Under the pieces are notes generated by a model, which was not told the DNA's origin, did no database searches, and worked only from the letters and a program-made list of their open reading frames with translations. DNA of 64,000 nucleotides from Ascidiella aspersa (lineage: Eukaryota). How positions within the stretch are numbered: position 1 is the stretch's first letter; each line of letters opens with the position of its first letter. The translations under genes were made by a program, and so were the position numbers. Location: NCBI GenBank assembly GCA_963924565.1, contig OZ004615.1:5456001-5520000 (forward strand), in the 5' to 3' direction. Positions 1-64,000 of this stretch are shown piece after piece.

Positions 1-12500: not shown

Positions 12501-15500
12501 TTTACTCTGGTTTTTAAACTTTGAGTTTTATTGTTGATATACGCGTCAGCGGAACAGTGACCGACAAGCAGAAACCTGCTGCCAATGGTTTTAAATTCCA
12601 TAAAGATACGCCCTTCTATATTCTTCAATAAATTTACGTTTTAACATGAATACTTTGGCTTTAGATTGCAAATTATGGCCTAAATTCCTATACTAATTGT
12701 CATTGGATTGGCACCGATCCAGCCCTATACTGTCAGACGAGTATCAGGTATCAACTCCGATCTAACATTATGAAACATGCGTGATTACCAACACAGCATC
12801 GGATGAGTACCTATTCTCTACCAGTTCGACATGCTTCGCGTATTGCAGGGGTTCTTAAACTGGGGTCCACGTGCCCCTTGTAGGTTCGGGAACTAGTTTT
12901 CGGGGGTCAATGAAGGCCTAATTGAAATATTAGTCGATTTCAAAAAAAAAATAGTTCAATTAAAATTGAAACGTTTTACCACTGAACGTATTTAGACTCT
13001 ATTTGACTTTTACATTTTTTGACCAAAATCAGCATATTTCTAGAGTCTATTTGTATTGTGACGTCAATTTATGACTTCATTTTTGAAATTTTAAAATTTT
13101 TAGGGGTCCGCGGTAAAAAAAGTTTTAAGAATCTCTGGCGGCTTGGATCCGATATTATCGCATATATCCAACACTGACTCACGTTTCTAATGCTTGCCAT
13201 TTCAGAAGCAAGAGAAACCTTACCTCTGCCACAAGTTCAAGCACCCAGCTCACCACATTAAGTTCTGCCCGTATGAAGATGTGTTGGGAGTGGGAAAGAC
13301 AGACGGCTTCGCAAGTCTCCTGGTTCCAGGTAAAACAAGTTATATACGAGCCTGTTTACGATTTGATGCTGTACGAAGATGTGAAAGCTGTAAAAAGGAA
13401 CACACAATAGGACCTATTAACAAACAATATCCGAAGCGGAATTGTATATAATACTATAGTATGGCGTCAATGGCATAAAAAATTAAATACGCTTTAATTA
13501 TCTACGAAGGGAAAAGAACTAAATTCGCCTGAACAACACTTAAACCTGTCAAACCAAGTCCTAAACCCATCGGCATAACGTCTAAATGGCTTAAATAATG
13601 TGTAAAACAGTGTGGAGAACGTATCGCCGTTCGGGCATTTTAGGTACCTCGTAGTTTAAACGGCGCCGTTTGGGCGCCGCTGTTTTGGCACCCGACCTTT
13701 TGCCCTTTTTGTGGGGTTTAGGAATGGGGTTATAAATTGGGTTAGGTTTGGTGGAGTTAGTGATAAAGTTAGGGCGTGGAGTTTAGGGTTGCGTAAAATG
13801 ATGTTTAAATCTTATTTTGGCTGTTCCCACGATGAATTGACTTTTTAAAATCGGGATTAACAGACAGGGGATGAATATTTTTTCACTAGTGCTTTTTCTA
13901 CGCTTAAAAACAACTTACAGTTAAATAGTTATTATTCCAGATTGGCGTCGTGATGTGCAGTTTGTTAACCTCTGGATTTTGATAAAAAACTTGCACTTTT
14001 CCTCCTCATCCTCCAAACATCTTCCTCTTCTTCTTCAGGAGCTGGAGAGCCCAACTTCGACGCGTTTGAGGCCAATCCGTTCCGGAGCAAACAGCAGAGG
14101 AAGGAGTGGGAGGTTAAGGCCCTCCTGGAGAAGATCCAACCCGACATGATCTCCATCGATCCCTTCCAGATCTCCAAGCTCGACAAGGTCACCGCCGAAC
14201 GACTGGCCAAGGATAAGGAGGAGAGACTGGTGGGTTCTTGTTGTTGTTATTGTTGTTGTTTTGTTGCTAAAAATTGAATTGGAATAAACTGAAATTGAAT
14301 TTAACTACAAACTAAAAAAAAATTAAATTGCACGTTGAATTCAACTTAGGAGAGAATGGCGAGTTCTTGTTTTTGTTCTTGTTCTTGTTCTTGTTTTTAT
14401 TGTTGTTTTTTGGCTGAAAATTGAATTAAATTAAACTGAAAAAAATCTGAAATTGCAAGTTGAATTTAACTTAGGAGCGACTGTGAGTTGTTGTTTGTTG
14501 GTGAAAATTTAGATTGAAATAAGCAGAAACTGAATTGAATACATGTTGCTACCAGGCGAAATAATAACATTATTAAAAAACAGCAGCTCCTCTGCTAATT
14601 GTAATTGTTAGCAGTTAATAGCAGTAAGAAAAACGAATGAAGCGAACCTAATTCTTTCTGAACATTTTACACTGCTGCAGTTAAGGGCTGCCATGCTATA
14701 GTTTAATTACATGTCATCTTGTTCAACATAGCATAAAATCAATGCTAAGACAATTGTTCACGTTATTGAGCATCACCAGTTCGGTCTGTGCACGAATTGC
14801 CCATTGTGAAACTATCGATTTAGATTTCCTTTTTTATTATTGTTTAGTGAGGTCGTATATTGAACCAAATGGTGCCCAAGAAGCACACGTTTATAGTTTA
14901 CTGGATTTCCAGTAAACCCTATTGTTTAATACCTTTTCTACACTCATCAAGGATTTATTTTATATAGTTCAAAATAGTTTTTTTCTGCTCTAAACAAATA
15001 ATAATGGCTTCGTAATGTATGTTTAATTACTCGTACGTGCGACTTGCCAATTTCGCTTTAATTTTCTTAAAATACTTTTTTATCACAGTAATGATGATAC
15101 CAAGCAAATTCAGTAAATACTTGTTAAAGGGTCTTCATTTGCGCTACGAAGGAAAATATCATATTAAAGCGAGTCGTTTTCGATTTTAAAGCTATACCGT
15201 CGTTTCCTAAACCACAATTTTCCTAAAACCCCAGTAAACGAACTGGAGCTTTCGCCTTAAGTCACACACTCACATATTTCCTCACCCACGAAAACGTTTC
15301 CTCTCGACAGGGCTACAAGCCCGAGGGTTGCAAGTTCGAACCCCGCTACAAGATGAAGGGCCGCAGCAAGACCGGCCAGGTGCAGAAGCGCAAGCAGAAG
15401 ATGAAGGACCTCGCTCTTCGTGATCGCATCAAGGAAGACCTGGAGAAGAAGAGGTCTCTCCTCCTCTCCGAGAGCAAACCGGCTCCTCCCTCCTCCGAGG

Positions 15501-15598
15501 AGCAGACTCCCGTGACGTCATCGTCGGAAAAGGTGCTGACGTCATTTTCCTCGGAAAAGCGAACTGCCTTGGATAGATTCAAGCCAAAGAAGGGATGA
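518..15598 (+). CDS. WDR46: WD repeat-containing protein 46 (UTP7/BING4), 3' part, 4 exons; 5' exons lie upstream of the window
   Basis: Exons 518-695 ([22 protein letters not shown]...FSQRGLLAA), 13206-13329 (KPYLCH...[11 protein letters not shown]...SLLVPG), 14039-14229 ([46 protein letters not shown]4CT motif) and 15311-15598 (KMKGRSK...ALDRF...stop). All junctions are GT-AG with compatible phases. Confidence 0.95.
2845..3190. repeat. Diverged tandem duplication, unit about 157 bp
   Basis: AGTCTCGC...CTGAAAC...GTCTTGAA...TCTCGC.AGTGAAAAT...TAAGGTAT.AAACACGTTT occurs twice, plus a partial third copy. Confidence 0.7.
4939..5131 (+). mobile_element. Short foldback element carrying a hammerhead motif (Penelope-like or retrozyme-like), family A copy 1
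   Basis: About 70-bp near-perfect inverted arms (4962-5031 / 5063-5133); flanking direct repeat AATTCTAGGTTACA (4925-4938 / 5132-5145); second copy at 53015-53183. Confidence 0.75.
5042..5079 (+). ncRNA. Minimal type-I hammerhead ribozyme motif
   Basis: tca-CTGATGA-t-GGCA-ttagaaat-TGCC-GAAA-CGTT-tga. Confidence 0.7.
5814..6092. mobile_element. hAT-type MITE (GACTT-rich family)
   Basis: Ends CAGCGTTGTAA...TTAAAACACTG with perfect 8-bp TSD GTATTTAG. Related fragments at about 19045-19230, 22788-23140, 35421-35830, 54690-54780 and 59125-59243. Confidence 0.75.
9803..10937. repeat. Degenerate minisatellite, unit about 20 bp (TTACTGCAATACGATCTTGC), split by the tRNA-derived element
   Basis: Arrays at about 9803-9970 and 10395-10937. 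Confidence 0.85.
10253..10323 (+). mobile_element. tRNA-derived repeat (SINE-like or tRNA pseudogene) inside a larger element at about 10070-10395
   Basis: GCCTGTG-TAGCTCAGTTGGTAGAGC (A box)...GTTCGAGCC (B box)...TGCAGGC. T arm partly deleted; anticodon loop non-canonical. Confidence 0.7.
12121..12630 (-). mobile_element. Foldback element family C, copy 1, with degenerate hammerhead at about 12225-12259 (minus strand)
   Basis: Inverted arms 12123-12180 / 12482-12535. Minus strand reads aggaa-CTGGCGA-t-GCC-ggcata-GGC-GAAA-TATATA. Homologous to 62381-62620. Confidence 0.65.
12846..13137. mobile_element. hAT-type MITE, CAGGGGTTCTTAA family
   Basis: TIRs CAGGGGTTCTTAA...TTAAGAATCTCTG; homologous to the copies at 20371, 45618 and 53593. 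Confidence 0.75.
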
Positions 15599-15883
15599 CC
15601 TGTTAAAATCCTTGATGTCGTACTTACAATGTGGAAGTGTTGCGCAATACTTGCCTGATGTTGCGCAAGCGCGCGTGCTTTGACGATTTGTAAGCCTTTT
15701 GTTTCCAAAGAGTAGTAGGAAGTGCTATTTTAAATGTCAAAAATTTTCAATGCCGGCGTTCTCGCGTTTACCAACGGTCTTAAGTTCGAATCTCTACCGA
15801 GAACCACATTTAGAAGTTTTTTTCTGCATACGTATTCTTTTTTTTTACAATCTTTTGTGAATTTTTGAATTTTCTTACTGTTT

Positions 15884-15889
15884 AATAAA
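15884..15889 (+). promoter_or_regulatory. Putative polyadenylation signal of WDR46
   Basis: AATAAA about 290 nt after the stop codon, followed by T-rich sequence. Confidence 0.6.
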
Positions 15890-16650
15890 AACTATTTTGC
15901 AACCATATACAATACGCTCAATTTTTCACGTACGTTTTTTTGCTGATTAGAAAAAAAAAACGATTTAAGTTAGTCCTCTGCCGACATCGCTATAAAATGA
16001 CTCTTAAAAGATAATGGAGTTTCAGGGGAGACTTTTCTCCCCTGATAATAATGTGGCACACCGTTTGTGTTTTTTGTTTACTTCTCGTGTAAATTGTTTT
16101 TTTTTATTTAGTTTGGAAAACCTATCGGGTGTTTTAAAAATAAAATACTTTCTAAACTTAACCAATGCCTAGTAAAGCGTATAGTTAATGTTCGTGCATG
16201 CTTTCAATCGTTGGGTTTAAGAATATTATGTCTTTGTATTTTATTTAATTCTCATTTAAAGCCCTTTTGATCTCCAGGTATACTTGTTTGAAAAGCTGGC
16301 ATCCATTTAACGCACCTTACCTTTCACCGCATTGTCTTAAGCATTTAAAGCTATTATCGAACGCGTGTTACCGTTGTCTCTTTTTTCTTCTCGTAGAACA
16401 ACTTTTCCAGACGTTTAGGGTAAAACTGAGCTTGACTGTCGCGAAATCTCATCGCGAAGGAGACAAGCAACAACAGCAAACAGTAACAGCGACAGAAATA
16501 TAAAAGGTAACAGCAATACCTACAGCTGAAACAGCACAAAACAACAACTACAGAAACAGCAAAAATACGAGCAAGAGCCCCAACAATATTACGAACAACA
16601 AACTACAGCGAAATCAGCAACAAAATAACAACAACAACAAAAAAAGCAGG

Positions 16651-25937
<9,287 letters not shown>

Positions 25938-28522
25938 AAAAAAATCATCAAATGAAAAAATGAAAATAGCCGCGTATCTGTATTTGTTTCATCTGTAATC
26001 GTGTTGTCCCTGGTGTATGCTTTGAGGAAAATGCTTCAGCTGTGGAATATAATTTCCCGGCTGTCTTAAAAAAGTCCTGAAGAAAACCTTCGCAGGGTTG
26101 CCACAAAGTCTTCTAATCTTTGTTTTTGATGTCCTTTAATTAATTTGCATTACAAAACGTCCTCGAAACCCATTTTTTATTTAAAGTTAAGGTTAAGTTG
26201 TGTTTAAAAATTGTCGCAGTTAAAGACATTCTAACTGTTTGTTTGTTAACCTTGACATTCAGTCTGTTTTGTTGGACCTATATTTCAAACATGTCGCGTG
26301 ATGTAATTTTATTTCTTTAAACACGTATAAATTAACTTTGAAAAGTTTTATGGTTTAGATTTTTTAGTGTGGCAACCCTGCTTCATTCTTATCGAATATT
26401 ACGCACTCACAGCAGAGTTTTATCGTGTTCCATTCATTGTTCTTTTCGGTACTAATAAACCGTCGCCAACCACTATTACTGATCTGGTTTCTTTTAAGGC
26501 AATGATATAGGTTTTGGATGGAACCCAATTTCGACATTAAGTCGTATATTTGGTTGTAATTCAATACTAGTGTGATAACGGTTAACCGCTGCTTTTTAAA
26601 CTTCGGAAAAAGTAGGATAGTGTTTCAAGTTTCAACTGTTTTTTAACAACACAATATTAGATTGTCGCTTGGTAATAAAGTGCAATGCCAAAAAGGTCGA
26701 GTAAATCGACATTATCTTGATTAGGATGTTTCGATATGAACTCCATCTTTATTATCAAGCCTTACATTACAGATCCATGCATAGTGTGCCCTCATATTGT
26801 GTTACCTTCCCAATAATATAAGGTAAAACCGACGTACCAAAAAAACGACAAAAACAAGTATTGCGCAAAAATATTTCTCTTCACACTAGTGGAACGTGTA
26901 CCATACTCTGCGAACCTTTTGTGAATCATAATATGCTGGGGCGTCTTGAATATGTAAGATCATTTAATGTCGCCTTGTTATTAAGGTGACAAGCTTTTCC
27001 ACTCGGTATGATTCTTGATCACTATGCTCGCCGTGAGAGATCCCAGTCCTTGGCCTATTAGCCCATTTCTGTTCGTTCAAATTCTTTGCGTTGTGGTCAA
27101 TCGTTTGTTTGGCCTTGAAACTTAGATTATCACGTCTGACGCCCGGCAATTTAAATACACTAGTAGTTCAAGACTAGTAATATTTAACCATTGGTTGTTT
27201 CTCGTAAACACACATGATTCACTAATCCATATCAATTTCTTAAAGGGCTTTTGTAAGCAATAACTAATTGAATTTTACTAGAGATTAATCTACTTTGTTT
27301 AATCAAACCATTTGCTTATGGTCTCGAACTTAAACCAATCGCAATACTATAACTATACTTATCTAGTTGTCCAAGTCTGTACTATATTTCCAGCGCTATG
27401 TCAATACATTAGTAAAGTACAATAACAAATGAAATAAAACAACAGGTTTCAATCAAAAATAAAGCGTGTTTTGTTTAGAAATACTGAAGGCAGAAAAATA
27501 TTTTTAAACGCTTCTTGTCTTTTGCAAGTTCTTGAGTAGGCTAATTAAAAAAACGGTTATTTTTAGCTTGCCAATTTAAGATTGAAGATAAAACCTTTCA
27601 TTGGAGCCCTTTATTGAAGAAACTTACAAGAAAAAATTAAATTTAAAAAAATGTTTTTATTTTGGTTTTAGTGCGTTTTTTTTTTGGAATTAAAAAACGC
27701 AGAAAATTATGTTAAAAAATGTTTCTTTACATGTCCAATCGTTAAACCGTCATATATATGTTGCAAGCAATCTTAACTAATGTACCAGCACAATAAAAAA
27801 GCAGCAGTAATCGCCCGGTTTAGGGCCGTTTATTGCACTGCACCGCACTCGATGCATGCGTCAGTCGTAAAAAAATGCTAAAACAATGAACAACCCTCGC
27901 AGTTTGGCACCTCGCCGTACCAAGCTTTGTGCATAACTGGAAAAGCGGGACTTTGTTTGTTTCCGATTGTCCATCAACATGCCGCGTATGTTTGCCTTTT
28001 AATGCACAAACATAGCTTTACTGCAGGATGCCTTGCACTGACATGTTCTGACGAGCTCGCCTAATCATTAACGCGAATTCCGCTGAAAAATAATAACCCA
28101 CATCGCGGCATATTTATTGCTAATTGTCCACAAAGCCGTAGGAATTAAGTGCGGAGGGTTCGCTTTGCCAAAAAAAGTTGCTTTAAATTTAAGTTAGACA
28201 AAAACCGGAATAAATTGTAAATTCTCTTCGCGGATTTAGTGCTTCTGTTGATGAGAGCTAAAGTAATAAAAATAAGAAGTTTTCGTAAATTGTTTTTATA
28301 TCAATAAAAAATTTAAAAATGTAGGCCTAGCCAAGATGTCCTACCCTGCGCGGGTAATATTAAGAAGTGGCGAAAATTAATTGAAATAAATCGTAAAAAA
28401 ATTACTTTTTTTCGTTTGTCTGTTTGTTACTTTAATGCATTTCTTTTTTTTTTACTATTACGTATTTGTTGTGTTTTTATTTCGCAGAAGTTGAGCCATA
28501 ATTTACAGTTTGAGGTCCGGTC

Positions 28523-31500
28523 ATGGATATCAAACTCATATTTTGTCTTATTGTCTGCGTCACAGTTGCAAACGTGGGTAAGTAAAAATGCAGATTTTGT
28601 TTGGTTCAGTAAAAATTTTAATTATAAAAGAAAAGTCCAGTGAATTGTTTAAAAATCCACGGTTTGAATAACTGACAAAATCTATGTGAAAACAAGAAAT
28701 AGCTAATTTTAAACTTGGTTAACGTGTATATTATTTTGCGCTGTAAAAAACATTGTATCATTATTATGAAAGAAAGATTGAGTAATCATTTTTTTTTCTA
28801 GTTTTGACAGATTAACCATTCAACAGTGGCATCTCATTTGCTTTTGATAAAAAGACAACAACTGATAAGAAACAAATGTTTCTCGTGTATCGCTTAAAAA
28901 TATACTTCCTGGTCTGTAAGCTTCACTTACCAAGTCACCGGTTGGATTTTGCCGCGACATTTCACAAGGGCTGAAAGTAGAATAATTTGTTTAACGGAAC
29001 AATGAAAATATAGCTTCCTAAAACCCATGTAAATTTTCAGAGATTACGTTATGTTATAACGGGAAGTTTTAAGTAACGTTAAAAAAATAACATTAGGAAA
29101 AATGGGGTAATCGTTCGATTTCGTGCACAAAAATGCAACTGAAATATTAGTTTATATAATTTTAATAAGACGGCTGGCTGGCAAATGCACAAGGGAAAAG
29201 TCTGACTGAACGAAAGAACACTTTCACCGCTACGGTGTACCGACAAACATTATTCTACCGGAATACCCCCCAGCTTACTTTTGCCATAAAAAAGTGAACA
29301 AAATTAAGTAAAAATAAAAGAAAAACTTTCGCCACTGTCTTAAACCAACTGTGTGAGTGTTACTTTGTAGCGTCACTATAACCTAAGGCAGGGATGGAAC
29401 CTTTTCATCGCGCGGGCCACAAACACGAGTTAATCCTTAACAAGATGCACAAGTGGGTCATATAATAATTAATTATTTTGCTAATTTTATGCGAAACTCT
29501 AAAGTGTTATTACCTTGGTTGGTAATACAAGGTTTTTGGATGATTTCCAAATTCAGCTTCCCACAAAAATTAAGAAGCTAAATAGTTAACAAGTGCTGCA
29601 GCATTTTTTATAGGCTTAAAGGAGTTCAGTAGAAAGCATTTCGGCATGGTTTATTGGTTTAACCAGGGTTTTTAAAACTTTTTGTCTGCGAATTCTTAAT
29701 TTTCCTTAAAGGATCGCCACCCTTTACGTTTTACAGCGATAAACAAAATGCTTTTAGTTGTCTGTTTTTTTGCACGCATTTATTGAAGTGCAGTTAATGT
29801 AAGCCTATACTCGTCACCCTAAAACACTTTTTGCACGACCCGCAGATTTGCCAGCCCTAACAATATAGTGCTATCTAACGAAGAACTGATTTTTACATTA
29901 ATCCTTTCATGAAAATGATTGATAACATTTCGGTATTTCTAGAGAGACAAGTGGGTCATTAAAAATCTGTGTGTGTCGCGAGACAGTGGTTCGCCATCCC
30001 TGAACTAAGGGCATTGTTCGATTTAGTGCACACTTATACAACTGAAAAATTAGTTTAATTAGTTTTATTGAGATGGCTGGATAGCCTGGCGACGAATGGA
30101 CTAGCCTGTTTAAACAAAGTCCATAATTTTGTCACAAAAAAAAAATAAATAAATAAATAAAAAATCAGGAAAAAAATAAATCAAACAAAAAATCAACTTT
30201 TTCCACTGTCTTAAGCCAACTGTGTGGATGTTGCTTTGTAGCGTCGGCCCAGGACTGTCCGTCGGGTTGGAAAACCTTCAACAACAAGTGCTGGTACTTT
30301 TCCGGCTTGCAGAACCCGCTCAGCTGGTCGGGCGCCGAGTCTTGGTGTCAGTTGAATGGCGGTCACCTGGTCAGCTTCGTCGACGTGGCCGAGAGGGTCG
30401 GTTCTTTTTCAATCTTGCGCTATTTTCGATGTTCAGTTTATTCGATTTTGTCTCTTTTTGGATTTTGGTTTTAGCGCTTGCTAATAGTTGGCGAGTAGCG
30501 CGGATATTTACTTTGGGAGACTACAAAAATTGTGCTCCCCCCTTAAGCAATGTGTTCACTGTTGAAGTGCTTTCCAATTTGACATTCCAATTTTTTAGAA
30601 TCTGATTTCTCGAAAATTTGGAGGAGGGTGGGGCGCTTTTGAACCGAAGTTTTATTGCAATTATTATTTTTAACCCTTTGAAACGAAATACATCAAACAA
30701 TTTGTGTTCCATGAATGTAAAGATTGCGGGGGCTTTAATCAAATTGAACTTATTGTAGGTTCATAATAAATTGTAGCAGACCTTTTTCGTCAATGGCCTT
30801 TAAACTACCGAATGTTTGCTATTCACCATGTTAAGTGTGTTTTAATTGTTGCTTATCGTCACGCTCATAACTAAATTGCCCAAGTCATTTTTTACACATT
30901 TTCAAAGTTTTTGCTTCAGTCACTCCTTGTTACCATCCCCATCCATAGAAAAAGTGCTCAGGTCGTTTGTAGGTCATTTTCCATGCGCTTGTGCAAAAAA
31001 AATGACTTTTCTATGGATCGAGATGGTAACAAGGGATGACTTAGGCAAACACTCTGAAAATCATAAAAAAATGACTTAGGCAATTTAGGAGATCTCTGCC
31101 CGGCGCCGGGTTCGCGATTTCTGGCTTTTGTTGCAGTCTCCTTAATGTCTTTTTCTTCCAGGATTGGGCGGTTGACCAGAACATGAAGTTGTCGACCCAG
31201 TCTCGCTGGTGGATCGGGCTCACCGACTCGCAGAGTGAAGGCAATTTTAAGTGGTCCGACGGAACGCCATACGACCCAACAGTTGCGTAAGTTTCTAACC
31301 TTACTCAAGTTTTGGAATTTTAAGTGAGCTTCGTTCAAAGTGTTGCGTGGTTTAGAGCTTTAGGTAAGTTTCGATAGACGCGTAAGTTTTAGAGTTGCGT
31401 GTAGTTTTAGAGCGTTCTGTAGTTGAACTGTCGCGACAGTCACAAACCTTACGTAAGATACGAACTTCACGTAAGTTTAAATGCTTGCATTAGGCACGAA

Positions 31501-34500
31501 CGTTATGTAAGTTCAGCTGTTTGCGTAAGTTACGAACGTTATGTAAGTTCAAATGTTTGCGTAAATCACGAGCGTTACGTAAGTTTGTCGATAATCAATA
31601 CAATTTGTCTTTATATATGTTATATGGCGCCATATCCGACAAACGAAACTGGAACAACACAATCAACTCCATACATGTCGGAAAATTTATTTTGATCTAT
31701 GGTACTCTCATCGTAAACATAGTGTTTGTATCAAAATGCTTACAAATAACAGCCAAGCATCAAATTCTTCAAGATTCACAAATATTTCACGTCCCCCTTG
31801 AGCTTTAGAAATGGCATCCAGGATGCCGCGACACCCCGGTTAAGAACCACTAAATTAGATAAATAAGGCCATCTGCAAAGCTTGTGCTTTCCAGCAACTG
31901 GAAGCCGCTTGAACCGAACAACGCCTACCTTGAGAACTGCGTCGAGATCTGGATTGACAACTTGCCTCCCGTCATCAATGACAAGCAGTGGAACGACAAT
32001 GCGTGTGACGTCTCGCAAGGATTCGCCTGCAAAAGAGAGCCTGGTAAGTTGACCGACTCTTGGTCAACTTCCTATAACAGACCTGGGCAAACTACGGAGG
32101 GCGAAGCAATTTAATTCGGCACGCGACTTACTTTTTATAAACGTTCCTTAAAGGAAGTGTGCCTTTACGTTTTTTTTCGTAATTTTTAAATATTTCATTG
32201 AATGAATTATACATGCAAGGTATCCTCACTTTTTCCTATACTATTACTATTGTAAAAAACTAGAATATTTATAACTAACTTTACAAAGTAATCACACCTT
32301 ATATTATGTGTAAAAATATATTATGTGAATTCGGTCCGCCAATATATTTTTCGTCTCAGCCAAACGTCTAAATTAAGGCAAAATTAGTTTTATTATCCCT
32401 GACTAAAGTTTTGTTCAGTAAGATTTTATTATGGGTTGCCTCACAAAAAATCCTAAATTTAATTAAAATTAAAGGTTTTTTTATTTTGGTGTCTCTCTAT
32501 AAAAACTTCTAAATGCCCGTGGCTACCCCTCAAAAAGTATTTGTTTAAATAAGAAATTTTTTCGTAGACTAAACCCTGTTTTGCACATGTGGGCCTAAAT
32601 TTTAGTTTAAGTTCGTTTGGAAGAATTGGTAAAAATTCATCGGGCAACAGCAAAACTTATTTAATCAAGTCAAACGCCTGCTTTGTTTGTGTGGGCACTC
32701 GGTTGCCGAACGTTGGGTAGAAATACATTTTCTGTTGGTCGACAGGAGTTTTTGAAACGTGTCCGGACGGCTACCAGGAAAACAACGGAAGGTGCTACGG
32801 CGCCTACACGTCGTCGCTATCCTGGATTGAAGCGCAGCAACAGTGCAAGTAAGTGGCTGGGTAATCGGGCCGTTTGTAGTTCTAACAATCTCTCAAACTT
32901 ATTTTTAAAGTTTTATTTAACATATAAACATTTCAACAACACCAAAATGAACCAAATCTTGGGTGGCAGGGGCGGATGAGGGGGGGGGGGGGGGGGGGGG
33001 AGCAGATTTGGTTTACATTTCTAGTCTGTCTTAATTACTTTGCTTTAACCCGCAGCCGTTGCGCGCCTAATCGCACCATCATGAATGCCAATTCGCTAAC
33101 TATAGAAAGACGTTTGCTCCCTTTGAGCGAATCGATCACTTCTTTATACTGTAATGTATATTTTGTATTGAAGTAACACCTCTCAGCGAACGGTGTCGTG
33201 TTCTTAAGATTCATTTTTTATGATGTCACGTTTAGATCTAAGTCTTTTACGTCACGTTCTGGAGTGATTTTGTGACGTTGCGTTATGACGTAACTCGTGT
33301 CGACCAATCTAATTTTTTCATGCTCGTCAAAAACAAAAATCCTAGTTCCTCAGTTTCGATAAGTAAATGTGTGAACTATTGCAAAACGCAATCCAAACTG
33401 AGTTTATTTTGCAACAAAAAAATATTACCAAGCTACATGGCCGCCCATATAACTCAAAATGATTGCCTATCTCACCTTACACAGGAATAGATAATTATTT
33501 AACATATTTCTGTTTTGGGGTTTTTGATTTACTTTTGGTTATACCGATTTTTTAACATTTTGTGTTCCGCATAACATTGAACGATTAGTCTTAATGCTCT
33601 TTCTTCTCAAGTAATATTCTTATCTAGTAACAAAAGTGTGGTATAATATTTTTTTCGGTGTTTCTTTTATTCAGTACTGAATACTAAACTTATACAACAT
33701 GAATAGTCTACTAATTTTAATTCGTTTTATGTTTTTATTTAAGGATTCGATTCTCGCAATTAGTTTTGTATATTAGCATATGCTATCATTGCAAACACTA
33801 TAAGCTTCGACCTTGTCAAGCCTATTTTTGACCTTGGCAGAAACCACGGAGGCAACCTCGTGTCGATCGGGAGCGACACCGAGCGGCAGTTCGTGCAGAA
33901 TCTCGTCAGTCCGTGGAACACAAATACATGGATCGGCTATTCGGACACGGTAGGCTGTTGCGCACGTGAACTTAAGTCTGTTTTGAAAGCCTAGTTTATG
34001 TTTGCGTGTTTGTGTTGTTGGTTTTTAAGACTAACGTCAAGTAAGGAATGAAAAATTGTGCTAGATCGCATCATCCCCTATAGCAGTAGTTTTAAAAGGT
34101 TTAATTTATTGAGATCGATTGTGAACACTATTGCTCCAACACTTGAGAAACTTGCAGAAGCACTAAGAAAACGTGGCTCATATTTCTTCGCTTACAAAAC
34201 ATAATTTTTTTGTTCGTTTACAAAACATTCATCAAAGGGAAATGGGTCACAAAAGTCTCGCTGTTATACTTACGTTTGATTTTTGTGTCGTGGTGAAACA
34301 AAGTTAAGAAACACTGCCTTACCGTTAAATCGTAGGAATTGATTGGGAAACCCAACTTTGGTATTTTTGGTATTTTCCTCATTGTTTTGGCACCGGGATA
34401 TTTGTCCTCTTGTTTGCGGTTATGAGTATAGAGGCTGGGATTTGGGTTAGGGTTGAAATTATTGATGAAGTAAAGAACAAAATTAAAAATTAGGGGATTT

Positions 34501-37500
34501 GGGTAAAATATTGTTTATATCTTATTCTGGCCGTTTAGTCGTATTCTGACGGATTGGATCTTATTCCGATTTTGATCTTATCTCGACTATAGGTTTTGGT
34601 TCCATTTTGGCTTTATTTCGAACAGAGTTTTGTTTCAACGATGATGTTCTTTCTAATTTTTTCTGAAGTCGTGCGTATTACCTGGTCATATTGTTTGGTT
34701 TTAGTCTTGTTTCATTTTAGCGTTACCAGTTCAACGTTTTTCACTCGTATTCCAAACAAAGTCAACTGACTTTATGGCCATTTTGTTTTTTCGGTATTCT
34801 TTTTTCTACTCTTTTTCGCTTTTTTGGAGATATGCATGAATATCTATATTATAATTATCTTAATTGTCTACAATAAATTAGGCCTGTCCCAAATGTAGAG
34901 GTTAGAGAATTCCCAAAGTGCTGGGCATGGTTGCCCGACCGTAATACTAATTGCTGTCTGATGATCATAACCTATTGTTTTCCAAGTAATTAAGTTCCAC
35001 TGTTTTTATTTCAGTCCACACCGGGCACTCTGTCTTGGACAGACGTCAACACCAACAATGGTTACAGCTACTGGGCGTCGACACCACCAAGCACGTAAGT
35101 GAAAAACAGTAACAGTAGTTTTTTGCGACGAACCCATAGGATTAACGATTCCACTTCACCTAAGAATCAGGTTTGAAAATAGCATAAGCAAACGTCACGG
35201 CATGGCTTAAATTTTTGCTTTGAAGCTCACTACAGGCTAGATTTTTCTAACCTGACTTTGTTGGGATGAGATTTTTCATTGTTAGACTTATATTTCTGTT
35301 AGTCTCCCGGTGTGCTAAGATGCAGTTGTAGTTGTTCATCGACCTTCAATGGTCCAAACTACAGTAGTTGTGCATATAAGTGTTTAAGTTAGCTGAGTAA
35401 TATTTTACAATATAAAAAATCCAGTGTTGTGGTCATAATGACTTAAATCGAAGACTTGACTTAACTATGCCTAACTTAAATGACTTGACTTGCATTTGAA
35501 TCATTGAGTCAGGTGACTTGGGTTGAAACACTTTTACAGAAGTAAAAGTGTTTTCATTAACATTTTATTATAAGATTGAGCTATTGATCTAAGTCTCGCA
35601 CGTAAAACAATTAGATTGCTACACCTTGTTTTGTTGTTATTTTTTCGTTGATTTTTTTCTAATAATTTGACCAGGCCAATTTTATTTAATTTATTGTTTT
35701 TTTACATCAGTAGTTGACTTGAAGATGACCTGCTCTTGTTATGACTTGACTGGCACTTGACTTGGACTTAAGTTATTTTACAAATGACTTGTTTGGGTCT
35801 TCAGTCATTTCAAATTACTTGTTTACATCAATATTAAAATCCGAATAAATTCCCACTTTCTTCACAAACCTATAATGCCCTGCGTTATTTCTTTAGGTTG
35901 CCTTACTATGGAAGCACTTGCATCGAAATGAACCAGGGACTCTCCTACCGCTGGAATTGGGTGAAATGCTCGGAGGAAAGGCAATTCGTATGCGAACGAG
36001 GGCCGAGGGGTAATTGAAAACTGAATATGTAACACACCTTGGACTGTATTGACCTGGTTTTGATGGCCTTGTTACATGCATAATATATCGCTGAATCTTA
36101 ATTTTACTGTCCTACAGTAGGCCTATAGCTGTTTAATAAATCAATTAGCTCAAACAGCACAATATTAAACTTACATTTAAATACAAGTTTAAATGTAAAA
36201 AAACGTAACGAAACAGCAATGACCTGTTGATATATATAGCATATTCTTTCAGTTTAAGTCGATTTTTCTTCTGCCTTGTCGTTTTTAAAGCCTAAAATAA
36301 ACCGGGCTAAAGTTTTTTTCTCTTCCTTGCAGGCAAATGCCCCCCGACTTGGCTGTACAATAGCGTCTCGCAAAAGTGCTACGAGTTCGTGGTGAACCCG
36401 AACCGAGTTCAAACCTGGTCGACTGCCAAGCAGCTTTGCCAACAGATGGGCGGAGGACTCCTGAAAGTTCAGAGGTTTGTTTAAATTATTCAAGGTACAA
36501 AATACACGAATTTATATAGCTCCATTTTTTAATTTAGGAAAAATATCGCATATTTCAACAGTCATGAAACAGTGATATTTTTTAGAAGATTTGACCTGTG
36601 TGGTTTCTAGTTTTTTATAACCGAGCTGAGACACGGGGTAAGTAATATCGATTTACCTGATTTATCCAGCTCACCCAACGAGTTAACAGACGTTTAAAAT
36701 GTTTTTCAAACTTGTTGCACAGTTAATATGCTGTTTCAATCTCTTTTAGTGTAATGTTACAGTTAAGCACTTATCTAAAATACGAGCAAGGGTGCCGTGA
36801 ACTATTTATCACTCCTGTAGTGTGCCACAAGTCAAAAAAGGTTGGGAACCACTGTTCTAAACTGTCTACAATCAAACTTAAGCATTATGACGTCAGTAAT
36901 AAACATTGTAATAATTCGAACGTCTAACAATCCAACCATATATATGTAGTGTAGCAGCTTATTGCCTTTTTCCTTTTATAGCTACTATACAACAAAGGTA
37001 GAATAAATAAATAAGACCTAAATCTGCCAGAATAACTAATGTGCTGTTAAAACTGCCTACTTTCAGTTCCCAAGAAGAGCTTTTTGTCGGCACAATTCTC
37101 GAAAGCTACACCGAAAGCGGTCACCCCCTAGTTTGGATCGGGGCCTCTGATGTGGGACACGATGACACAATAACTTGGTGGGACCAAACCTCGGTGGAAA
37201 ACTACTACTGGGGCCCCGGAATGCCTCAGTTAGTGCCTGGTACGTCAAATGAATTCAGCTATTTAGTTTGATTTTAAAGAAGTATGGTTTATAATGTATT
37301 TTAAGTTCCTTGTTTTCTTTGCGAAGCCTAGTGCCTGGTACGTCAAATGAATTCAGCTATTTAGTTTGATTTTAAAGAAGTATGGTTTATAATGTATTTT
37401 AAGTTCCTTGTTTTCTTTGCGAAGCCTACGGTAGATTTCGTTGACATTAATGGGCGCTGATCTAGCATCCTACATTTGTGTTGAAACCATTGTAATAAAG

Positions 37501-40500
37501 AAACGCACCATATTTTAGTTTAGTGTGCAGGTTAGGGTTTGGGTAAGGGTGGGTCAAGTATGTTATATTTATTATTTAATATTATTGCTTAACTTACCCA
37601 AACCTAAACGTCAAACCTCACCCTAACCCATATAATGTTCGTTGTGCTAGTATTGTAGACCAGCGCCCAGAATAGTTCAGCTGTTCAGATCGATTTTAGA
37701 AAGTGTGATTTATATTGTTTTAAGTTCCTTGCTTGGCGTTATCTTTGCACAGCACACAATATTTCGTTCACATTAATGTAGTCAAATAAAGAGAACAATA
37801 TTGATTTTAAAATAAAACTGTTTTTATTTTGTCAAGCTAACACATTTTTCTGTTTTTCTTGTATTTAAATGTTGGTTGTGTCGTTTAAACGTTACTTAAC
37901 TACCACACGAAAAGCGGGACGTAGCTTACTCAATGCAAAAATATCCTTAGACGCGCGGTAAAACGCGGTGTGGACTTTGACTTTGGTTATTGGTAGCCTT
38001 ATAGTTTGCAAGTAAACTTATAGTGGATGTTTAATGCTGTTTCTACTTTGAATTTTAAAATTGATGGTCCCGTTCCAGTAAAGGTTTGCGTAAGTATCTG
38101 CATACTTTTTGCCATTCTCTATTACACTGCTCTGCTCGTTTAGGTCGCGAAGACTGCATAGCTCTATACACGGGCAAGTCAGGCGACAACTGGGAAACGG
38201 CGACATGCTTTGAGGATAGAGCCTACATTTGTGAACTACCGGAAGGACAGGACCTTCCCAATGTACCAGTTATAACAGGTAAGGGCGATGGTAAAATGTT
38301 AATTTCAACAGGCAGTGGATTTACTAAATATAACATACTGTTTTTTAAATTTATTTGTCGTCAAACCTAGCTTCTCGCGACCCCCTTAAACTAGTCCAGG
38401 TACCACCAAGGGGTCCACGGACACAAGTTTACTAACCCCTGACAAAAAAGGAAGCGATATGTGACCACTTTCTCTATCTTTGGTGACCACTGACCACCCC
38501 ATCTTTTTTTTAGTGACCACTCTCTTTTTTGTTTTTAGTGGACGGCAAGTGCGAGGAGGGGTGGCGCCACCTCGGTGATAAGTGTTATTTCTTTGGCTCG
38601 GCGGAAAGAACCAACGCCGAAGCGAAGACCTTCTGCGCCAACAACCAGGCCATGTTGACCAGCATTCTCAACGCAAACGAACTCTCCTTTATCGAAGGTA
38701 AGTGCTGAAACTTATCTTAAAATTCACTTTTGTTGTAAAATTAGATTTTATTTTTCGTTTGAGCTAGTGTACAGTACAGTAGTATTAGCAATATCTAGTA
38801 CTGTCGAATATTTTAAGTGGTGGTATCGGTACTCGTTTTATATCTTCAAAGGTAGGCAACAACTTTAAATTGACGTTTAAAAACTACGTGTTAGTCAATT
38901 ATCATAAACAACGTTACTAAAGTACTTTTTTATTATATTTTATTTTAATTAAATTTTTTTACTATATTTTATTTAAATTATTTTTGATGACATCGTTTGA
39001 TATCAGACCGGATGGTCGTACTGCGAAGTATCAAACAATCCAATATGTTATGCTGAAAAAATAATACTTAATATAACGGAATGAAAACAAAATGCATAAA
39101 AATGCGAAAACAATTGAAATAAAAATAATAAAGGTAAAATATAAGCTTGAAACAGCAGTAGTTGCCTTCTGTGGTGTTTTTTTAAGTTATTTCTTCCGAA
39201 GTATACGACTTAACGAAATGACTTTTTCGGGTGTGGTTAATTTACTGATAACTGAAAGATAGAACAAATTCAATTGTATATAATGTTAAACGAGACTCTT
39301 GCTCACGGACTTGCACGTTGCCGAGCAGGTAACATTCAGATGGAATCGTGGATTGGTCTGACAGGCAGTGACCCCAACTACCAATGGTCGGATGGCGAAG
39401 CGTACAACTCTAATGTCGAAAACTGGGTTATCGGCGAGCCAACTGGGGACGGTACTTGCTACACTGTCAATCATTCCGGAGAATGGGCCGACAGATCTTG
39501 CGACCTTTCTAAGGTTGGGTTCATCTGCAAGAAAGACGACAGTACGTTGTTTACTTTTGTTGTTTTATTTGTTGCCTATATTTTCGTTTTTATATTGGTT
39601 ATGGATTTTGTTTGATTCAATTTTAAATTTTGGTTTTGTTGTAAGCAGGGGCGGATCTAGTGTGTGTGTGTGTGTGTGGGGGGGGCACTTCTAAACTGTT
39701 TTAACTAAGTAAATGCAAGCATTTTTTGTCCTACGCCCAAATCTAATTATGTTTTTAGGACGTCTTAGTTTATTTTGATGCAATCGTTTTTGGCTAAAGG
39801 CGTCCTACTTTCCATCGAACCCTTTAAAATAAAAGTTAACGATATAAAGGCGTTTTATGCGAATCAATAACATTGTTGCAGCTTTTCTATTGGAAGTAAC
39901 ACCTGTCCAATCCAAAAAAAACAGTGTGGTGTTCATAAGACTGCTTTTTATGAAGTCCCGTTTAGATGCAAGCTTGTGGCGTAACATTTTGACGTACCTT
40001 TGTATCGTCACTTAATGACGTAAATTTGTGACGTCATCTCTAAAACACATGTCATGGGCCCCAAACACACTTCCTATAGATGCGCGCCTGGTTGCACGGA
40101 ACTTTTGAATGTACCATAATGTTGTTAGCTGCTTTAAAATCCCGTTATCAAAATGCCATTTAACGCTTAACTTCTATTTCTGGTTAACGTTTAACTTTTT
40201 ATTGGTTTGTCAAGAATAAAAAATATTTCATTGCTTTTGACTCTAACAATGTCTTGTTTTACTTCAAGCTAATTTAATTCTCAACTTAATGTTTTTAGTT
40301 CCTGTGGACCACGTCACTATAGCACCACCAACATACGGTAAGTACAACATCTTAATATTCTAACGCTTGCCTATAACATAGAATCTGTATAAAAATGAAG
40401 TTGAATTATCTACATTCTACTCCTATAAGGTTTTAAGCACGGTCCTACCGCATATGACACTATAGCCTTCAAGGTCACTAATCAATATGTTCGTTTCTTT

Positions 40501-43500
40501 TTATTCTAATCAGTTCCTGATTTGGAGAAATGTGGAGGTGATGGCTGGATTTCCGACCCAACCTCGAACAGATGCTACAAGGTAACCGTTGAAAAATTTA
40601 AGAAGATAAAATTGTGCAAGAAATGCATGAAATAGCTACAAAGGCAATTTCGTTTTTTTTTTAAGTTTTCAAAAATAAAATAAATTAGAAAGGCTAAATT
40701 TTAAGTATGCAGCTTTCCATAAAACAAACGTCTATTGTTTTATATCTAAATATAGAAATAAAATTTACTTAAGGACTATATTTAAAAACATAAGTTTGGT
40801 AAAAAAGTTAAAATGTTTAGAATAATGTTAAAAACAAAATACCAATCGCGAAAATCCTAAATTTAAAAGCGCAAATTCAAAAAAGGTAATATATTGTCGT
40901 ATATGTCGTATAAATGAAACAAATCTTAAAACCGTCTTCCGTTTAATGAAACTGTAATTTCAAAAATACATAAAAGGTAATAAAAATCGCTGGCCCTTCG
41001 TCTAAAAAAATAAACCTAAAAGGAATAGGAGTTTTTAAAGACAAAACAGTGAACAACCAGTTATGCTGTACAGATCAACCTGGACCGCCGCAGTTGGCAG
41101 GACGCGAGGTTTGCTTGTCAACAGGGAGGCGGTGAGCTGGCCTCAATGAACTCACCAGAGGAGAACGCCCACGTGGCAGGTAAGATCTTCTGCTTAGCTC
41201 GAAGTATTGAAGGTAACTGAGTCACCATTTCAGGGTTGATGTTGAATTAAAATTTGCACTGCTCCAATAAATGACTTAAGTCCCAGTCAAGTCATCTCCA
41301 AGTTATACCACTAAGATATAACCTTAAACTGTTAAAACGATCTCGCGATCGTCAGGCCGTTCAGTGATACGATCTTTGATCAAAAAAGATTTGTGGCCCC
41401 ATTTGTAGATCAACATACTCGACTTTAATGAACGATACACACATATGTATTCAACAAATGTGATCTGACCCTTCTGAAGCTGGTTTTTGACCAACGAATA
41501 CGACTTGCAAGAAAAATGAAGATAGCAGCAACTATAGCCTGCGGTGAGGTTGGAACTCGCGACCTCTTAGACTTAGAGCGACGGTTTCCGATTATTCCGG
41601 AACCGTCGCTCTAACAAATGATTTACAGTACACAGACCCAGAGGGAGCGTGTGGGTGTTTCTAGATATGCTCCCCTCTGAGCCTGTGTAGCTTAGTTGGT
41701 AGAGCGCGTCCGGAGGTCGTGTGTTCGAACCTCACCGCAGGTTATAGTTGCTTCTCTAGCTTGTATCATTGATCGGAAATTCAATTAGTCTGCCATGGCT
41801 TTTGATGTAATCGAATATATTTGCCATTTTTTAGTTTCAGAAGGGTGCTGTACTTTTGTTTCAATCCTGTAGTTAATTAAAAGAACATAGGAGATTAAGT
41901 CAATGTTACACTGTTTTCCTCTAGCTTTCGCTAGCATAGTACAATGCTTTTAAGAGCAGCAGTTTATCCTGCAAAATTTACTTTCAACAGCGCTGGTCCA
42001 GAATATTCCGACCGAGTCTTATTTCTGGTTGGGCGGCAACGACTTGAACAACTACAACATTGAACTGGTCGATCAGGGCTGGTCGTGGTCGGATGAGAGT
42101 GCTTTTAACTACATTAACTGGGCACCAAGTAAGCAAGTGTTTTAGTCATTTGAGCCGATGGCGTCGCGTGCTTTTATATTTATTTACTTGACTACATTTT
42201 TCTAATCGGGTTTGTCTTTAATTTCGTAAGTTTTCCTTATTAACCCTTGTTATAAGTTGAGTTTTTGGTCTTTGCTAAACATAATATTTCTTTTTTGTTT
42301 TGTTATTTAAAAAGTTCAATGTTTACATTTTTATACCAACGTCTAGTTGTTTGTTAAAACTGACTTAGTTTAAAATGAAGTCTATTTTGCAATTCTATGT
42401 GTGCATCGAACCCCAGAATATTCGGTTATTTTAAGGAATAAATATTAACAGCAAATATCGAGCTACCGAAAATAATTTTGCCAAAGTGCGTTTAAGTCAA
42501 AGGGGGTCCACATAAGCGTTCACCAAATTCAGTGCAAGGACGTACTGTTTCCTTTTTCAAAAATCTTAAGTAAATTAAAGCTAGACAATTAAATTTTCGG
42601 CTTACCATTTAGCGTCAGCATTTTTAGCTTTATATATATTTTTGTAATCTAAACACTTTTTTTTAAAAGCATATTGTGTCTCCATCGAACAGACTACAGG
42701 CTAATTGCCAACACGTTTAACCTAACCATATAAAGAGTCCAAAAACGGCCTTTAGAAAACCCCAAACTATTGCTTCAATTGGGCAGCGGCCTATAAGCAA
42801 AGCAACAACCAAAAACGTGATTTTTCCTTTCTTTCGACACAGGCGAGCCAAACAACGTAAACGTTGAGGACTGCATGGAGATGTACGCCTCCCATGGCCA
42901 GTGGAACGACGCCGACTGTTTTGTTTTCCACGGATCGGTTTGCGAGAAGGTGGGAGACATGACAAGCATCGTTGGTCCGGACATTACCGACGACAGCTGC
43001 GATAGTAACGCCGCCTGCTGCTTCAAGTAAGGAAACAACTTACCTTTTAACACAGCGGTTCTTAACCTTTTTTTATATTTTACCCTTTTAACAAAAATAA
43101 ATATAAAATTTACCCTCAATAAATAAAGTGGTCCTAATTTATTAAAAAATCGGAAGTAAAAAAATACATCAGTTAAATTCAGCGCGACAGCTGCCCTTGT
43201 TATTGTGGCAACGAGTTGTTTAATGTCTGGTAAAGTAGTAGATTATGCACAACGAATATCAGATTTAACATGTTAAGTCGGTTTTAGATTCGATAGTAAG
43301 CAATGCTAAGTAAAAAGCCGTTTCACAAAGGATAGTTGAAGATAACGTATCCAGAATATTCAGAGCTTGAATATATATCCTTGGATTTACCCCCTTTTGA
43401 CCATATTTTAATAATACTCGGTTTTATGAGAAATTGTTTTATAAATTTTTTCGAAAGAAAATTGTTTCCTGTGCTTGCTGAAAAGTCGGGGGCACTTTTT

Positions 43501-46500
43501 GTTCTAGGAATAATTTTGAAGAAGTTTACCTTTTAAAGTTCCATGGGTTAAAAAAAATAATTCTCTGTAGTTTCGTATTTCCGATCATTTTCATTACTTT
43601 ATCAATGTTTCAAATTTCATTACACATAAATGACTATACACACTGCAAAAAACTCATCCTTATCTTTACATTCCCCCTATTTAAAAGCCCTGCCAATATT
43701 TACCGTCGGCCGATTGTTACGTCACAGGCACATTGGAGCCGAGTTCGGGGGGACTCTGCCCGACAGCGCGTTGAGCGCTTCCAGCGAAGCGGATGAGTGG
43801 TTCACCGCCGATCGCGGGAGGCTTAACACGGTTGCTGACGTCGTCATCCTTCCAGGTGACGTCAACAAACTGTTCAATTTTTTTAATTTTGAGAATATTA
43901 TTGAGATTTGGAAATAAATCGATAAAGAAACAAGCAGTTAATTCTTACCACATATACAACGAAATGTTGGTGTCTTGTTTTGAACTGTTGCACTGAATAT
44001 GTGAATAATAGAAATGACCTTGGTCCTTGCAAGTTTAATGTCGACCTTAATACATAATCAGTAACAGCAGAATAATTCAGCAAAGGCTAAGGTCGACATT
44101 TATCTTGCAATGGTGAAGTCGATTTTAAATATCACATATTCAGTGTAACGTTGATTATCCGAATCGACCTCCCTTGAATTTGCTAGATTGTTTGCTGTTA
44201 TTTGAACTGTAAACGATTTGTGTTTTTATTTAAAGTTTGCCTTACTTAAATAGAAGTAATGTTTGTAAATATAGAAAAAATGTGGAAGAACAATTTTGCA
44301 ATTGATAGAACAAATGTATATCGATTTTGGTTCGATACATTCTTCTAATTTCAAAATTTTAAACATTAATCTTCGGTGCATTGTGGCCATATTTGTTTAG
44401 AACTACAAAAAAAGTTAAATGACGAGCTTTCGCACGATAAAGGTCAGGTTAATTTATTAAGGTTCATGTTATATTAGATTTGGAAGTAAACTGTTTAGTT
44501 TGTTTCTTTTTTCACCAAGTAAACTGCTTAATTTGTTTCTCAGGGGACCAGGGGATATCGGTGGGTAACGGACACGGGGGCTGGCGACCCAATGGGGGTG
44601 ACACAAACCCCTGGTTGCAAGTCGATCTCCCATACCACACGGAACTCAAGGGGATCATAACACAGGTGCTTTAATTATATGGTGATTAAAATCTTTTTGT
44701 ACACGTTTAGATTTTGCATAAAATCAAAAACGGTTTACATGGGTTATAATTGGTTAGGGAATCTACGTTGTGTTATGCAAAATGATATAGATACAGAAAG
44801 TTCATCTATAGAAACAAAAAGTTCAATCAAGAGAATCAGGCGCCAAAGCTTTGCCGTTAATACTTGCGCTGTCTGACTTTTAGTTTTTCACCCGATCCGT
44901 CAGAAATTAGTGCAGTTGTAAGCAAAAAGGTCTACGACAATTAGGGCATCCAAAGGATCGAAAAGTCTGACTTTTAGACCTTGAGGTCGAACTGTGCTAC
45001 TTTGATCGGGTGCATTTTCTGTTTAAACTTAACAAAGTGTTTCTCAATCTTTTTTCGCGGCCACCCAAATACAGGGTGCGCCAGAAAAACCTACCACATT
45101 TCAAATTGTCACTGTACCAAAGCTGTAGCAGTCTAACAGGAGGTTGAATTGAAATATTGCAGCAAATAAAATACTTACAATTTGTGTTTCAGGTTTTAGA
45201 TTTAACAACTTAATAATGTTTTGTGCAATTTTGTATGTGGTAGGGTTTCTGGCGCACCCTGTTTTGGGGTGGCCGCGAAAAAAGGTTGAGAAACACTTTG
45301 TTAAGTTATAACAGAAAATGCTGCCGATCGAATTAGTGCAGTTCGACCTTAAGGTCTAAAAGTCAGACTTTTCGACTCTTTGGATGCCCTAATTGTCGTA
45401 GACCTTTTTGCTTACAACTGCACTAATTTCTGACGGATCGGGTGAAAAACGTATAGTTTACTGTATTGCGTAACATAGAACTGTATTGGCTGTGGCATCA
45501 AAACTTTTACCAAAAGTTATAAAATAAGTTGTTTTAATGCTTTGGAAGAGAATACAATTATTGGTATTTCTGGCTAACAATGTGCTTTCTATTTTGTTTG
45601 AACCTGAAAGTCTAACTCAGGGGTTCTTAACTTTTTTTACCGCGGACCCCTAAAATTTTCTTTCATCTCGCGTGGACCACTGAAGGCCAAAAAAAGGACG
45701 TCACAGTACAAATATACTTCACAAACTTGCTGATTTTGGTCCAAAAATTGTAAAAGTGAAATGGAGTCTAAATACATTTAGTGCAAAACCTTTTTATTTT
45801 TAAACAAATTGTTTTCTTTAATAAATTGATTAATGCTTAAATATACACTAATGTTTCAATTAGACCTTCATGGACCCCCTAAAACTAGTTCACGGACCCC
45901 CAAGGGGTCCATGGACCCCAGTTTAAGAACCACTGGTCTAACTAAACCTGAAACTCGTCTTTGTACTGTTATCCGATGAGCAAACCTTACTCTGTTTTCG
46001 CCTTAATTGTTTTGCTTTTTTTGTTTCTTAATTAGAAATTGTTGTCACATCTTTTCAGGGTCGTAACGGAATTGTTATTTACTTGGATCGTTCGTGGGTG
46101 ACGAGTTACAAGATTTCCTACAGCCAAGACAAGGTCGCTGACAAGTGGGAATTCATCACGGACGCAAACGGCGACCAAGTCGTAAGTAAAGCTACTCTGC
46201 CTTGGATAAAATACGCGGCAGCTGTAATATAGTGATTGGCAACCTTTTATGGCTTACGGTACCCCTCAAAAGTTAGTGCTAAATTTGCGGCACCCCTGCT
46301 AGAATTTTCGTTGAGTATTTTACTAACATGTCACTATAAATGGAACTGGAACAACACAATCAACCTAAAACGATAGGAAAATGTCATTTGATATAATGGT
46401 TTCTAATAGTGACACAAATAGGTATGAAAAAGCTTACCAGTTGAGCAAAAATCAGATTTCTAAAATTTCTTAAATACCTATAGACACCCTTGGTCATTAG

Positions 46501-49500
46501 AAATTGCACACCAGGGCGCCGCGTCACCCCGGTTTAGAACCACTGCTGTAATATATACCGGGTAGTGAATTTTATCACTGGTGTGGCCGAGGTCGTGAGT
46601 TTAAACCTCAATGCATCAGGCTGTATTTTCCAAGCCTTGTCATGCTTGCAAATTTGTTTTGGCGTTTGCCTTTTCGAACGTATCTGTTATGCTGTGATCG
46701 TTAGCCAGCACTACTTTAGCGGGGTTGGATCAGAGTATATATACATATGAATTTCATGGCTAATGTAACGGTTTTTAATGCCAAAATTGTAATACTCAGA
46801 AGCTTCTTCATGTGCAAGAATATTTTTTTTTCATTTTACAGAGATATTTCATTCTAATTTAGAAATACTTTATTAAGTGAAATGAAAAATTAAGTTGTTT
46901 ATCAGCAAATATTAATGTTTAACAGGTTTCGCGTATATCCTAATAACTTCACGCCAAACGTCAGAATGTTCCAACGGCAATTTATTTATTTCCTGTCGTC
47001 AATAATGTCAGCAATCTAATTTTCCCGTCATCGTTTTTGTGACAGATCTTCAACGGCAACGCCGACCAGAACACACAAGTGACCAACCTTTTCCCACGTC
47101 CAATCATCGCACGCCACGTCAGGTGCCACCCAGTCACGTGGTTTGACTCGCCAACTATGCGACTGGAATACGTCGGCTGCCAGGCTTGTACGTCACAGTG
47201 AAATCGAGTCTCTCAGTTAATTTAACATGAATGGGGTCGTTTAAATAATGGGTTTTGACAAATGTTCAGTTAATATTTTGAGAGTTTTCAAGTGTTCTTT
47301 GTAATGAATACCGTTTTTTTACCCTACTCTAATATTCTTTATATCGCATTCAAAAAAAAATACCAGATCTTTGTTATCTATCACTCTTACATAAAGTGGG
47401 TTTGTCCAGATTAAATATCACGTGTTTTCAAAGTTTTTTTTTGTTCCCTAATGCAATTTTAAAGTGCCGTTATCCACCAAAGATATTTCAGCATAATATG
47501 CTGTAAGGTGAACAGTGAACACATATATAAAAGATGCTTTCAGTTAAACAAAAAGATAAATATGTGTACTTTCTGTTAAAAAAATGACATTTTTCCTGTT
47601 GAAATACATTGCGTTACGAACGAGAAAAGACCAAATACGATAAGTGCAAAGAACAGCTATTTTTGTTTAACAATTCGGTTAACGATGTACAAAAGGTTTT
47701 CAATTCGTTATGGAAACTAAATGGTTCTTCTTGCCCATACAGCGTGCTTGAGAAACCTCGGTATGAACTCTGGCAACATTCCGGACACCAGTATTAGCGC
47801 CGTGTCGTCCAAGAATGGCAGGGAACCCAAACAAGCAAGACCTCCGGTCAACACCGGTGAGTAAACTGATGGACCTTGTTTAAACCACAAATAGCGTATT
47901 GTATGTAGCGACCTAACCTCTGACTACCGTGCACAATGGAAGCCTTCGACACAATAACCAAGTCAGTCGATTAAAATGCAAACAAGACAGGCTTGAAAAA
48001 CAACACAGCGGTGAGGTTCGAACTTACGATCTCCGGTTATGATAGGACAGTTGCTCAGCTACATGAGCTCAGATGAGAGCACGTCGAGAGACATTACTTG
48101 CATCATATTAGTATAAACAGCTTCATGTTGAAGAGGATCTACAGTGCAATGTTAAGTCAATGAAAAATACACATGAGTATACAGACACAAACACTGTTAT
48201 CTTTGACCAAAAACGACTTCAGAGAGGACTAGATCAAAGTTCTTGTACACGTATGTCTTCTTAAAGTGTTCACCGGAAGCCTTTGACTAATAAACCAAGT
48301 CAGTCAATTGAGATGCAAGCACGACAGTCTAGAATAACAAGCCTGTGGTGAGGTACGAACTCACGACCTCCGGTCATACCGTGCCTGTTGCTCTACCAAC
48401 TGAGCTACTCGTGCTCATAGGGGGGCAAGTCGAGAAAAAACATAGCACTGTTGCCTGAAGCGCCTGTTAGTACAAACATCAGTTGATTGAAAAACGGCCG
48501 ATGTCAGATGTCCCTCAATTGTCGTATACCCTCAACATACATTTCAAGGCGTTATTTTGCCTATTTTAGGCCGTATTCCGATAAATTTCGGATTTTTTCA
48601 GACAGGTTTAAGCCTCATTCAGATTTTCGATTTTATTCTGTCGTGGAAGTTATATGGAATTATCTATTGTTCTGATTTATATATATTGTTGCTTTGTAGG
48701 TCTTATTATGTGTTCTTATTAGAAGTCTCTGGCTGTGGTTTATGTACGTAAATTTTAACTCGTTTTCTCGTTTTCAGACGAGTGCCTTCCAACCGCATCG
48801 AACGCCGGGGAGGCTTACCGTGGATGGATTTCGAGGACCAAGAGTGGACTCGTTTGCCAGGAATGGTCGTCCCAAACTCCGCACAGACACAACTAGTCAG
48901 TATATGTCGCCAAAATTCGATTTGCTTGTTTGTAAGACAGTCTATGTTTGTGCCTGCAGACATGGGCAGCTGGACTCTCTCTTTTTTCTGCACTTTTTTG
49001 ATGTTTGCACAAAAATTAATCACAAAAAACAATAATGAAAACACAAAAATAAAAGATGCACAAAACCAATTTAACCTTGAATTTTACTAAAACATACCAA
49101 CGCAAGATATTTTAATACTTAATCACACGTTAAGATGGCCTTACTGTAAATCGAAAACAAATGTTTTTCTTGTTCGCAGCAACACAACGAAAAGAAGCAT
49201 TTTTGTCACTGTGCCTTCAATAACTTGTTTTGTGTTAGTTTGTTTTGTTCCAAACCAAGTTGTAACTCACCTTGTGTGCGACTGCTTAATCTTCGTTTGA
49301 AATATACTCATTTACGGCATCAGAGCAGAAAGTTTGTCAATCAACTAGTTATAATCCAGCAAAGATGCCGTCATAAGTTTGGTTTTAAACAAATCCATAT
49401 TTTTTCACACAAACAGCGTGCTTCATATGGTTAAACTATCCAAATACAATAGAATAAAACCATAATAGTTAATAATCATGCACAAAACTCAACCGTTTTT

Positions 49501-52500
49501 ATCGTAACGTTACTATAGTTAGTTAAAACACCAAGTTTCAAGCATTCCGGGAGGTTTAATTTCACCTAAAATTACGTATAGTTTACCACATATTCAACTT
49601 AACTTTAACATTTGTAGCCAACCGGAGAGCTACCCGCAGGCAGGCCTAAGATCGAACCACTGTCGCAACCCCAACGGGGACAGATCCACCCCCTGGTGCT
49701 ACACCATGGACCCCAACGTCGAGTGGGAGGAATGCAGCATTCCAGTTTGCCCAAGTAAGGACATTTGAGTATTATATGTTTCCTAAATTTTAGTTTGAAG
49801 GTTCAGTGATAGTTTCGGGTCCTGCTTCTCAAGCTTTTGGAATGTCCGGTATTTTGGATTTCGTTCAACTACCAATATAACTTAGGCGAAAGACGATCGT
49901 TTAATTCCGTTCAAAATGGTCATTATTGTAATTAAAAAAATTAAAATAAAATTGGACGTTCAAAATTAATATTTTCTGAGTGATACTAATATTTTTTGTT
50001 TTGTCGTTACTTTCAATTATCAACTTTAATTTAAAAAAAATTCTAGAAAACACCGCTTCGGAACGGTTTTGAGGCTAAAACCTGCATTAATTGTAGGAAT
50101 TATGTTTAGGCTTGTGCAAAGGCCCCCTTTTCACTACAAAGAGAAACAACTAACCATGCAAAAAGTGGGTTTAAATCAACATGGCGCCTAAGTTAAAATA
50201 AGACTATTTAGCATTGCAGCTAATAACGTTTTTTTGCTTCTGAACAGGTTATACACCGGCTGGTTGGTCTCCTGTCAGTGCCAGTAAAGACCAGTGGATA
50301 CAAGTTTCTTTCGATGGATTTTACAAGGTACTTGCACTCGTTAGGATTATTGTTTTGCAATTTTGTTACTATATTGTATGACTTAATATTTCCCTTCTTT
50401 AGAAGTATATCGTGTTTTGGGTCTTTTTGTTTGCCAAAGACTGTTTCACAACCTTTACCGGGTTTTAAAGATAGATTGCTGTACTTAAAAAATAAATAAA
50501 AAAGGTACTTAAAAAATAAATAAAAAAGGAAAAAATCTATTTTTCTTAAAAAATACTACTTAAAAAAACTGTGGTTGTTAACCGACGTGGAATTAATTCA
50601 TGCATTTAATATATTATGTCCATTTTATTTATTGAATATTATCCTCAACAAATATCGCTTTGTAATCCTTAAAATACCAATGTGCAGTGAGTGTATGAAA
50701 CCTTGCAAGATTTTAATCAAAACACTGTATTGTTACAGCTCTCTGGCGTCACAATGTACGGCGGCCGCTCGTCGTTTGTGACGGCATACACGATTCGCTT
50801 CAGCGACGACGCAATCAACTTCAAAACGTACAACGACCAGAACGGAGACATTCACGTGAGTGTTTCGATGCGGGTCAAAGTTCGATTTTAAAACTTGTTT
50901 CGACAAAGGCCATTGTGGGATTCCATTCTTGTTGTTTGTCAATAAACGGTGACCATTTAACCTTTAAAGTCCCGTGTTGAAAATGAATAACGATTTTTTT
51001 TTCGAAACGTTCAAAATGATACCACTTCTGTATATGCTTTAATATTCTTACTACGTCTTACTCCTTCAACTAGTATGCTCCAAACTTTACAGCAATAGAT
51101 TAGCATTATTTAGTACGAATTTATTTAATATGAGCTACGTATTAGTATTGCTTGCACCATATTGTCAAATTTAGTATAAATATTTTTCGAAACCAATCTT
51201 AATAAATCGAACCTTATAAAACTACTGCAGACGGCGACGTAACCCAATTTTTTTGTCGCGACCCATAGGTTGAGAAACACTGTTTTGGGAAGTAGCCTTC
51301 AGACAATAACCCGTCGTTTCTTTAAAATTGGAGTAAAACTGAAAACTTTATCGTATTACTTTTTGCTGAGTGATGTGACTCACGATACTATTCAAAAACA
51401 ACGCAGTAATACTAAAACAGCCTGTTAAAATTTCTTAAGGGGGTCCATATCACGATGTCCCGGCTCCTAAAGGCGCCATTGCCTTTATTTTATTCGTTTA
51501 CCTTCGCAGAACCGCAAAACGACCTAGTAACCTCAGCCCGAACATAACGCCAACACTTTACTATCGGCGAATCGACCCTTACCCCCTGCGACAATGTTAG
51601 CTTTTGCTCACCAAAGTTCCTGGTACAGGAATCGGCGCAAATATTGGGTCGTGACGCAACTGGCGCGCAATAACGTCAACATCGCGCCAGCTTTGCACCG
51701 TCCTGAAAGCCATGTTGAGCAAATAATGCATTGAATATCGGTGATATCGCTGCATACGTGGGTACCATGTTTTTGCGCTTGTCACCTTCGCAAATAGCGG
51801 ATTTCGAAACAAATGTTTGCTGTGGGAAATAGCGCCGCAATGTGTGACCTTGATACGAACCCAGCGCATGTAGTGTGTAAAATTCAACGGCAAAATAAAA
51901 AAAGTATTTGATATGTTTTACACTATAGTCAGATTATGACCAATATTTGTATATTGTTATATTGCGCGTTAAAAGTGCGTTCATTTAAGTAAGTTTGCTA
52001 CACTTTATTTTCAAAACCATCAAAATGCGCAAAACAGTGCCCAAAAAAGAATGTACTTCGGAAAATATTTTGATTGTTGACTTATACGACTGATAAATGC
52101 TACTTTATCGCAGCATGTTTATTGAGGATAACTCTTGCCTAAGTAAAAACGTTTTTTTGTCGCTTTAGAAACTTGTATTACTTCTTTGCTTAAAAAGCAG
52201 CCTGTCTGTTTTTTTTTTCAGCCTGTCACCCTTTATTTTTTGTCATTCTGTAGCGTATTTTTTATTATTTTTTTTCGTACTCTGTCCTATTTGGCAAATT
52301 TATAGGCCTACCTACCGGATACACATAACACTCTTGGCATTTCTGCGAGCTCACTTTGACTCGGTCTTAATGCCTTTGTACTCAACCCTGCAATAAATAC
52401 AAACGCTTTGTGCTGTTGTAGATATTCCGTGGCCTCAGCGCAGGCGAGGCTTCCTACCTGGACATCCTGCGAGAGCCGATCACCACCAAGCACGTGCGTC

Positions 52501-55500
52501 TTTATCCGGACCAGTGGAGTGGCGAGCCCGCCATGCAGTTCGAGCTGAACGGTTGCTATGCCGACGACCGCATCACGTGCTCAGGTTTGGCGCGTTGTTT
52601 TGTGGGTTATGACGTCACTGGTTGGTCTACTTTGGAAAAGGGCTTTCCTCTGAATATAGACTCTATGGTTACCCATCGAATGTTTCATTTGACTTTCCGG
52701 TGAAGTATTAGCCTACTTTCTTCGCTGAGCGGCGATAAAAATTATGTCGTTTGAAAAACCCATTAACTGTTTATTCCTGGTCAATGTATCAAGTAGCAAT
52801 ATGATGAAAGTTTTATTTTTCGCAATGTAGCTCTATCTCAGAAAGTGCATATATTTTACCTGTATTTCCGAGAGTTCGTCGACTTATTTAAATAAGCAGA
52901 ACGGTCCACACAGGAAAACGAATTGGGAATCCCTATAGTTCAAGCTGAGTAACAGTGCCTCTCAACCATTTGTGACTCTATAATCTTTAATAACAAACAA
53001 GATTTTCTTTGGAACACTATATACGGATCTGTTCATAAGTTTATTGATGAAAATAACGGCCCAAATAGACGTTAAAAGCGTGATAGGCATATCACTGATG
53101 ATGGCATTAGAAATTGCCGAAACGTTTGAAAATAAAGCATGTCGCTTTTAACGCGTATTTGGGCCGTTATTTTCATCATTAAAGACTTTCTTTGATTGAA
53201 TACTAATAATACGTAATAGTAATTTGCGTTAAGGATCCTTTCGCTTCTTCATTAATTACAGAACACAAGTTTGCCTACCTTCATTCGCCCAACTGTTCAT
53301 TAAAGTCTATATTGTTACACGAATGAACGTGTTAAGCTAAATAGGTGAGCTGGTAAACCGATTTATTCATTTGTCGTCGTAACAATGACCCCTTTGTCCA
53401 GATACGGGGGATCTTTGGCAAGATGAAGAGGGGGCCTACACGGTCGAGTGTCCCTCGGGCTGCGTGGAAGACCCAGAAGCCCAACCAGTTTACGGAACCG
53501 AAACCTACACCAGGGTAAGTCGAGGAATAGAAAGTTTTACCACCCAGTAAAGAAGTGTAGAGTATTTACTATTTTTCATAGTTAGTGTAGAGCAGGGGTT
53601 CTTAAACTGGGGTCCATGGACCCCTTAGGGGTCCGTGAACTAGTTTTAGGGGGTCCATGAAGGCCTAAGAACTAGTGCATACTTAAGAAGCAATTATTTT
53701 TTAAAAGAAAACACTTTAATTAAAAATTAAACGGTTTTGCACTGAATGTGTAGTTAGACTCCATTTAACTTTCACATTTTTCGGACCGAAATAAACAGAG
53801 TTCTGAAGTCTATTTGTATTGTGACGTCATATTATGACATCATTTTGGAGCATTTCTCGCCTACCGGGGTCCGTGCAAAGCAAAAAAAAATTTTAGGGGT
53901 CCGCGGTAAAAAAAGTTTAAGAACCCCTGGTGTAGAGCTACCATATTTTCAGCAACCAAAAAGAGGACATTTTTCTGCCGGCAAGTAAAACGGAAGTAGA
54001 ATTGTTATGGGTTTGATGATGTTTTACAGTTCCTTGGTAGTTGCAGGCAAAAGTTACAAAAACAAAGCAAAGAAAAATGACAAAAACAGACACAAAAACA
54101 TCAAATCAAATTTATTTTTCAGATTAAGGCCTTGAATACTTTGCGGTTCCCTTAACTTTTGCCAATAAGGAATGATTATTTTTAACGAGATCGTGAAACT
54201 GTTTACACGAAATATCATTGAAATTGTATACAACCGCCAAGACAGTAATTTTTAAGAAATTAATATTAAGTCTCGCCTAAAAGTCTTGTTGAAAGTATAA
54301 GCAACTAACTCGAAATGCAAAAAAGAGGACATTTGGGCATTTTTGAGCGTCCTCGGAGGACCATTTACTTTTCTTGGGAAAAGAGGACAAATCCGCTTAA
54401 AAGAGGACATATGGCAGGATTAAGTTAGTGGTATTTCGGTTTGGAAGTGTTTGGTTTGTGACAAGAAACTTTGAATAGAGTAGGACGGCTAGTATTTTTC
54501 TTATGAAACTGAATAGTTTGTTTGCTGTTGAAACTTTTTCCCAATTGTTGACCATTGGTTGATTTTGTTAGGTGTGCTATGATTCAGTAATTCCAGTAAC
54601 GGATGAGGTTTCACTTATTGCTCAATGTTGTAATGATTTATTGAGTGTGAATTTTTATATTTACTTGTAAAGTATATTATGGTCTAAAGACTTGACTTGA
54701 TTAGATTGAAAATAACTTAGAATTCACTTTTTTCACTTGTCCAACTTAAGAATTTAAGTCAAACTTGACTAGGTATTTGTAGGTAACCAATTGGTATAGA
54801 GCAGGGCTACTCAACTATTATTAGGAAAGGTACAATTACAAAATTTAAAATTTGCTTAGGTCTGTTATAACTCTCATGAAATAATTTACAGTCATACAAA
54901 CTGTAATACGGTATAAGTCCTTCGCTTCAACTGAGAATTCTGTCATGCCGTTACTATGCAAAGGGGTTTTCAACGAACAGCAGCAATTGTTTGCCGAGAA
55001 AACAATCATCAAATCGTTTTGCCCAGTAAATACTGAGACAGATAAGGTCCGGATTCGACATTGAAAAGGTCCGCATTCAGGCCGCGGTTCCGCCAGTTGA
55101 GTAGCCCTGTTCATATGGAGTATAGACTCATTTTATTTAAAAATAATGTCTTAATTGGTTAAGCTTATTGGGTCTTTTCGTGGTTTAGCACTCGTCTGTG
55201 TGTCGTGCTGCTGTCCACGCTGGTCGGGTCCTCAACTCCCACGGTGGACCGGTCACCGTCGAGCCAAAAGAGGGACTGGTGTCTTACGGGGGGAGCTACG
55301 CCCACGGAATCACTTCCCAGGAGTAAGTGATTGGACTGCGTTCGAAGTCCGACATTTTTTTTTTAACAAAACTGTCAGCAAAGATAAAATATAGAGTTAT
55401 CTCAACCAGGCAACAAATCAATAGATAGAAAACGCTCTTTTGGTGTAAGCGAAGTGTAAACTGACGTTTCGGCAGCAGATACCAGCTGACTTCATCAGGG

Positions 55501-58500
55501 TTAATAATAAAACAGGAGTGCGTTAGCCAGCTTATATACTAAGAAATACAAAAATAAAAAGATCCAAAGTGAAACTTTGTTAATGACTCTATACTCCTAT
55601 ATGGTATTAAATTGCGATAAAATGCTATAGGGGTTAAATTACCTTTTTCTTTTTCCAACCATTTTGGTCAAAAGTGATTTAAGCTTTTTGGCGACCAAGT
55701 AATGATTTTGACCAAAAATGACCGCCAATAATTTGACCGTTTTTTCTGTTAGGTTTTGTGTTAAAATTTCATTAATCGTATACGAGCTACCACGAACATC
55801 TCTTGTTTTTCTCTGCAGTTTTGGACCCTATGGTGCTTCGTTCCATTTCACTGGCAAAAGTAAGTAGTTAATCACAACTTTACACTTTACTGAAAAGCAC
55901 ATTAATTGGTAACAATCATTGTAAGATACTGAAGAATTGTACTATCACTCAGTTACTGAGCGGCAGGACCTTTTATGAAGATTAAATATCTTTCAACAAT
56001 TTTTTTGTATATATGCAATGTAGAAAAACTAGTCAGTGATTGGATTGGAACCCACGGCTTTCGTCACATGGGGACCTTCGCTTCATATGTGACCAAAGCA
56101 CTGCTTGTTCCCAAACGAAAACTTTTAGAATCCTGTACTCGAATCCTAAAAAAAAGCTTTGTGTTATTATCTTGGAAGGTGTACGTTGTGCTAGCCTTGA
56201 TGCCGCTTGCCACGCAAATAAGTTTTTTTGTTGTAACTTGAAAGTTTGGAAACAACGGGTTTGAATTAAAAACAGACACAGGTTTTGTCATAAAGTCTTT
56301 GGATCTTTGAAAGTCGTTGTTTCTTATTTTTATTGATTTTCACATTGAAAAGTCTTTACAAAAACCCTATGTTTTTGCGAAAGTATAGTCTTTTATTTTG
56401 TACAGGTGATTTGATTCTTTGAAAAAGATTTTTTTCTCTTTAAAAGTCTAGTCCTTCATATCAAAAAAAAAAAACTGGGGGCAATGCAAACACACAAACG
56501 CATCATCGTGTCCGTCCGTTTTATAGCACTTCGCTGCGACGATGGCTGGCTTCCCTGGAAGGACCACTGCTACTACATCTCGAACAAGGGGGTGGCTCTC
56601 AATTGGCACGACGCCAGGGGCGACTGTATAAGCAGGGGAGGCGACCTCGCTTCGATCCTGACCCAAGGCGAGAATGACTTTATCAATGCACAACTCTTAG
56701 TGGCAGGTGAGCGATTATACGACTTTGCAAGTTGCGCGCATTAATTTTATGTCGGAAAATTAGTCATTTTGTTACAACGGGAGTTTTCTGCATCCAACTT
56801 CTAACCAGACTGATGGATCCACAGTAATACAGAACTGGGTCCGGCTACGAAGCAATAACAACAAAGTTGCTTCCTCACAGGCTAAATTAGGTTTTTCATT
56901 TGAGCAATTTTACATTCTTTCGAGCAAGAGAAGGAAAAAAATTCATAGCGTCAGCCCTTTGCAATTTAAAATGGCTCCGGCCCAGCTCTGGCTCCATAAG
57001 GACGCGTTTACTCTACAGCTGAGCAGAGCTGAGCTGGGCGTAACATTGCGTTTGTACTATGGCTGCGTAACAGACAAGCAAAATCACTTTCACGTTCGAT
57101 GGCAGTCGAGCAAAGCGTGAAAATCGGCGTAACCCTTTACTAGCTGCACGGGGCTTGAGTTAAGCAAAGCGTGAAACGCTCGCCACAATAGAAATTAAAT
57201 GCAAATTACGCTTTGTTCAGCTCAGCGCAGCTGTACTGTAAACGGGCCTTAAAAGAGTAAAACGGGCCTTAAAAAATAACAATAGCTCCTGGGCCCCGAG
57301 CTCGGCACCTTTTCCGGCTCCGCAGCCCTGGGTCGGAGGTTTGTAATTTGTACCGTAGGTTAATCTAGTGTTGAGATGAAGGTTATAGGCCATTGATTAT
57401 ACTTAAACGCAAGTGTTAGGGCGATAATTGCGTTAGCGTTTGGGAGCTTCGTTATCTTTATTTGTTTACATTGTTGAAAAACTTGCATGTTAGGGAATAA
57501 CCCACTTCATTGGATCGCGAACTTGCAATAACTTTGACAGGCACCTTTCTTTCGGACCAATATTGATATAAGAATTTAAACAGGACATCGGCTGCCAATC
57601 ATTGGTTTAAGATACCGTTAGGAGATCGGTAATGCATTAGGTTTTGTAACGTTGCTTTACTACTTTTTATTTATTTGTTCGATGGGTACAATAGCCCTAA
57701 ATAGCATAGTTACAGGATCCTGCTTCGGTACGAGTGTTCATAATAGGAAATAATCGTGGTTTTGTTTGTTTCTGGTCTTCAGGCCTAACAACTTTTTAAT
57801 ATAGTTTTTTATCTTTCGTAATGTTGGAAAACACAGCAAAAGTCCTATGGTGTTGCGTAATAAATAATAAGAATATCAGACCCCTACAGAAGTAACTATC
57901 AATTTGAACGTTTTGAAAACTCTTTATTCATTTTCAACATATTCATTTTTCAACATTTTCGTTTTTCGACATTAATTTTTTAAGAGTTATTCGAAACGTT
58001 CAAAATGATACCTACTCCTGTATAGGCTTTGATATTCTTATTACGTCTTGCTACAGCCTCCAACCATTATTTTGCCATAGTGTTGTTTATAAAAATAAAA
58101 ATAGTCATAGCTCGGAGAAGCACAATGTTGATTTTCTATTGCCTTTTTGCAGATGTCGGCGGCGACATTTGGATTGGACTGAACGACTTGGAGATCGTCA
58201 ACTACTACAAGTGGTCGGACGGGAGCCCAGTCACCATGACCAAGTGGTTTTGGGACGAACCGAAGCAAACGGTGTGTACACAATAGTTTGTCATAAACTT
58301 CATCAACGTCTACAAATTATCAACGTCTACATAAAGCAGGGGTGTCCAACAAGCGGCACGCGCGCCAAATGTGGTACTCGACCAAATAAAAAATGGCACG
58401 CAAGCCCCCCTAAATTACTTAATTTGCTATTCAGCCAATTGTAAAAAATACCTAATTTTTTATACAGTAAATTGCCATTGTATATTCACAATATAAAACA

Positions 58501-61500
58501 ATCACTGCAATCACGACAACTAACAATTACTTCTAATACTATGACATTACATTGTAGTGGAGTCTAGCATTCATATAACTATAAAGTTTGGTGTAAAGAA
58601 ACAGAAAGCAAAAGTCAGCTCACCGACGGACATTTAGATGCAGTAATGCGCACTGCTAACTACACGTTTTTATTATTTGTAAAAAATTTTATATTTAATA
58701 AAAATGTTTATATAGCTTTTATTATTAGAAAGAATTATATTACTAAACTTTGGCACGGGAAAAAGTTATAGGATAAAAATTGGCCGGCATGTTTAAGTTG
58801 GACACCCCTGACATAAAGGGAAGGTCCCATACAATTTTTTGATATTGTTACCTGCGATTCTGAGCAAAAACTCGACCTTCCGGACCAAAACATAATGACG
58901 TTTAAACTGCAGTGTTGTAAACTATTCATTTTGAAACAACTGAAGTCCCATTCAGTTCCCTTTCAAGTCTTTGGCCTAACATGTCAACCGTAAGTCTACT
59001 CTAGTCCTTTCGTTTTGAAACAAAGTATTAAATGAAGAAAATTGGTGATCTGCAAACATCACTAACGTAACGTATTGCGAGCAAACTGTTTCACGGGCAG
59101 AAATAAGGGTAAATAATTTGACAAAATGACTTAAGGGCAATTCAAATCATTCGGTTCAAAAGACTTAAGTCAAGCCAAGCCATTTGAAAACAGTGACTTA
59201 AGTACACTTAAGTCAAGTCAATGACTTAAATCAGTACAGCACTGTTGCTATTTAATCAGAACAAGCAATGCGTGAACATCTACCGCTTTGAGGGCTACTG
59301 GAACGACAAGAGCTGCGATGACGTGTACCCGTACTTGTGCAAGAAGGAAAAGGAACTTCTACCCCCCCTGGAAGGACCCCCGCCCGGAGATGAGGGGTGC
59401 GACGCCGGATGGACCGCATTCGGTGGGTCGACCGTGTTTAATTTATATTTTTTTTGGTCGATGGACCATGATTTGCTTATTACACATATACTTGTGAATT
59501 GTGATTTGGGAAACTTATTTGACTTAAAAAGTCAGGACCGGCAGTAATATCAGCAATATCCACATGGTCATATGAAAAGCTTCAAAACAAAACCCGTTTA
59601 CGAAGTAAGAATATCAAAGCCCATACAGAATTAGGTAGAATTTTGAACGTACCAAAAATTCTTTATTTATTTTCGACTTCATTTTAAAATCATTTTCAAA
59701 TGAACAAAGCGTTATTCGAAGCGTTCAATGATGCCTACTTTTGTACGGCATTAACATTCTTACTACGTCCTACTACAACCTCAAGCCATTGTGCTTCAAA
59801 CCCCGTTTAGATCATCATTATCAAACAATTCGGCATGACTAATGTGAGAATTCGAAAACGTCGAAGATATATAGACACTGAAGTCTATGATATATCACTG
59901 TGATCGCAAAAACACCAATAAAACTATCAACCTGTCTAAACGACCATAAAATTGCTTGACAAACACCAATAAGGTAGTAACATCTTCTGGTGCAAGGCAA
60001 GTACAATGGATGTCTAAGTCGTCTTTACTATCCTCTGATCACTAAAGAAGGTTTAAAGTAGAACAATTATTTTCTTACCAGATCACATAAAAAAATATAC
60101 ACTGGTCAGATGACGTAATCCTCAATAGGGCCAGATTGAAATAAATTTTGCTTATTTTTCTTTCTCCACTATTATCTTAATTCTCCCTTTGCTGTTAGTT
60201 TTAGTTAATTTCGATGGATAATATATTGTTTGGTTTTATTGTGTTTTTATTTTAAATGATACATATAGGCAGGGTTGTCATACCGTCTTTATTTCTAAGA
60301 GTTGTCCTTATTTTAAAGAGCCAGGTCTTAGAAAACCTAAATGTACATATTTTTAAGAAAAGTCCTTATACTTGACTTGTGTCCTTATTTTGTCTTACTT
60401 TCAACGACTACAGAACTTGTTTTTTTTTTTTGCGAAGTGGTTGGTAATGGGGAAATGGGTGCGCAGTGCAGTCGACACTGTGGTTAAATCAGGAAAGCGA
60501 TAAGCAAGGGTGACCAACACATTGATCGTAATCGACTGTTCGATTGCCACATTTCACCAAGTCGATCGTGTTATGTGTCGGATTTCTAAAATAGCGTTCT
60601 TCAAGGATTAACAGGAGTAGACCAACAACCAAACCATAAACCTTGATAAATTGCTGGAGCAGCTTGTTTCTGGAAAAAATATGGAATGTGATATGACACG
60701 CCTCGTATAAATATAATCCATTTCCAAAAACGTTTTTTAAATGCTAATCTAATTTTTCGTTTGTCCTTATTTTTGGGTTCATGTCGATGGCCTCCCTGCA
60801 TATAGGTCGCCGAAGTTTAAAGTGATTGGGGCATGGTCCGCTCCTGCGTTTACTACAATGTATTGCATATAGGATACTGACAGTGCAATGCTTAAGTTTC
60901 ACGAAAAACCTCTTATGTTTTTTTTTCAGGTTCGTCTTGCTACTGGGCGAGCAACGACGAGTTCATGTTCATCTACGCCAACCGAATCTGCGAGGAAAGT
61001 GATGCCAAGCTGGCCGCCGTCCACGACGATTACGAGCAGTCGTTCATCCACGCATTGGTAAAAAACTTCTCGTTATTTCGTATTGAAAATTGGGGTGTTT
61101 TTCCAACATAATTTTTTATAACTGAAAGTACAGCAATTACTTCAAAACGCCTTATAATGCTAAATAATAAAGATTAGAGCGTTTAGAGAAGTGTTACTCA
61201 AATTTTGTCAGCCTGCGTCACACTATAAATAAATAAAAACATTCGCGCTTTCACAAAACCGTGCAGTTATAACTTCACAGCAACCCTACACGGCAAGGTA
61301 TAGACTTATAGAGTACGCAAAAACAAAAATGTTATCATTTCTCTATTAATAGTTTACATCCAAGTATCCCATATTTATCTGCATGAATACATGCGTAATA
61401 CAAATATGTTATTTGCAAAGTTAAAAAAAGAGTTCTGCGGCACACAGTAGAGAATTCTTGCTTTATAGATTAAATACAGCGTCAATCATCATTGCTTGCA

Positions 61501-62961
61501 TGCATAATGGACAAGGTAACATCAAAGACCAAAACTCTTGTCTAGAAATTCAGTTTACAAGCTTTTTGTATAGCCACAAACTTTGTCCACGACCACGCTA
61601 AGTGTCTAGTTCAGTGGTTCTCAAACTTTTTCTAAAAAATTACGCAAACGCCCCCTAGCATTTTTTCAATTGCTCGCGCTCCCCTTAAAAATACACACAA
61701 ATAAACATAAAATAACACGTTTGGATGGGACGGGTGCACTTACAGTCTTAGGTAGGCTTGTTGATGACGTATTTAGTATTGTAACGCTAACAAAATCTTT
61801 ATTTGAAGCAATAAAGATAAGTTTTAAAACCGTGACCGTACAACCCACAATGGCAGCACAGCAAGCTGTAGAAACGTAATTCTTATTAGCATAACGCATC
61901 ATTATGTCGCCACAATGCACAATTCAGCTGAAAGCATGCAATCGCGTGCATGAACAACTAATCGTAGCTTTTGATGACGAGCGCAAACACGTTGAAAATA
62001 AAACCGCGGACCCCAGTTTGAGAACCACTGGTCTAGTGGCTATGGTGTGGAATATTATGTTTTGAAATGATCACATTAGGAAAACGATAGTGCTCAACAA
62101 AGAGTACTATCGAGAAATTAATCACTGAAATTTGATGTCGACTGAAGTCGTTATCTGTTAACAGTGAATAAACACAGTGGTAGTTACAACACCTTCAAAT
62201 AGAATCTAATAAGCCAAGGTTGCCAACACTAATAACCAACACAAAGTAAATATAAAAATTTAACTTACACCACACCAAAAGTAGCTGTTAACAGAAATAA
62301 AGTCGTTTGAAATAAAGGCCACGAAGGAGACACGTTTCTGCTCGAGGCAAAGCGCGCCACTGGGAGCAGTGTTTATTAAAATAAACAATAAAACCCAAAG
62401 TTTAAAAACCATAGTAAAATCAGGATCAGACATTAAAAAAAAGGAATATATATTTCGCTTATACGGGCTTCGTCAGTTCCTCTAAGTAAAGTAAAATACA
62501 TAATATACAAAGCAAAATAATAATAAAATTTTATATAACGCGTCAGCGGAACAGTGATCGACAAGCAGAAACCTGCTTCCAATGGTTTTGGATTCCATAA
62601 AGATACACCCTTCTATATTTATTAAAATAAAACACTGAAAGGTTACCAGTCACAAAATCACGTTTAAGCAGTGTGGCAGGTATACTGCATCGTTACCTTT
62701 TGGTCTAAGCTTCAAGTGTTACCAGTGCGCAAATCGGTGAAGTAAATTTAGCAATAAAGGAAAAAATAACTTCCCCATCTGTATTCTATCTTTGTAAAAA
62801 ATGCCAACCCACACCCTAGGTGCTGAACACGTTGCCGCCCGGCCTCGGCTACACTTCGTGGATCGGATTATCGGCCAAGATCACCGAAACTGGGTCGCTG
62901 TACTACGGCTGGGAGACCGGCGAACCAGTGACGTACACCCACTGGGATAGGCAAGAACCAG
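28523..62961 (+). CDS. Large secreted or membrane mosaic lectin, macrophage-mannose-receptor-like (signal peptide, CTLD x5, FA58C, FA58C with inserted kringle, LCCL, CTLD x2 or more); 3'-incomplete
   Basis: 36 phase-compatible GT-AG exons: 28523-28577 (signal [18 protein letters not shown]), 30242-30396, 31162-31286, 31895-32043, 32746-32848, 33841-33949, 35015-35094, 35897-36009, 36333-36474, 37067-37239, 38144-38278, 38539-38697, 39329-39541, 40299-40337, 40514-40581, 41074-41179, 41991-42128, 42843-43026, 43728-43855, 44544-44665, 46059-46181, 47046-47187, 47743-47856, 48778-48895, 49618-49754, 50248-50327, 50739-50855, 52422-52584, 53402-53514, 55189-55322, 55819-55859, 56527-56706, 58153-58271, 59260-59422, 60930-61057, 62820-62961. 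CTLD hallmarks seen: CPxGW, WIGL, WSDG, EPN, WND. Confidence 0.9.
29389..30002. mobile_element. Composite hAT-type MITE (CAGGGATGG ends) with an internal nested MITE at about 29664-29859
   Basis: TSD ACCTAAGG / AACTAAGG. A reverse-oriented homolog containing the same nested element lies at about 63515-64000. Confidence 0.75.
30242..43026 (+). CDS. Exon block encoding C-type lectin domains 1-5 of the mosaic lectin
   Basis: CTLD1 (CPSGW...WIGLTD...EPNN...WNDNAC) and CTLD5 (WLGGND...EPNN...WNDADC) carry EPN+WND. CTLD2-4 lack the full motif. Confidence 0.9.
37231..37428. repeat. Exact 98-bp tandem duplication spanning a splice donor
   Basis: 37231-37328 is identical to 37329-37426. Confidence 0.92.
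37450..37668. mobile_element. MITE with TGGGCGCTG ends and internal GGTTAG/CTAACC-like repeats
   Basis: TGGGCGCTGATCTA / TAGACCAGCGCCCA inverted ends; same family as about 20188-20748. Confidence 0.6.
41527..41752. mobile_element. Two divergently oriented copies of the tRNA-derived repeat
   Basis: Minus copy about 41537-41628 and plus copy 41681-41743 with A/B-box-like sequence. Family sequence also at about 41400-41505. Confidence 0.7.
43728..52584 (+). CDS. Exon block encoding two FA58C/discoidin domains
   Basis: Domain 1: [10 protein letters not shown]...GGWRP...PWLQVDL...GIITQGR...[10 protein letters not shown]...IFNGNADQ...[11 protein letters not shown]...MRLEYVGC. Domain 2: [17 protein letters not shown]...GWSP...QWIQVSF...[12 protein letters not shown]...[11 protein letters not shown]...MQFELNGC. 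Confidence 0.88.
44883..45450. repeat. Long inverted repeat with arms of about 215 bp
   Basis: 44883-45100 is the near-exact reverse complement of 45235-45450. Confidence 0.9.
45072..45261. mobile_element. Tc1/mariner-like MITE at the centre of a large foldback
   Basis: TA-CAGGGTGCGCCAGAAA.ACCTACCACAT / ATGTGGTAGGGTTTCTGGCGCACCCTG. Confidence 0.65.
45618..45935. mobile_element. hAT-type MITE, CAGGGGTTCTTAA family
   Basis: TIRs and 8-bp TSD GTCTAACT. Confidence 0.88.
47939..48490 (-). mobile_element. Tandem dimer of the tRNA-derived element
   Basis: tRNA-like parts at about 48007-48070 and 48341-48408 (minus strand); period about 340 bp. Confidence 0.65.
48778..49754 (+). CDS. Two exons encoding a kringle domain
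   Basis: [39 protein letters not shown]|[44 protein letters not shown]: six-Cys kringle pattern with YRG, CRNP and PWCY. Confidence 0.92.
53015..53183 (+). mobile_element. Family A foldback element, copy 2, with hammerhead at 53092-53129
   Basis: Near-identical to 4939-5131 but with a different inversion breakpoint; flanked by AGATTTTCTTTG / AGACTTTCTTTG. Confidence 0.75.
53402..55859 (+). CDS. Exons encoding an LCCL domain
   Basis: CPSGC...[21 protein letters not shown]...GGPVTV...[13 protein letters not shown] matches the LCCL consensus (VYGT, SSxCxAAxHAG, YxGSxxxGIxS). Confidence 0.85.
53593..53929. mobile_element. hAT-type MITE, CAGGGGTTCTTAA family
   Basis: Perfect TIRs and 8-bp TSD GTGTAGAG; reverse orientation relative to the copy at 20371. 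Confidence 0.88.
54802..55109. mobile_element. hAT-type MITE
   Basis: TIR CAGGGCTACTCAACT / AGTTGAGTAGCCCTG; no clean TSD. Confidence 0.7.
55457..55504 (-). ncRNA. Minimal hammerhead ribozyme motif
   Basis: Minus strand reads aacc-CTGATGA-a-GTCAGC-tggtatct-GCTGCC-GAAA-CGTC-agtt. Confidence 0.65.
57000..57248. mobile_element. PIF/Harbinger-like MITE nested in a hAT-type remnant
   Basis: GGACGCGTTTACTCTACAGCTG / CAGCTGTACTGTAAACGGGCC flanked by TAA/TTA. The surrounding sequence ends in CCGGCTCCGCAGCCCTG at 57330. Confidence 0.55.
58337..58810. mobile_element. hAT-type MITE
   Basis: TIR CAGGGGTGTCCAAC / GTTGGACACCCCTG; perfect TSD ACATAAAG. Confidence 0.88.
61612..62030. mobile_element. hAT-type MITE
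   Basis: TIR CAGTGGTTCTCAAAC / GTTTGAGAACCACTG; TSD GTCTAGTT / GTCTAGTG. Confidence 0.85.
62381..62620 (-). mobile_element. Family C element, copy 2, with hammerhead at 62442-62481 (minus strand)
   Basis: Minus strand reads AGGAA-CTGACGA-a-GCC-cgtata-AGC-GAAA-TATATA-TTCCT (5-bp stem I); 14-bp flanking direct repeat TTTATTAAAATAAA (62372-62385 / 62618-62631). Confidence 0.72.
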
Positions 62962-63409
62962 GTTTGTTGGACGTTGAAGGCCCTATTGAAACCGCAGCTA
63001 GATTTTATTTATTTATGATGTTTGTTAAGAAAAGAAAGAACTTGCATGGACAGAAACATAAGCAAAAAACTTTCCACCATTTATAGTGCTGAGATTAAAG
63101 TTTTTTTTATCTCCATCCCCTTGACCAAAGCTTGTGGAGTCGGCTAAAACAATCAGAGTTTGACTCCGATTAATAAAACACTAATACTAGCAGTATTCCG
63201 ATACTCTTGACAAAGTTATTTTCAAGTTTTGCTTGAAAAAAATCCACAAATCTGCTGATATTTAGTAGTGGTAGCAGAAGTATGCTACGAAAGATTTCAA
63301 TTTTATCCCGTTTAAAGTTTATCCTTTTCGACCTATTCAACTCGCCTTTTTTAAGGGTAAATGATATAAACGCTCGTTGCACAGTACATGCAGCGTTCGA
63401 CGTCAATCA

Positions 63410-63452
63410 CTCTGAAGAAGGCGATTTGAGTGTATGTCTTTGAAACGTTGGA
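63410..63452 (+). ncRNA. Degenerate hammerhead motif
   Basis: ct-CTGAAGA-AGGC...GTCT-tt-GAAA-CGTT-gg; stem II is imperfect. Confidence 0.45.
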
Positions 63453-63514
63453 GATCTAATATAACGGCCAGAGAAGCTTTTTGAAAAAGTATACAATTTG
63501 TCTTGAAACTATAT

Positions 63515-64000
63515 CAGGGATGGCGAACTACTGACCCCGGGTCACAAAGTGACCCACTACCGATTTTGAATGACCCACTTGTCTCTCTAGAACTGCCGAA
63601 ATGTGGTCAATTATTTTAAGGAAAAAATAACTCCCAAAAAATAAACAATCCATCCTTAGATAGCACTGTACTGTTTAAATCAGGGCTACCCAATCTGTGG
63701 GTCGTGCAAAAATGTTTAAGGGTGACGAGTAGGCTTACATTAACTGCACTTCAGCAAATGCGTGCATAAAAGCAAACAACTAAAAGCATTTTGTTTACCG
63801 CTGTAAAACGTAAAGGGTGGCGATCCTTTAAAGGAAAGTAAGAGCTCGCAGACTAAAAATTCTGAAAACCCTGGTTGAACCATGCTGAAAAGCCTTATGC
63901 TGAACTCCTGTTATCCCCCCATTCGTGGGAGTCTGAATTTGAAAATCGTTCAAAAAGCTTGAATTACCAACAACGACGCAGCAGCAAAGTTTCGCATAAA
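63515..64000. mobile_element. Second copy of the composite CAGGGATGG MITE, running off the window end
   Basis: Reverse-complement similarity to about 29530-30002. Confidence 0.7.

What the first reader, a model, noticed from the sequence alone, without database searches (positions are those of the whole stretch)
47743..50327. Kringle domain inserted inside a discoidin (FA58C) domain
Seen: the second FA58C starts in exon 47743-47856 ([22 protein letters not shown]...QARP), is interrupted by a complete two-exon kringle, and resumes at 50248 (GWSP...QWIQVSF). The kringle cassette is bounded by phase-1 introns on both sides. The first FA58C has a phase-1 intron at about the same position (43855/44544) without a kringle. 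Inference: exon shuffling placed a kringle into a surface loop of the discoidin barrel, between the AR and W-x-P motifs. The cassette is also skippable in frame (255 nt). Nested domain insertions are much rarer than tandem arrangements.
Basis: partly seen in the sequence, partly recalled or inferred. Interest (0 to 1): 0.75.

Follow-up and report, generated by a model that had tools for sequence, protein, structure and literature searches.

The report
Kringle nested inside a discoidin domain
A sea-squirt-like receptor gene really does carry a complete kringle domain spliced into a loop of one of its discoidin domains, an old and conserved example of exon shuffling into the middle of another domain.

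Summary
Confirmed. Exon 47743-47856 holds the first ~37 residues of a discoidin (FA58C) domain. Exons 48778-48895 and 49618-49754 encode one complete kringle (Pfam). Exon 50248-50327 resumes the FA58C at the G-W-x-P motif.

- **RNA:** Stranded RNA-seq of the same species label shows GT..AG junctions 47856>48778 (6 reads) and 49754>50248 (4 reads). No kringle-skipping junction reached the 3-read listing threshold.
- **Conservation:** A paralogue ~65 kb downstream has the same exon order and phases. Five database proteins also have the nested order: Clavelina lepadiformis x2, Styela clava and two unnamed. The related amphioxus protein has an uninterrupted FA58C at that place.
- **Structure:** An AlphaFold model of the Clavelina module scored pLDDT 93. 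It matches neuropilin b1 (Z 24.9, 148 of 154 residues, model range 1-239) and angiostatin kringle (Z 15.1, model range 38-121). A control with only 3 sequences folded poorly.

Best reading: a class 1-1 kringle cassette entered a phase-1 intron in the "spike 2" loop of the discoidin barrel of a tunicate multi-lectin membrane receptor about 390 My ago or earlier. It is spliced in constitutively. This is a new host-guest pair of a known mechanism, and I found no paper describing it.

The parts
43728..43855 (+). First FA58C, N-terminal exon; ends in phase 1 inside the Arg-to-Trp loop, with no kringle
   Evidence: Read. Collinear tblastn matches of P0023, P0152 and P0294. No reads were laid here.
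44544..44665 (+). First FA58C, second exon (G-W-R-P ... W-L-Q-V-D-L); phase 1 in, phase 0 out
   Evidence: Read. Pfam F5_F8_type_C profile 20-53 of 127, 21.8 bits, below cut-off.
47046..47187 (+). First FA58C, last exon; ends in phase 1
   Evidence: Read. Pfam profile 86-126 of 127, 25.9 bits. 2 RNA reads join 47187 to the next exon (table 5c).
47743..47856 (+). Second FA58C, N-terminal exon (Cys, L-G-M, S-S, A-R); ends in phase 1
   Evidence: Read. Weak match to the neuropilin-2 b1/b2 N-termini (E 0.05). RNA junction 47856>48778 in 6 reads.
47857..48777 (+). Phase-1 intron upstream of the kringle; holds high-copy tRNA-like repeats
   Evidence: GT..AG ends. Word depth in the contig runs reaches 14,700-37,200 at 48164-48551, against about 50-100 elsewhere (table 2).
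48778..48895 (+). Kringle exon 1 (phase 1 in, phase 2 out)
   Evidence: Pfam Kringle 3-34 of 79, E 2.5e-8. RNA depth 2.83.
48896..49617 (+). Phase-2 intron inside the kringle, at the position shared with other two-exon kringles of this genome
   Evidence: The RNA junction was not listed.
49618..49754 (+). Kringle exon 2 (phase 2 in, phase 1 out)
   Evidence: Pfam Kringle 38-79 of 79, E 7.2e-15. RNA junction 49754>50248 in 4 reads.
49755..50247 (+). Phase-1 intron downstream of the kringle
   Evidence: GT..AG ends.
50248..50327 (+). Second FA58C resumes (G-W-S-P ... Q-W-I-Q-V); phase 1 in, phase 0 out
   Evidence: Read. Match to the CASPR2 discoidin domain, residues 43-61 (E 0.29). RNA junction 50327>50739 in 5 reads.
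50739..50855 (+). Second FA58C, third exon
   Evidence: Read. Pfam F5_F8_type_C 46-90 of 127, 21.8 bits. RNA junction 50855>52422 in 5 reads.
52422..52584 (+). Second FA58C, last exon, ending with the closing Cys and the R-I-T-C-S linker to LCCL
   Evidence: Read. 54-65% identical to the paralogue and to the Clavelina protein. The 3' end is inferred from a GT donor only.
53389..55323 (+). LCCL domain in two exon pieces (within 53389-53547 and 55189-55323)
   Evidence: Pfam LCCL 15-46 of 96 (19.6 bits) and 45-87 of 96 (43 bits).

Best explanation
The window holds most of a tunicate gene for a large type-I membrane multi-lectin receptor. It has many C-type lectin domains, two discoidin/FA58C domains, LCCL and then more C-type lectin domains. 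Orthologues also have FN2, trefoil, one transmembrane helix and a short tail.

In the second FA58C, a standard two-exon kringle cassette lies in a phase-1 intron. That intron splits the loop between the conserved Arg and the conserved Trp. The cassette is flanked by phase-1 introns and has an internal phase-2 intron. It is spliced into the mRNA, so the protein contains a complete kringle as an excursion from that loop.

**Shown:**
- the exons, the phases and two of the three cassette junctions;
- conservation of the nested order in a paralogue and in five database proteins;
- absence of the kringle in the related amphioxus protein.

**Inferred:**
- The cassette arrived by intronic recombination of genomic DNA before the stolidobranch/aplousobranch split, dated about 389 My ago in PMC5899321.
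- The first and last kringle cysteines pair. This brings the kringle's ends together, so the barrel can close around the insertion.
- The kringle stands at the ligand-binding end of the barrel, at the 'spike 2' loop. There it alters or extends what that discoidin domain binds.
For: **Sequence and phases:**. Pfam finds a kringle in both cassette exons.

**RNA (run X3, about 6% of the run read, 64 reads laid):**
- GT..AG junctions 47856>48778 (6 reads), 49754>50248 (4), 50327>50739 (5) and 50855>52422 (5).
- All lie on the strand expected for a + strand mRNA in a stranded library.
- None of these junctions appears in the two DNA-like contig runs X1 and X2.

**Paralogue at G000:C9:5564000-5573999:**
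- Same exon order and the same 1/2/1/0 phases.
- Non-synonymous difference is 0.31 in the kringle and 0.35 in the host FA58C. Synonymous sites are saturated at 0.68-0.78.

**Database proteins with the nested order:**
- P0023 (Styela clava), P0152 and P0295 (Clavelina lepadiformis), P0153 and P0294 (unnamed).
- In the 4 proteins a pattern could parse the kringle has 6 cysteines, an N-side linker of 7 or 8 residues and a C-side linker of 7. I read P0295 by eye with the same result.
- 3 of 3 nested modules scanned match both Kringle and F5_F8_type_C.

**Outgroup:** amphioxus P0089 has the same neighbourhood (C-type lectins, FA58C, LCCL, transmembrane helix, tail motif) with an intact FA58C and no kringle.

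**Structure of the Clavelina module:**
- AlphaFold pLDDT 93.2, pTM 0.85.
- Neuropilin-1 b1: Z 24.9, rmsd 1.4 A, 148 of 154 residues aligned, spanning model residues 1-239. Angiostatin kringle: Z 15.1 on residues 38-121.
- Foldseek TM-score normalised to the target 0.82-0.87 for FVIII C2 and neuropilin b1.

**Cassette origin:** other kringles of this genome have the same internal phase-2 intron and phase-1 3' ends. Class 1-1 modules and phase-1 introns are the rule in exon shuffling (PMC8001218, passages read).
Against: - The junction between the two kringle exons was not listed, and I could not lay reads again.
- Only one RNA run was examined, at low depth (2-5x on exons), and its tissue or stage is unknown. 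A minor skipped isoform cannot be excluded.
- The window's own spliced protein was never tested as a whole, because joining was left out by instruction. The whole-domain tests rest on orthologues 50-73% identical per exon.
- The confident model came from an alignment (A2) whose ordinary FA58C rows are misaligned around the insertion.
- The same module with a clean 3-row alignment gave pLDDT 47.8 and pTM 0.50. The relative placement of the kringle on the barrel is therefore weakly supported.
- Mapping the insertion to 'spike 2' uses my recollection of the factor V C2 sequence. It is consistent with the residue numbers in PMC11098723 but was not computed here.
- No intron data exist here for amphioxus, so the pre-insertion intron is inferred only from the first FA58C of the same gene.
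Confidence: 0.85

Rival explanations
1. The kringle is an optional cassette. A substantial share of transcripts skip both kringle exons (255 nt, in frame), giving receptor isoforms with a plain or a kringle-bearing discoidin domain.
For: Symmetric phase-1 boundaries make skipping frame-neutral in both the window gene and the paralogue. RNA sampling was shallow, with one run and about 6% of it read.
Against: No 47856>50248 junction reached the listing threshold, while inclusion junctions had 6 and 4 reads. All five database models include the kringle. The kringle is as constrained as its host.
Confidence: 0.1
2. The nested order arose otherwise than by insertion into a pre-existing intron. For example, kringle-coding DNA was inserted into an exon and flanking introns were gained later, or a FA58C-kringle-FA58C tandem suffered partial deletions.
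For: The ancestral intron is not observed directly, and no amphioxus gene structure was available. The intron of the first FA58C is in the same loop but 6 residues further along.
Against: - The cassette keeps the canonical internal phase-2 intron of this genome's kringle genes.
- Both flanks are phase 1, as the class 1-1 rule expects (PMC8001218).
- The two FA58C parts complement each other exactly, with no duplicated or missing strands in the model (148 of 154 residues of neuropilin b1 aligned). A deletion origin would rarely give that.
Confidence: 0.1
3. Artefact: the exons belong to different genes, or the locus is a decaying pseudogene, so no nested protein is made.
For: None beyond the general error rate of reading exons by eye.
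Against: Spliced reads link FA58C exon to kringle exon and kringle exon to FA58C exon. The frames are open and all 6 kringle cysteines are kept in both paralogues. Independent gene models in two named species agree.
Confidence: 0.02

Closest known systems
Class 1-1 module shuffling of kringles (plasminogen, HGF, prothrombin, apolipoprotein(a), ROR)
   Same: The cassette is a typical kringle. It matches plasminogen kringles at about 1e-22 per domain, measured on the orthologue. It is bounded by phase-1 introns and split by an internal intron, like other kringles of this genome. It fits the class 1-1 rule (PMC8001218, passages).
   Different: In the known cases kringles stand between other modules, in tandem. 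Here the recipient intron lies inside another domain, so the kringle interrupts a discoidin barrel.
Ordinary discoidin/FA58C domains (factor V/VIII C2, neuropilin b1/b2, DDR1/2, CASPR2, lactadherin)
   Same: Same fold, with Z 22-25 and rmsd 1.4-2.1 A to these structures for the orthologue model. Same N- and C-terminal cysteines and the A-R and G-W-x-P motifs.
   Different: The short loop between the conserved Arg and Trp carries an ~81-residue kringle. In factor V C2 this loop is 'spike 2', one of three membrane-binding loops (PMC11098723 passages; the mapping is recalled). No solved discoidin domain listed or 46 shows such an insert.
Mannose receptor family (MRC1, LY75/DEC-205, MRC2, PLA2R1)
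   Same: Large type-I membrane proteins with many C-type lectin domains and an FN2 domain. They have one transmembrane helix and a short tail with an F-x-N-type motif. Database names for the relatives are 'macrophage mannose receptor 1-like' and 'lymphocyte antigen 75-like'.
   Different: FA58C, LCCL, kringle and trefoil domains sit in the middle or at the end. No ricin-type N-terminal domain was reported by Pfam for P0023. It works like such a receptor at most; membership is not shown.
Classical nested extracellular domains (integrin alpha I domain in the beta-propeller; laminin L4 domain inside an EGF-like module); recalled, not tested here
   Same: A self-folding guest with adjacent ends is inserted in a loop of a host domain of an extracellular mosaic protein.
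   Different: A different host-guest pair. Here both flanking introns and the guest's own intron are still in place, so the route of insertion can still be read from the gene.

Membership tests
Kringle (PF00051) | Profile match over the whole ~79-residue domain above the curated cut-off | tested here: met
   Window exons match 3-34 of 79 (34.6 bits) and 38-79 of 79 (55.5 bits), cut-off 34.3. Orthologue modules: 3 of 3 match, best E 1.7e-27.
Kringle (PF00051) | Six conserved cysteines (three disulfides; the first pairs with the last, from established knowledge) | tested here: met
   Six Cys are present in the window cassette and the paralogue and in the 4 proteins the pattern parsed. P0295 was read by eye. 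The disulfide pairing itself was not tested.
Kringle (PF00051) | Kringle fold | tested here: met
   Orthologue model residues 38-121 against angiostatin 2doh_X: Z 15.1, rmsd 1.4 A, 81 aligned. Against plasminogen 4a5t_S: Z 14.8. This is a model of the Clavelina protein, not of the window's.
Lysine-binding kringles (plasminogen K1/K4 type) | Conserved acidic pair in the N-P-D-x-D stretch and a basic residue before the late Trp (positions recalled) | tested here: inconclusive
   The stretch after C-R-N-P varies between copies: N-G-D, D-G-E, N-S-R, D-G-R, D-G-K.
Discoidin / FA58C (PF00754) | Profile match above the cut-off | tested here: inconclusive
   Window exons taken singly score 21.8 bits at best for the second FA58C (cut-off 28.2). 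Three of its four exons gave no FA58C hit. Orthologue modules pass: 41.2 bits, and 3 of 3 match. The joined window protein was not tested.
Discoidin / FA58C (PF00754) | A single eight-stranded barrel formed by both sequence parts | tested here: met
   Neuropilin-1 b1 8pfe_A: Z 24.9, rmsd 1.4 A, 148 of 154 residues, model range 1-239. Foldseek TM-score normalised to the target 0.82-0.87. The model depends on a deep alignment; the 3-row control reached only pLDDT 47.8.
Class 1-1 exon-shuffling module | Phase-1 introns on both sides of the module | tested here: met
   Read. Both flanking junctions are seen in RNA. The same phases hold in the paralogue.
Mannose receptor family | N-terminal ricin-type domain, one FN2 domain, 8-10 C-type lectin domains, transmembrane helix and endocytic tail | tested here: not met
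   P0023 has 12 Lectin_C stretches, fn2, a transmembrane helix and a tail. No ricin-type domain is listed, and FA58C, kringle, LCCL and trefoil are extra. In the window only Lectin_C and LCCL pieces were confirmed. FN2 and the transmembrane helix were not looked for in the window.

The most novel reading that the evidence does not exclude
The kringle is not a passive passenger. It is held on short linkers of fixed length (7-8 and 7 residues in every copy) at the ligand-binding end of the discoidin barrel. There it replaces the spike-2 loop and forms, with the remaining spikes, one composite recognition surface. That would be a tunicate-specific binding module, kept for about 390 My in two paralogous endocytic-type lectin receptors, with a specificity that neither domain has alone.
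Probability: 0.3. Interest if true: 0.6.

Novelty: new variant of a known kind. Interest (0 to 1): 0.48.

Why it matters
It is a clean natural example of exon shuffling into an intron that lies inside a domain rather than between domains. The recipient intron phase, the guest's symmetric phases and the guest's own internal intron are all still readable. An uninterrupted sister domain sits in the same gene, and there is a kringle-less outgroup.

It shows that the spike-2 loop of the discoidin fold tolerates an ~81-residue disulfide-closed guest over hundreds of millions of years. That is useful to know for engineering discoidin scaffolds.

[quoted passage not shown] It does not open a long-standing question.

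Tried and rejected
**Per-exon searches.**
- Pfam on single FA58C exons was mostly blind.
- The N-terminal exon and exon 50250-50327 gave only weak PDB sequence matches (E 0.05 and 0.29).

**Protein searches that added little.**
- The search with the 245-residue module profile was swamped by multi-kringle proteins. 767 proteins had E <= 1e-8, and 0 of the 120 listed carry F5_F8_type_C. It says nothing about short orthologue fragments.
- The first region search returned 5 proteins, two of them kringle-only matches (P0151, P0154).
- No Ciona, Molgula, Oikopleura or salp protein appeared. Given the length window and the word filter, this is not evidence of absence.

**Other kringles.** The other two-exon kringles of this genome that I fetched (L002-L004) are tandem kringles without FA58C exons nearby, so the nested form is not a general habit of this genome.

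**Alignment and folding.**
- The MAFFT alignment A2 misplaced the ordinary FA58C rows around the insertion. I used it anyway.
- The clean 3-row control folded poorly.

**Paralogue pairing.** Identities hint that the window gene pairs with Clavelina P0152 (66% against 61%) and the downstream paralogue with P0295 (63% against 55%). I built no tree, because that would need joined exons.

**Papers.**
- Paper searches listed no paper whose title or abstract start deals with a kringle inside a discoidin domain.
- PMC13114784's main text has 0 occurrences of 'kringle' and 'discoidin'.
- Passages only were read of PMC11098723, PMC8001218, PMC13114784 and PMC5899321.

**Earlier notes.** The earlier scan notes near this place all concern hammerhead-ribozyme elements and did not bear on this finding.

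Full report
**What is in the sequence.**
- Exon 47743-47856 follows an AG and is followed by GTGAGT. It encodes the start of a discoidin (FA58C) domain: the opening Cys, L-G-M, the S-S motif and A-R. It ends after the first base of a codon (phase 1).
- Exon 48778-48895 (phase 1 in, phase 2 out) and exon 49618-49754 (phase 2 in, phase 1 out) add up to 255 nt.
- Exon 50248-50327 (phase 1 in, phase 0 out) begins five residues before G-W-S-P and runs through Q-W-I-Q-V.
- The domain continues in 50739-50855 and 52422-52584.

Pfam places the two middle exons on Kringle profile positions 3-34 and 38-79 of 79 (34.6 and 55.5 bits, cut-off 34.3). The FA58C exons are too short to pass singly. Of eight FA58C pieces, four gave sub-threshold F5_F8_type_C hits (17.3-25.9 bits) and four gave none.

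The first FA58C of the same gene has a phase-1 intron (43855/44544) in the same Arg-to-Trp loop. That loop is 25 residues long there, and the intron lies 12 residues after the Arg, against 6 in the second FA58C.

**Context.**
On the + strand the window carries C-type lectin exons before and after this region. An LCCL domain lies just downstream. Six of ten pieces tested gave hits: Lectin_C at 21.8-37.3 bits and LCCL at 19.6 and 43 bits. The window is G000:C9:5456001-5520000 of a 308.6-Mb assembly.

**Is it transcribed as read?**
One RNA-seq run with the same species label (X3) was laid on 47000-52800 together with two DNA-like contig runs. About 6% of X3 was read and 64 reads were laid. All exon-covering reads have the first mate on the minus strand, as expected for a + strand mRNA in a stranded library.

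| Junction (GT..AG) | Reads | Notes |
|---|---|---|
| 47856>48778 | 6 | printed as 47855>48777, cut +1 |
| 49754>50248 | 4 | |
| 50327>50739 | 5 | |
| 50855>52422 | 5 | |
| 47187>47743 | 2 | end of the first FA58C to exon 47743 |

None of these junctions is in X1 or X2. No junction was listed between the two kringle exons (48895>49618), and none for skipping (47856>50248). The listing needs 3 reads. Both kringle exons have depth about 2.8, like their neighbours. So both FA58C-kringle junctions are shown, the inner kringle junction is not, and skipping was not seen at this shallow depth.

**Conservation within the genome.**
A Kringle search of the whole assembly gave 57 matches. One two-exon pair lies about 65 kb downstream, and the N-terminal FA58C exon has a 50%-identical match just upstream of that pair. 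The fetched locus (L001) holds the same series in the same order: four exons of a first FA58C, the N-terminal exon of a second FA58C, kringle exons 1 and 2, and three further FA58C exons. Identity is 49-59% per exon in the second FA58C and its kringle, and 74-76% in the last exon of the first FA58C. The intron phases are the same 1/2/1/0.

Synonymous sites between the two copies are saturated (0.68-0.78). Non-synonymous difference is 0.31 in the kringle and 0.35 in the host FA58C. The guest is therefore at least as constrained as the host.

Three other loci with two-exon kringles are tandem kringles without FA58C exons. They share the internal phase-2 intron at the same position and phase-1 3' ends.

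**Relatives elsewhere.**
A profile of the last FA58C exon (window plus paralogue, alignment A1) was run against 1.84 billion representatives. It gave 320 proteins at E <= 0.001, of which 150 were listed. I scanned three long ones with Pfam.
- **P0023** (2497 aa, Styela clava LOC120344952) has 12 Lectin_C stretches, two F5_F8_type_C, Kringle at 961-1036, LCCL, fn2 and Trefoil.
- **P0089** (2541 aa, amphioxus, 'lymphocyte antigen 75-like' or 'MRC1' in its cluster) has Lectin_C, a SUEL lectin, F5_F8_type_C, LCCL and no kringle. Its F5_F8_type_C at 1001-1133 matches profile positions 2-127, so it is uninterrupted.
- **P0041** is unrelated (FA58C plus a papain-like protease).

Two region searches added four more proteins: P0152 and P0295 (Clavelina lepadiformis, two genes), P0153 and P0294 (unnamed sources). 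They also found a teleost-labelled protein, P0296, with the amphioxus-like set of domains and no kringle.

All five kringle-bearing proteins are collinear with the window's exons, and their sequences show FA58C start, kringle and FA58C remainder in that order. In the four a pattern could parse, the kringle has six cysteines. The linker from the conserved Arg is 7 residues (8 in one), and the linker to the conserved Trp is 7. P0295 reads the same by eye. All three modules scanned match both Kringle and F5_F8_type_C.

Styela is a stolidobranch and Clavelina an aplousobranch. That split is dated 389 +/- 32 My in PMC5899321 (passages read). The best matches to the window are the Clavelina proteins, at 64-73% per exon. 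I therefore take the genome for a tunicate; I did not try to name it.

The full-length relatives have a signal peptide (P0023, P0153, P0089), a single transmembrane helix near the C-terminus and a ~45-residue tail. The tail carries a shared G-F-D/E-N motif, which is F-D-N-A-L-Y in amphioxus.

**Do the two halves make one domain?**
The 245-residue module of Clavelina P0152 was folded with a 32-row alignment (A2) made of three kinds of rows:
- the three nested modules;
- seven ordinary FA58C domains and ten whole kringles of this genome;
- the window's and the paralogue's exons as separate rows.

The result was mean pLDDT 93.2 and pTM 0.85.
- VIA-align against 48,161 chains put neuropilin-1 b1 first: Z 24.9, rmsd 1.4 A, 148 of 154 residues, model range 1-239.
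- Factor V/VIII C2, CASPR2, DDR1 and DDR2 followed at Z 20-24.
- The best kringle match was angiostatin: Z 15.1, rmsd 1.4 A, 81 residues, model range 38-121.
- Foldseek agreed, with TM-score normalised to the target 0.82-0.87 across 243-247 columns.
- By sequence, module residues 40-127 match each plasminogen kringle at about 1e-22.

Two cautions apply. MAFFT misaligned the ordinary FA58C rows around the insertion in A2. The same module with only the three nested rows gave pLDDT 47.8 and pTM 0.50. So the fold of each domain is well supported. The completeness of the barrel is supported by one model. The orientation of the kringle on the barrel is only suggested.

**Where on the barrel?**
The insertion lies in the short loop between the conserved Arg and the conserved Trp. 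PMC11098723 (passages read) describes three membrane-binding loops of factor V C2, spikes 1-3. It describes a pocket lined by K23, Q48 and S78, with Q48 equivalent to factor VIII R2220. From my recollection of those sequences, Q48 directly follows the conserved Trp, so the Arg-to-Trp loop is spike 2. This mapping is recalled and consistent with the paper's numbers; it was not computed here.

If it holds, the kringle stands at the ligand-binding end of the barrel. The residues after C-R-N-P include the acidic pair in lysine-binding kringles (recalled). They vary between copies, so a conserved lysine-binding pocket is doubtful.

**How it most likely arose and works.**
- **Shown:** a class 1-1, two-exon kringle sits in a phase-1 intron of an FA58C. 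It is spliced in, and it is conserved in two paralogues and across distant ascidians. A related amphioxus receptor has an intact FA58C in the same place.
- **Inferred origin:** genomic (not cDNA-mediated) exon shuffling into a pre-existing phase-1 intron of the spike-2 loop, as the class 1-1 rule predicts (PMC8001218, passages). This happened before the stolidobranch/aplousobranch split.
- **Inferred tolerance:** the insertion is tolerated because the first and last cysteines of a kringle pair (established knowledge) and bring its ends together.
- **Inferred function:** the fixed short linkers suggest a rigid mount that changes or extends what this discoidin domain binds in a mannose-receptor-like endocytic lectin receptor.

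**Comparison and novelty.**
The mechanism (class 1-1 shuffling) and both folds are well known, and domain-in-domain architectures are common overall. One survey found them in 20.23% of multidomain proteins, and its main text names neither kringle nor discoidin (PMC13114784). Public gene models already contain this architecture under automatic names. Five literature searches listed no paper about it.

I class it as a new variant of a known kind. It is a new host-guest pair with an unusually legible genomic record.

**Verdict.**
Interest is moderate (0.48).

Noticed in passing
G000:C9:5564000-5573999 (locus L001), about 65 kb downstream of the finding: A tandem paralogue of the whole FA58C / FA58C-with-kringle block, with identical intron phases and 49-76% exon identity. 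Clavelina also has two such genes (P0152, P0295), and identities hint that the duplication is older than the split from Clavelina.
   Followed up: partly
window 47960-48720 and 50880-51460: Intronic high-copy repeats. Word depth in the DNA-like contig runs rises from about 50-100 to 14,700-37,200 at 48164-48551, and to 660-1,660 at 50880-51461. The first stretch looks tRNA-derived by eye. A few RNA reads with unrelated flanks land there.
   Followed up: no
window 43728-44665: The first FA58C has an unusually long Arg-to-Trp loop (25 residues, against 12 in the second FA58C without its kringle) at the place where the second FA58C took up the kringle. The phase-1 intron lies inside this extension.
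   Followed up: partly
G000:C2:23449147-23451903 and G000:C2:26419258-26423443: Two long open frames (1786 and 1482 aa) hold six to seven whole kringles each without introns, unlike the two-exon kringles elsewhere in the genome.
   Followed up: no
proteins P0023, P0152, P0153, P0089 (C-termini): The short cytoplasmic tail keeps a G-F-D/E-N motif from amphioxus to ascidians. It reads F-D-N-A-L-Y in amphioxus, reminiscent of the endocytosis motif of mannose-receptor-family tails (recalled).
   Followed up: no
protein P0296: A record labelled as a teleost (Genypterus blacodes) has the amphioxus-like domain set (SUEL lectin, FA58C, LCCL, C-type lectins) and no kringle, at 32% identity. It may be a vertebrate relative or a mislabelled sequence.
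   Followed up: no
window 18758-23500 (+ strand): Exon-like open pieces upstream resemble deoxyhypusine synthase by eye. Earlier notes of the scan also speak of DHPS introns there, with hammerhead-ribozyme elements.
   Followed up: no
window 47096, 47759, 50769: The RNA run differs from the assembly at several exon positions in all covering reads (3 of 3, 4 of 4 and 9 of 9 reads). One contig run shares these differences, so they are probably strain or allele differences rather than editing.
   Followed up: no

Follow-up and report, generated by a model that had tools for sequence, protein, structure and literature searches.

The 64,000-nucleotide stretch of Ascidiella aspersa DNA analysed here (the window; assembly GCA_963924565.1, contig OZ004615.1, positions 5,456,001 to 5,520,000) carries at 52999-53194 an insertion of about 190 bases, which raises the question of how a retroelement copy comes to consist of two arms lying head to head, and why the arms stop where they do. 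The insertion consists, in order, of a 13-bp repeat, a 32-nt tail, a 41-nt arm, a 7-nt filler, a 96-nt arm of opposite orientation and the 13-bp repeat again, and positions 53008-53183 constitute a head-to-head stub of a Penelope-like retroelement (PLE) inside a 13-bp target-site duplication (TSD), with one mismatch between its left (AAGATTTTCTTTG) and right (AAGACTTTCTTTG) copies. Read on the minus strand, the tail prolongs the N-terminal codons of the element's ORF, and at this place the ORF of a sister family reads KIINRSVFSVP. The direct arm begins within the cluster of stop sites, at -3 to -7, that characterises family A, to which the insertion belongs, and the filler differs at a single position from an inverted copy of the inner end of the other arm (TGATATG), from which it may have been copied. 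The features are summarised in Table 1.

Table 1. Features of the insertion near 53 kb and of the related copy near 4 kb; arm coordinates are counted with the C of CTGATGA as 0.
Feature	Window position	Strand	Remarks
Left TSD	52999..53011	+	last 4 nt overlap the tail end
PLE "tail", ~32 nt	53008..53039	-	on the inverted arm only, not on the direct arm
Inverted (tailed) arm	53040..53080	-	ends at +48
Junction filler TGATAGG	53081..53087		
Direct (tailless) arm	53088..53183	+	starts at -7, with G before it
Minimal type I hammerhead motif	53092..53129	+	descriptor of PMC4209133; cut predicted after 53126
Right TSD	53182..53194	+	first 2 nt overlap the arm end
Second window copy	4925..5145	+	TSD of 14 bp; tail clipped; inverted arm ends at +19, direct arm starts at -4, with 9 nt of filler between

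An earlier note on this DNA had recognised two family A copies, at 4 kb and 53 kb, with the same start and an identical hammerhead, and this was borne out: CTATATACGGATCTGTTCATAAG is present in both copies and the 38 nt at 5042-5079 are the same as those at 53092-53129, without differences. The 5' piece common to the two copies is the reverse complement of the PLE tail. The true element start lies at about 53008 (TTTGGAACA), earlier than first read and among bases most of which the 4-kb copy lacks; the observation itself held, its ends being corrected. Outside the hammerhead, the direct arms share 96% identity over 93 nt. As had been claimed, the left arm is shorter at 53 kb, where the inverted arm without its tail spans 41 nt (53040-53080) compared with 70 nt (4962-5031) in the 4-kb copy, and the flanking repeats differ, that of the 4-kb copy being an exact 14-nt TSD (AATTCTAGGTTACA, at 4925-4938 and 5132-5145). 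The note had named a segmental duplication as the alternative; comparison of the 2-kb flanks of the two loci yielded no BLAST match at an E value of 1e-3, and since the flanks are unrelated by this measure the two copies do not represent a segmental duplication.

The hammerhead of these copies is made up of a 3-bp helix I (TCA/TGA), the core CTGATGA (53095-53101), an extra T, a 4-bp helix II, GAAA and the palindromic AAACGTTT. The core pattern matched five times in the window, at four sites, against 0.23 matches expected from shuffling. No hammerhead family was found at these copies with Rfam at E values up to 1, and at the 4-kb copy the Rfam search gave only miRNA-like hairpin matches below the gathering score. 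The predicted monomer fold is not more stable than that of shuffled sequences (z -0.82), and self-cleavage is a prediction. Of 152 family A arms sampled across the genome, 98 read through the predicted ribozyme cut, and ends immediately 3' of it (+32 to +39; 14 of 109, p 0.09) form no significant pile-up, so that ribozyme-cut templates were rejected as the main source of the breakpoints; the template RNA would mostly carry an uncut hammerhead. At +32 to +45 (window 53127-53140) the family A frame from the hammerhead ATG is off by one base relative to sister family B, and the conserved N-terminus would begin at the next ATG, directly 3' of the predicted cut. Two other hammerhead-like motifs occur in the window: a diverged stub related to family A at 22049-22089 on the plus strand, with 85% identity over 41 nt and a GTC triplet, and, at 55466-55498 on the minus strand, a distinct motif whose helix II is longer and which likewise has a GTC triplet (CTGATGA...GAAACGTC), probably the stub of a different PLE family.

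Walking upstream from the stubs led to a 5-kb insertion on contig C9, L080, which has the same ends as the stubs: it is flanked by a 10-bp TSD and comprises the tail, an inverted arm of 1.2 kb and a long direct arm. Its direct arm is broken by frameshifts and nested insertions which disrupt the RT and GIY-YIG frames; the RT fragment matches Pfam RVT_1 below the curated cut-off (E 6.4e-6), the C-terminal domain shows the GIY-YIG/CCHH pattern (VVYRLKCSCGKTYIG...H...H) and the C-terminal part shares 52% identity over 318 aa with an intact 848-aa RT/GIY-YIG frame of family B. No intact family A ORF was present among 150 scored matches; in the sister families, partial tandems carry open frames of 816-880 aa. 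The family B frame matches RVT_1 with an E value of 1.6e-9, and a Pfam GIY-YIG match was obtained only in family C, below the cut-off (E 7.5e-4). The family B ORF starts inside the hammerhead and, since its first codons match those in the stub arms and tail, the stubs are the pLTR ends of an EN+ PLE. The parent ORF combines RT with a C-terminal GIY-YIG domain having two Cys between GIY and YIG, the pLTRs are inverted in family A and in partial tandem in families B and C, there is a tail of 30-40 nt at one end and a minimal hammerhead motif lies in the pLTR. The Penelope/Poseidon clade is set apart from Neptune, Nematis, Naiad and Hydra by a DKG motif, a C-terminal EN, absence of the CX2-5CxxC linker finger and its place in the RT phylogeny (PMC8557442); the family B frame reads KPDKG and, by eye, is devoid of the Cys linker, and L080 reads KPDKD. 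A sequence search against the PDB yielded only weak group II-like RT matches (E 0.02). The element itself belongs to a known PLE type, and the stub layout has already been described. Two other classes were rejected. A MITE does not accord with asymmetric, tailed ends, TSDs of 9-18 bp, lengths of 82-409 bp and an RT-encoding parent. A non-LTR retrozyme is defined by head-to-tail tandem hammerhead monomers (bioRxiv 10.64898/2026.07.22.740005), whereas the sampled family A loci are single or head to head. Family C is very abundant, with 1063 exact genome matches (L270:3350-3410), and shows intact frames of 816-843 aa in tandem arrays, a U3-A8 hammerhead core and many opposite-strand pairs separated by 40-70 bp.

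When the 308-Mb genome was searched at the DNA level, 913 candidates appeared at first look, 40 of which were scored, and an exact 24-nt tail pattern gave 274 matches, corresponding to at least 274 tails. The family A sample was picked by tail, and not by junction, from the first 100 tail matches listed, representing 99 loci on contigs C1-C3; seven loci sharing flanks with another locus were dropped, leaving 92 loci with 152 arms. At 60 of these loci a tailless second arm lies beside the tailed arm and at the other 32 none is adjacent; arms are single or head to head throughout, with extra partial pieces at L139 and L177 only. TSDs were scored for 61 two-armed copies (59 sampled, excluding L156, plus the two window copies) as adjacent repeats, allowing one mismatch and counting microhomology with the ends. 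A TSD of 9-18 bp was present in 58 of the 61, while 4.8% of mismatched flank pairs reached 9 bp; the target sites are AT-rich and the TSD length varies. The inserts range from 82 to 409 bp. Tabulating breakpoints and TSD lengths across copies, as the earlier note had proposed, thus revealed no fixed TSD length, and its reading of independent retrotransposition with an inversion, rather than a MITE with fixed TIRs, was upheld by the variable TSDs and lengths and by the RT/GIY-YIG parent. Its variable breakpoints require qualification, because the outer ends are nearly fixed, at two sites about 32 nt apart (modal positions +120, where the whole tail end is kept, in 30 of 61 copies, and +88, the end of the tailless arm, in 24 of 61), and the inner breakpoints, which do vary, pile up at one site.

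This site lies at -3 to -7, where 29 of the 56 family A arms that reach -3 come to an end, compared with a background of 5.4% of stops per 5 nt between 0 and +79 (p 3e-22). Either arm is able to reach it, since both types contribute (17 of 32 tailed and 12 of 24 tailless arms). Longer copies show TATAAA at -35, such that the stops fall about 30 nt after the TATA box, and the sequence TCATATC around -6 is initiator-like. A G, which is a non-parental base, precedes the cluster ends in 14 of 24 cleanly called arms and other ends in 11 of 56 (Fisher p 0.0013). Genome-wide, the base before starts at -4 was G in 33 cases, A in 23 and C in nine (n=65), and before starts at -6 it was G in 38 and A in four (n=42); these patterns exclude the parental base and, for -6, also T at -7 and C at -8. 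In family A the sequence around the start forms a palindrome, and a snap-back filler could therefore supply the G; of the 38 cases with G before -6, 29 continue as TG.

The stop sites of the sister families were predicted before counting. For family B, with TATA at -42/-40 and a predicted stop at -10, 79 arms were taken from 70 loci among the 125 matches. Of the 73 arms that reach -6, 28 end at -6 to -13, a cluster broader than predicted; the context here is non-palindromic, and the base before the clean ends at -6 to -12 is G in 17 of 24. For family C, with TATA at -35/-33, the A at -3 was predicted, and among 77 arms from 70 loci sampled out of the 1063 matches, 34 of the 54 reaching -3 end exactly there, so that the prediction was right to the base. 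The base before these ends is G in 23 cases, C in six and A in five, the parental base being T. Other family C ends lie at -5 (14, eight with G), at -4 (one) and beyond -5 (five); five of the six A rows at -5 represent one duplicated locus. For families B and C the p values overstate independence because some rows are the two arms of one insertion. Two apparent groups were discarded: a family B cluster at -78, an artefact of a 1-nt indel relative to the reference, and a family C group at -22, where the arms continue past an indel. In all three families, therefore, inner ends pile up about 30 nt past the TATA box (~29-31 nt in A, 27-36 nt in B and 28-32 nt in C) with an excess of non-parental G, which suggests that the stubs are likely to record the starts of capped RNAs. 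The family C locus L319 reads CAACAT-CG-ATGTTG, the pattern expected of two run-off arms, each with an extra base. One RNA run provided 52 and 91 reads, which cross-map and are too few to place a start, and showed no start pile.

The best explanation, and one that we regard as probable, is that a sense, capped transcript is copied by twin priming close to its 5' end, the arms either stopping early or running off at the cap. The PLE enzyme would nick both strands of an AT-rich target, with the nicks staggered by about 9-18 nt giving rise to the TSD, and each nick would prime RT internally at one of the two sites bounding the tail, as occurs in vitro for the Anolis element. Run-off from the RNA 5' end would be expected because the priming sites lie about 90-120 nt from it, and the RT may copy the cap as an extra C. 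The two cDNA ends would then be joined by microhomology and short templated filler, and longer copies would result when copying of a longer transcript starts in its 3' pLTR. With no TATA box and hardly any of the ORF, the stub would normally be inert. The junction of the 53-kb copy, with its end at -7 and its near-palindromic filler, is compatible with copying of a cap but is not diagnostic of it.

The strongest alternative, which we nevertheless judge unlikely, retains run-off at the RNA 5' end; the G would then be added terminally by the RT independently of a cap, or the 5' end itself would be a product of processing rather than a Pol II start. The same G would be expected of an RT adding C to whatever template end it reaches, the cap being a putative feature deduced from the genomic copies, and the family B ends are spread over eight positions. 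However, the stop site tracks the TATA spacing in three families, and it differs from the ribozyme cut and, in family B, lies beyond helix I.

Considerably less probable is an inverted arm formed when a single copy primes itself or folds back, possibly with an antisense template, as proposed for the Penelope elements of Adineta (PMC3846280). Short palindromes do occur at family A junctions (TG-ATAT-CA in 29 of 42), and minor alleles are common to both arms of a copy in 34 of 45 cases, compared with 24% after shuffling; this sharing indicates that one RNA or one source locus usually supplies both arms, or that they were homogenised later. Fold-back of a single cDNA must yield nested arms, and the tailless arm is indeed nested in the tailed arm in 22 of 60 two-armed copies; in two more the arms reach equally far. 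In the remaining 36, which include both window copies, the tailless arm reaches further in and neither arm is nested in the other, so that most copies require two priming events. Moreover, tailed and tailless arms accumulate at one and the same site of the sense strand, and a fold-back palindrome would give C as the added base in family C, where G is observed (p 0.002).

A slighter chance still attaches to the proposal that the stubs constitute a non-autonomous, MITE- or SINE-like family copied as whole units from stub masters. In its favour, L135 and L136, 367 kb apart on C2, share one junction and private variants within unrelated flanks and different TSDs, and one of them may have been re-copied whole or gene-converted; L117 and L158 have one junction sequence in common, and the outer ends are nearly fixed. 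Otherwise, however, the junctions are distinct, the lengths are continuous up to the 5-kb coding copy, the TSD length varies and the TATA box is missing from most stubs. In seven copies, the 4-kb one of the window among them, the join lies near +16 to +19 and -4 to -6, and these recurrent joins probably arose through common AT bases. L195 and L196 are one duplicated locus with two different junctions; with L042-L048 they belong to a tandem array of about 20 kb on C1, in which one insertion has been amplified with its flanks and shows more than one junction, and where junctions can be remodelled after insertion. The L135/L136 and L195/L196 patterns imply that a few junctions are secondary rather than primary, and, contrary to the earlier equation of variable breakpoints with independent events, a differing breakpoint need not reflect an event of its own. 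Finally, the view that the breakpoints are random 5' truncations or later deletions, and their pile-up an artefact of alignment or selection, merits hardly any credence: the indel-derived -78 cluster and the remodelling at L195/L196 lend it something, but the sequence past the cluster differs copy by copy, family A was sampled by tail and the family C site was predicted to the base. Our preferred reading thus remains twin priming with run-off at the 5' end of a capped transcript.

The earlier note had taken high identity as a sign of young age. The arms within one copy differ at 3.9% of sites (99 of 2532) and copies differ from one another by 5.9%, so that family A is recent but not brand new and the young age holds only in part; the mismatched TSD of the 53-kb copy and the lack of an intact ORF among the 150 matches also speak against it. 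A presence/absence polymorphism, also proposed there as a check, was seen, but it extends over a larger block and not over the insertion by itself. A second allele, in which 786 bp (52590-53375) are replaced by 260 other letters, is carried by contigs of X1 and X2, which may be the source of the assembly, and raw DNA reads of another sample, X11, show no depth over the unique flanks 52595-52984 and 53219-53374; X11 appears to lack the entire block, and a clean empty site was not seen. The segment 52422-52584, for which RNA reads and AG/GT ends were found, is likely to be a host exon, with no Pfam match, and the insertion probably sits in the intron following it with the hammerhead on the strand of the gene.

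The window also contains host exons matching WD40 and C-type lectin (411-887 and 39256-39612, plus strand). Three degenerate tRNA-like matches of similar sequence (10253-10323, 41681-41743 and 48340-48414) are likely to be heads of a tRNA-derived SINE. A 580-bp MITE-like element with 212-nt inverted arms lies at 44876-45457, and a dispersed MITE-like family with CAGGGGTTCTTAAAC ends at 12830-13070, 20362-20680, 45620-45940 and 53577-53938. A 20-bp minisatellite in two blocks lies at 9760-10915, and an exact 98-bp tandem duplication at 37231-37426.

Among known systems, the EN+ Penelope/Poseidon PLEs, including Penelope of D. virilis and Pen2/Pen2a of Adineta (PMC3846280 and PMC8557442), share a head-to-head inverted, 5'-truncated copy, a 30-40 nt tail at one end, a TSD of about 8-10 bp or more, a pLTR carrying the first ORF codons and a TATA box with an Inr-like TCACT. 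They differ in that here most insertions measure 80-400 bp and the inner ends, accompanied by an extra G, gather at the likely start. In the Adineta study the junction palindromes are read as self-priming on an antisense template (PMC3846280). The promoter of D. virilis Penelope is TATA-less (PMC2377424), and the TATA spacing will therefore not hold for all PLEs. The Poseidon protein of Anolis carolinensis studied by Frangieh et al. nicks and extends both DNA strands in vitro and starts RT internally at two sites bounding the tail, without a need for ribozyme cleavage (PMC11167929). An ORF beginning within the hammerhead is shared with family B, and a tail bounded by two RT starts, AT-rich targets and uncut RNA as the main template are further points of likeness. 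That work employed synthetic templates, and its main text is silent on inverted junctions, start site and cap. Neither run-off at a start site nor an extra G at PLE stubs was described in the papers listed by our literature search, with subscription papers and supplements outside its scope; Fig. S2 of PMC11167929, on genomic and RNA read ends, may bear on start-site run-off.

The minimal hammerheads of metazoan PLEs described by Cervera and De la Pena (PMC4209133) resemble those found here in the extra base between 9 and 10.1, the G10.1-C11.1 pair, the palindromic helix III, the short helix I, the U3-A8 core variant (family C here) and the occurrence of opposite-strand motif pairs 100-700 bp apart; helix II has 4 bp here, which differs from their description. 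The same paper assigns single motifs to truncated PLEs without giving a mechanism. With L1 twin priming and L1/SVA insertions (PMC4859970) our copies share an inversion within a TSD, small breakpoint indels and an extra G at those ends that extend to the RNA 5' end, an untemplated G at full-length L1/SVA ends being read there as a copied cap. For L1, the second primer anneals upstream and the two parts do not overlap (PMC4859970), whereas here both primers start near the same site, so that the product is an inverted repeat, and a poly(A) tail is missing.

The origin of the PLE inverted repeats and the identity of the template strand are stated open questions (Discussion of PMC3846280, and PMC8557442). 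On balance, and with less assurance than for the mechanism itself, we favour the broader proposition that a "strong-stop"-like product is the commonest outcome for PLEs, with twin internal priming in the 5' pLTR of a capped, sense Pol II RNA generating a pair of run-off cDNAs with a head-to-head join. The stubs, of which animal genomes hold thousands and which are easily misfiled as MITEs or miRNA-like hairpins, would then map the promoter of each family to the base, settle the template strand and explain the palindromes without antisense self-priming. While the stub as such is ordinary mobile DNA, the junction statistics are evidence from living genomes (in vivo) that the template is sense and that both arms reach its 5' end; they also provide base-level predictions of start sites and would allow PLE promoters to be read from nothing more than an assembly.
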